A DNA stretch of 45,319 nt from a virus (Duplodnaviria; Caudoviricetes): the IMG/VR virus record IMGVR_UViG_3300011438_000006, positions 1-45,319 of that record. One strand, written 5' to 3'. Under the pieces are notes generated by a model. That model was given only the letters and a program-made list of their open reading frames with translations, did not search any database and was not told where the DNA came from. Shown here in pieces: positions 1 to 45,319 of this stretch. The number at the start of each line of letters is the position of its first letter. Position 1 is the stretch's first letter. The translations under genes and the position numbers were made by a program.

Positions 1-123
1 ACAGAGTGAGAAAAATAATGACACACAGTATGATTAGTAGTATATCTTTCCACGGCACTATGCTTCCAATACAATATTCTTCACCGCATACATCAAGCTT
101 TCCTCAAGCTTACGGAGAGCAAT
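1..123. repeat. 123-bp direct repeat, copy 1 (circular assembly overlap)
   Basis: Identical to 45197-45319; an ORF reads across the junction. Confidence 0.95.
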
Positions 124-387
124 AGTTCTGTTCGGAGTACGATCAGAAATCATGCAAATAGTATTCAGAAGTGCCTTGTATTCCTCCCGTAGAAGTTCGA
201 TCCGCTCGATCTGATCTCCCTCAGGCTTAATATTAGTGAATGAACGTTCGAATTGAATGAAATCCTCGTCGTGCCTTTTCGGCTCTGGTTCAGGCTTTTC
301 ACTAGGAGGGGTAGGCTCTGTTCCCAATTCATCTAGACGACTCGCATCATATTCTTCGGTTTCAATTTCATCTCTGCTTCCCATCAT
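58..387 (-). CDS. Acb2/Tad1-hairpin-like protein (candidate nucleotide-signal sponge)
   Basis: C-terminal helical hairpin FTNIKPEGDQIERIELLREEYKAL...RTIALRKLEESLMYAVKNI resembles the FxYH.P..DQ..R...R...SLA.TKLEE..MWA pattern; acidic disordered N-terminus. Confidence 0.6.
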   Translation of the reverse strand: MMGSRDEIETEEYDASRLDELGTEPTPPSEKPEPEPKRHDEDFIQFERSFTNIKPEGDQIERIELLREEYKALLNTICMISDRTPNRTIALRKLEESLMYAVKNIVLEA

Positions 388-551
388 TACTCCAATCTTA
401 AGTGTTGTTGAATAAAAACTTCTGACAAGACTGTTTCTTTTTGTTGACGCCTTTGAATGGCATCTTCCATAGAATATGTGACTTCATTGTTCACTTGAAA
501 CATGGTTGGATAGTGCGACAGAAATTCATCCCACTTATCCGAGAGGACCAT
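387..551 (-). CDS. hypothetical protein (54 aa, start MVLSDK)
   Basis: SD GAAGGA before ATG at 551; stop overlaps next start. Confidence 0.55.
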   Translation of the reverse strand: MVLSDKWDEFLSHYPTMFQVNNEVTYSMEDAIQRRQQKETVLSEVFIQQHLRLE

Positions 552-1017
552 CTCGTCCTTCTGGGTGTGGTTCATGTAAACACTTCCCATCAAATTGAAG
601 ATATTCATGCAATTCATGATCCCAGAGTAGATGAATCACACTATCTACTCTATGTCTCCAAACATCTTCAAACCTTTCAGGAGCAATTGACAGGTACATT
701 TCCATACCATCAATTTTACCATAGCTCATAGAAACACTACGAGGATCGTATATATCTTTCCACATTGCTGTGATATATACGAATGGAGGTTGCTCTGATC
801 TAGCTGGAACCTCTACTCTCATCGTGAAGTTCTCCGGAAGCTTTGTTCGCCTTACTAGATCCCTCAACATCATCTCCACTATCCGATTGAAGCTGCTCGG
901 ATAAGAGTTTGGCCCGTCTAATAGCGGCTGCATTCGGAGAATGTATTTCAAATCCCTGGATGCCTCCGCCAATTCTTCCGGGCTTAGGATTGGAGTCCGT
1001 TCTAAGTTGTTTGACAC
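535..1017 (-). CDS. hypothetical phage protein
   Basis: 160-aa ORF, GAGG SD, C-terminal HELHE...EPH motif, tightly packed with neighbours. Confidence 0.7.
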   Translation of the reverse strand: MSNNLERTPILSPEELAEASRDLKYILRMQPLLDGPNSYPSSFNRIVEMMLRDLVRRTKLPENFTMRVEVPARSEQPPFVYITAMWKDIYDPRSVSMSYGKIDGMEMYLSIAPERFEDVWRHRVDSVIHLLWDHELHEYLQFDGKCLHEPHPEGRDGPLG

Positions 1018-1019
1018 GG

Positions 1020-1292
1020 CTACCTCTCATCAATTATCACCTGATAAGTTCCATCTTCATTCTTTTGAATCATGCTATTCACATCTCTCAGTATATCACC
1101 TGTGAATTTAAACCCTTTGAGATTAATTCCTCCATAATGGAAAAAGAAATTGTCTTCTTTCCATTTTTCCCTATCTAAATCAGCTTGGGCTCTTTGAGCA
1201 TCGTAGGCTGCATAAGCTCTAACTTGCTCCAAATGAAATTCACCAGGTGCTATAATTTCATCAGGAACAATTACTTCAGTGTTTGTAGTCAT
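1020..1292 (-). CDS. hypothetical protein (90 aa, start MTTNTE)
   Basis: ORF packing; upstream part of the ORF-track call overlaps 1276-1509. Confidence 0.6.
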   Translation of the reverse strand: MTTNTEVIVPDEIIAPGEFHLEQVRAYAAYDAQRAQADLDREKWKEDNFFFHYGGINLKGFKFTGDILRDVNSMIQKNEDGTYQVIIDER

Positions 1293-1509
1293 TTCTGTTG
1301 GGTCCGAATCGTCCGGACCCGAGTACGGTATTAATGAGGAATCCAAGTTTTCCCTCCTTTCTAGCAGTCTCAACAACATAAGCAGCCATTTCTGCTGGTG
1401 AACCTGCATGCCCCCATGAATCATGGGGAGCCATTGCAAGAAACGTATAGTTCACAGCAAGTTGCGCTATTAACACATCTTCAATTTTAATTTGACTTTT
1501 AATTTCCAT
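1276..1509 (-). CDS. hypothetical protein
   Basis: 77-aa ORF; ATG lies 2 nt after the 3' end of the tRNA-like element; no SD. Confidence 0.55.
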   Translation of the reverse strand: MEIKSQIKIEDVLIAQLAVNYTFLAMAPHDSWGHAGSPAEMAAYVVETARKEGKLGFLINTVLGSGRFGPNRNDYKH

Positions 1510-1511
1510 AG

Positions 1512-1575
1512 TAAGCTAGGTAGGTCTCGAACCTACATCTTGCACGCATTACTCCGCATTTTATGCTACTAGCTC
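1512..1575 (-). ncRNA. tRNA-like RNA lacking an anticodon arm (64 nt)
   Basis: Acceptor GAGCTAG/CTAGCTT plus discriminator A; U8A9; D stem GCAT/ATGC; T arm GTAGG-TTCGAGA-CCTAC; only 9 nt between D and T arms. Confidence 0.65.
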
Positions 1576-1650
1576 ACCACTCGTGGGTACGTTTCCCTTC
1601 AATAATTCACTTGATCGGTGAATTATTATAGCCTAAAGTTAAGGCTATCG

Positions 1651-1723
1651 TGCGTTCGGCGGGATTTGAACCCACAACAAAGAGATTAGAAGTCTCTTGC
1701 TCTATCCATTGAGCTACGAACGC
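1651..1723 (-). tRNA. tRNA-Arg(UCU)
   Basis: GCGTTCG-TA-GCTC-AATGGATA-GAGC-A-AGAGA-CTTCTAA-TCTCT-TTGTT-GTGGG-TTCAAAT-CCCGC-CGAACGC-A; CCA not encoded. Confidence 0.95.
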
Positions 1724-1736
1724 CCACTAATTGCGA

Positions 1737-1940
1737 CTATTCAACTGACAACTGAGCAAAAAAGCGGAAGCCGATTTGAGTTACACAACAGAAGTCTATT
1801 TCCTCGTAATGAGTTTCCTGGTCTTCTTTCACCACTGCTAACTCATCTTCTGGAATAGAGAGAAACTCCATCATCACTGGAATATCTCCACGCTCCATTT
1901 GAGCTTCGGCTAATTCTTTGATGAGTTGAGAAATTTTCAT
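1737..1940 (-). CDS. hypothetical protein (67 aa, start MKISQL)
   Basis: MKISQLIKEL....RGDIPV is a common phage small-protein N-terminus. Confidence 0.65.
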   Translation of the reverse strand: MKISQLIKELAEAQMERGDIPVMMEFLSIPEDELAVVKEDQETHYEEIDFCCVTQIGFRFFAQLSVE

Positions 1941-1990
1941 TTGCAGCAATCCATTTCGTTTCAAAGGCGGGATGTACAAAAACGACAAAT

Positions 1991-2623
1991 TAGAGTAGAC
2001 GATAGTTACAAGTGGTCAACCTCCATATCCTGTAACTATCGTCTACTCTAGAAAAACTCTGGCGCAGAGTACTTTCGGAAAGCAGATTGAAAGGTAGAAA
2101 TTTATCTACTTTCAGCCATCCCCGATTTTGACGTACTACTCATCTGCCTTACGACTTCGGGTTAGAGTGCCGGAGAGAAAAACTAGGTTGGATACTGGGA
2201 ATACTTTGAGCTATCATTTGGACCCCTACATACCTTAACAATATGCAGCAACCTAGAGAAAATACCTGGGCTTATTTTTGATACTAACCCAGGATTAGTG
2301 GATTGACTAGCACTTCTGCTAGGAGGTTATATATTGGCCTTGCCCCTACCAATTTGTTCTGACCCTCACTGCTCTAACAAACTGCTCGCTAGTTGCATGA
2401 ATGAACTAGAAAGTCTGATGAAATGCTTCGAGTCGGTAAGACCTATCTCAGAACTCCCAGTCATAAGTTGCCTAGTACCCTATTTACTAGGATTGGAAAC
2501 GGCAGCAGTATCTATGTGATCCCGCTCAACTTACGAACTTAGAAAAGGAGCCTTTTAAAGTCTTGCTCAGGACTTCATTACAAGTTCAATCAAAGAGTGG
2601 GGTTCATTCTCTGAGAACTTGTA
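1991..2623 (-). ncRNA. candidate large structured RNA or array of structured small RNAs
   Basis: No credible ORF; more than 10 stem-loops including a perfect 20-bp stem; domains separated by TTTT(T)C linkers on the - strand; strand inferred from flanking genes. Confidence 0.55.
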
Positions 2624-2626
2624 AAA

Positions 2627-3472
2627 TTAGCTAGTTGACGTTGTATCATCATCATCATCGTCATCAGTGTCATCTTCATCTTCCTCAGGCTTCTCAGGAA
2701 CGTTATCATCTACACCTGGAATAAAGCCGGAAAGAACTGTTGAACCATTCGGCATGGTAACTTCAAGCTTACCATCCTTCGGATTCTTGGTATCAACCTT
2801 AGCATTCTTCAGGAACTTAGTAAGGTTAGTTGAAGGAGAAATCTTGATTTCCTCTTCGTTACCAGTTTCACGAGACTTTTTAGTTCCAGTTGTCTCAACA
2901 AAACCGAGCAATTCAGCAAGATCCTTGTACTTCGGCTGAGGATCAAGAATCGTACCATCAATTGCCCAAATCATCTTGGACATTGCACGTTGTCCACGCT
3001 TACCAATTGCGCCACGACGAGCCTTTGGCATTGCCAATTCAACCCCGTCCATTGTCTCAGCAAGATAAACGATCTGCTTAATCTGCTGATACAACTCTGA
3101 ACGCTGCTTGGAAAGAACTTCAGCTTGCTCCTCAGTAATAAGAGGCTCAACCTTTGGTGCAGCCGCAACAAGTTCTGCGACCTTCTTATCAAGACGCTCC
3201 TTGAAGGCTGCATTCAAAGACTTGATAATTCCGTTGACAACTCCAACGAGTTGCTCGTCATCAAAAGAATCAAGCTGTGCAATCGTGGTATCAATTCCCT
3301 GCGATGTAACATCCTGATGCTTCTCAACAAGTTCGTTCACAACCTTTGTTCTGGTTGCACCCTCAGAATCCTGCAATGAATCCAACTTCTCATCAATGGA
3401 ATCAATTGCAGACTTCACCTTGTCATACATTGGCTGCACAGCAGTTGTTGGCACTTCAGTATCTACTGACAT
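2627..3472 (-). CDS. coiled-coil putative nucleic-acid-binding protein with acidic tail (281 aa, start MSVDTE)
   Basis: SD GAAGGA; helical N-region, basic KARRGAIGKRGQR linker, poly-Asp tail; own promoter motif upstream. Confidence 0.75.
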   Translation of the reverse strand: MSVDTEVPTTAVQPMYDKVKSAIDSIDEKLDSLQDSEGATRTKVVNELVEKHQDVTSQGIDTTIAQLDSFDDEQLVGVVNGIIKSLNAAFKERLDKKVAELVAAAPKVEPLITEEQAEVLSKQRSELYQQIKQIVYLAETMDGVELAMPKARRGAIGKRGQRAMSKMIWAIDGTILDPQPKYKDLAELLGFVETTGTKKSRETGNEEEIKISPSTNLTKFLKNAKVDTKNPKDGKLEVTMPNGSTVLSGFIPGVDDNVPEKPEEDEDDTDDDDDDDTTSTS

Positions 3473-3532
3473 TTCATTCCTTCTGTTCGTTGATTGTTTG
3501 TTTGGTTTAAGACCTAGTGGTCCCGACATCCT

Positions 3533-3564
3533 CCACTAGCATACATTTCAAGTATGATTGCAAG
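3533..3564 (-). promoter_or_regulatory. conserved 32-bp promoter motif, copy A
   Basis: CTTGCAATCATACTTGAAATGTATGCTAGTGG; 24/32 ungapped identity to 12263-12294. Confidence 0.6.
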
Positions 3565-3997
3565 AGTTTTCCGTTAGTTGCCAGGTATCCATTCGGCATA
3601 GACGCCAGCTATGCGCTAGGCATACCCGGAGCAAACTAGATAAATCATTTTCAATTCTCGATTCTCCTTTAGCAGTTTGAATATCTGCTAATTTATGACA
3701 AGAAGAACATCTCCAATTAAGGTCCTCTACATCATTGTTCTGTAATTCTTTAGATTCATGATCTGCTTGGAGACTTTGAGGCGATAAAACTCTTTTTTCA
3801 GTAGGCCATATCTCATCAAAGAACGAAGGAGCATCTTTAGGGGGTACTCTAGTTGTTTTACCACACGGATGATATCGTCCTTGCGCATCCGTATAACCCA
3901 CGCAACTGAATTCAATTCTTGCGTTAAATAATGCTCGTCTTGCTTTGCGTCTTCCAGTCGATCGCCAGTCAAGAATAGTTTCATCTCTTGCCATCAC
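3548..3997 (-). CDS. HNH endonuclease
   Basis: C...CG, LQADH, NN..DL...CSSCH zinc-HNH motifs. Confidence 0.75.
   Translation of the reverse strand: MMARDETILDWRSTGRRKARRALFNARIEFSCVGYTDAQGRYHPCGKTTRVPPKDAPSFFDEIWPTEKRVLSPQSLQADHESKELQNNDVEDLNWRCSSCHKLADIQTAKGESRIENDLSSLLRVCLAHSWRLCRMDTWQLTENSCNHT
3574..3636. promoter_or_regulatory. operator array A (ATAG-N7-CTAT-type boxes at 3574, 3598, 3622)
   Basis: TTAG-N7-GTAT, perfect ATAG-N7-CTAT, ATAC half-site; 24-bp period. Confidence 0.55.
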
Positions 3998-4179
3998 TTT
4001 CCTAACGGTCGAAGTTCATATGATTTCCAAATCAATTCATGCTTAACAATTTCCTCAGATAACACATGCATCGGAGTTGTACTATCTCGCATATTAATCG
4101 TGTAATCACCAGTCTTAGGATCTCGTTGTAGAGATTTAATATCACCAGGTTGTACAAACAAAAACTCATACAGTTGCAT
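3994..4179 (-). CDS. hypothetical protein
   Basis: 61-aa ORF coupled to neighbours. Confidence 0.6.
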   Translation of the reverse strand: MQLYEFLFVQPGDIKSLQRDPKTGDYTINMRDSTTPMHVLSEEIVKHELIWKSYELRPLGK

Positions 4180-4181
4180 CT

Positions 4182-4535
4182 TTAGTCCTTAAAGAAGCCG
4201 GTTTTACGGAGCGGATTTGGATACTTCTTCTCTTTCATTTCTTTCAGTTGTTGTTGAACTTTCTCTCTAGCTGAATGCGATTGCTCATTTGGATCACCAC
4301 CCGAATAATCGGCATGTTCCCACATACCAGGAGGTTCATCTTCAAATATTTCGTGTAATTCCTGTAGGGTCGCATCAATTGCATCTTCTTGAGTAATACC
4401 AGCATCAATCCAATCAGTACCGCCACATCTATCGCAACGTCCATTTACGTTATAGGTAACACGTTCATGTTGATACCAACATTGTGAACAAATCTCTCGC
4501 TTAAGTTGTATCTCTTTAGTTGTATCCTCAGGCAT
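4182..4535 (-). CDS. zinc-ribbon protein (start MPEDTT)
   Basis: CSQC...CDRCGG. Confidence 0.65.
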   Translation of the reverse strand: MPEDTTKEIQLKREICSQCWYQHERVTYNVNGRCDRCGGTDWIDAGITQEDAIDATLQELHEIFEDEPPGMWEHADYSGGDPNEQSHSAREKVQQQLKEMKEKKYPNPLRKTGFFKD

Positions 4536-4728
4536 CACTAACCGCCTTTGTTGCCACCTCGTTGCGATTGACAGAATATAGCGTGCCGTCCACGGAGAAT
4601 GTTGGATATTTTTCTTCATTACCTTTTCCTGGTTTATGAATTCCTACCATAGGAATACCTCCGTAGTAAAAGCCGTATTTTTGACCAGATACCAATTCGT
4701 CTTTATCTGAGATAGGTTCAATCTTCAT
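4528..4728 (-). CDS. hypothetical protein
   Basis: 66-aa ORF, ATGA overlap with upstream gene. Confidence 0.6.
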   Translation of the reverse strand: MKIEPISDKDELVSGQKYGFYYGGIPMVGIHKPGKGNEEKYPTFSVDGTLYSVNRNEVATKAVSDA

Positions 4729-4928
4729 TGTTGCTTCTCCAATAGAAATGAATTGAGGCTCACTAATAAATTAATGAGCCAAGTCGTCGCTAATTTCAGT
4801 GTCGTACTATCTGCTCGTTCTAGAAAGAAGGGAAAACCTTTCAATACTTTCTCCTTCTTAAGAAACTCCATAAAGAGTTCCTCTGTGATAGGAGTATCAC
4901 TCACTATTACCTTTTGAATTGCCATCAC
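4725..4928 (-). CDS. hypothetical protein
   Basis: 67-aa ORF coupled to neighbours. Confidence 0.6.
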   Translation of the reverse strand: MMAIQKVIVSDTPITEELFMEFLKKEKVLKGFPFFLERADSTTLKLATTWLINLLVSLNSFLLEKQQ

Positions 4929-5080
4929 TCAGACACCAAACCTCTCATTTTTCCAGCCTTCAAACAGCCCTTGCAAGTAACTTCATTCCAATCATCAGTA
5001 GTTGGAATCTCATTCCATTTATTTCGTTTACCGCACATAGTGCGTAATGCATACCTAACATGATTTAAATGTGTTTTCAT
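4925..5080 (-). CDS. small zinc-finger protein (51 aa, not in ORF track)
   Basis: MKTHLNH..TMCG...EVTCKGCLK; GGAG SD. Confidence 0.6.
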   Translation of the reverse strand: MKTHLNHVRYALRTMCGKRNKWNEIPTTDDWNEVTCKGCLKAGKMRGLVSE

Positions 5081-5099
5081 TTCATTCTCCAATCATCAG

Positions 5100-5480
5100 T
5101 TACATAGTAAAATCTAAGTGTATAGATACCACAGGAGAAACCTGCGGATAGTAAAGATAGTTCCAAACAAGATTAAACTCACGAGAATGCCGATCTTCGA
5201 CATTATATCCGACCAGGTGACAATATCTATCCCTGGTGCAACGCTCGAATACTGTATGATTATGCAGAACAATAGACTTCGCAAAATCAAATGCCGGTAC
5301 TTCTGTAGGAAAGAATACGTTAACAAACACAACATTGCGATCTTTACGCCAATTGGTATTCTCAACTGGACGATTCTGGTATATGAAGATATCATCTCCA
5401 ACATTAGATCTACCTTTCTTCGACCTTGTAAATCCCTTGAGTAATTCAGCGTTGGCGGCAATTAGGTCCGAAACGTCCAT
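5100..5480 (-). CDS. hypothetical protein (start MDVSDL)
   Basis: Longest same-strand ORF in the gap; AGGA upstream. Confidence 0.55.
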   Translation of the reverse strand: MDVSDLIAANAELLKGFTRSKKGRSNVGDDIFIYQNRPVENTNWRKDRNVVFVNVFFPTEVPAFDFAKSIVLHNHTVFERCTRDRYCHLVGYNVEDRHSREFNLVWNYLYYPQVSPVVSIHLDFTM

Positions 5481-5694
5481 GATCCATCCTACAGGGGTTA
5501 TCTTTAGGGTCATCAATGCACTGTATCTTTTCACACATCAAACAGCGTAGGATTCTAATAGGCGGATGATACACGTACTCCCAATATTCTCTATGAAATG
5601 TATCACAAATCCAATCCATAAAGGTAGACCAAAGCGGGATTCTCTTACGTCCAAACATAAATCCATCCTTAAAACTCATATCCATAGGTTTCAT
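5446..5694 (-). CDS. hypothetical protein (start MKPMDM)
   Basis: ATGA overlap with upstream small ORF; C..H...CxxC. Confidence 0.55.
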   Translation of the reverse strand: MKPMDMSFKDGFMFGRKRIPLWSTFMDWICDTFHREYWEYVYHPPIRILRCLMCEKIQCIDDPKDNPCRMDHGRFGPNCRQR

Positions 5695-5834
5695 CGTAAT
5701 GCCAAACAAGCCCACGTACTTAGTAGGCCAAGTAAAAATACAATCAATAAAATAAGAGCTAAAGCTTTATAACTCCACAATCCATCCTGAGTATGAGTTT
5801 CCGGCCATTCCGGCCAATAGAATTTGTATCTCAT
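5691..5834 (-). CDS. small single-TM membrane protein (47 aa)
   Basis: MRYKFYWPEWP...ALALILLIVFLLGLLSTWACLALR; ATGA overlaps at both ends. Confidence 0.55.
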   Translation of the reverse strand: MRYKFYWPEWPETHTQDGLWSYKALALILLIVFLLGLLSTWACLALR

Positions 5835-5974
5835 GATGTTGAATTCCAATACAACATCAACACAATAGCTATCAATAGAGAGGCTATGAATAGTATCATA
5901 AATAGATCATATTTACGTTGATTTCTTCTGTAGGCTTCATACCTCATTCTTTCTAATTCACATGCCCAGCACAT
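5831..5974 (-). CDS. small single-TM membrane protein (47 aa)
   Basis: MCWACE...LFMILFIASLLIAIVLMLYW; AAGGA SD. Confidence 0.55.
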   Translation of the reverse strand: MCWACELERMRYEAYRRNQRKYDLFMILFIASLLIAIVLMLYWNSTS

Positions 5975-6068
5975 CAATTGTCCTTATATCTAGTAAGTCG
6001 GGCGAATATAATAGTGAATATTAGCGCACATACTGCGAAAAATCCAATAGCGTGATCTACAGATATTG

Positions 6069-6317
6069 CTAACGTGCCCATAATTCTCCTTGATTAGCAA
6101 GATACATTTTCTTTGCAGCGTACCAAGCTAATCTAGCGGCCTCACAATCCTTTCCCTGAGTTTTAATATATGCATTACAATCGTCTCCATGAGCATGAAC
6201 AACAATATCTATTACACCATTATGCGATTCTTCCTCAGGATAATTTTCTTCCTCAGCATTCTCAATGCGCATTACAGGTTCCCCTAGTGCAGTTCCAGAA
6301 TAAATGAAAATCTCCAT
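6069..6317 (-). CDS. hypothetical protein
   Basis: 82-aa ORF with GAGGTG SD. Confidence 0.65.
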   Translation of the reverse strand: MEIFIYSGTALGEPVMRIENAEEENYPEEESHNGVIDIVVHAHGDDCNAYIKTQGKDCEAARLAWYAAKKMYLANQGELWAR

Positions 6318-6320
6318 TAT

Positions 6321-6497
6321 TCACCACCTCTCAATTACGAAATTCTTCAACGTTTCAGATTTAATATAAGTATACCGTTTGTCTGTAATTCCAAACTCTA
6401 TGCTAGGAGGGGGTATATTTCCAGTACCACTACCCCAAGGACATATAAGTTCAACTTCATCTTCACCGCATAGATACGTATGTATAGTATACATCAT
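6321..6497 (-). CDS. hypothetical protein (58 aa)
   Basis: GAAAGG SD; fills gap. Confidence 0.5.
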   Translation of the reverse strand: MMYTIHTYLCGEDEVELICPWGSGTGNIPPPSIEFGITDKRYTYIKSETLKNFVIERW

Positions 6498-6554
6498 CTA
6501 CCTTTCGAAGCTATAAATCCAAAACCACAACCAATAAGAAATATAATAACTAAT

Positions 6555-7067
6555 CTAACTACCATCTACCAACTCCCGTAGTTCTAACTTCTTACGCTTG
6601 TTGCGAATCTTAAACAGGTGGACCATTCGCCTACTAGTAGTTTCTTTCTCTCTTTTAGAAAGGTAGCCCTGTTCTGTTAGACTATTCAAGGCGGCACGGA
6701 TTCTATTCTCAAATCCTCTACCCTCATATTCCCAAGCTAAATCTTTTAACTCATCTAGCATATTAGCATGGGAGAATTCTTCTGTAGGATGCTCAAGAAA
6801 CACTTGATAAACATTTGTGAGAATTTCTCTAGCCATCTCTGATTTATTTCTAGGCGGCATTAATGCCTTGAGTGCATCCTTAGCAGTCTTATTTTGCGAT
6901 TCTATCTCACGAATTTGTTCACGTAAATCCAAATCCTCTCTACGCCAATCCATTTCCAGCTCAGTACGTCGTTGCTCAAGTTCTCGTATCGTAACTCTAG
7001 CCTCAGTGACAGCTGTTCGTAAAGCATGAACTATATCTTGCGTTGGAATACCAGCTATAGTATCCAT
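6555..7067 (-). CDS. coiled-coil plus winged-helix DNA-binding protein (start MDTIAG)
   Basis: N-terminal coiled coil; C-terminal RIRAALNSLTEQGYLSKRE wHTH; TAATG overlap. Confidence 0.7.
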   Translation of the reverse strand: MDTIAGIPTQDIVHALRTAVTEARVTIRELEQRRTELEMDWRREDLDLREQIREIESQNKTAKDALKALMPPRNKSEMAREILTNVYQVFLEHPTEEFSHANMLDELKDLAWEYEGRGFENRIRAALNSLTEQGYLSKREKETTSRRMVHLFKIRNKRKKLELRELVDGS

Positions 7068-9040
7068 TAGATGAGCTTCTTCAAGTAGGCAGCCCATTCA
7101 CCAGGACGCAGTTTCTGATCTTCCATGATACCTTTGATTTGATTGTCCTTCTTCTTAATAATCTCGTCAAGCCATTGGTCAACACTATCTTCGTTCTTCC
7201 AGTGAAATACTGTCACTGCTTCATTTGCCCCTTGTCGAAAGACACGATCAGTACATTGGTCATTACGACCAGAATTATACCAAAGGTCCAAGAAACCGAC
7301 ATAACTAGCCCCGCCAGGCCACTGCTCGGGATTCTTTTGTAGATTAAGTCCCTCGCCCATTGCTGCGTTGACACAGAGGACTCGTATTTTGCCTTGTTGG
7401 AAACCAACCTCAAGATTAGTCAAGTTATCATTATTCTCTCCAATCAACAAGTCACAAGTAATACTCTGCTCCAAACAGCGACGCTGAATTTCTCGCAATG
7501 GTTCATTGAACGTGGAGAATATGACAATAGCTTCATCGCCGATCGCTTCGATAGTGTCCATTGCCTCGTCTATTTTGCTGGACTCTCTAACATCCAACCT
7601 ATCAACAGTAACCAGTAGTTTACCATCATCTGTTGTAACGGGCATTCCTGTGAATGGATCAACTACAGACTTCTTGAAGTCAATAACGGGCCAGACATTC
7701 AATTGACGCAACCTAATAAGCTGGGCAATAATAGCCGTGGCAGTAAACGTCTTCTCTTGATCTTGATCTGTTAGCCATACGAAGAATTGATCCCGCATTT
7801 GCTCGTACACTGCCTTTTGTGCAGGCAACATCTCAAGCAATACTTCCCGTTGTTCGTATGGTGTAACAGGAGGCATTTGTAATCCTACCTCATCTTTGCG
7901 ACGCTTACACATGCGTCCAACTAATGCGTTGTTCAATAACTTGTCAGCGTCAACTACCAATTGAAACTCGCCAGCAACTGACATCATTGAAGTAAACGCA
8001 TTTTCAAATTGCCGGGCCGACGGGAATCGCTCTGGATCAAAGATATGCAAATATGCCCACATCTCTGTCACCTTATTAACCATAGGCGTACCAGACATAA
8101 GAATCTGCATCTTGCAATTACGAGTCAGATCAAATACTGACTTCCATACAGCGGTAGGGCCGGATATATTAGCGCCGCCCTTAAGCTTGTGAACTTCATC
8201 CATTACAATGAAGTCCCATTCAATATCCTGTAGGGCTTCCGTTGTGCGGACTGATTCGTAATTGGTAATACATGACATACCAAACTCATCAATCATCTCA
8301 AAGAAAGCCTCACGTTGTACCTTATTCATTGATCCTTCTACCGGAATCAATTGAATATTTGGTGCCCAATTCTTTCCCTCACGAATAGTACCGCCAGTCT
8401 TAAGAATGGAAGTCTTAGTAAGCCAAAGGATACGGGGTTTGCGATCGTATTCAGCCTCGAAAAGAACGGACAAGATTGTTAGCGTATCAAATGTTTCCTT
8501 AGTCTTACCTAAACCCATATCATTGGCATTCAAGAAACCCTTAAAGCCGGAAAGATATGCATGAATTGTCATGACAACATCTTCCTTTTGATATAGGTGA
8601 GCCTTACCCCATGAAGGATTATCAGCCATAATTTCGAAGACCTTATTAGCTGTGTCTTCGATAGCCTTATTCTTTAGCTCATCCTTGAGCATTTGCTCTT
8701 TGCGGCGTGCAAGGAATAGCTTATCATCCTTGTGCTTATTGATAGACTCAAGAACAATTGAGCGTGTCTCATCTAATGCACGCAACTTATCTCTGAGGAT
8801 ACGCATTTCCTCATGAATCTTAGCGTATGTTTCTTCCTCGATTACGAGTTCGTAGTTGACATACGTAAGAGAGTCTTCAACCTCTGCTAGTGTCATTTCT
8901 GCGATGCTCTTATTAGCCAGGTTATCTTTCCCTACAGAAGTAGAGATAGTTTCTAGTTCCTCATGCAACTCAAGGGAACTAATATCTGGTATTTCTTTAG
9001 CCGTTTTAGGTTCAAAGGGACCAAAGGAAAAATCATTCAC
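7067..9040 (-). CDS. SNF2-family (SF2) DNA helicase/translocase
   Basis: NDMGLGKT, DEVH, MSGTP, GEGLNLQ, QCTDRVFRQG motifs. Confidence 0.92.
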   Translation of the reverse strand: MNDFSFGPFEPKTAKEIPDISSLELHEELETISTSVGKDNLANKSIAEMTLAEVEDSLTYVNYELVIEEETYAKIHEEMRILRDKLRALDETRSIVLESINKHKDDKLFLARRKEQMLKDELKNKAIEDTANKVFEIMADNPSWGKAHLYQKEDVVMTIHAYLSGFKGFLNANDMGLGKTKETFDTLTILSVLFEAEYDRKPRILWLTKTSILKTGGTIREGKNWAPNIQLIPVEGSMNKVQREAFFEMIDEFGMSCITNYESVRTTEALQDIEWDFIVMDEVHKLKGGANISGPTAVWKSVFDLTRNCKMQILMSGTPMVNKVTEMWAYLHIFDPERFPSARQFENAFTSMMSVAGEFQLVVDADKLLNNALVGRMCKRRKDEVGLQMPPVTPYEQREVLLEMLPAQKAVYEQMRDQFFVWLTDQDQEKTFTATAIIAQLIRLRQLNVWPVIDFKKSVVDPFTGMPVTTDDGKLLVTVDRLDVRESSKIDEAMDTIEAIGDEAIVIFSTFNEPLREIQRRCLEQSITCDLLIGENNDNLTNLEVGFQQGKIRVLCVNAAMGEGLNLQKNPEQWPGGASYVGFLDLWYNSGRNDQCTDRVFRQGANEAVTVFHWKNEDSVDQWLDEIIKKKDNQIKGIMEDQKLRPGEWAAYLKKLI

Positions 9041-9046
9041 GTCACT

Positions 9047-9334
9047 TCACTCCCAACCAAATTCAGTAGTAGCGTGCCACGACATGATATAAACCCTAAG
9101 AATAAACTTCCAAGATTCATGGTATTCATCAACCGGAGTAATCTGATCTGGACTATGAGTCCAACGATCCAGATTTTCTGTGCAAGCTATATAGTTCGTA
9201 ACTGAGTAGTTTGGTGGAATATGCGACAGAATTTCTTTCAATTGGTCATCAGTAGGATCACCACGAAGTATCTCGTACTTCACTTTGATGGGATATGTAA
9301 TAATGGCTGTTAATGCATCAGGCATTTCATTCAC
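9047..9334 (-). CDS. hypothetical protein
   Basis: 95-aa ORF. Confidence 0.6.
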   Translation of the reverse strand: MNEMPDALTAIITYPIKVKYEILRGDPTDDQLKEILSHIPPNYSVTNYIACTENLDRWTHSPDQITPVDEYHESWKFILRVYIMSWHATTEFGWE

Positions 9335-9504
9335 CCTTTCACTACAATAATTTCTTCGCCGGTAATTGTGGTTACATGCAAATCTTCAATGAGATTATTT
9401 GCGAGGAGTTTGACGAGCATGTTCATAACAGCATGGTCATCAACTGGGCTAGGTAAATCGTGAGATTCCCCGTCTTCAATATGAGTTAGCAAATAGCCAC
9501 TCAT
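9331..9504 (-). CDS. hypothetical protein (57 aa, MSGYLL)
   Basis: ATGA and GTGA overlaps on both sides. Confidence 0.55.
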   Translation of the reverse strand: MSGYLLTHIEDGESHDLPSPVDDHAVMNMLVKLLANNLIEDLHVTTITGEEIIVVKG

Positions 9505-9686
9505 TCTGGAATCTCCCTCATTGCATTAACGAAATGACCCTTGCTAACTCTACCGTCTGGAAATATAACGGTAGCCGTTCCGTCACTACTAATGACGGGT
9601 ATCTGGCACTCTTTCCAGAACTGGGAGTTATCTCCAATATCCCCAGTTTTACGCCATTCATCGGCATCAAATACTAATCGCTTCAC
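9501..9686 (-). CDS. hypothetical protein
   Basis: 61-aa ORF, GTGA overlap. Confidence 0.6.
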   Translation of the reverse strand: MKRLVFDADEWRKTGDIGDNSQFWKECQIPVISSDGTATVIFPDGRVSKGHFVNAMREIPE

Positions 9687-10375
9687 AGTAGCACTTCCTT
9701 AACCTGCACCAATTCCGGGTGAGCGTCAGCGTAGTCGATAACATCCATGTACATAATACCCTCTACATAAATGCCGAGTCTACGAGCTACAACACGGAAG
9801 TTGTAATATTCCTCATCCTCATTGGGGAAGAAGAAAGCATATGTCTTAGCCGGACTCGCAGCGTAATTACCCGGACGTGACTTGATGGTGAATAGCGTGA
9901 GTTCATACATTAGCGACGCTATTTGCTTGATAGGTAGCCATGCATCACGCAAACGCTTATGCTGAACTTGCGCCATCTTTTTATCGCTGATTGTCTCAGT
10001 CATTGTAAGTGACTCACGCTTAGCACGGTCGTGAATGCTATTCTCTAAGTCTTGCGCCAACTTACGAAGCTCATCAATCATTCCGTAAATAACGGGGAAA
10101 GGCAAACTCTCACCCATTTCATACAGGATTCCAAATGTTTCGCCAGTCGCTTCTTTCATCTGCTTCTTATGAGCCGGATTATCTCTGTACTCTTTACGAG
10201 CAGTATCTTCCAACTTAGCAGTAGGTGTAGCTTTCTCATCCATAATAGTTTCGAGTTCTTCTACCTTTGCCTTAACAGCGTACTCGAAACTCTTGAGATT
10301 ATCGGCACTATCTAGGAAGCCCAGATGATCCGGAAATATCTCCAGATCATAGAACACGTTCTTATTGTTAGTCAC
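9683..10375 (-). CDS. helical protein, probable distant paralogue of 2627-3472 (GTG start, 230 aa)
   Basis: GAAAGGA SD; shared IKQI...K.R.G and A..LG motifs. Confidence 0.7.
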   Translation of the reverse strand: MTNNKNVFYDLEIFPDHLGFLDSADNLKSFEYAVKAKVEELETIMDEKATPTAKLEDTARKEYRDNPAHKKQMKEATGETFGILYEMGESLPFPVIYGMIDELRKLAQDLENSIHDRAKRESLTMTETISDKKMAQVQHKRLRDAWLPIKQIASLMYELTLFTIKSRPGNYAASPAKTYAFFFPNEDEEYYNFRVVARRLGIYVEGIMYMDVIDYADAHPELVQVKEVLL

Positions 10376-10521
10376 TTCAAGGCATCCTTTCTGTCCATAT
10401 AACGCTGCATGTTTTGCACAACACAATTCTCGTGCATCATCTCAATAACATCGTCCAGATAGTACTTAGGTATAGTACCACCAGATTGGTTGCACTCAGT
10501 ACACTTAATTACTTTGCTCAT
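10372..10521 (-). CDS. small zinc-finger protein (49 aa)
   Basis: CTEC...HENC; GGAG SD. Confidence 0.55.
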   Translation of the reverse strand: MSKVIKCTECNQSGGTIPKYYLDDVIEMMHENCVVQNMQRYMDRKDALK

Positions 10522-10738
10522 TCTCCGTCTTAACCTTTCGGAACGTAATTGTCATACCAGAATAATGGTGGCATTGCATGGAATCAACATTGTAAGCGTG
10601 CATGAATTGCGACGCTAATTGGGCTTGCGTATCGTGTATATCGCACCGATGATCGGGGACTACTATAACATCCCCGACAATCATCTCTTTTGTAATAGGG
10701 AGAAACATCTCCATTATTTCCTTAGGATTTGTTTCCAT
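10505..10738 (-). CDS. hypothetical protein
   Basis: 77-aa ORF, TAATG overlap. Confidence 0.6.
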   Translation of the reverse strand: METNPKEIMEMFLPITKEMIVGDVIVVPDHRCDIHDTQAQLASQFMHAYNVDSMQCHHYSGMTITFRKVKTENEQSN

Positions 10739-11094
10739 TACTTAATCCAACCTCTCTTAGTTGCAAAAGCAATGGAACAAATACGTGATCCATCTAATGT
10801 AGTAGATGAACCATCATCGTGATTGAAGTCGAACCAATAGTTATTCCATTCTTCTATTGGTGTAGATGAGTTCTGCCCCATCATTGTATTAGGTTGTGGA
10901 TACTTACTAATTTCTCCTATTACTCCTGGCTTCATATCGTAATAGTTGTAAGCCCTATCACCCTGATGAAGAACTACTTTATCCTCAGTAGTAATATCGA
11001 TCACTACTCCCAATGAAGATACCGCAATATCGTATTCAGATTGAGTAATGATACCGCGATTAAGTTGTGCTGTTAGTCTTTCATGTTCGTTCAT
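10738..11094 (-). CDS. hypothetical protein (SHOCT-like N-terminal helix)
   Basis: LNRGIITQSEYD; AGGAG SD. Confidence 0.65.
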   Translation of the reverse strand: MNEHERLTAQLNRGIITQSEYDIAVSSLGVVIDITTEDKVVLHQGDRAYNYYDMKPGVIGEISKYPQPNTMMGQNSSTPIEEWNNYWFDFNHDDGSSTTLDGSRICSIAFATKRGWIK

Positions 11095-11095
11095 T

Positions 11096-11467
11096 TCAAT
11101 CTCCTACATACGTCCAAAGGTTACCATAATACACTTCAAGTAATTTAACTTCATCTGGCGTAATGCGATTCTGAGCACGTAGTTCATTTGCCCATACTCT
11201 ACGAGATGAGTATTGCCATTCCTTATTAGCAAATTCTCTAGCCAAATCGCAGAATCTATCAGACAATTCTCCAATAGTCTCAGCATGAGGCTTAATAGGT
11301 GTTTCATTAACCTGAACGAAATGGATACCCGGATTATCAGATACCGTATGGTAAATAAAATCTTCTATCTCGTGACGGATATGTTCAATAGCCGCAGCGT
11401 TAAGTTCAATGTTTGATTCACATTGAACATCAAACTTGTATGTATATTCCATCTCACTATCTATCAT
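11096..11467 (-). CDS. hypothetical protein
   Basis: 123-aa ORF; GAAAGG SD. Confidence 0.65.
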   Translation of the reverse strand: MIDSEMEYTYKFDVQCESNIELNAAAIEHIRHEIEDFIYHTVSDNPGIHFVQVNETPIKPHAETIGELSDRFCDLAREFANKEWQYSSRRVWANELRAQNRITPDEVKLLEVYYGNLWTYVGD

Positions 11468-11584
11468 TCTGGTTTCTACCTTTCAAGTAGTTATTTCGGT
11501 CCCGGCTATTTCCTATTTCCGGGCATAGCTCTCGCCCCTCCATCGTCTCACAGATCGGCCTACAGGTCAAGACATTTCTTGGTA

Positions 11585-12088
11585 TTAAGCAGCGGTAGTA
11601 CGTATGGTTCTAATCCGCCTAAATAAATCTTCAAGTCTAGCTAACTCACCATCAAGTGTTTCTCTATCAATAGGATTCTTTTGTTCGTATGCTTTCCATA
11701 CGTCTAAGTTCTGGACAGTTGCATACAGGACAGTTGCGTTAATGAGGAGATAACCTATCTCTTGGCTATATTCGTGCGACAGTTCGGTGCATCTCTCTTT
11801 GAACAAGTCGTCTTGATTAGCAAACGCATTAGTCATTGGTGTTGCGTTTACGTAGTCTTTGAGAATCCGGTGAGTAGGCCACTCATCCTTAGATTGGTTG
11901 TTTAGTTTAACACTTGCTCGCAACAAACCATGCCTGTCTTCCTCCACTAATGATTTACCTATTAGTTTCTGCACATTAAGATACACTGTCTTAGGCGCTA
12001 CTTGTGGAAAAGCGGCAATGATATCTTGTCTGTTTTGTCCTGGATGATCCATAATCCAGTCGGAAATATGTTGCTCGTAACTTCTCAT
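11585..12088 (-). CDS. winged-helix transcription regulator
   Basis: N-terminal ISDWIMDHPGQNRQDI...PKTVYLNVQKLIGKSLV wHTH. Confidence 0.7.
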   Translation of the reverse strand: MRSYEQHISDWIMDHPGQNRQDIIAAFPQVAPKTVYLNVQKLIGKSLVEEDRHGLLRASVKLNNQSKDEWPTHRILKDYVNATPMTNAFANQDDLFKERCTELSHEYSQEIGYLLINATVLYATVQNLDVWKAYEQKNPIDRETLDGELARLEDLFRRIRTIRTTAA

Positions 12089-12255
12089 TTTATTTTCCCT
12101 GCGTAAACGGCTATGATTCTAGATTTAGAGATACGTATGTATTCATATATTGCATTGGCTCCTAGTACATCTGTTCTTATACCTAACAATGGAATCTCTT
12201 GTCCATCTAATATTCCTCCAAAACAGATGACATGGCTAGACCACTTAATTCCCAT
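12085..12255 (-). CDS. hypothetical protein (56 aa, MGIKWS)
   Basis: FGGILDGQEIP motif; ATGA overlap with next gene; directly after promoter motif B. Confidence 0.55.
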   Translation of the reverse strand: MGIKWSSHVICFGGILDGQEIPLLGIRTDVLGANAIYEYIRISKSRIIAVYAGKIK

Positions 12256-12262
12256 AGGTCTA

Positions 12263-12294
12263 CCATTAGCATAGTTATAAAGTATGAAGTCAAG
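12263..12294 (-). promoter_or_regulatory. conserved 32-bp promoter motif, copy B
   Basis: CTTGACTTCATACTTTATAACTATGCTAATGG; 24/32 identity to 3533-3564. Confidence 0.6.
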
Positions 12295-12303
12295 GATATC
12301 TCG

Positions 12304-12366
12304 ATAGTTCGTGGATAGGGTGAGGGGATAGCTGCCTACTATGGCCGCTGGATAGCTGGCAGGTAT
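12304..12366. promoter_or_regulatory. operator array B (boxes at 12304, 12328, 12352)
   Basis: ATAG half-site, perfect ATAG-N7-CTAT, ATAG-N7-GTAT; 24-bp period. Confidence 0.6.
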
Positions 12367-12737
12367 GGCAGGATGGCTGTGAGGTGGTTAGTCAGAGTTA
12401 CAGTATGATAGTGAGCACTGTATAAAAGACCAGCGTAAGGGCACTGTTTTTGAAATACGATTCTAGGAAAGTAACTGACAGGGTTGTAAACCCGTAGTCA
12501 GTACTTCCTCCAATTTTCGAGATTTAACACCTCCATAGTGACAGACATGCAAACAGGGGTTTGTATCTAGGGAGATCATATACACATTATCTATTAGATG
12601 GCTATTTACACCTTGTAGGGCTCATCTCAATTACATTTACGAAAATATTAATAGAGCAAACCTAATAGTTAATTGCTAATAGTTATTACTTATAACAATG
12701 TTATATAGACTGGTACTAGTTATGCGACGCACTCTGA

Positions 12738-12776
12738 ACAAAAATAAATATCACTCCCCTTTCGAGGAGTGATATT
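12738..12776 (-). terminator. Rho-independent terminator
   Basis: 11-bp stem AATATCACTCC/GGAGTGATATT followed by TATTTTTG on - strand. Confidence 0.75.
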
Positions 12777-12906
12777 CCTTTTGATGCTCTTTGATTGACT
12801 CGAATATTTCCGTATTCGAGCTACCTGCCAGCTTAGCTCTGATGATATCCATGCGAGTAATGTGCTCGCATACATCAGGCAAACTTATATGTGTTGCCTC
12901 ACTCAT
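12751..12906 (-). CDS. hypothetical early protein (51 aa, MSEATH)
   Basis: GAAAGGA SD; stop lies within terminator stem. Confidence 0.55.
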   Translation of the reverse strand: MSEATHISLPDVCEHITRMDIIRAKLAGSSNTEIFESIKEHQKEYHSSKGE

Positions 12907-12973
12907 TGCCTATCCTTTCGATTGACTGCCGATTGACTTGAGCAGTTTTAAGACATACTCAGGTCTGCATTAC

Positions 12974-13327
12974 CTAGCTCGCGTCGTCGTCGTCTCCGAA
13001 AGAAAGATCCTCCATCAAAGACGTCCCTTCTTTGACCGTGCGAGGATTACGGAAGTAGGTAACATCCTTGAGATGGTCACTACCGTGAATCTTCCGCTGA
13101 TTCTTGAGTTCCTCATCGTACATACGGTATGCCGACGAGATAACCTTGCGGAACTTATCGAGTGTTGCCTTGCGAGCAACAATCTCAGTCTCGTCAAGAG
13201 TCCAGATGCTACCTGAAACAAGTTCTTGCAGCATTTTATCCTCGATCACCTGCTGAAGTGGTGACCGCTTCTTAGGGGTAACAACTTCGGGAGTTACCGC
13301 TTCCTCTTGCTTTGGTGTCGTTGCCAT
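12974..13327 (-). CDS. first early-arm protein with acidic C-terminal tail
   Basis: GAAAGGTAGGA SD; 117 aa ending FGDDDDAS; promoter upstream. Confidence 0.75.
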   Translation of the reverse strand: MATTPKQEEAVTPEVVTPKKRSPLQQVIEDKMLQELVSGSIWTLDETEIVARKATLDKFRKVISSAYRMYDEELKNQRKIHGSDHLKDVTYFRNPRTVKEGTSLMEDLSFGDDDDAS

Positions 13328-13363
13328 GTCCTACCTTTCTGTTTGGTTCTCTGGCACGTCCCT

Positions 13364-13393
13364 ATTATGCGCAGAACGCCAGTTAAAAGACAA
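13364..13393 (-). promoter_or_regulatory. SigA/sigma70-type promoter
   Basis: TTGTCT-N18-CATAAT. Confidence 0.55.
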
Positions 13394-13418
13394 TAGATAT
13401 AACTAAGATATAAACAGA

Positions 13419-13434
13419 TGTGACAAACGTCACA
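13419..13434. promoter_or_regulatory. CRP/GlxR-type binding site
   Basis: TGTGA-CAAACG-TCACA, perfect TGTGA-N6-TCACA. Confidence 0.6.
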
Positions 13435-13639
13435 CTCAGCTTGCTTTTTTGAAGCCACCTTTCTTTTTGCAAGCTGGCTGCAAAGATACAAGTGTAAAGG
13501 ATACTTGACAATACATGGTAGGTACGCTTCACTACTAGTGTTAGGCGACCTTAACAGGTTTTGTTAACCGATCCCGGATTTTACTTTTACCTCCCCTATT
13601 GCGACGCACCTATTTTAATGGACACACAAGGAAATCCTA

Positions 13640-14425
13640 ATGAGCAATAACTCCTTTGATGATCTAATTAGTGAGACCTCTTCTTTTCTAGAAACCAAAG
13701 AACAAGAACTTCTAGAAAATTTTTCTCCCTCCGAACAGAGCGAACCCTCAACTAATAGTGTAACTACTCTAGTTAACTTCGATCTAATTGATCCGCACGA
13801 GATGTTGATTATCGAAGCAACTGCGGAGATTGAGAAGTACTTCTGGGTCAATAGCGAATTGCCTAGTTTTACCAAGTTTGTAGAGAACGGAATTAGTCTA
13901 CAGGAAATTCAAGACATCATTAATCCCAAACTTGCAAAACGTGGGCTTCCCGTATATAGTTTTAGAAGTATAAAGGTACAGTCTCCTGTAGGGACTGAGT
14001 TCGATCCGAGATTTGTGCTTGCTTGCAATGTCATGTGCAAAGCAACAGGTCGCAGTAAAGGCGCTAAGTTCAAAGATTTAAGTACATTGGGCGTAAACGA
14101 ATCTATGTGGAATGCCTGGTTGAGTATCCCGAGTTATTTCGAGTACGCTAAAAACTTGATGGAGATTCAATTCCAGTCGGTAACAGATATTGATGCCAAG
14201 ATGGGAATTGCCCGCAACGTAGCGAATGGCGATTTACAGGCTATCAAGTACTACCACGAATTCACAAACAGATACAGACCTCAGGACCAGAATTCGATCA
14301 ACCTCGTAGGATTGATAGCGGCACTAATGGAAATCCTAAGTCGCAACGTATCGAATGACGTGATGGATCGCATTGCGGGAGAACTAGAGCAGACTCCAAT
14401 TGCAGAACTATTAAAGGCAAGCTAA
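13640..14425 (+). CDS. terminase small subunit (putative)
   Basis: HTH LGVNESMWNAW plus GDLQAIKYYHEFTNRY motif; first gene of the structural arm. Confidence 0.7.
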   Translation: MSNNSFDDLISETSSFLETKEQELLENFSPSEQSEPSTNSVTTLVNFDLIDPHEMLIIEATAEIEKYFWVNSELPSFTKFVENGISLQEIQDIINPKLAKRGLPVYSFRSIKVQSPVGTEFDPRFVLACNVMCKATGRSKGAKFKDLSTLGVNESMWNAWLSIPSYFEYAKNLMEIQFQSVTDIDAKMGIARNVANGDLQAIKYYHEFTNRYRPQDQNSINLVGLIAALMEILSRNVSNDVMDRIAGELEQTPIAELLKAS

Positions 14426-14426
14426 A

Positions 14427-14564
14427 GTGACTAAGCACAACAGATGTAAGCTACCTCCATTCGGTTGGTACTGCACCAATAGAGAAGGACATAGAGGGCC
14501 ATGCCCCACCTACGCAGTTTGGTGGAATTACCTATGGCGCAGACTAACTAGGAAGGCAGTCTAG
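14427..14564 (+). CDS. small CCHC zinc-finger protein (45 aa)
   Basis: CKLPPFGWYCTNREGHRGPC. Confidence 0.55.
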   Translation: MTKHNRCKLPPFGWYCTNREGHRGPCPTYAVWWNYLWRRLTRKAV

Positions 14565-14870
14565 ATGATAGGTAGACGAGTTGCATCAATTGCGGAAATT
14601 ACTAAACCAGGTGATTACTGCGGGCCTATTAAGGGATATAACGGGGATAAAGAAGCCTGTTATTTCCTAAAGCCAAATGCAAGAGATGCAGACGCACCGG
14701 CTCGTGCCAGATCAATTCAGCATGTTTTATTTCCACCCCATACATATAGAGAATGCGCAGACGGTAGTTTGGAAATTAGACAAAGTATTGGTGATACTGC
14801 TGGACAAAGTACTAAGAGTGATGGTTGGCACGGGTTTTTGGACGAGGGTCATGTTTGGAGAAAAGTTTAA
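14565..14870 (+). CDS. DUF6527-like protein
   Basis: DGSLEIRQSI...GWHGFLDEGHVW resembles the family's .T..PSI...HG....G.W end. Confidence 0.5.
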   Translation: MIGRRVASIAEITKPGDYCGPIKGYNGDKEACYFLKPNARDADAPARARSIQHVLFPPHTYRECADGSLEIRQSIGDTAGQSTKSDGWHGFLDEGHVWRKV

Positions 14871-15148
14871 TGCTTGCCATTACTGATGTAAGTATTGTAA
14901 TTGTGGTATCATCAATCACTGGTGGAATTGTATCAATTATTGGTGCAATATTTGCTGGATTAGCTATGCTTCGTGCTGGACACGTTCAGAAAGAAGTTCG
15001 CACATTCAATGAACTAAGTATTGGTCAATTGGGCGGAAAGGGGGAAACTAGACGAATTGAGGCAATTGATCCGGTAGATAGGTCTGACCAAGAAAATCGA
15101 CATATGGCTATGGATGTGCTGGATCCTGAACAAAAGGAGAAGCCATGA
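14870..15148 (+). CDS. membrane protein, possibly lysis-associated (start MLAITD)
   Basis: N-terminal TM segment; TAATG overlap. Confidence 0.65.
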   Translation: MLAITDVSIVIVVSSITGGIVSIIGAIFAGLAMLRAGHVQKEVRTFNELSIGQLGGKGETRRIEAIDPVDRSDQENRHMAMDVLDPEQKEKP

Positions 15149-15336
15149 ATGTAACTGAATCTAATAGACAGTTAGTTGCAGAAGTACTTGGACAAAAACC
15201 GGAAGATATTCAATGGATTACTTGGGTAGAAGGTTATGACAAGTACGAAGTAAAGGTGCGAGGAACACTTAATCCAGTAGAGGTTACTGGCCCACAAATA
15301 GATCAACATAACAGAAAGACGAGACATGCCAGCTAA
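15145..15336 (+). CDS. hypothetical protein
   Basis: 63 aa; AAGGAG SD. Confidence 0.65.
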   Translation: MNVTESNRQLVAEVLGQKPEDIQWITWVEGYDKYEVKVRGTLNPVEVTGPQIDQHNRKTRHAS

Positions 15337-15658
15337 GAAAAGTGTTGCAAAAAAGACAGTTGCTAAGAAAGCTGTAACTCCAGTTAAGAAGGTAACCAAG
15401 ACACTTGTTACTAAGGTAACACCCGTTGTTAAAAAGGTAGCACCAAAAAAGAAGACAATTGCCAAGAAGGTTGATCCGGCAGTCAAAGAAATCACTAAGT
15501 TGAAGGATTTGGTTGTTCGCCTGGCACATGCCAATCTTCCTGATATGGAAGCTAAGTCTGTTGATGAGGTAGAAGATTGGGATTATTTCGTGGAGCAGTT
15601 GAATACAAGGATTGATGCATCTCTGGCATACAGACTTGAATCAGCAGAGGCAGAATAA
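15326..15658 (+). CDS. histone H1-like Lys/Ala/Val-rich protein
   Basis: PAKKSVAKKTVAKKAVTPVKK repeats, then acidic helical C-terminus. Confidence 0.7.
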   Translation: MPAKKSVAKKTVAKKAVTPVKKVTKTLVTKVTPVVKKVAPKKKTIAKKVDPAVKEITKLKDLVVRLAHANLPDMEAKSVDEVEDWDYFVEQLNTRIDASLAYRLESAEAE

Positions 15659-15756
15659 TGATTCTTGCCTACTCTGTTGATCTCGTTAAGCTTCTAATCA
15701 TTCTTGCCATCATCGTATGCGTTCTATTTATTGTTGGACGAGGTTGGCGTAGATGA
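15658..15756 (+). CDS. small membrane peptide (32 aa)
   Basis: MILAYSVDLVKLLIILAIIVCVLFIVGRGWRR; TAATG and ATGA overlaps. Confidence 0.55.
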   Translation: MILAYSVDLVKLLIILAIIVCVLFIVGRGWRR

Positions 15757-16661
15757 CCATTGCCTATGATCTCACAGAGAGTCAGTGGCGAAAATCATCT
15801 CTCCCTAAAATTACTGGACCTGCTCATAGCTGGGCTAGGATTCTGTATTTCAACGTCCACTTTGTAGGTTCAGTTGGAAGTTTGGCTAGTAGAAATGAAG
15901 TTGATTTGATGAATCAACTTCATGAAGGATTTCTGGCTAGACTTCCTACAGGATATTCTTTTGGATATTCCTCAGCTGTAGGGCTATCTGGAAGATCCTA
16001 TGAAGGTAGAGGAGATAGATATAGAGCCGCCTCCAACGGTATGGATACTGAACACGGTGAAGATGATATTGTAGGTAATCCTAGGATTGCAGATAACTTA
16101 GAAATCTTCAGCTGTGTTCTTTTGATTGGTCAGGCCGATATCCCCAATCAACGAATGATTGATGGAGTTAATAAGCTATATACTCAAATGCCCAAAGGTG
16201 TATTCGTTAATGGACATAGGGACATGGATCAAACGGGATGTCCTGGTGAGTGGGCTTATAAGATGACTAGAGATGGAACTTTCCATAGAATAGTAGGGAG
16301 TAACAAGGTGATTGATAAGTTTACACTTCTAGATCCTCCGGATCGTTTCTATGATTCAAGAGTTTATGATGATGATAAGCCACAGGGTCCGGGAATGGCA
16401 ACTTATGGCGTAAAGAAGTATGATGGTATTAATTTCCCCACTGCTGTAGAGGTTACTGTTACTGTAATTCCTCAAAACGTAGCAGAAGGTGATGGATTTT
16501 TGGGCGTTAATTCATCTGATTCATTTATCAACTGGAAGCAATCTGAAATCGGTAAAGCTATCCCAGCTACTGTATGGCTTCCAGTTAATGAGCGAGGTGA
16601 AATTTCTCTTTATTCTCAGGATACGGTGCATATTCTTTTGTCCGTTAGAGCCTATGCTTAA
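15753..16661 (+). CDS. endolysin, N-acetylmuramoyl-L-alanine amidase (Amidase_2/PGRP type)
   Basis: VH.., GY...YEGRG, GHRD...TGCPG zinc-amidase motifs; C-terminal beta domain starting FTLLDPPDRFYDSR. Confidence 0.88.
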   Translation: MTIAYDLTESQWRKSSLPKITGPAHSWARILYFNVHFVGSVGSLASRNEVDLMNQLHEGFLARLPTGYSFGYSSAVGLSGRSYEGRGDRYRAASNGMDTEHGEDDIVGNPRIADNLEIFSCVLLIGQADIPNQRMIDGVNKLYTQMPKGVFVNGHRDMDQTGCPGEWAYKMTRDGTFHRIVGSNKVIDKFTLLDPPDRFYDSRVYDDDKPQGPGMATYGVKKYDGINFPTAVEVTVTVIPQNVAEGDGFLGVNSSDSFINWKQSEIGKAIPATVWLPVNERGEISLYSQDTVHILLSVRAYA

Positions 16662-16723
16662 GGAGTAGAACCTGTGGCGGCAGAAATTAAGTGTGTAAAA
16701 GGAACCCTACAGAAAGTGGAGAC

Positions 16724-16900
16724 ATGAGTAAGATGCGTAAGGCTATTGCAGCTGGAATTGGTGCGTTAGGAACAGGACTTATTGCTTCTGTTGCAGATGG
16801 TGCTTTTACATTGATTGATGTTGTTATTGTAATTGGTGGTACACTAGCAACATTCGGAGCAACCTGGGGGATTTCTAACGATGGTTTTAATTCGGAGTGA
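16724..16900 (+). CDS. holin (two TM segments, start MSKMRK)
   Basis: RKAIAAGIGA...DG..T...ATWGISN pattern typical of actinophage holins; follows endolysin. Confidence 0.7.
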   Translation: MSKMRKAIAAGIGALGTGLIASVADGAFTLIDVVIVIGGTLATFGATWGISNDGFNSE

Positions 16901-17501
16901 TTCATTCCCAGTAGATAATACGTATGTTCCTCCTGCTGGGCAGGAGGTATATGATACTATTAAAGGATATACATATTTAGGCAATGGTTATAATACTATT
17001 GCTCAAATGAATCCTATTAGAAGTAATCCTCGAAACCCTAAAGAAATCATTTGTTGGTATCCGCTGAATGATGATACATCGCAATATACTTTGCTGAATG
17101 CTATGCAGATTCCTGGTAAATTGATGGCTGATGCTGTTAATACCGAATGCACTTTTGTTGCAGATATTCCACCAACATGGAGAGCTGTTACAGTTGATCT
17201 GCTTATTCATAATGTTAGTGCTGGTGTGGGGAATGTTAGATTCTTCACTGATCTGCAAGTGATGGATTTGGCAACATATCAAAATGAAAGTATCATACAG
17301 TCTACCGTAGTTCATGCTATGCCAGGGTTAACTAATAAGTATGCTTGGTATCAGAGAGCACTTAATCAGAGTATATATTTTGCCCTAACTGAAATTACTT
17401 GTCTTACTATGAGAGTTCAAAGAACTGGTGGACATGCTTCAGATACTTTTGCCGCAGATGTAGGTGTTCTCGCCTGTAGGTTTAGGGATGCGACAGCTTA
17501 A
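16881..17501 (+). CDS. beta-sandwich virion protein, paralogue of 23818-24324
   Basis: IPPTWRAV...NVSAGVGNV...ASDTFAADVGVL. Confidence 0.65.
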   Translation: MVLIRSDSFPVDNTYVPPAGQEVYDTIKGYTYLGNGYNTIAQMNPIRSNPRNPKEIICWYPLNDDTSQYTLLNAMQIPGKLMADAVNTECTFVADIPPTWRAVTVDLLIHNVSAGVGNVRFFTDLQVMDLATYQNESIIQSTVVHAMPGLTNKYAWYQRALNQSIYFALTEITCLTMRVQRTGGHASDTFAADVGVLACRFRDATA

Positions 17502-19024
17502 TGCCACGTAAAGCAGATGAGCTTCCTTTGCAAGACCTGCAAAGGATGCTTATTAATTCCGTCCGTAGAGCTAAGTTGACCCCTGGTATCGGGGGGTTCA
17601 AAGCTAACAACCGTAAACAAGGACGATTTCTTGCCTCAAAGAAGAAGGGCAAGATGTTTATGGGCGGAAACCGTTCGGGTAAAACAGTTGGAGGAGCGGC
17701 TCTAGCAGTCTGTTATATGACTGGAGAGCATACTCTTAGAGACGAGAACGGCGAAGAATTCCATTTAGATTACATTCCTCAAGCACCAACGAGAGGTAGA
17801 GTCGTAGGTGTTGATTTTAATCTGGGTATTAACCAGATTATTATTCCAGAAATTCAAAGATGGCTCCCAACTAAATATCTTATTGAAAATTCTTGGGACA
17901 AATCATACTCTAAGACTGATAAAATCCTTACGTTGAATAATGGTTCAACTGTAGAGTTTATGTCTTATGAACAAGAACGTGAGAAATTTCAAGGTACATC
18001 TAGAAATTGGACTTGGTTTGATGAAGAACCCCCAAGTGAAATTTTTAAGGAATGTCTAGTTCGTCTAATCGACACAGATGGTGATTGGTGGATGACTATG
18101 ACTCCACTTATTGAAATGTCTTGGACCTACGATACCCTATATGAACCAGCCTTAGCTGGAGAAATTTCTGTTGAAGTAATTGAAGTAGAGACGTTTGAAA
18201 ATCCGTATATTCGTAGAGAAGCCTATGATAGACTTACGGAGACAATGAGTGCAGAAGAGAAGAAAACTAGATCCACTGGCGTTTATATTTCGCATACTGG
18301 ATTGGTTTACGGAGAAGTTTTCACGACTACTAATAATGTATGTCCTGATATTCTCAAGTCTACTCGTTGGCCTGTACTACGTGATAATTGGTCTCATTTT
18401 CAAATGATAGACCATGGGTTTAATAACCCAACTGCTATCCTTTTTGGTGCGTATAATGAAGATAGCAAAATTATCATTTATAATGAGATTTATATTAACA
18501 AAACCATTATTCCTGATTTAGCTAGCAAATGGTTGCATCGTCAACTAGAATTAGGAATCAGCACTCAGTACATTATTGGCGATCCAGCGCTGGCTCAAAC
18601 AGATCCAGAGCAAGGTGTCACAAGACAAGCTCAATTTGCTGAACACGGAATATTCATTGGTTTGGGAAATAACAATGTTGACAGTGGTATCTCCTATGTG
18701 CAGATAATGTTCCGTGAGCAACAGCTCATCATAACGACAAGATGTAAAGAAACACTCAAAGAGTTACGTAAGTATCGTTGGGACAGACACCTTACAAAAA
18801 TTCGTGATCGTAGTAACTTGAAGGAAAAGCCTGTCAAGAAAGACGATCATGCAATGGATGCTATACGTTATGGATGCATGTCTCGTCCTACTAAGTTTAT
18901 AGAAAACACGCAAAGAGAAGTAATTCAAGGATTGCACATTGCTAGGCCAGCAACCGATTACGATTGGGAACAGGCATATAAAGACGAATTAACCATCGAC
19001 GAATTTTTGGGAAGCGAACTGTGA
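17501..19024 (+). CDS. terL: terminase large subunit
   Basis: GGNRSGKT Walker A, WFDEEP Walker B, TMTP, IDHG and KDDHAMDAIRY nuclease motifs. Confidence 0.95.
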   Translation: MPRKADELPLQDLQRMLINSVRRAKLTPGIGGFKANNRKQGRFLASKKKGKMFMGGNRSGKTVGGAALAVCYMTGEHTLRDENGEEFHLDYIPQAPTRGRVVGVDFNLGINQIIIPEIQRWLPTKYLIENSWDKSYSKTDKILTLNNGSTVEFMSYEQEREKFQGTSRNWTWFDEEPPSEIFKECLVRLIDTDGDWWMTMTPLIEMSWTYDTLYEPALAGEISVEVIEVETFENPYIRREAYDRLTETMSAEEKKTRSTGVYISHTGLVYGEVFTTTNNVCPDILKSTRWPVLRDNWSHFQMIDHGFNNPTAILFGAYNEDSKIIIYNEIYINKTIIPDLASKWLHRQLELGISTQYIIGDPALAQTDPEQGVTRQAQFAEHGIFIGLGNNNVDSGISYVQIMFREQQLIITTRCKETLKELRKYRWDRHLTKIRDRSNLKEKPVKKDDHAMDAIRYGCMSRPTKFIENTQREVIQGLHIARPATDYDWEQAYKDELTIDEFLGSEL

Positions 19025-19100
19025 AATATATTAGAGTTCCTTATCTCCTATTGAGGATAGGGCTAGCTAAATTATTTCCTCGAACAGCAGAAAGAATAAA

Positions 19101-19733
19101 ATGAGACCAATTCAGATTATGGATAAGCCTGTTGCAAACCCGTTTGTTTGCGCTTCATGCGGAGCAGGCAATGAACGATTGTTTTTTACTGATCTTGGTA
19201 TTGATACTCAATTTGAGAAGACTGACGAGCATAATGCTAAGTACGTTACTGAGGGTGTTATCTATTTGTGCAGTGAATGCATCACTAGTCTAATTGTTGA
19301 ATTTAATCGTAAGCTTACTCCATACCTCTCCCACTACCTAGTATCCAGAGGTTTCCTACAGGAAGCCAATAAGGATGAGATTAGAACGCTTCAAGACGAA
19401 GTTTTCATGCTTCGTGACTTGTTGAATGCAAAAGATGTAGAGAATCAAGAGATGAGATATGCTTTGCAATCTCGTCTTGATATGGAGAATGAAACAATTT
19501 CCCCTCCTGTATCAACTACTCCTACTGCGGATGAGTTGGTCGATAAGATGTTAGGAACGGATGCAGATGGAACTTCAGCCGGAACCAGTGATTCAACTGT
19601 TGATGGACGTGATAGCAACGCAGAAGGAACAGATCAGGTGCCAAATAGAGACTATTCAACAATTGAACCTGATAGTCTCGAAGTCGCACATTCTGCTTTC
19701 GCCCTCGGACATTTCAACACCGAAGATTCATGA
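19101..19733 (+). CDS. zinc-finger plus coiled-coil protein
   Basis: CASC...LCSEC, coiled coil, acidic tail. Confidence 0.7.
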   Translation: MRPIQIMDKPVANPFVCASCGAGNERLFFTDLGIDTQFEKTDEHNAKYVTEGVIYLCSECITSLIVEFNRKLTPYLSHYLVSRGFLQEANKDEIRTLQDEVFMLRDLLNAKDVENQEMRYALQSRLDMENETISPPVSTTPTADELVDKMLGTDADGTSAGTSDSTVDGRDSNAEGTDQVPNRDYSTIEPDSLEVAHSAFALGHFNTEDS

Positions 19734-19860
19734 ACCTGATACATCTTTGGATCCGGATTTAGACCACGACGATCATGAAGAACCCTATATTGATGGAGTT
19801 TGGAACGAAATAGATGGCGAACTCGATAAGCTCGACACCGGATCAGAAATTAGTAGCTGA
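19561..19860 (+). CDS. small coiled-coil acidic protein overlapping both neighbours
   Basis: AGGA SD; amphipathic helix then acidic tail. Confidence 0.5.
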   Translation: MQMELQPEPVIQLLMDVIATQKEQIRCQIETIQQLNLIVSKSHILLSPSDISTPKIHEPDTSLDPDLDHDDHEEPYIDGVWNEIDGELDKLDTGSEISS

Positions 19861-21835
19861 TTACTTAACTAAGTTTGATCTTGCAAAATCTGAAAGACAA
19901 CCATTCGAGAAAGAATGGTATAATAATCTTGCCATGTATTTTGGCAAGCATTATATGCAGTGGACAGGATCGACGACTACTGGATTTTCTATGTCTCAGC
20001 CAAAAGCAGCTGCATGGAGAGTTAGACTTGTAGCTAATCGCATTAAGACTATTGTCCGCAAAGAGAACTCGAAGGTCAATAAGGAACGAGGAATTTGGTA
20101 CGTTATTCCTCAGACTCCAGACGATGAGGATTTGGCAAAAGCCAGAATGGCTACTGCTATTTCAGATCAACTTCTTGATTCGAAGAATTATCAACTCAGA
20201 AAGCGTGAAACTATCTGGTGGAGAGGTGTTTGCGGTACAGGATTTATGAAAACGTACTTCGATCCATCGAAGGATATTTCATATCTTGCGCCATCTCCTT
20301 TTCATATCTGGGTTCCTAATCTTGAGGAACAAGATATTCAAGAGCAAGAATGGGTGTGTCATGGAATTGCCACAACAGTTGAAGCCGTCAAAGCTCTGTA
20401 TGGCGTTGAGGTCGAACCTGATTCTAATGCGGACATTCCTGAATCTAAGTTCAGACTTAGTCTTGGGCTTGCTAAAAAGGGTGACGTAAAGGATCATGTA
20501 TTCCTTAAAGAATTCTGGGTCAAGCCATGTTCAGAATTCCCAGAGGGTGCAATGTTTGTTATTTCAAATTCGCAGCTTATTTTTATGGCTGAGAAACCAC
20601 CTGAAATGCAAATGGATGCAGAAGGAAAACCAGTTCTGGATGCAGAAGGAAAACCTGTACAAATTCCTAAGACTACTAAGCCTAGTAACATTTTGGGCGG
20701 TGATGCTCCTGAGTCTGTATTCCCTTACAAACATGGTAAGTATCCATTTGCTAAGGTAGATCATATCCCTACAGGTAGATTCTATGCAGAATCCATCATT
20801 AAAGACTTGATCCCGATTCAGAAGGAATACAATAGGTCACGTTCACAAGGAATTGAAGCTCGTAATCTTACTGGAAAGCCGCAATGGGCAGTTCCAAAGG
20901 GTTCTGTAGATGTTCGTAAGTTGTCTGCACAACCTGGATTGGTTATTGAATATACTCCTGGATTTGATCCTCCATCCCCTGTTAAGAATCCTGAATTGCC
21001 TGCATATTTTCAAGTTGTTGAACAAGCATCTTTGATGGATATGGATTATATTAGTAATCAATACGAGGGTGGGCAAAGACCGCCACCCGGTGTTGAAGCT
21101 GCTTCTGCTATTGCTTATTTGCAAGAAGAAAGCGACGGCATTCTAGAGGAAACTATTGCTTCAATGGAGGAAATGGTTCAATCTATTGGTTATCAATCTG
21201 TTATGCTTGCTAAACAATTTTGGGATGAAAACAAGATGGTCCAGATTATTTCTGGCGACCAAGTTTATGAAGTGATGCAATTCAAGCAGAATTCATTGCC
21301 TGACCAAGTTGATTTTAAAGTTGAGCATGGCTCAATGGCTCCTCGTTCAAGAGCGGCTAAGCAAGCATTTATTATTGATTTGATTGATAAGCAATTGATT
21401 CCTCCAATGGAGGGATTGAAATATCTTGAAATGTCTGAAGTCTCTCGTTTGTATGCGGAATTGGCGATTGATACTCGTCAAGCAGAACGAGAAAACTTCC
21501 ACATGAAGATGGTTAAGCCTGAAACTCAGGCTCCACCTTTGGATGGCGCAGGTGTAGTAACTGGTCAACCTCCGGAACCAATGCCCCTCCAGAATCCCGT
21601 GATGGTAAATACGTTTGATAATCATCAGGCACATATTTATGTTCACGGTAAATTCATGAAATCACAGTCCTACGAACAACTCGACCCGCAGGTGCAAATG
21701 TTGTTCTTGGAACATTACAATTTGCACCTGGAGACTTACGGAAAGCAGATAACTGATGCCGGAGGAACAGATAACGGAAACGCAAACTCGTCTGGAAGCA
21801 CTTCAACTGAATCTGGGCAACCAACCGGAGCCTGA
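19814..21835 (+). CDS. portal protein (podovirus/P22-like)
   Basis: 673 aa after TerL; NRI, DEDLAKA, YPFA...PTGRFY..S....LIPIQKEYN; C-terminal DNHQAHIYVH. Confidence 0.88.
   Translation: MANSISSTPDQKLVADYLTKFDLAKSERQPFEKEWYNNLAMYFGKHYMQWTGSTTTGFSMSQPKAAAWRVRLVANRIKTIVRKENSKVNKERGIWYVIPQTPDDEDLAKARMATAISDQLLDSKNYQLRKRETIWWRGVCGTGFMKTYFDPSKDISYLAPSPFHIWVPNLEEQDIQEQEWVCHGIATTVEAVKALYGVEVEPDSNADIPESKFRLSLGLAKKGDVKDHVFLKEFWVKPCSEFPEGAMFVISNSQLIFMAEKPPEMQMDAEGKPVLDAEGKPVQIPKTTKPSNILGGDAPESVFPYKHGKYPFAKVDHIPTGRFYAESIIKDLIPIQKEYNRSRSQGIEARNLTGKPQWAVPKGSVDVRKLSAQPGLVIEYTPGFDPPSPVKNPELPAYFQVVEQASLMDMDYISNQYEGGQRPPPGVEAASAIAYLQEESDGILEETIASMEEMVQSIGYQSVMLAKQFWDENKMVQIISGDQVYEVMQFKQNSLPDQVDFKVEHGSMAPRSRAAKQAFIIDLIDKQLIPPMEGLKYLEMSEVSRLYAELAIDTRQAERENFHMKMVKPETQAPPLDGAGVVTGQPPEPMPLQNPVMVNTFDNHQAHIYVHGKFMKSQSYEQLDPQVQMLFLEHYNLHLETYGKQITDAGGTDNGNANSSGSTSTESGQPTGA
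20613..20655 (+). repeat. 24-bp-period in-frame duplication in portal (DAEGKPV x2)
   Basis: TGGATGCAGAAGGAAAACC at 20613 and 20637. Confidence 0.85.
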
Positions 21836-22601
21836 ACTTAATGGTAATGGTAATGGTCCACCTAATTTAGATGATACGCCCCCTGTAGGGACGCCTGATT
21901 CAGACGATGCGTTTGTAAATGAATTCCTTAAGAATGTTGATCCTGCGGATTTGCCGGCAGTAGAGAAGTATTACAAGGAATGGGGAAAACAAGTTACTCA
22001 AAGTTCTCAGGCAAGAGCCGCTGAACTTCAGAGATATCTTGATCTTGGTGTAGATTACGATGGCATTGTTGCTGCCGTTAATCTAATGAAGATCGGTGAT
22101 ACCGATCCTATGCTACTCTATACACAAATCGGCGAATTTCTTAAGGAAGAAGGTTTACTTAATATGCCCGAGGAACAGGAACCAGAAGTTGACCCAATGT
22201 TTGAGGGAGCTTCACCTGAATTAGTGAAGAAGTTTAAAGACATGGAGGCAAAAACTACCAAGTTTGAGACCTTCCAGCAAACTATTGAACAAGAACGTCA
22301 AAATGCAGAGGGCCAACGTGAGCTTGACAAGATGATGAAGGAGCTGCATACTAAGCATGGAGAGTTCGATGAGATGGCCGTTCTGGCGAGAATTATGAAT
22401 GGTCGCAAACCGGACGATGCAGTAAAAGATTATAACGATTATCTGAATAAGAATTACAATCCAAAGCCAAAGCCTATTGCACCACCTGTTCTTGGTGGTG
22501 GGAGAACTGCGGTGGATCAAGTGGATTCTTCAAAGATTAGACATGACAAGACAGCCCGAAAAGCACTAGTTAATCAAATTCTTGGAGGAATTGATTCATA
22601 A
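21756..22601 (+). CDS. capsid scaffolding protein
   Basis: Acidic, helical; between portal and capsid. Confidence 0.75.
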   Translation: MPEEQITETQTRLEALQLNLGNQPEPELNGNGNGPPNLDDTPPVGTPDSDDAFVNEFLKNVDPADLPAVEKYYKEWGKQVTQSSQARAAELQRYLDLGVDYDGIVAAVNLMKIGDTDPMLLYTQIGEFLKEEGLLNMPEEQEPEVDPMFEGASPELVKKFKDMEAKTTKFETFQQTIEQERQNAEGQRELDKMMKELHTKHGEFDEMAVLARIMNGRKPDDAVKDYNDYLNKNYNPKPKPIAPPVLGGGRTAVDQVDSSKIRHDKTARKALVNQILGGIDS

Positions 22602-23818
22602 TGTCCGCAACTCTTACCACTGTCGCTGGTATCCTCAAGGAAGTTTATGAGGGCCAGATTAACGATCAGTTGAACGAGGAAAGAATTACCATTAAGCGGC
22701 TAGAAAGAACCGCAGATGATGTTACTGAGAACATCGGTGGTAAGTATGTTGTCTTCCCCGTTCGCTCTACTAGAAACCACGGTATTTCATATCGTGCAGA
22801 AAATACTCAGTTGGCGGCCGCAGGTCGTCAAGGTTATAAGGCAGCTACCGAGCAACTTAAGTACGGTTATGGCCGTGTTTATTTTACTGGTCAGCTTCTT
22901 CGTCTTGCTAGAACCAATTCACAGGCTTTTTCTAATGCTCTTGATGAGGAAATGGATGGACTTAAGTCTGATGTTGGTAAGGATGAAAACAGAATTGCTT
23001 GGGGTCACCCAGATCAAGGTGCTCTTGGTCATACCGGAATTCTTGCTAAACTGACTTCTTCTCCGGCAGCTTCACTGACATTTACTGTTGATGACGCTCA
23101 CTGGATTGAAGCTGGCATGGTAATTGATACCGTTAACTCGGCTGGTCCTGCCGTTACTAACTCTGCTTTTACAGTTGCATCAGTTTCAGGTAACACTGTT
23201 ACTCTTACTGCTGTAATTACTGCGACTTCTGGTCATTACATTAGTCGTACTGGTAACTATAATCAGGAGCCTTACGGTATTTGCAACCTCGTTAATTCAG
23301 CGGGTGCGCTTCATGGACTTAATCCAGCAACTGCTACTCAAGAGTTCTGGAAGTCTACGATGGATATTACTACAACTAACCTCACCGAACTTGCCATGAT
23401 TACTATGGCTGATAGAATTAGAATTGCTGGTGGAGCTAAGGTTTCAGCAGTGTTCTGTTCTCTCGGAGTTCGTAGAGCTTATTGGAATATTCTTACTGGA
23501 CTTCGTCGGTTTAATGAGCCGAAGAAGTTTACGGGTGGTCTTGTTGGTTTGGCTTTCCAAGCTGATACAGATTCCGAGGAAATTCCTGTTGTAGCAGATC
23601 CTGATTCGCCAGCTTCCAATATGGCAATGATTACGGAAAAGGAAATGAAGATTTTCCGTGATAAGGATTGGTATTGGGAAGATATCGATGGTGCAGTTTT
23701 CAAGTGGGTTTCTAACTTCGATGCATACGAAGCTCTCTTGAAGCAATATTGGCAGTTGGGTACTCACAAGCGTAATGCTCACGGTAGATTTACTGCGCTT
23801 ACGGAGGTTTCAGCCTAA
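22601..23818 (+). CDS. major capsid protein
   Basis: ILKEVYEG, GKYVVFPV, C-terminal KRNAHG; 405 aa. Confidence 0.9.
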   Translation: MSATLTTVAGILKEVYEGQINDQLNEERITIKRLERTADDVTENIGGKYVVFPVRSTRNHGISYRAENTQLAAAGRQGYKAATEQLKYGYGRVYFTGQLLRLARTNSQAFSNALDEEMDGLKSDVGKDENRIAWGHPDQGALGHTGILAKLTSSPAASLTFTVDDAHWIEAGMVIDTVNSAGPAVTNSAFTVASVSGNTVTLTAVITATSGHYISRTGNYNQEPYGICNLVNSAGALHGLNPATATQEFWKSTMDITTTNLTELAMITMADRIRIAGGAKVSAVFCSLGVRRAYWNILTGLRRFNEPKKFTGGLVGLAFQADTDSEEIPVVADPDSPASNMAMITEKEMKIFRDKDWYWEDIDGAVFKWVSNFDAYEALLKQYWQLGTHKRNAHGRFTALTEVSA

Positions 23819-24324
23819 TGCCTATGGAACAAGATGACGGAACAAAAACATTTCAGTTGGTTCCATCTGGAATGTTTTTGCCCGCACAAATGTTTCTTGC
23901 GTCTGCCGCTGGTCCTGCTCTAATTATTTCTGATGCAATCCATCAAGCATGGGCATTGGATGGAGCAGGTGCATCTGAAGCTGTTTCAACAGGATTTGTT
24001 TGCCCACCCTACTGGGATGCGGTAGATATGTTCTTTTACGGATATAATGCAGGTGCAGGTGCAGGTGGGGTATCCATTGGATACTATATTGAGGATTTGA
24101 TTCAAGGTCAATCTCTTGTTTCTGAAACTCCCACCATTGCAAATTTCACTGTATTTACAGCCGTAGCGCAAGACCTGCTTTCCGTTGTAACTGGACCAAC
24201 AAAGGTTCCAACTACAAGAGGGGCATTCCATTCACTCAAGATTGGTAGAGACTCTGCACAAGCTGGAGATACTCTTGCTAATGACTGGGGACTTCTAGGA
24301 GTGCTGCTTAAGAAAGCAGCATAA
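23818..24324 (+). CDS. capsid decoration/minor capsid protein (putative)
   Basis: Coupled to MCP and followed by a terminator. Confidence 0.6.
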   Translation: MPMEQDDGTKTFQLVPSGMFLPAQMFLASAAGPALIISDAIHQAWALDGAGASEAVSTGFVCPPYWDAVDMFFYGYNAGAGAGGVSIGYYIEDLIQGQSLVSETPTIANFTVFTAVAQDLLSVVTGPTKVPTTRGAFHSLKIGRDSAQAGDTLANDWGLLGVLLKKAA

Positions 24325-24345
24325 TACCTCAAAGGAGGGGCAGAG

Positions 24346-24397
24346 AAGCTAGGGTTTGAGTTAGTGAGTGGCTGACTCAACCCTAGCTTTTTCTGTT
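24346..24397 (+). terminator. Rho-independent terminator after head genes
   Basis: AAGCTAGGGT...ACCCTAGCTT stem with inner TGAGTTAG/CTGACTCA, then TTTCTGTTT. Confidence 0.75.
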
Positions 24398-24412
24398 TAC
24401 GAAAGGATTTAA

Positions 24413-24700
24413 ATGGCTATTAGAGACGATAAATTTACTTTATCTACAACTCCTGAACTTATTTCTAAGGGGGGTGGAGGTAATAATAAAAAAACTATTT
24501 TGATTAAAGCTCCATCAGCAGTTATTTATTTGGGTGGCCCCACAGTTAATGCGGCAGATGGTTTTCCTATGGCAACTACTGATGTATTTTCATTAGAACT
24601 AGGATCTGGTGATGATTTATGGGCAGTTGCTTCAGCAGGAACTCCTACAGTTAATGTACTGGCTACTGACAGTGATGCTAGAATAAGTACAGGTGATTAA
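24413..24700 (+). CDS. small beta-rich virion protein
   Basis: IYLGGPTV...GFPM...DDLWAV; GAAAGGA SD. Confidence 0.7.
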   Translation: MAIRDDKFTLSTTPELISKGGGGNNKKTILIKAPSAVIYLGGPTVNAADGFPMATTDVFSLELGSGDDLWAVASAGTPTVNVLATDSDARISTGD

Positions 24701-25965
24701 TGACTGGATTAATTATTGATACTGCATTAATAGCTCCCTCCAAATTAAGTGGAAAAAACGTAATTCTTAAAGCTGGTGGGCTAACAGAAATTATTGAATT
24801 CACTGATGAATTTACACGTCCTGATGCAGGAGATATTGGTGGTGTGTATGATGATAAATATTATAATGTTACTTGGATGTTAATGCCTGTAGGTGCAGTA
24901 GCAAGTCATTTTCAAATTGTAAATAATAGGTTAAGAACTCGTGGAGCATCCAATGTTATTGCCCATGAACCAAATGTTTTCTCTAGTAGAAAAGCTTTTG
25001 CTAGAATAACTAATAGAGAAAATTTAGCTGCGGGCAATAATCGTGCATGTCGTATAATGATTAATTGTGGTAGAGCAGGTGGTACATACTGTTCTTACTA
25101 CTACGGAGAATTTGGTAAATCAGGAGCCAATAATTTTGTTTCTATAGGTAAGAATTGGAATAATACTAATGTTCAATTTGCTACTACTGATATGGCAATA
25201 GCAGATGGAGATATAATTAGAGTTCGTCATAATGGTATTGGGGGAGTATTTTTAGATGTAAATGGAGCACAAGTATTATCTTATCAGGATAAAGTTTGGC
25301 TTAGAGCTTTAGGATTAGGTATCGGAGCCAGTGCAGCATCAGATTCTGATGGGTTAGACGTAGATGATTTTATAGCTGGTACATGGGGAACTATTCCTGT
25401 TCCATCTCCTTGGAATATGGCGGATTCCATTGATATAGATTCTCTAGCTGCTGGTCTATGGACTACTATAGGACCAAATATTCAAACTATTGGAGTAGTT
25501 GATGCTAAAGGTGGTGTTTATATATGTAATTCTGGTGGATTTAATGGTGGTTATCTGGCCTTAGGCGATTCTAGTTTATTAAATGCTAATTGCTTTATAG
25601 AAGCTACTCTCTCACCTGAATCAGCTGTTCATGATGCTGCGTTTATTTTAAGATTTGATGGAACTAATGGTTATTATGTAGGGCCTTGGCAAGAATCAGG
25701 AACTGATAGATGGTTTATTGCTAAATGGGGTGGGGCAGAATTAGCTTCATTTGCTGCTGTTTCTCCTAGTGATCCATTTAGATTTAGGTTTGAATGTAAT
25801 GGAACGACTCTCAATCTTTATCAAGTAGATTTAATTACCGGAGCACTTACTCTCAAAGTAACTACAACGGATTCTACATATTCTGCTGCGGGAACAGCTA
25901 GAATATATCAAGCAGGATTTGGTGCCACTAATCAAATACATGATATAATAGTAGGAAATTTATGA
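24700..25965 (+). CDS. virion fibre/receptor-binding protein with two lectin-like beta domains
   Basis: FTDEFTRPD...; G/N/T-rich beta content; AT-rich. Confidence 0.6.
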   Translation: MTGLIIDTALIAPSKLSGKNVILKAGGLTEIIEFTDEFTRPDAGDIGGVYDDKYYNVTWMLMPVGAVASHFQIVNNRLRTRGASNVIAHEPNVFSSRKAFARITNRENLAAGNNRACRIMINCGRAGGTYCSYYYGEFGKSGANNFVSIGKNWNNTNVQFATTDMAIADGDIIRVRHNGIGGVFLDVNGAQVLSYQDKVWLRALGLGIGASAASDSDGLDVDDFIAGTWGTIPVPSPWNMADSIDIDSLAAGLWTTIGPNIQTIGVVDAKGGVYICNSGGFNGGYLALGDSSLLNANCFIEATLSPESAVHDAAFILRFDGTNGYYVGPWQESGTDRWFIAKWGGAELASFAAVSPSDPFRFRFECNGTTLNLYQVDLITGALTLKVTTTDSTYSAAGTARIYQAGFGATNQIHDIIVGNL

Positions 25966-26459
25966 ATCAATCAGCAACATTCCATGTTCCTGGTCGTGAC
26001 AATTATATTATGATTGATGATATGATTGTAGAAAAAGGTGCTCATGCAGTTGTTGAGAGAATCAAGGATATTGATGATTCTCTTGAAGTACTGTGTGTTG
26101 ATCCTGATACATGTGGATTTTCTGAAGCGCCATTTGTTTTGGCTGAAGTTCGGCAAACACCAGATGGACTTAGAGCCTTTAAAATCTTTGAATTTTGGGA
26201 ACTAAATGATTCTGTGGTAGAACGGGTTCATTTAGCGGATTCCAAGAAGCATGATATTCTAGATATCATTGACAAAAATAACAAGAAAATTCGAGACGAT
26301 CTACGAAACGCTGAGCGGGATAGAACGGAATCCAAAAAGGATTTAGTAAAGCATATCATTGATAGCACTAAATCCTCTTATTCCTATACGGACACAGATC
26401 GTAAAGCAAAGATTACCATTTATGAAGATCGCCCTACAAAGGTGGAGCCTAGATGCTAG
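25962..26459 (+). CDS. hypothetical (head-completion region) protein
   Basis: 165-aa ORF coupled to neighbours. Confidence 0.7.
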   Translation: MNQSATFHVPGRDNYIMIDDMIVEKGAHAVVERIKDIDDSLEVLCVDPDTCGFSEAPFVLAEVRQTPDGLRAFKIFEFWELNDSVVERVHLADSKKHDILDIIDKNNKKIRDDLRNAERDRTESKKDLVKHIIDSTKSSYSYTDTDRKAKITIYEDRPTKVEPRC

Positions 26460-27106
26460 CATCCGATATAATTACACCTGCCCAACTTCTATTTGGTGAT
26501 ACAAATAAAGTTGTTGCAACTGATGCAGCTTGTCTAACATTTCTCAATGATGGCATGAGAGAGATTGCTAGACAAACTCTTTTATTCCAAGCAACGGTTA
26601 ACACTACAGGTGCTGCGGTAAGGCTCGGATATGATATGTCCGCTGTTCCAGATCTTATTGTAATCAACAGAGTTCTCTATAATAGTGAACCCCTAGCTTT
26701 GTTGACTGAGGAATCTATTGATAGACTTCTAATTGCGACAGTGCCTGATGGAATTCCTGTTGGATACTATACGTCCGGACAAAATCTCAAGTTCTATCCT
26801 CGCCCACTTTCAACTGATGCAACAATAGTTGTCATCACATATTCCAAATTGTTGACAGCAGCTTCCGCAGTAGGCTCAACAGTTTCAATGCCAGATAACT
26901 GGAGAACTGAACTGATTGATTTTGTAGTAAGTCGTTTGCATCAGCGTAATGAAAACTGGCGAGCAGCGGAATATTACGATAAGAAATTTGCAGCGTCTAT
27001 TGCAGATCGCAAATTTGAAGCGCAAACCCGAGACGATACCTTTATGCAAATTGCACCCGATATTATGGATCAGAATGATTCTATCTGGGACGGATATATC
27101 TCGTGA
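26453..27106 (+). CDS. head-tail adaptor (tail tubular protein A-like)
   Basis: FLNDGMREI, GIPVGYY, LKFYPRP, LIDFV..R...N pattern. Confidence 0.75.
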   Translation: MLASDIITPAQLLFGDTNKVVATDAACLTFLNDGMREIARQTLLFQATVNTTGAAVRLGYDMSAVPDLIVINRVLYNSEPLALLTEESIDRLLIATVPDGIPVGYYTSGQNLKFYPRPLSTDATIVVITYSKLLTAASAVGSTVSMPDNWRTELIDFVVSRLHQRNENWRAAEYYDKKFAASIADRKFEAQTRDDTFMQIAPDIMDQNDSIWDGYIS

Positions 27107-28734
27107 TTTATGGTGAGGAAAGTATTCCAATTCCTGTAGGGAGGGGCATAGATTCTTATAACCATCCTGTTAATTTGGAGGATGGTTTCTGCCCTACCGT
27201 TACAAATTTCATCGCTAAGGGTGATCGTCTTGTGACAAGAAGAGGATTTATTCCTCCCCTTAACATTGATACAAGATCGACTTATCCAACTACCGGGCAT
27301 GATGTTTGGTATACTAGATTGCCCGATGTAACACAAGAAACTTGGCCTGTTGCAATTTGGAGCGTAGGTGCGGATACATGGATGATCCGTCAATTTGATA
27401 GAGATACTCCTGGTGCAACTACGGGTGACAATGCTATTGTAAAGTTTGCAGCTATCCAACATTTTCGTGGTGCTGTGGCGTACTTGGATAAAATCTATAT
27501 TCTGGATGATTCCGGTTTGAAGTCAGATACAGGTTGGAACTGGAGTGCAGGAACTGTAACAGAAACTCTGATTACTGCGGACCTAGCTACTAAAAGAGGT
27601 TTGTTTGTTTTCAAGGATAGGATGTGGTGTTGGGATGATACGAAGATTTACTACACAGACGCACCAACATCGCCAGGTGCATATCCCGAAACGTGGGACG
27701 TTAACGGAAAATTTATCCATATTGGAGCCGGAACAGGACTTGGAAAGATTCATTCAATTATTCCTATTGGAACGAAACTCTTTGTATTTACCAACACAGG
27801 TTTCTACAATATCTCAATCCTAGGATCGCCTGCAAACTGGGTTGTTCGATTGATTGATGCTACAGTAGCAGTTAATCATCAAAGTTGTGCATATGAAAAT
27901 AAAGGTCTCATTTATTTTGTAGATACTCGTGGAGTATGGGTTACAAATCAAGATGAAGTCAAACTCATCTCTGAACCTATCCAAGATAATTTTGATATTG
28001 GTATATTGCAAGAACTCTACTACGAATGGAAACTTGTTCCTTTTGATGATGGAATCTTAATATGTAAAACAAAGACAGCATTAGATGGAGCATTCCCGGG
28101 GGGCACTCAAAAAACAACAACTGAAGCTAGAATTTTCTATACTAAACTAGATAATATTTTCTGGACAGAGTTTACTTTTGCTCAATCAGGTACACAACCT
28201 GCCGATATTATCGCTGGCTTCTCCAATATGGAAATGGCACATATTTGGGGCAAAGCTAACTATATTGTCTTAGCCCACGGTCAAGCAGTTGATCCTACCT
28301 TTGGAACTATCACAGTAGAGTGTTTAGTATATTCTGGCTATCAGGATACGTTGACTAAATTAGCAACAGCTGCTGAAACTGACGCAGTTATTGCTTATTA
28401 TTTGTCAAAAACTGTTCGTGGAAAGATGCTTGATGAGAAACGATCTCTCTTAGGTTATATTAATTTCTCTGCCCCTTCCAATGCCAATGGACAAGCCGTA
28501 AATATCTATTATAATTGGTTAACAGAGTCAGATACATCAAGAAATCCCGATACTATTGTTGCAGCTGTAGTTGATTGGCATGAAGGCTTAATTAGAATTA
28601 ATGGACCAGAAGTCTTTCGTAACGTGAGATTTGAGATGAGAATTACTCTTTCAAATGCAATTCAGGAATATACCATTCTAGGCTCGGCGATTGATGTTCA
28701 ATCACATAGGAAGACTGGTCGAGAAATTTCGTGA
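27103..28734 (+). CDS. tail nozzle (tail tubular protein B/P22 gp10-like beta-propeller)
   Basis: NF...GDRLVTRRG, FKDRMW, IYYTD, LFVFT, IYFVDTRGVW, ISEPI. Confidence 0.75.
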   Translation: MIYGEESIPIPVGRGIDSYNHPVNLEDGFCPTVTNFIAKGDRLVTRRGFIPPLNIDTRSTYPTTGHDVWYTRLPDVTQETWPVAIWSVGADTWMIRQFDRDTPGATTGDNAIVKFAAIQHFRGAVAYLDKIYILDDSGLKSDTGWNWSAGTVTETLITADLATKRGLFVFKDRMWCWDDTKIYYTDAPTSPGAYPETWDVNGKFIHIGAGTGLGKIHSIIPIGTKLFVFTNTGFYNISILGSPANWVVRLIDATVAVNHQSCAYENKGLIYFVDTRGVWVTNQDEVKLISEPIQDNFDIGILQELYYEWKLVPFDDGILICKTKTALDGAFPGGTQKTTTEARIFYTKLDNIFWTEFTFAQSGTQPADIIAGFSNMEMAHIWGKANYIVLAHGQAVDPTFGTITVECLVYSGYQDTLTKLATAAETDAVIAYYLSKTVRGKMLDEKRSLLGYINFSAPSNANGQAVNIYYNWLTESDTSRNPDTIVAAVVDWHEGLIRINGPEVFRNVRFEMRITLSNAIQEYTILGSAIDVQSHRKTGREIS

Positions 28735-29507
28735 ATGTAAGAGAACTATTTAAACTGGGGTTAACTATCCCAGAGCATGAGACAAGAGATCTTCACTATA
28801 TCGGTGAAGCATTGCCTGTACCCTCCTTAATTACAACTTCTATTTCTATTGAAGCAAATGCAAATACAGGTTCATCTCCAGTTACTGCTAGGGAAGATCA
28901 TCAGCACGCAGTAGATGTTGACTCATTGATTCAATTCATTAATGAAAACGAAGAGCTGGTTGATCTCACGAATTACTACACTAAAACAGAAGTAGACGAT
29001 TTAATTGCTGAAATTATTGTTGGTGAAATTGGAGATATTTATTATACAAAGACTGAAATAGATGATTTTCTAACTGCAATAGCTATAGTAACATCTGACC
29101 TACAGGATCAAATTGATGATCTACAAGCTCAAATTTTAGCAATTCCCTCCAACGTAAGGACATTTGAAAAAGAATGGTCTTATGGAACAACCGTAACTCC
29201 AAGTGGAACTGTTACTCTTGGAAGGTATGATAATTTCCGAGAATTTGATCTAGTGGAAATCTCAGTATCTCTAGTTTTAGCTTCTTCCACTGACTATGTT
29301 ATTAAAGTATGGCGAGGCTCTTCTCCAGGTTATGTGTACTCTGTAATTAATACTACAACTATCTCAGCGGGAGATACAACTGAGAATGATGTTTTAGGTA
29401 CTCCTATCAATTTTGTTGCAAGTGATAGAATTTTAGTTACAATTGATAGTGAACCTGATGGAGATGGTGAGATTCTAACTGTCTCTCTTAGAGGTAATTA
29501 TGTCTGA
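28731..29507 (+). CDS. tail fibre protein
   Basis: AREDHQH motif; two YYTKTE(V/I)DD repeats; coiled coil; C-terminal beta domain. Confidence 0.65.
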   Translation: MNVRELFKLGLTIPEHETRDLHYIGEALPVPSLITTSISIEANANTGSSPVTAREDHQHAVDVDSLIQFINENEELVDLTNYYTKTEVDDLIAEIIVGEIGDIYYTKTEIDDFLTAIAIVTSDLQDQIDDLQAQILAIPSNVRTFEKEWSYGTTVTPSGTVTLGRYDNFREFDLVEISVSLVLASSTDYVIKVWRGSSPGYVYSVINTTTISAGDTTENDVLGTPINFVASDRILVTIDSEPDGDGEILTVSLRGNYV

Positions 29508-30129
29508 TATTTGGCGTGGTATGGGTATGATATTTAGAGAAACATGTATTTTCAATTTTAGCCAGTATGATTTTGTATCTGAATTTACAGATAATTTTAA
29601 TAGAACTAATAATACAAATTTAGGTTCTGACTGGTCAGAGGCCGAATTACATGCAGAGAATTTAAGTATAGATAATAATCAACTTTTAGATAGAGCTATT
29701 ATAACTGGAGGTGGTACTGCTCGCTATACGACTGCACTTACAGGATATAATTCTTATACCAAATGTGAAGTTATTTCATTAGATCCAAGTGGGTTTGGAA
29801 CAATATCTATGTTTCTGCGGCAGTCTGCCCCTTTAGATTATGATACGCCAGGTTCTTTATTAGGTGGCTGGTCTTATACTCAAGGATTTTTTATTCAAAG
29901 AACCGAAAGTGGGAATTTTTGGGAAGTAGCGTCTGCTCATGCTGCACCAATTATAGGAGACGAAATTTTATTTATAGCTGTTGGTAAATGTTATAGCATT
30001 TGGTATAATAGTACTCTTGTAGTATCAGCAACTGATGCGTATCCTATAAATATAACAGATACATATACTGGCTTAAGGTTAGATGGTGTCACAAGAATAG
30101 ACAATTATGAAACAGGAATAGTTTTATGA
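29500..30129 (+). CDS. lectin-like tail tip/receptor-binding protein
   Basis: FTDNFNRTN..LG..W; resembles domain 1 of 24700-25965. Confidence 0.6.
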   Translation: MSDIWRGMGMIFRETCIFNFSQYDFVSEFTDNFNRTNNTNLGSDWSEAELHAENLSIDNNQLLDRAIITGGGTARYTTALTGYNSYTKCEVISLDPSGFGTISMFLRQSAPLDYDTPGSLLGGWSYTQGFFIQRTESGNFWEVASAHAAPIIGDEILFIAVGKCYSIWYNSTLVVSATDAYPINITDTYTGLRLDGVTRIDNYETGIVL

Positions 30130-30317
30130 GTATGGATAAAATTATGCGAAGGCTTATTCGTCCTGTTGACGCACGGGGTAAAGTCGGTATATATTCTAGG
30201 GGTATGGGAATTCAATCTAGTCCTAGAACTGGTGGCCCTACTCCACTTAAAGGTAGAGAACTTCAAATGGCAGCTAGACAAAGGTTGACTCAACGTGGCA
30301 CTTCCAGAACTAACTAG
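30126..30317 (+). CDS. small basic protein
   Basis: 63 aa, R/G-rich, ATGA overlap. Confidence 0.55.
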   Translation: MSMDKIMRRLIRPVDARGKVGIYSRGMGIQSSPRTGGPTPLKGRELQMAARQRLTQRGTSRTN

Positions 30318-30633
30318 TCTTCTTGATGCTCTTGGGCAGGGAACTGCTCAGGCTGATTATCAAGCAAACAGAGTACGTACCGATCATGCTTCTAAATTGC
30401 GACAGATCGCTGCACAGGGACTTCAACAAAGAAGAAGTCTTTCAGATGCGCTTGCAAGTTCTGGCATGGTTCATTCTGGTGTTAATTTTGATCTACAAAA
30501 TCAAATTAATGCTGGACAAGATGCATCTCAAGCATCAGCAAATCAAATGACTACAGATCGTTTAGCTAATATTGCTCGTCAAAAAATTCAAGAGAATCTT
30601 GGATTCTCAATTAACAGCTTGCTACCGGGGTAA
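30295..30633 (+). CDS. internal virion (ejection) protein, small
   Basis: A/Q-rich helical; LASSGMVHSG motif. Confidence 0.65.
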   Translation: MALPELTSLLDALGQGTAQADYQANRVRTDHASKLRQIAAQGLQQRRSLSDALASSGMVHSGVNFDLQNQINAGQDASQASANQMTTDRLANIARQKIQENLGFSINSLLPG

Positions 30634-30635
30634 TC

Positions 30636-32045
30636 ATGTCAACTCTTGAAGAGTATTTAAGACAGCTTTATCAAAAGAATGCACAAAATGCATCTCCAGC
30701 TTTGCAATCGGGGATGATGGCTGATGCGGCTAAGCAAGCTGCACTAGATGCTGCATATAGACCTAGACTTCCTAATAATAGACGACTTCATCCTACAGGA
30801 ACATCTAGTCATATGCCTCCTGGCGGTTATCCTAAACCACCAGATTTGCATGATTCATTTCATACAAATGCACGTGGTGGTGGACTTTCAATGAGAGATG
30901 CATCTAATAATCAGTTGCAAACATATTTAGATTTCTTAAAGGATAGGCATCAAACAGCTGTTGATGACGGTTCTCTTGCTCAGGCACAAAGCCAGATTCA
31001 GACTGCCAATACTCCTGACCCTCTTACTGATATTGAATCTAGAATTGCCGCACTTGCAGGAAAACCGGATATTCCGGGTCATTGGGAGTCTCCCTACTCC
31101 CAGGACTATCTCAATCAATTGGGAGATAGACTAGGGCAGGCTGGCGGTGCTGCACAACAAGCTTTTGGTGAAGCTAAGAATCAAATTGCTGCCGATTATC
31201 AAGGTGGTATTGACCAACGCAATAAGATTCAAGGTGGATTGACTGCTGCTCTACAAGGCAATGGTCAGAATATCGGCGTCGATTATGCCAAGTCTTTGGG
31301 TGGTCAACAGGCTGGACAGGATATGGCTTATCTGTCGCAGATTGCAGAAACCAATAAGGCTAGCGATCTTGCAACAAACGATAAGCTTGGAGTAATTGCA
31401 AATCAAACTGGTTCTAATCTTGGGATGCAGGCTAGAGAAGGTTTGTTAACTCCTAAAGAATGGATCAATGCGCAATCAGGTCTTTCAGGTGGAGACAGCT
31501 TGATGGCTGATTTCCTCATGAATAAGTACAATCAAACAGTTGATAGTCAGCAAGCCGATAGAGCAGCTACTGCGTCTGGTGCAAGCCTCGCAGATTTTGC
31601 AAAAACTCTGACTGGAACTGCTGATGAGAATATCAAGCAAAATTACCCAGATGTTGTCCAGGGTCTTTCCGGTATTACCGATCAAAAGACACTGGATGAA
31701 GCTAATCGAATTTGGAATATTACTGGTGATCCTGCTGAAGCTGTTAAGTATCTAGAAACAACTTGGAAAACTTCCGAACACCCTAATCTTTCAAAGATGC
31801 TAACTAAGCCTACTAGGGGTCGTCCTGGTGGAAGCACAAGTCAATCTGCTAATCAGTATGCACTAGATCAATATCATAAGAGTATGGCTGATTATACAGC
31901 TAATTCTGGTGGTCAGGCAGAACAACAGGCTATGTTTCAGTATTTGTTGAACTTCTTCAACCAGTATAATCCCAATCGTACTCCTGTTATTACAGGTAGA
32001 ACGACCTCTAATTCTTCTTCGGATAAATTTACTCAAAAGTCATGA
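30636..32045 (+). CDS. internal virion (ejection) protein, medium
   Basis: 469 aa, A/Q/G-rich; podovirus gene order. Confidence 0.65.
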   Translation: MSTLEEYLRQLYQKNAQNASPALQSGMMADAAKQAALDAAYRPRLPNNRRLHPTGTSSHMPPGGYPKPPDLHDSFHTNARGGGLSMRDASNNQLQTYLDFLKDRHQTAVDDGSLAQAQSQIQTANTPDPLTDIESRIAALAGKPDIPGHWESPYSQDYLNQLGDRLGQAGGAAQQAFGEAKNQIAADYQGGIDQRNKIQGGLTAALQGNGQNIGVDYAKSLGGQQAGQDMAYLSQIAETNKASDLATNDKLGVIANQTGSNLGMQAREGLLTPKEWINAQSGLSGGDSLMADFLMNKYNQTVDSQQADRAATASGASLADFAKTLTGTADENIKQNYPDVVQGLSGITDQKTLDEANRIWNITGDPAEAVKYLETTWKTSEHPNLSKMLTKPTRGRPGGSTSQSANQYALDQYHKSMADYTANSGGQAEQQAMFQYLLNFFNQYNPNRTPVITGRTTSNSSSDKFTQKS

Positions 32046-35000
32046 CAGATACTGCCGGACGTTTTGTTCAGGAATTTAATCAGAGACTAGGACAATATAC
32101 AAGGAACCCGGCTGTCCGTACACCAGAGCAAGCTATGGTGTTAAATCTTAGTGCCAGATTACTAAACGATAGGCAGAGAGAAAAAGCCGCTCAAGAGATG
32201 GAGCGACAAGATCACGCAGCTAAATTGTTAGATGCTCGTCGTAGAGAGATGCAATCTGGCAATCAAGGTTTTGGTGCAACATCTGGTGAAGAACCTAAGT
32301 TTGGTGCACTTTCTCAGGACACTGCTGATCTTCTAACTGATAAGCGTAATACTGGGTTCATGGCGAAGATTGATATTCCTAGTTGGGTTCCGGGAAATGA
32401 CACAATTAGTGATGTTCTGCGGCCTACTATTGGTGCCGCCAAAACACCTACTCTATGGCTTCTGGATAAAATCTCTCGTCCTTCTTACGCTCTTAACAAT
32501 ACTCTGAAAGAAGCCCTTGAAGATATAAATGCAGGTGACCCAGGAATTGAAAAATTCGGAGAAGCTGCTAAAGGTGCTCCTGGTGCTTTCTGGAAAGGTC
32601 TTTCAGGAGAAGAAAAGCCGGGTTATGGTGATGTCATAGAACAACTAGCTTCTATGGATCAAGCTCCTGGTATTCCTTTCTCTGGCTTGAATGATATTAG
32701 AGCGGTATCTCAAGGTACTAGATTTGAAAAGCCCACCGAACTATACGTGGATAATGCAAAACGGGGCGCAGGATTTGGTGGAGAAATTGCTGCTGATCCA
32801 ACTAATATCGTTGGTGGTAAGATATTCACAGCTGTAGGGGATTCGGTAAGATCGGGCACTAATGCAGATGATGCTTATAAGGCACTAGTTGGAAAAACTG
32901 TTGATGATGCAATTGATTCAAGAGGTTTGACAAAACCATTCAATGTTAAGAGAGCTACATCAAGACCTAATCCAAATGGTCCTGGTAAGATTTCTCCTAC
33001 TCTCCCTGTAGGTAGAACTGCTTTGCATGATGCAGCACAGAGAGGATTAGAGAATTCTACTATAAGAATTGGTGGAGGTGCTGCTGCCGGTAGAACTATT
33101 GGCGCTCAGACAGGTGCCTATGTTATAGCTGATAATGTATCTAATGAGATGCGTACATTCATGTTCAAAAATCTCGACAATATTCATAAAACATTTGATG
33201 ACATTCTGTCTAGTAGCAAGACACTAACAAAAGCTGAAATTGCTAAACTAAGAAAAGATAAATATGTTGCAGAATATCTAGATGAATTAGTAAGACTTAC
33301 TAGACGAGCTAATCCAGCGCAAACTATAGCGGATGTTGAGAAAGTTCTGCTTCATTATGCTCCGAAGACTAAAGACGATATTCTTCGTATGTCTAGTCAA
33401 GCAGCAGAACATGCTAAGTCGCAGCTAGATAATACTATCGCCGGTGTTCGCAAAGAAATTTTTGAAAAGCTGAACAAGCAAGTTCAAAATATTCCAGGAA
33501 TTCACATCGGTAGTAGAGAAATTCCATTTACTAGACTTGGTAAGGCATATCATGCCGCCAAATATAAGTGGGGTTCGCCTCTAGAGGGGATTCAATTCAG
33601 CGAGCAATTTCCTTCTGTTACACCTCAAATTGCTCAAGCTGTTAAATCTACTGGACAGGAAGCATACGAAGCATTCCATGCTTCTGTTCAGGATATCGTT
33701 AAGAGTTTGAAGCTAACTAAGGAAGAAAGAAAAGGCTTCAATCAAAGAATCCTTACTAATACCAATGCACCTACTGCTCGCCTACAGGCTGCACAAGATT
33801 TCCTCAAGCGTGCATATAGAGAAATGTGGCAAGATGAAGTAGAAGCAGGCATTCGTTCAGCAGATGATATAATGCCTAGTAATTACGTGTATAACTATTA
33901 CAAGCCAAAACTTGTAAAGGGGTACATGGAGGATATTAAGAACTACAAGAGCGCCGTTAAGAACAGTGTAAGTGGTTCTAAGTCTCTCTCGGCGAACCAC
34001 ATTAGAGCGGCTCAAGCTCAGGGACTTAAAGTCGAACAAGATGCTTTCCGATCTTTGCTTTATAGAAAGTTAAAATCAAACAGAAAGCTAACTCAAGCTT
34101 GGTTCAAAGGAAGTTTGCTAGACAACTATGGTATCAAAGCCAATAAGATGTCTAAAACACTTCAACTTAAGAACCGACTTACTAAAGTTAGTAGTAAACT
34201 CGAAACTAGGCTTCAGAAAGAACTAGGTCCTGGTGATGACTGGTATCTTCCAAACGATATCGCTAATGTATTTGACAAGTATATTGGTTTAACTGGTGCG
34301 AATGCGACCAAGGAGATGGGCGCATTTATTACTATGGTGGATACAGTTACTAGATGGTTTAAGCAAGCTGCTACTATCTACTACCCAGGTTTCCACATTC
34401 GTAACTCAATGGGTGATATGTTTATGTCATTCATTGATGGTGTGCGAGCATCGGATTATGTTAATCTCAGAAGATTGATTAACAAGGTTAGAGGCAATCC
34501 GAATGCTACTGAGAAAATTGGCGGTATTGATTTCGCTTGGGCTGATCTGAAGAAAATCTTTGAAGAGAATGTCTCTACTGGTGGTTTCAAAAGATCAGAT
34601 TTCGATACTCCTGCTATTACTACAAAAGCAGAAGCTGCTCAGAAATTTGATCCACGCAGAGGTTCTAACCTGATTAGAGAACAATCAGAAAGACGAGAGG
34701 ATTTCTTTAGATTCACTCACTTCCTTCATGCATTTAAGGAAGAACTTCCTACTGCTTTGAAGAGAACTGGTAGTCAAGAAGCTGCTATCCAAGCCGCAAC
34801 TAGAGCATCTGCCTACAGGGTTAACAAGTATCTCTTTGATTATGGAGCTTCGACTCTATTCGAAAAGAAATATCTTAAGCGGCTCTTTCCCTTCTACACT
34901 TATACTCGTAAGGCAATGCCAGCTCTTGCAGAGGGAATGTTCTTGCATCCCAGTCAGTTTGCAAAAACTAATCGCTTCTTCTTGGACGATGACAACGGCG

Positions 35001-35626
35001 ACTACGCTGATATGCTCACCCCAGAGTACCAAAGAGAGATTGGTTATCGTAAACTCGCTGGGGGTGAAAACCCGTGGTTGCTTGGCGGTCAATTCCTACC
35101 TACTGACGTTCTAAATAGAAATACAAATGTACTTAATGTTCCGGATTGGGCTAGAAATGTCATGGCACAAACAAACCCATTTGCAAAGGCCCTTCCAGAA
35201 ATGGCCGCAGATCAGAAATTCTTCAATCAGAAACCAATCCAAGGGCCGACCGATTATTTCACCGATTCTTTCCTTCCGTTTGTGCATCCGGCGGAGGATC
35301 TAATTAATGCTGGAAAGTCCATGCCCGGTATTCCTGGAAGCGGGGATAAAAGGAAACTCCTGTCGGGACGATTTGGTTTGGGTTTGCCAATTACTCAGAT
35401 AACAAATAATCAGCAGACTGCTGCCCTGTACGGACTCAAGGATAAGTATGAGAACGAACTTGGTAAATTGAATCCAGGACTGGAAGCTAACGGTTATCGT
35501 ATCTATGGTAGCTACAGGAAAGATGGTGCATCGTTCAGAATTCGTAACGAGAGTACAGGCGACATTGTTATGGATACCAAGGACGTTGAAAAGATCATTG
35601 CTCGGGCAAAGGAACTATCGAAATAG
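32042..35626 (+). CDS. large internal virion (ejection) protein
   Basis: 1194 aa; ADPTN, PGFHIRN..GD, LFDYG...FEKKYLKRLFPFYTY motifs typical of large polyvalent/ejection proteins. Confidence 0.75.
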   Translation: MTDTAGRFVQEFNQRLGQYTRNPAVRTPEQAMVLNLSARLLNDRQREKAAQEMERQDHAAKLLDARRREMQSGNQGFGATSGEEPKFGALSQDTADLLTDKRNTGFMAKIDIPSWVPGNDTISDVLRPTIGAAKTPTLWLLDKISRPSYALNNTLKEALEDINAGDPGIEKFGEAAKGAPGAFWKGLSGEEKPGYGDVIEQLASMDQAPGIPFSGLNDIRAVSQGTRFEKPTELYVDNAKRGAGFGGEIAADPTNIVGGKIFTAVGDSVRSGTNADDAYKALVGKTVDDAIDSRGLTKPFNVKRATSRPNPNGPGKISPTLPVGRTALHDAAQRGLENSTIRIGGGAAAGRTIGAQTGAYVIADNVSNEMRTFMFKNLDNIHKTFDDILSSSKTLTKAEIAKLRKDKYVAEYLDELVRLTRRANPAQTIADVEKVLLHYAPKTKDDILRMSSQAAEHAKSQLDNTIAGVRKEIFEKLNKQVQNIPGIHIGSREIPFTRLGKAYHAAKYKWGSPLEGIQFSEQFPSVTPQIAQAVKSTGQEAYEAFHASVQDIVKSLKLTKEERKGFNQRILTNTNAPTARLQAAQDFLKRAYREMWQDEVEAGIRSADDIMPSNYVYNYYKPKLVKGYMEDIKNYKSAVKNSVSGSKSLSANHIRAAQAQGLKVEQDAFRSLLYRKLKSNRKLTQAWFKGSLLDNYGIKANKMSKTLQLKNRLTKVSSKLETRLQKELGPGDDWYLPNDIANVFDKYIGLTGANATKEMGAFITMVDTVTRWFKQAATIYYPGFHIRNSMGDMFMSFIDGVRASDYVNLRRLINKVRGNPNATEKIGGIDFAWADLKKIFEENVSTGGFKRSDFDTPAITTKAEAAQKFDPRRGSNLIREQSERREDFFRFTHFLHAFKEELPTALKRTGSQEAAIQAATRASAYRVNKYLFDYGASTLFEKKYLKRLFPFYTYTRKAMPALAEGMFLHPSQFAKTNRFFLDDDNGDYADMLTPEYQREIGYRKLAGGENPWLLGGQFLPTDVLNRNTNVLNVPDWARNVMAQTNPFAKALPEMAADQKFFNQKPIQGPTDYFTDSFLPFVHPAEDLINAGKSMPGIPGSGDKRKLLSGRFGLGLPITQITNNQQTAALYGLKDKYENELGKLNPGLEANGYRIYGSYRKDGASFRIRNESTGDIVMDTKDVEKIIARAKELSK

Positions 35627-36050
35627 ATCCACGCTGTCCGCAGCAGTCACAGACTAACCAGTCAAAAGGAGTTCCCCCCTTAAGACTGAGTAGTAAATTA
35701 GAGAAGTCGTTGTTCATGTGGTTATTATCCTTGTGAATGACGACTTCTCTTTCTGTTAATGGACGACCTAAATGTTGTTCCATTAACCACTTGTGCTCAT
35801 ACACAAGTTTCATTTCACCATCTATTTCCTTGTAAACTCTAACATATCCCTTGTCGATATGTCTAGCATTTTCTAATTTCTCTTGACGTTTCTCAGCTCT
35901 TAATGTTATGCATTCTTGACACCAACCATCCACAAGAACTTTCTTCTTTTTACATCCCCTACAGGTCTTAGCTTCAAGAGACTTAAGCAAATCCTCTGTC
36001 TCTTTAAGAAGCTCATTTATGTCCAAACCACTCTCTCTACCCTTTGCCAC
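35595..36050 (-). CDS. HNH endonuclease (HNH_3 type) with zinc ribbons
   Basis: YEHKWLMEQHLGRPL..EVVIHKDNNHMNN..SNL; CxxC pairs. Confidence 0.8.
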   Translation of the reverse strand: MAKGRESGLDINELLKETEDLLKSLEAKTCRGCKKKKVLVDGWCQECITLRAEKRQEKLENARHIDKGYVRVYKEIDGEMKLVYEHKWLMEQHLGRPLTEREVVIHKDNNHMNNDFSNLLLSLKGGTPFDWLVCDCCGQRGSISIVPLPEQ

Positions 36051-36204
36051 GAATTAGACCTTTCGATTTCAAATATTCGTACATTGCAGGACTAACCACC
36101 AAGGGTGGATTCGGCTTTGGATTTTTGAAATCCTCTCTGCATTTTTCAATGAAAGCTTTAAGTTGCTTATCCGTTACAAAAGATGCTTCTTCATCCTTCG
36201 GCAT
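36037..36204 (-). CDS. hypothetical protein (start MPKDEE)
   Basis: GGAG SD; overlaps neighbours. Confidence 0.55.
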   Translation of the reverse strand: MPKDEEASFVTDKQLKAFIEKCREDFKNPKPNPPLVVSPAMYEYLKSKGLIRGKG

Positions 36205-36442
36205 AGTAACACTCCACATTTACAGCGTTTTTGTTAATTATATGCGAGAAATGAAATCTAATCATAGGATCCCCTACAGGAAACAGCGAATCAGAAATCT
36301 GTCTAACCCGGATTTGAGATTCAGGAGCCGTTAAATACTCCGAAAATCTCTCTAATTCAAGAGTTTTACGCCGTATTCCAGCTTTATCATGTAATCTACA
36401 AATGAACACTGCTCTCCCTTCACGTACAAGCGGTGAAACCAT
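36191..36442 (-). CDS. hypothetical protein
   Basis: 83-aa ORF. Confidence 0.55.
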   Translation of the reverse strand: MVSPLVREGRAVFICRLHDKAGIRRKTLELERFSEYLTAPESQIRVRQISDSLFPVGDPMIRFHFSHIINKNAVNVECYYAEG

Positions 36443-36525
36443 ATGGGTGGATACTCAGGTGCGGATCCGCCCTATCTCCGACTCCCCTCACCGAGGGGCC
36501 GTCTGAGGCTCTAAATAGGGCATAA

Positions 36526-36588
36526 ACTGTATCCAGGTATCCAAATCGGATAGCGGTCAGCTATCGCAATACTATAGCTATAAACTAT
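36526..36588. promoter_or_regulatory. operator array C (boxes at 36526, 36550, 36574) upstream of whiB
   Basis: GTAT half-site plus two perfect ATAG-N7-CTAT boxes; 24-bp period; TACACT -10 candidate at 36598-36603. Confidence 0.6.
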
Positions 36589-36611
36589 AGGGCAAACTAC
36601 ACTGATGATAT

Positions 36612-37265
36612 ATGGGGAAACGATATCTGACAGGTGCAGCTTTTTGTCTCAACAAAGAAATACCAACGTCAGTATTTTTTTGTGATGAGGACCATCTCGG
36701 TGAAGTAGCCTATGCAAAGGCGATCTGCAATAGGTGTAATGCAAGAGATGAGTGCTTAGATGTAGCTTTAGAAAACTGGGAAGAATTCGGAATCTTTGGT
36801 GGACTGACTGCATCTGAACGTAGAACTATCCAATTCCAAGAGGCTTTGCGCCAGCATTCTTCACCGCCCAATAAACAGCGTGAGCCATTGCATCGGTCGA
36901 ATGCATCCCCTTTTTTCCCTTTACGTACTTCATTCGAAGAAATCCGTACCCCACAGGTTTCACGGTTCGACTTTGCTCGACAATTGGCGTGCCGTGTAAA
37001 CGGGATTGAAGTTTCAACGCTCCTATCACCTGAATCGTCTTCATATCGGAATGGTCAAAAGCACCTGTTCGAGACATTGCTGGATCAACTAAAAAAGACT
37101 CAACAATCATTAGATCGTGATTCGAGATATGATCCGAAAGTTCGTGTGTTGTCAAATCTCGACACTCCCCAAACTCCACCACCTTTAAAACCCCTGTTTC
37201 ACTTAGAGTTACGCTTGCCCAACCAGTCGTCTCCCCAGGATCAATCCCTAGAAGTAGCCTCATAG
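36612..37265 (+). CDS. whiB: WhiB-family Fe-S transcription factor with long C-terminal extension
   Basis: C...FF...AKAICNRC...ECL..AL...GIFGGLTASERR; four Cys. Confidence 0.9.
   Translation: MGKRYLTGAAFCLNKEIPTSVFFCDEDHLGEVAYAKAICNRCNARDECLDVALENWEEFGIFGGLTASERRTIQFQEALRQHSSPPNKQREPLHRSNASPFFPLRTSFEEIRTPQVSRFDFARQLACRVNGIEVSTLLSPESSSYRNGQKHLFETLLDQLKKTQQSLDRDSRYDPKVRVLSNLDTPQTPPPLKPLFHLELRLPNQSSPQDQSLEVAS
36826..37263 (-). CDS. RuvC-like Holliday junction resolvase
   Basis: LLGIDPGETTGWA, IVESF, HSTDAMAH. Confidence 0.85.
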   Translation of the reverse strand: MRLLLGIDPGETTGWASVTLSETGVLKVVEFGECRDLTTHELSDHISNHDLMIVESFLVDPAMSRTGAFDHSDMKTIQVIGALKLQSRLHGTPIVEQSRTVKPVGYGFLRMKYVKGKKGMHSTDAMAHAVYWAVKNAGAKPLGIG

Positions 37266-37362
37266 ACATACAGTTACAATCTCGCTAGCTGCTAGTGCAA
37301 ATCTAATATTTCTGCCATCTCTATGAAAAATCAAAGAGCCGGGTGGTTTCATATCAGTGTGT

Positions 37363-37401
37363 GACCACGGACAAAGTAGATTAACTACTTCATCCGTGGT
37401 C
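37363..37401. terminator. intergenic hairpin (terminator or processing site)
   Basis: GACCACGGA/TCCGTGGTC plus inner AAGTAG/CTACTT; no U-tract. Confidence 0.4.
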
Positions 37402-37436
37402 GAACTCCTGTAGGTGAGTTTAGTGAATTTCATGTC

Positions 37437-38072
37437 CTATTGATTCTGATCCATTGCCCAGTAGTTTCTTGCAGCTTGTGAAAGCTTTGATTGCTCCATG
37501 AGATAAACAAGATCAAGAGCTTCCATTCTTGCATCCCAAAGTGCATGATGCGGAATGTATCCGTTGAGTTCATGCTCATCACGAGCATTTCCGAATTCCG
37601 GATTTCCTCCGTATTCAATGCCGTATCTCATGCTACGCAGACACAAATTGCGATAGTGGAAAGGCTCGTCTCTATTTTGAATAGAGAAAATGTAGGCCAT
37701 CCACATTCCGTCAAATCGCATGGGATTAGCACAGAGAAATCGTTGAGTCTTATCGCCTTCGATGGATTCTACATATTCCTCAATAGTATCCAGAATTGTA
37801 TCTGCATCATAAGTTGGCAATTCTCTTAGCCATGCAGCTGCAAAAGCTGGATCATCAACTTGACGCTTCTCATTCCACCATGATTCTGTATCGGTAAGAT
37901 TGGCAGGAAATGCCCAATCCGGTGTAATTGCTTCTACGTTCCACTCCACATAGAGTTGTGATTCTTTGGGAAGAATCTCTCCATATTGAGTTACTGGAAC
38001 AATCCCTAGTGTTAATGGTTGCCCCCTCCAAGGATCAAGCGCACTGGTTTCAAAGTCGATTACAAAAAACAT
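37437..38072 (-). CDS. DEDDh 3'-5' exonuclease (DnaQ-like)
   Basis: IDFET, N..RFD, HHALWDA. Confidence 0.88.
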   Translation of the reverse strand: MFFVIDFETSALDPWRGQPLTLGIVPVTQYGEILPKESQLYVEWNVEAITPDWAFPANLTDTESWWNEKRQVDDPAFAAAWLRELPTYDADTILDTIEEYVESIEGDKTQRFLCANPMRFDGMWMAYIFSIQNRDEPFHYRNLCLRSMRYGIEYGGNPEFGNARDEHELNGYIPHHALWDARMEALDLVYLMEQSKLSQAARNYWAMDQNQ

Positions 38073-38338
38073 TAGACTGTTGGCTCCTTTAGTTCTTCTG
38101 CCATTTTTTGAGCTTTAATTGCTGACATTTTTGCATGTAGATCATTTGCCAGCTCTGGGTATTTTTCTTGACATGCGTTGATATAAGTCCAAATTGCAGC
38201 CTCTGCAAACTCATCATGGTGTAAATCCAAAACAAAATAAAAACAATATTTGTGTTTCATTTCATTATCAAAATTATATATATGATACTTAGGATACAGA
38301 TCTCTCTCTGTATCTGGAATATCTGGTGACTCATTCAT
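38072..38338 (-). CDS. conserved hypothetical phage protein
   Basis: LYPKY...YFVLDLHHDEFA.AA..Y...YPELANDL. Confidence 0.7.
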   Translation of the reverse strand: MNESPDIPDTERDLYPKYHIYNFDNEMKHKYCFYFVLDLHHDEFAEAAIWTYINACQEKYPELANDLHAKMSAIKAQKMAEELKEPTV

Positions 38339-38526
38339 CCTATTACCTCTCTAGCTATTTCATCGGCGTGAATATTAAAACAATCTTCGCACAGGGGGAC
38401 ATTACCGCAAGCACAAGGTAATTGATTACCCCATCTTTTAACAGATGCATCCATCAAACCACATCTATCACATGGTACTTTTCTGGTATCCACTGGTGGA
38501 CCAAAGGTGAGTTGATATCTACCCAT
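38335..38526 (-). CDS. zinc-finger protein (start MGRYQL)
   Basis: CDRC...CAC...LCEDC...H. Confidence 0.6.
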   Translation of the reverse strand: MGRYQLTFGPPVDTRKVPCDRCGLMDASVKRWGNQLPCACGNVPLCEDCFNIHADEIAREVIG

Positions 38527-38831
38527 TATGTTCCCTCGAAATGACAAACTGTACACAGAAGTACTTGTCCATCTAGAAACCATTTATTGATATGTTCGCA
38601 TACAACTCCTGTTTCTTTGTGTACTACATATAACCCCATACCGTAATCACGAGCAGCTTTAAATTCAAACTCTGGTTTAAGAGAGTGGATTCTCCAACCC
38701 ATTTCTCCCTTTGGAGTTTCAATTCGCTCTACACCACTAGATGAATTAAGATGTTCGTTATAGTATCTAAGTTGTTCCTCAGCTGCTTCTTCATCGGACA
38801 GGGGTACTATGTCTGATATAAACCATCCCAT
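38526..38831 (-). CDS. hypothetical zinc-binding protein
   Basis: CEH...CTVC. Confidence 0.65.
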   Translation of the reverse strand: MGWFISDIVPLSDEEAAEEQLRYYNEHLNSSSGVERIETPKGEMGWRIHSLKPEFEFKAARDYGMGLYVVHKETGVVCEHINKWFLDGQVLLCTVCHFEGT

Positions 38832-39190
38832 TAGGATACACTTTCTGCGAAAATCTTAGCACATTCTTTAGCTTGCTCTACTGTTCTAATGGTTTGACTT
38901 TGAAATTCATCTCCAACAGCAAACCCCTGCATAGCTCTATGGGACCAACCATACCATTTTTCTGTAAGCTGGCAATAACCAATAGAACATACTGCGGACG
39001 TTGCAGTTCTAAATTCTGGAACTATTCCTTCAGATGTTAGAAACGCTGCCCAACTTGGTTCACCTATATATTTACCATCTTGAGTATAAGCTATTTCTAT
39101 CTCCATCATATTTGTACCAGTTCCATCAAAGTCATGTTGTTCTTTTTGAACAACATATTCACCCATATCAGTTTTTTCTAAAATCTTCAT
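38831..39190 (-). CDS. conserved hypothetical phage protein
   Basis: CSIGY...KWYGWSHRA..GF.VGD...FAESVS. Confidence 0.75.
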   Translation of the reverse strand: MKILEKTDMGEYVVQKEQHDFDGTGTNMMEIEIAYTQDGKYIGEPSWAAFLTSEGIVPEFRTATSAVCSIGYCQLTEKWYGWSHRAMQGFAVGDEFQSQTIRTVEQAKECAKIFAESVS

Positions 39191-40845
39191 TAGTTTAACC
39201 TCTTTATGTCAGTGCTGAATAATAAACCGAAATCTTTTTCTGTCCAGTCAGACATATGGTGGGTTGCTTCTTCCGCATCCTTTTCAGAATCACAATTAAT
39301 CCATACGCTATCATGAACTTGGTTTCGCATGTCAAATCCGGCCTTCTCAAGACGGAGCATCGACCTCTTGACAAGTTCAAATGCTCCTCCTTGAACGACA
39401 GCATTAAATGCCTTGCGACATTCCGATTGATATTTAAAATGCCGTACTCGTCCAGAAAAAAGACGTACCTGCCCTTTAGAGATAGCGAGTGCTTCAGCAT
39501 TATCAGCAAATCGAAATAATTCCGGATAACCCCTACGATAGTCGCCGTAGACTCTTTTCGCCTGATTGAAACCAATTTTAGCTTGGAAAGATAGAGCTTC
39601 TGGCCCTCCACCATAAATAAGTAAGAAGTTGACAATTTTTGCCAACTGTCTTGAGATTCCAAGTGAGTCTGCAACCGTTTGGTGAACATCACCCTCCTCT
39701 TTAAATACTTGTAGTAGTGATGCACACTGAGAATATACAGCGGCCATTCTCATTTCTAGATTTCGGAAGTCAACTTCCCAGAGTTGCATTCCTGATTCGG
39801 GATGAAACATCTTTTTGACCGGCGAATCACGAGGAACCTGTTGGAGATTAGGGTTTTCACAAGATAGCCGTCCAGTGACTGTGCCGTGCATTTTGAACGT
39901 CGGATGGAGTCTGGCATTAGTTCCAGAGATAGCCAAGTAGTTGGCAAAATAAGAAGATGCCAACTTCTGACACCGGCGATATTCCAAGATGAGTCCACAG
40001 ACAGGATGGTTTGTTTTCTCCAAGAAATCAGTATTGATCTGTGGTTTTCCTTTAGGGGTGTGACTAAGAGGAGTAAGTCCATAACCCACAGGACTAGGTT
40101 TGAAGAGTTTCTCCTGTAGGAGATTAGAGGAACCGCAATCCCATCCCAATTCTCTTTTGATATTTTCCATCCGTGTTCGGCATAGGATTTCTTGTTCTTC
40201 ACATTTCTTCTTATCAAGAGGAATACCCCTCCCTTCAATGTCCAGCAAACAATAAAGAAAGTATCTATCAACTTCGTTCCAAGCTGCTTCATACGGTCCG
40301 AAACTAGGGCGCAAGGCGTCGAATAGTTGTAGAGTAGCCATAGCATCTTCTTGCGCATATTGGTGCATCCCGTATATCAGTGAGTTGTCCCAGTCAATCA
40401 TGAGAGCTTTTTTAAGCTTCACATTTTTTGGAACAGTGCAGTATTTCTGCGAAAGCGTATCTAGATCGTGGTATTCATTTTCATCAATAAAATGATGCAT
40501 AAGCATCGTATCGAACAGATTATTGAATCTACCTTCATAACCCAATGCTCTAAGCACATGCAAGTCGAACTTAGCATTATGCATTAGAATCGTAAATGGC
40601 TCCAAATCCTGAAAGAATTGTGGAGGTATATAATCAATATTTTCCTGAGGATCACCTAAAAAAGGTTTATGCCCTACAGGAATGTACCAATGGTCATTTT
40701 CCTGAGCAATTGATACACCTAAACAGAATCTAGCTTCATGTGAATCTGTCCAATTTGTTTCAGTATCAATTGCTATAGGACTATTTGGTCTAGAGGCCAA
40801 GGTCGATTGTACCTGGCTTAATTGTGTCCGGTCGCTCACTATCAA
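39190..40845 (-). CDS. polA: DNA polymerase family A with 3'-5' exonuclease
   Basis: ExoI IDTET, ExoII HNAKFD, ExoIII YAQED; TGRLS..PNLQQ; motif A DFRNLEMR, B RQLAKIVNFLLIYG, C VHDS. Confidence 0.95.
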   Translation of the reverse strand: MIVSDRTQLSQVQSTLASRPNSPIAIDTETNWTDSHEARFCLGVSIAQENDHWYIPVGHKPFLGDPQENIDYIPPQFFQDLEPFTILMHNAKFDLHVLRALGYEGRFNNLFDTMLMHHFIDENEYHDLDTLSQKYCTVPKNVKLKKALMIDWDNSLIYGMHQYAQEDAMATLQLFDALRPSFGPYEAAWNEVDRYFLYCLLDIEGRGIPLDKKKCEEQEILCRTRMENIKRELGWDCGSSNLLQEKLFKPSPVGYGLTPLSHTPKGKPQINTDFLEKTNHPVCGLILEYRRCQKLASSYFANYLAISGTNARLHPTFKMHGTVTGRLSCENPNLQQVPRDSPVKKMFHPESGMQLWEVDFRNLEMRMAAVYSQCASLLQVFKEEGDVHQTVADSLGISRQLAKIVNFLLIYGGGPEALSFQAKIGFNQAKRVYGDYRRGYPELFRFADNAEALAISKGQVRLFSGRVRHFKYQSECRKAFNAVVQGGAFELVKRSMLRLEKAGFDMRNQVHDSVWINCDSEKDAEEATHHMSDWTEKDFGLLFSTDIKRLN

Positions 40846-42460
40846 AAGGCAATGTTCCTTTCACGGAGAAGTATAGTGACTCAGGATCTTGTTCCAGTTC
40901 CACCATGAATTTGCGATCGTATCTACCCTTCAAATTATACAAAGCAATCTGAGTATCATCATCAACATCACGTTCAAGATTTAGTACAGTATCAGAATCT
41001 TTACCGAATATGTAAGATCCATAAACATCGCCCAATTGAGTTTCCTTGAATTTTTTCCTGGAGGTGTCTTTACGATTATGGTGTATGCATACCCAGGCGG
41101 TATTGTATTTACGTCTACACTTTTTAATCCAGCGTGTAATCGCTCTAGCCTCAGATTCTTTAAGTTCCTCAGATGCGAGTTCTGTGAGAGAATCCAGAAA
41201 AACAATATCGGGTTCATATTCAGCTATAATCTCCTCATATTCAAGGAGAGTTTTCTCCTCGTCCAAAACCCTGAATCCGACGTCCCACTTCTCATTGTTT
41301 GCGAACTTTTTGTTCAAGTGTTGGAAAATGTACTGAAGTTCTACGGAACTCATTTCCAAGCTCAACAAGAGTATCTTCAATTGATTGTGGGAAACGTCCC
41401 TCCCTAAAAATTCCGGCTGTGTAAGCAGATGGTAACCCATCTCTATTGCTAAGGAGGTCTTTCCAGCAGCCGGGGGTCCAGTAAGTATCATAAAACCCTT
41501 GGTATGAAGCCAACCAGGAATTATCCAATCCAATGTCTCCTTATGATTGATGATATCCAGTGGAGAGTATAATGTCCACCCTTCCTCCACTTGATGCGCT
41601 AATAATGCGAGGCTCGCCAGTTCTGATAGCCTCGTTAATTTGTCTCTGCGTCCTTTGAACTTTCCCACTCTGTCGTCCATATAAGACAAAAGAGTAACGA
41701 TCTGTAGGTGATTGCATCCTTGTTCTGCCATTTCGTGAGCAGTTTTAGTCAAGAAACTAGACCTAGAACCGAAGTCCGGAGTTTCCGACATTATTCTTTT
41801 CTTCGTATGAACGTGCAGAGGGAGAGCTTTCAGTAACTCTCCTGGATCAAGCAACATAGTTGCATTGAGTCTAATTACTTCCCGCTCGACTATTGGAGCA
41901 ACATCGAAAATGCTCAACAACTTAGGAAGCGGGTGTTCCTCCAATGTTTTCAAAGTTACCGGAACACCATTGTGCTTCCAGTTTTTTGAAAGAGGAGGGC
42001 GAAGAACTTGAGTAGCATCGTATCCAGAAGCATCTGCCTCTAGATAAAACATCAATCGTCTATTGATGCCTTCGAGTTGTGCAACATCGGTAAAATATGG
42101 TACTTTCCAATAGCAGTGCATATGGGTGTCGCTACTAGTTTGTACAATACAATCTGGTTCAGGTAAGTCCTGAAAGTCAATCGCTTGTTGCCCATCAAAC
42201 TCCACCCATACTACAGATGTTCCTTGCACATTTGGTTTCAATGCATTCAAATCGGATTTGTATAAAGCTGGTGCTACGTATACATCTAGCTTCTCCTGAT
42301 TCTTGGTGACATAATCGTAGACTTTAGATTTCCCCATAGGCCACTTGAAGAACTTTTGTTCCCAAGATTGATTAACTGCCAGAGTATCTTTCGTTGCTAC
42401 GTATACGTAACCCTCGGTTTCTTCGAACAAAAAGTCTAAGAACCTCGAAAGATCGTCCAT
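40790..42460 (-). CDS. primase-helicase (RepB-like/AEP primase plus SF4/AAA_25 helicase)
   Basis: WVEFD, TSS..HCYW, D.TQVLRPP; GPPAAGKT, LEMS, FLDS, HHNRK. Confidence 0.88.
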   Translation of the reverse strand: MDDLSRFLDFLFEETEGYVYVATKDTLAVNQSWEQKFFKWPMGKSKVYDYVTKNQEKLDVYVAPALYKSDLNALKPNVQGTSVVWVEFDGQQAIDFQDLPEPDCIVQTSSDTHMHCYWKVPYFTDVAQLEGINRRLMFYLEADASGYDATQVLRPPLSKNWKHNGVPVTLKTLEEHPLPKLLSIFDVAPIVEREVIRLNATMLLDPGELLKALPLHVHTKKRIMSETPDFGSRSSFLTKTAHEMAEQGCNHLQIVTLLSYMDDRVGKFKGRRDKLTRLSELASLALLAHQVEEGWTLYSPLDIINHKETLDWIIPGWLHTKGFMILTGPPAAGKTSLAIEMGYHLLTQPEFLGRDVSHNQLKILLLSLEMSSVELQYIFQHLNKKFANNEKWDVGFRVLDEEKTLLEYEEIIAEYEPDIVFLDSLTELASEELKESEARAITRWIKKCRRKYNTAWVCIHHNRKDTSRKKFKETQLGDVYGSYIFGKDSDTVLNLERDVDDDTQIALYNLKGRYDRKFMVELEQDPESLYFSVKGTLPFDSERPDTIKPGTIDLGL

Positions 42461-42481
42461 CTCTCATCTCGTACAAAAACG

Positions 42482-42523
42482 TAGAAAGGGAGGCCAGCAC
42501 CGAAATACCGACCTCCCTTTCTA
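42482..42523 (-). terminator. hairpin immediately after ssb stop
   Basis: 12-bp stem TAGAAAGGGAGG/CCTCCCTTTCTA followed by CGTTTTT on - strand. Confidence 0.65.
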
Positions 42524-42524
42524 G

Positions 42525-42989
42525 TTAGCTGACAGAATGCCAAGCAACGATGTTGCCGTAAATCTTGCCACCCTCTTCCTTGTGCTTCACAGTTCCACCA
42601 ATCTTTGTTCCGATCATAGGAACTCCGTTGAGGCTACGCACAGTGAAGTCAGGAATTGTCTCGTCGTAAGTTTCGGTATCTTCTGGATCGTTGATATCGA
42701 AGGTCATACGATCAACTTCGTCGTCAGTCTGATTCAGCCACTTAGTAATGAAAGCCTTAACAAAAGACTTCGAAACTGGCGTGTTCTGAATGTTGACATT
42801 CTCAAGATGAATTCTGCCAACTTCGTCAGCATTGTCCTCTGAGACTTCTAGCTGAAGGCGAAGATTATGACCCTTCTTACCTTCTTGAGCCTTCTTCAAA
42901 GTAACATCAGCAATGTCGAAGATGAAATCACCTTCAGGTAGTGGAGTGCCAGCGGAGGCAATTCCACCCAGGTCCATATCAATAGGCAT
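42525..42989 (-). CDS. single-stranded DNA-binding protein (DUF669-like)
   Basis: PLPEGDF..I..V, OB-like strands; follows AAA ATPase. Confidence 0.7.
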   Translation of the reverse strand: MPIDMDLGGIASAGTPLPEGDFIFDIADVTLKKAQEGKKGHNLRLQLEVSEDNADEVGRIHLENVNIQNTPVSKSFVKAFITKWLNQTDDEVDRMTFDINDPEDTETYDETIPDFTVRSLNGVPMIGTKIGGTVKHKEEGGKIYGNIVAWHSVS

Positions 42990-43746
42990 CAGTTAGTTCT
43001 CCAATTCCAAAGAGTTTATCCCATGTGGGATCTTCTATTTCCTGACTCGTTAATCCATACCGATTCTTAGCAATATACAGTCCCTTTCTACGGACTAGCA
43101 TAGTGCTCTTAGTTTCGGATACGGATTTTCCTGCAACTACTTTCTGGGTAGTTTTATTCTGGAGACGAATCACCCCAGATACCAACTGTTTCACCGAAGC
43201 ATGTAACGCTGGTGTAACAGAAGGACCTATTTCAACACGTCTTCTGCTTTCTCCTTCGCCTTCCCAATAGGTCTGTTCGTGACCCACTACGACAACGTTA
43301 ATTGCTGCGTGTTGAAGATCCATTAGCATTCGATTGAATATGGTTGTGGACCAACGATAATCAGTCCATTCAGGCATACCACCTTTCTCACCTTTTTGCT
43401 TACCAGTAGTCATCCAGTGATTTAACTGGAAAGTCTGTGAAGTGGAAAGGGTATCAAATGCAAGAGTCTTAAACTTTGTCTTCTCTATGTTCTTAACGAA
43501 ATCTCTAACGTCATTTGGATTGTCCTTCGGTGTAACTGGGACAACTTCAATATCCGTTTTCCAGGAGGGGCGAATAGTTTCAGCAGCTCTTTTAATTGTA
43601 TCTGAGCTTCTCTCAAAATCAATCCACACAGCAGGCTTAGGACAATTGTCAGCAATCCAGAATGTTTTTCCCTCACCTTCTGGTCCATACAGGAGTACCT
43701 TTACGAACCATTCAATTTCATCCAGTGTCAATGGTTTTAGGGTCAT
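42979..43746 (-). CDS. AAA_24 / Sak4-like ATPase (recombination)
   Basis: LLYGPEGEGKT, IDFE, FDTLS, VVGHE, AKNR. Confidence 0.85.
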   Translation of the reverse strand: MTLKPLTLDEIEWFVKVLLYGPEGEGKTFWIADNCPKPAVWIDFERSSDTIKRAAETIRPSWKTDIEVVPVTPKDNPNDVRDFVKNIEKTKFKTLAFDTLSTSQTFQLNHWMTTGKQKGEKGGMPEWTDYRWSTTIFNRMLMDLQHAAINVVVVGHEQTYWEGEGESRRRVEIGPSVTPALHASVKQLVSGVIRLQNKTTQKVVAGKSVSETKSTMLVRRKGLYIAKNRYGLTSQEIEDPTWDKLFGIGELTDAY

Positions 43747-43957
43747 AGCTAATATTCACCTCATGTTCAACAATTACAACGCCATGCACTATTTTATCAA
43801 CTACACGATAGAAGCCTTTACCGTTAGACGGGACTGCGACCGTTAATAGAGAACCATCCATCAGATGAATCACTATCTCTTTGATCGGAGCCGTTAACCT
43901 TGGTGTGCTTTCGTGCAATCTCTGTGAATTTCCTGAACTCATAGTCTCTCTCGACAT
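43718..43957 (-). CDS. hypothetical protein (start uncertain; overlaps nuclease 3' end)
   Basis: Beta-rich C-terminal part fills the gap between nuclease and ATPase. Confidence 0.45.
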   Translation of the reverse strand: MSRETMSSGNSQRLHESTPRLTAPIKEIVIHLMDGSLLTVAVPSNGKGFYRVVDKIVHGVVIVEHEVNISYDPKTIDTG

Positions 43958-44777
43958 GCTTGTAGTTGGATTCAAGCATACCTTTGATAGACAATCCACG
44001 CAACTCAAAGTTACAGGGGTTCCTAAACTTACAACCTTTGCAATTGAAGCTACTGATATGTCTAATCGCAGGTACAGTCTGCATATGATAGACATATTCA
44101 GTGAAGTATGTCCAGAAGGCTTCTAGGTATTCTTTGGTCAAAGTCTTTCTGAACAACCCAAAAAGCTGATCGTTGGATGCGGCACCCTTGTAATCTATCT
44201 TGGAATTGACCCAAGAAATTTCTACAATTGGAACCTCACCGAACAACAGCCAGATAATACATGCATACAGGATGAGTTGAGAATCCATTTCAACAGAGTC
44301 ATCGGAATGTGCAGATTTGTTTTCACCAGTCTTGTGGTCTCTTAGAATAAGTCTACCTCTAGACCTATACAAAAGATCGACAATACCATGCAAACCAGCT
44401 TCTTCATATAGAGGATGGATCAATTCCTTTTCTACCTCTACGATTTCAATACCCTTGTCTATGTCTTCCGTTCGACGATCTAAGTACCTACGGAATATGA
44501 TATGAACCTGCGTGAGCGTGCCAATAAAATCGTCATGTACTTCCATGATATCATTCCGCATCTTGGTATCCATAGCGGAAAAGGTAAGCGGGTCTCCTAC
44601 TTTATACCCAGCCTTCAAAAGCTGGTAGTAGAAATGCGCTAATTCATGGAAATAGAGTCCAACCTCAAAGTGCTTCTCAGTCCCAAGATTGGGACGATAC
44701 CCCATCTCATAGATGTACTTATGAAGTTGTGGACATTTTTGATGACAACTAAACTGACTGGGACTCACTAAATACAT
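43824..44777 (-). CDS. Cas4-like / RecB-family PD-(D/E)XK exonuclease
   Basis: SPSQ..CP, G..FH, E.E, GIVDL, DHKTG, QL..Y, CKGCKFRNPC. Confidence 0.88.
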   Translation of the reverse strand: MYLVSPSQFSCHQKCPQLHKYIYEMGYRPNLGTEKHFEVGLYFHELAHFYYQLLKAGYKVGDPLTFSAMDTKMRNDIMEVHDDFIGTLTQVHIIFRRYLDRRTEDIDKGIEIVEVEKELIHPLYEEAGLHGIVDLLYRSRGRLILRDHKTGENKSAHSDDSVEMDSQLILYACIIWLLFGEVPIVEISWVNSKIDYKGAASNDQLFGLFRKTLTKEYLEAFWTYFTEYVYHMQTVPAIRHISSFNCKGCKFRNPCNFELRGLSIKGMLESNYKHVERDYEFRKFTEIARKHTKVNGSDQRDSDSSDGWFSINGRSPV

Positions 44778-44910
44778 GAACAGGCTCCTTGATCGTAACA
44801 GGGATTTGCTCTGAGCCTGTGAACTGAAGAATCTGAATCACATCGCTCATAGTCATACCCTGTCTCTCGCAAGTCTTCAAGAAAAGGATAATCTGGTCTA
44901 CGGTAAACAT
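44749..44910 (-). CDS. hypothetical protein (start MFTVDQ)
   Basis: GGAG SD. Confidence 0.6.
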   Translation of the reverse strand: MFTVDQIILFLKTCERQGMTMSDVIQILQFTGSEQIPVTIKEPVHVFSESQSV

Positions 44911-44911
44911 T

Positions 44912-45094
44912 TCAATCTCCGATTTGTAACTCCTGTAGGGTAGTAAAAGCATTTTGGAATGCCGCACACGCAGCTTCCCTGTCTGTCACATAAATGTCAA
45001 GTACAAAACGATCATCAAGAGTTTCAATTACAAGACTAATCTGAGTTTCATCGGTATCTGAGAAGTGAACAGATGGTAACCAATCACTGTTCAT
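44912..45094 (-). CDS. hypothetical protein (start MNSDWL; upstream start at 45154 possible)
   Basis: ORF packing. Confidence 0.55.
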   Translation of the reverse strand: MNSDWLPSVHFSDTDETQISLVIETLDDRFVLDIYVTDREAACAAFQNAFTTLQELQIGD

Positions 45095-45107
45095 TCTCAA
45101 CGTTTGT

Positions 45108-45254
45108 TTAGCTGTTCCTTCGTCTTCGTTTTTGGTTGTCCTTCTGAGTGGCATCAGTACTTGATACCTTCCCCATTACCCAAAAGAATCCCATATACAG
45201 AGTGAGAAAAATAATGACACACAGTATGATTAGTAGTATATCTTTCCACGGCAC
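45108..45254 (-). CDS. small single-TM membrane protein (48 aa) crossing the circular junction
   Basis: GTG-PWKDILLIILCVIIFLTLYMGFFWVM...KRRRRNS; TAGTG overlap with the gene ending at 58/45254. Confidence 0.55.
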   Translation of the reverse strand: MPWKDILLIILCVIIFLTLYMGFFWVMGKVSSTDATQKDNQKRRRRNS

Positions 45255-45319
45255 TATGCTTCCAATACAATATTCTTCACCGCATACATCAAGCTTTCCT
45301 CAAGCTTACGGAGAGCAAT
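45197..45319. repeat. 123-bp direct repeat, copy 2
   Basis: Identical to 1-123. Confidence 0.95.

Follow-up and report, generated by a model that had tools for sequence, protein, structure and literature searches.

Structured RNA behind a conserved orphan gene

The window analysed here, a whole stretch of viral DNA of 45,319 nucleotides, is a complete record with direct terminal repeats and encodes a terminase, portal, capsid, DNA polymerase, primase-helicase and WhiB-like factor. Because a WhiB-like factor is encoded, an actinobacterial (Actinomycetota) host is likely. No host was assigned, because no relative of the orphan gene described below was found in 185,579 prokaryote genomes. The locus under study starts 3 nt past the stop codon of this gene and comprises eight RNA modules, designated A to H (Table 1). 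It had been described as a gap free of ORFs: short ORFs of 30–61 codons do overlap it, but none has a counterpart where modules are missing. It was also said to precede a pair of tRNA genes; a tRNA-Arg gene does lie downstream, but a 67-codon ORF intervenes and the second 'tRNA' is degenerate.

Table 1. Modules, genes and motifs of the locus and its surroundings (positions in the window)
Feature	Position	Strand	Remarks
Orphan gene, 281 aa	2627..3472	−	carries the cassette as its 3′ region
Promoter-like motif	3538..3563	−	TTG-hexamer, 14 nt, TATG-hexamer; ~70 nt before start codon
Module A	2578..2624	−	long hairpin right after stop; z −6.5
Module B	2548..2575	−	28-nt H-type pseudoknot, coremin-like; single copy in genome
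Module C	2455..2543	−	three-way junction closed by 10-bp helix; cargo; z −2.1
Module D	2296..2454	−	159-nt cargo block; z −0.1; competing helices; possible pseudoknot 2351-2320
Module E	2265..2293	−	single hairpin; cargo; z −4.4
Module F	2183..2256	−	three-way junction closed by 8 bp; cargo; z −2.1
Module G	2056..2177	−	closing helix P1 around pseudoknot; carries hairpin P4
G helix P2	2161-2157 with 2125-2121	−	
G helix S2	2137-2133 with 2072-2068	−	
G helix P4	2113-2104 with 2087-2078	−	
G loop	2088..2103	−	invariant CCUUUC at 2094-2089
Module H	1991..2050	−	20–22-bp terminal hairpin, then U-rich run; z −8.1
67-codon ORF	1940-1737	−	between locus and tRNA-Arg
tRNA-Arg(UCU)	1650..1723	−	270 nt downstream of locus, past the 67-codon ORF
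Degenerate tRNA-like element	1512..1577	−	missed by ARAGORN; 37 bits in Rfam
Ribosome-binding site of 123-aa gene (11467-11096)	11473..11486	−	14-nt perfect complement of G loop; candidate target

The tRNA-like element has a shrunken D-loop and an odd anticodon arm; its family was found within the equivalent cassette of two related loci (L223, L227) and is missing in six closer ones. Two perfect hairpins (1578-1649, minus strand) separate it from tRNA-Arg, and both are missing behind the tRNA in L046 and L001. A gene resembling Acb2/Tad1-hairpin proteins lies at 58-387 on the minus strand (Pfam E 3e-5, under the curated cut-off), and similar sequence comes after the tRNA in L001–L003. Elsewhere, an HNH endonuclease ORF (36050-35595) contains two long hairpins at 35701-35820, whose z of −9 on the minus strand was the lowest among 65 sampled 120-nt windows.

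The orphan gene has 20 close homologues and 213 relatives at E ≤ 0.001 among 50% representatives. Its product is predicted to have a helical N-terminal half, a basic G[KP]RG[KP]R motif, which is conserved, a small alpha/beta C-domain and an acidic tail. No Pfam or PHROG family was assigned to the protein, Foldseek gave no match at E ≤ 0.001 and the ESM Atlas no usable match. The best VIA-align hit (Z 7.6, rmsd 4.8, 64 aligned) corresponded to a generic coiled coil, and the C-domain reached Z 3.0; this lack of a fold match does not indicate a new fold. The promoter-like motif upstream stands in the same place in the window, L001, L046, L003, L049 and L050, suggesting that it may be the promoter of both gene and cassette; a sigma-70 scan did not find it. 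Structured RNA follows the gene in 20 of the 21 loci folded (z ≤ −2.6, extents set by eye).

Investigation of Rfam showed no family other than tRNA at gathering score in the whole window, and no credible family at E ≤ 10 between 1400 and 2700. Compared with 20 dinucleotide shuffles, the fold of the whole locus was more stable (z −5.1 on the minus strand, −3.0 on the plus strand). The gap had been taken to be nearly all stems, but A and H, the two end hairpins, account for most of this stability, and the inner part (2056-2543) reached a z of only −1.25, with D alone at −0.1 and G alone at −0.8 (folded without pseudoknots). The closing stems were where the original prediction had put them, with 20 perfect pairs at 1991-2050, eight at 2183-2256, six at 2265-2293, seven at 2464-2533 and ten in the stem at 2578, which ends at 2624. 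The pseudoknot claimed at about 2547-2575 is real, at 2548-2575. In 2056-2175, the inner stems that had been proposed differ from those that are conserved: L046 and L001 have no ATCTGC, L046 has no TGAAAG, and a different pairing of this region is backed by covariation. Near-identical AGAAAA(A) linkers are present at 2050-2056, 2176-2183, 2256-2262 and 2541-2546, but none lies between D and E.

The strand had been considered uncertain on account of mixed G-U signals. The nested fold of G is indeed better on the plus strand, but the minus strand is the best reading: all genes around the locus lie on it, modules C, E, F and H fold better on it, and G-U variants in relatives pair on it only. The tetramer CTAG occurs often at helix bases of the locus (9 in 633 nt, compared to 154 in 44.7 kb); as a 4-mer it is not enriched across the family.

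Gain, loss and exchange of modules among relatives

The loci of relatives were compared in 24 rows, window included; the window's own record, eight duplicates and two contigs stopping at the gene were left out. A backbone, consisting of pseudoknot B (2575-2548), pseudoknotted domain G (2177-2056) and a long end hairpin, was recognized. Of the 24 non-redundant loci, eight contain both B and G, each of them belonging to the closest clade, and the end hairpin, mostly of unrelated sequence and followed by a U-rich run, was found in all seven backbone loci checked. The slot between B and G holds modules C–F in the window and L046, a module M in L002 and L049, and a module K in L003 and L021, and is empty in L001 and L050. 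L002 and L021 agree to 94% over a length of 1.1 kb but differ in the contents of this slot. Modules C–F (370 nt) are absent or replaced in six of eight close loci; their loss is clean in L001 and L050, where the backbone measures about 250 nt, and L001 lacks exactly the stretch between two U-runs. Module junctions fall in U-rich linkers. Contigs of DNA run X2 showed B joined directly to the gene and different neighbours at the edges of B and F, including another neighbour at the exact 5′ edge of F and a hairpin with a UAGGGGCAA loop, related to D, that abuts F.

No module is universal (B is present in 11 and G in eight of the 24 loci, so that 13 are without B). Distant loci carry K-like junctions (seven loci), tRNA-like elements and hairpins with pyrimidine-rich loops. 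Strong helices within modules numbered 12 compared to two in shuffles, while those between modules numbered 11 compared to 18 in shuffles; about a third of the predicted pairing (68/207) joins different modules. Because no module is universal and helices are enriched within but not between modules, the locus is best read as a modular cassette and not as one ornate fold. Of the two forms originally envisaged, it is the cassette of self-closing RNAs joined by U-rich linkers that is supported by module gain, loss and swap at linkers. A specific partnership with the 281-aa protein, also envisaged, is unsupported, with no module common to all loci and no informative match from fold searches. Taken together, these results describe a real, modular and uncatalogued 3′ tail of a conserved orphan gene, best placed on the minus strand.

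The cargo modules C–F are known from two full sequences, those of the window and L046, and from short contigs. Module C differs between the two at 19 positions, and both versions fold to the same three-helix frame. D shows two differences only, the sole change in E sits in the loop, and F has one G-U to A-U change plus one loop-base change. In module A, which is a different hairpin in L002, L003 and L047 and is absent in L049 and L050, the L046 changes preserve the stem; predicted helices are therefore kept in A, C, E and F. Over D, E, F and H, five of 322 sites differ from L046, compared to 38/111 (34%) and 7/22 (32%) of four-fold sites in the flanking genes, and this low divergence could reflect selection or recent exchange. 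The 17-nt core of F was found nowhere else as RNA in viral contigs, with one chance match. Module H is likely a terminator or 3′ guard.

Several elements of other loci were also seen. Module K (L003 4845-4925, and likewise in L021, L055, L056, L059, L227 and L229) is a three-way junction with a conserved UAAAC linker, a GUGYCC end and closing helices of 6–9 bp with different letters; it had no Rfam match in the loci scanned. A tRNA-like element directly after B in L052 (2240-2365) has a long anticodon-arm insertion ending in a pyrimidine-rich loop, and received no Rfam call at gathering score. Behind the gene in L057, L059 and L229, one purine-rich loop is presented on different hairpin stems.

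A blastn search of the locus against 50,697 phage records returned only module B as credible, in Streptomyces phage ClubPenguin just behind a stop codon. In the literature as far as it was accessible, no description of B, G or the cassette was found, although supplementary files or subscription papers could hold B; five motifs were absent from the six supplements of PMC10690425 that were available.

Folds of modules B and G

Covariation had been proposed as a check of the folds, and both B and G covary strongly. B is widespread, in phages as well as in mobile elements. By estimate, a degenerate pattern of B matches ~2,700 viral stretches and 460 stretches of genomes, the latter with titles from Bacillota, deltaproteobacteria, Patescibacteria, Bacteroidota, Planctomycetota, methanogens and others (mostly metagenome bins). 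In an alignment of 45 copies, hand-picked from matches of equal length, 96.8% of cells were paired with 71 two-sided changes, compared to 27–42% in slid controls. At least three of the four unconstrained stem pairs were kept in 128 of 139 viral copies, and 104 of 120 genome copies had the 3-nt spacing and at least two of the three stem pairs. One pair of the pseudoknot exchanges A-U, G-C and G-U (70, 29 and 6 of 105 genome copies). Imperfect variants resembling B occur in a Vibrio phage and in a crAss-like phage.

The surroundings of B are not random: 58 of 128 copies lie within 10 nt of a stop codon (4.3 in shuffles) and 28 of 128 are followed by a U-run (3.4 in shuffles). Of 136 viral copies, 23 have a tRNA no more than 25 nt away, a hammerhead follows in three of 241 as well as in L008 and L011, and ribosome-binding sites are also found downstream. 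Since B stands before hammerheads and tRNAs, a 3′ role is favoured, at least there. The hammerhead-type ribozymes start within about 20 nt after B (L008 ~1990-1930 and L011 1994-1936, both minus strand; L265, L091, L218). Where tRNAs come right after B (L094, L106, L114 and others), 19 of 23 are tRNA-Asp, probably from one phage group. Stop-codon read-through into B was rejected, as another stop occurs within 20 codons in the window. Likewise, a type III antitoxin was looked for: B has a single copy in the window, with no tandem pseudoknot repeats and no Rfam match to ToxI, CptI or TenpI. A likeness of B to pistol, twister, preQ1 or ToxI was considered and dropped.

The nearest known fold is coremin, or xrRNA-C, of plant and fungal RNA viruses, for which the accessible text of the sources gives a loop consensus of YGAD or YGNNAD and a second hairpin directly after the spacer (PMC10520033, PMC10321173). 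As described there, B shares with it the 4-bp first hairpin followed by an 8–10-nt A-rich spacer, and with the xrRNA-WCC variant a Watson-Crick loop-spacer pseudoknot with GAG/CUC (PMC10520033, PMC10321173). In the same accessible descriptions, the position just behind stop codons is a further likeness, as are the same stem-plus-spacer letters in many copies (a GTC..GAC stem in 60 of 105 genome copies). However, the 8-nt loop CUGRGCAW starts with CU and breaks the YG rule (the loop is fixed by the search pattern and is the same in the window), and no second hairpin is required, one being found in 8/128 copies compared to 10.5 in shuffles. B also differs in a second stem of 4–5 bp, in residing in DNA phages of bacteria and in a nuclease resistance that is putative. 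Measured against what those sources describe, B is not a coremin member, as both its loop and the missing second hairpin depart from the rules; by analogy, it plausibly works like a nuclease roadblock.

Module G is restricted to one clade, and pattern scans outside the family gave chance matches only, in unrelated contexts. In all eight loci, P1 keeps 5–6 of 6 pairs with different letters, P2 5/5 pairs with one A-U to G-C swap, and S2 (with its extension) 4–5 of 5 pairs with swaps; P4 is also kept in 8/8, as 6–12 bp with six sequences around one loop. The eight sequences form two subtypes, so that independent events number fewer than eight.

The loop of G carries the invariant CCUUUC, whose complement GAAAGG ranked first of 2,685 hexamers for lying before starts in this genome (9/29), and the four best non-self duplexes of the loop were all with GAAAGG-type ribosome-binding sites. 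Because CCUUUC complements the top hexamer and the best duplexes are ribosome-binding sites, the loop is, by its sequence, of the anti-Shine-Dalgarno type, and G may tune translation by loop pairing. The loop may target messages or mimic the 3′ tail of 16S rRNA; a supposed likeness to a Cas12a repeat was considered and dropped. The 14-nt perfect match before the 123-aa gene was found after the fact, and such a match was reached by 11 of 2,000 shuffles keeping CCTTTC. Loops and targets were compared in the relatives G001 and G002, three further records being short fragments. In G001, the matching site keeps 10 nt before a different gene. In the complete G002, no site has fewer than two mismatches in 12 nt to its loop variant; four have two (six in the control), and one of the four is a plausible ribosome-binding site.

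Bacterial sRNAs derived from 3′-UTRs lie behind a stop codon, end in a terminator and carry a seed complementary to ribosome-binding sites. G is like them in its conserved single-stranded seed complementary to such sites, but differs in that a hairpin within a pseudoknotted domain presents the seed, the RNA is phage-encoded, exchangeable cargo adjoins it and its processing and targets are putative.

Expression, function and known RNA systems

Evidence of RNA comes from one exact 199-nt contig (2325-2523, D–C) with a depth of 3.8 in one of four RNA runs, which is unstranded and may be DNA; it bridges C and D uncut. The other three runs gave short exact pieces of the gene only. Parts of the locus that these contigs leave uncovered are uninformative.

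We favour, at a probability of about 0.45, a modular cassette with a fixed backbone and a variable slot, which would be transcribed with the gene and trimmed to small RNAs that are stable; among these, G would pair with ribosome-binding sites. What is observed of this reading is that the locus is modular, that B and G have covarying folds, and that the loop of G is invariant and complementary to the ribosome-binding hexamer of this phage. The gene's promoter would drive the transcript, with read-through to hairpin H. B would serve as a nuclease roadblock at the border of message and cassette, as a 3′ guard of the mRNA or a 5′ guard of the cassette. Host endonucleases would cut the single-stranded U-rich linkers and leave end-paired domains, G would damp translation of phage genes with GAAAGGUAG-type sites, and the cargo would consist of accessory RNAs, acting as decoys or as additional seeds, which recombination at UUUUCU linkers would exchange. 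As for cleavage, the mycobacterial RNase E motif is given as RN^CNU in the accessible part of its source (PMC10641625), of which the linkers have only the +1 C, the consensus being mycobacterial; of 113 U-runs in cassettes, 58 are followed by a C, compared to 600 of 1,595 genome-wide.

The strongest competitor, which we consider possible at a clearly lower probability, is a single stable 3′-derived RNA from B to H, left uncut where 5′-to-3′ decay stalls at B and acting as a multi-domain sponge. It would be comparable to BNYVV ncRNA3, with cargo varying like the variable linker of GOLLD, whose 5′ part, in the accessible descriptions, varies and whose linker at times contains tRNAs. The coremin-like stem, spacer and GAG/CUC pairing of B, within the limits of the sources above, suit such an RNA, as do the positions of B at the head of the cassette and of a long hairpin at its close, and the contig bridging C and D. 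However, where a hammerhead or tRNA directly follows, B ends the upstream piece and cannot shield anything downstream, B shows no excess of second hairpins, and more than half of the loci (13/24) are without it.

A decoy role of the modules, directed at nucleases of host defence or at toxins, is rather unlikely; in it, the G loop would mimic the 16S tail, tRNA-like elements would mimic tRNA and small pseudoknots would mimic type III antitoxins. Conserved loops on variable stems and rapid cargo turnover are consistent with such a role, and so are the presence of TCTTTC in 10 of 17 quasi-independent cassettes (2.6 expected), the tRNA-like elements in the same slot of L052, L053, L223 and L227, and the nearby Acb2/Tad1-like gene (E 3e-5). 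Against it, no Rfam match was found in the locus, and the likenesses to the 16S tail and to ToxI/CptI are presumed.

HDV-type ribozymes need a conserved C before the last helix strand, and P3. G has neither (cores compared by eye), is confined to one clade, and the locus gave no match to hammerhead, HDV/theta, twister, pistol or hatchet at E ≤ 10, which makes an undescribed self-cleaving ribozyme, be it G or a cargo module, improbable as the element separating the message from downstream RNA; in its favour, one might point to the hammerheads occupying the same position after B elsewhere and to the nested, helix-closed pseudoknot of G. Least probable, and already largely refuted by clean module loss, is a single ornate GOLLD/ROOL-type RNA or a scaffold for the upstream protein, which the size of ~630 nt, the phage and tRNA context and the basic conserved motif of the protein had invited, but which has against it the absent Rfam match, a backbone of only ~250 nt in L001 and L050, cross-module helices that are not in excess and the lack of a module common to all gene carriers.

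A bolder idea, which we regard as speculative and doubtful, is a plug-in 'RNA toolbox', in which a nuclease-blocking knot and an end hairpin would frame a slot for recombined, unrelated RNA effectors, and G, the fixed member, would be a phage-encoded anti-Shine-Dalgarno RNA, either silencing phage genes or serving as bait for anti-ribosome defence nucleases.

Like GOLLD and ROOL (PMC5737381, 10.1101/2024.12.08.627333), the cassette is phage-borne, several hundred nucleotides long, near tRNA, pseudoknotted and variable in part; unlike them as described, it matches no model, strings its modules like beads without supported long-range helices, and belongs to the 3′ region of a single conserved gene. 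T4 RNAC and RNAD are likewise small phage RNAs of a tRNA region (PMC3014915; likened by description, not sequence), but here a swappable set of many domains is tied to an orphan gene. In the UG27 variable ncRNA arrays, single RNA units of phage arrays are also gained or lost between close loci (10.64898/2026.09.22.753630); in that account, however, a single fold is common to all units, which serve a reverse transcriptase, whereas the cassette units have different folds. No internal copies were found among the cassette units, which are not repeats, and there was no reverse transcriptase among the subset of ORFs searched (19 proteins against PHROGs, nine against Pfam). Coremin, GOLLD/ROOL, T4 RNAC/RNAD, UG27 and 3′-derived sRNAs are thus the closest systems, and, by the descriptions accessible, the cassette is a member of none.

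The locus offers a number of RNA folds that are compact and uncatalogued; as deletions and swaps of them occur in nature, each can be tested alone, unlike GOLLD/ROOL. B, only 28 nt long, recurs in viral stretches by the thousand and in the genomes of many phyla, and if it blocks nucleases, xrRNA biology would extend to bacteria and phages. With G, a specific function that can be put to the test is proposed for a structured RNA of a phage, that of pairing against ribosome-binding sites. If true, the 'RNA toolbox' would be the RNA counterpart of anti-defence protein islands. As the cassette suggests, phage RNAs that lie near tRNAs and look ornate can consist of exchangeable parts set in an array.
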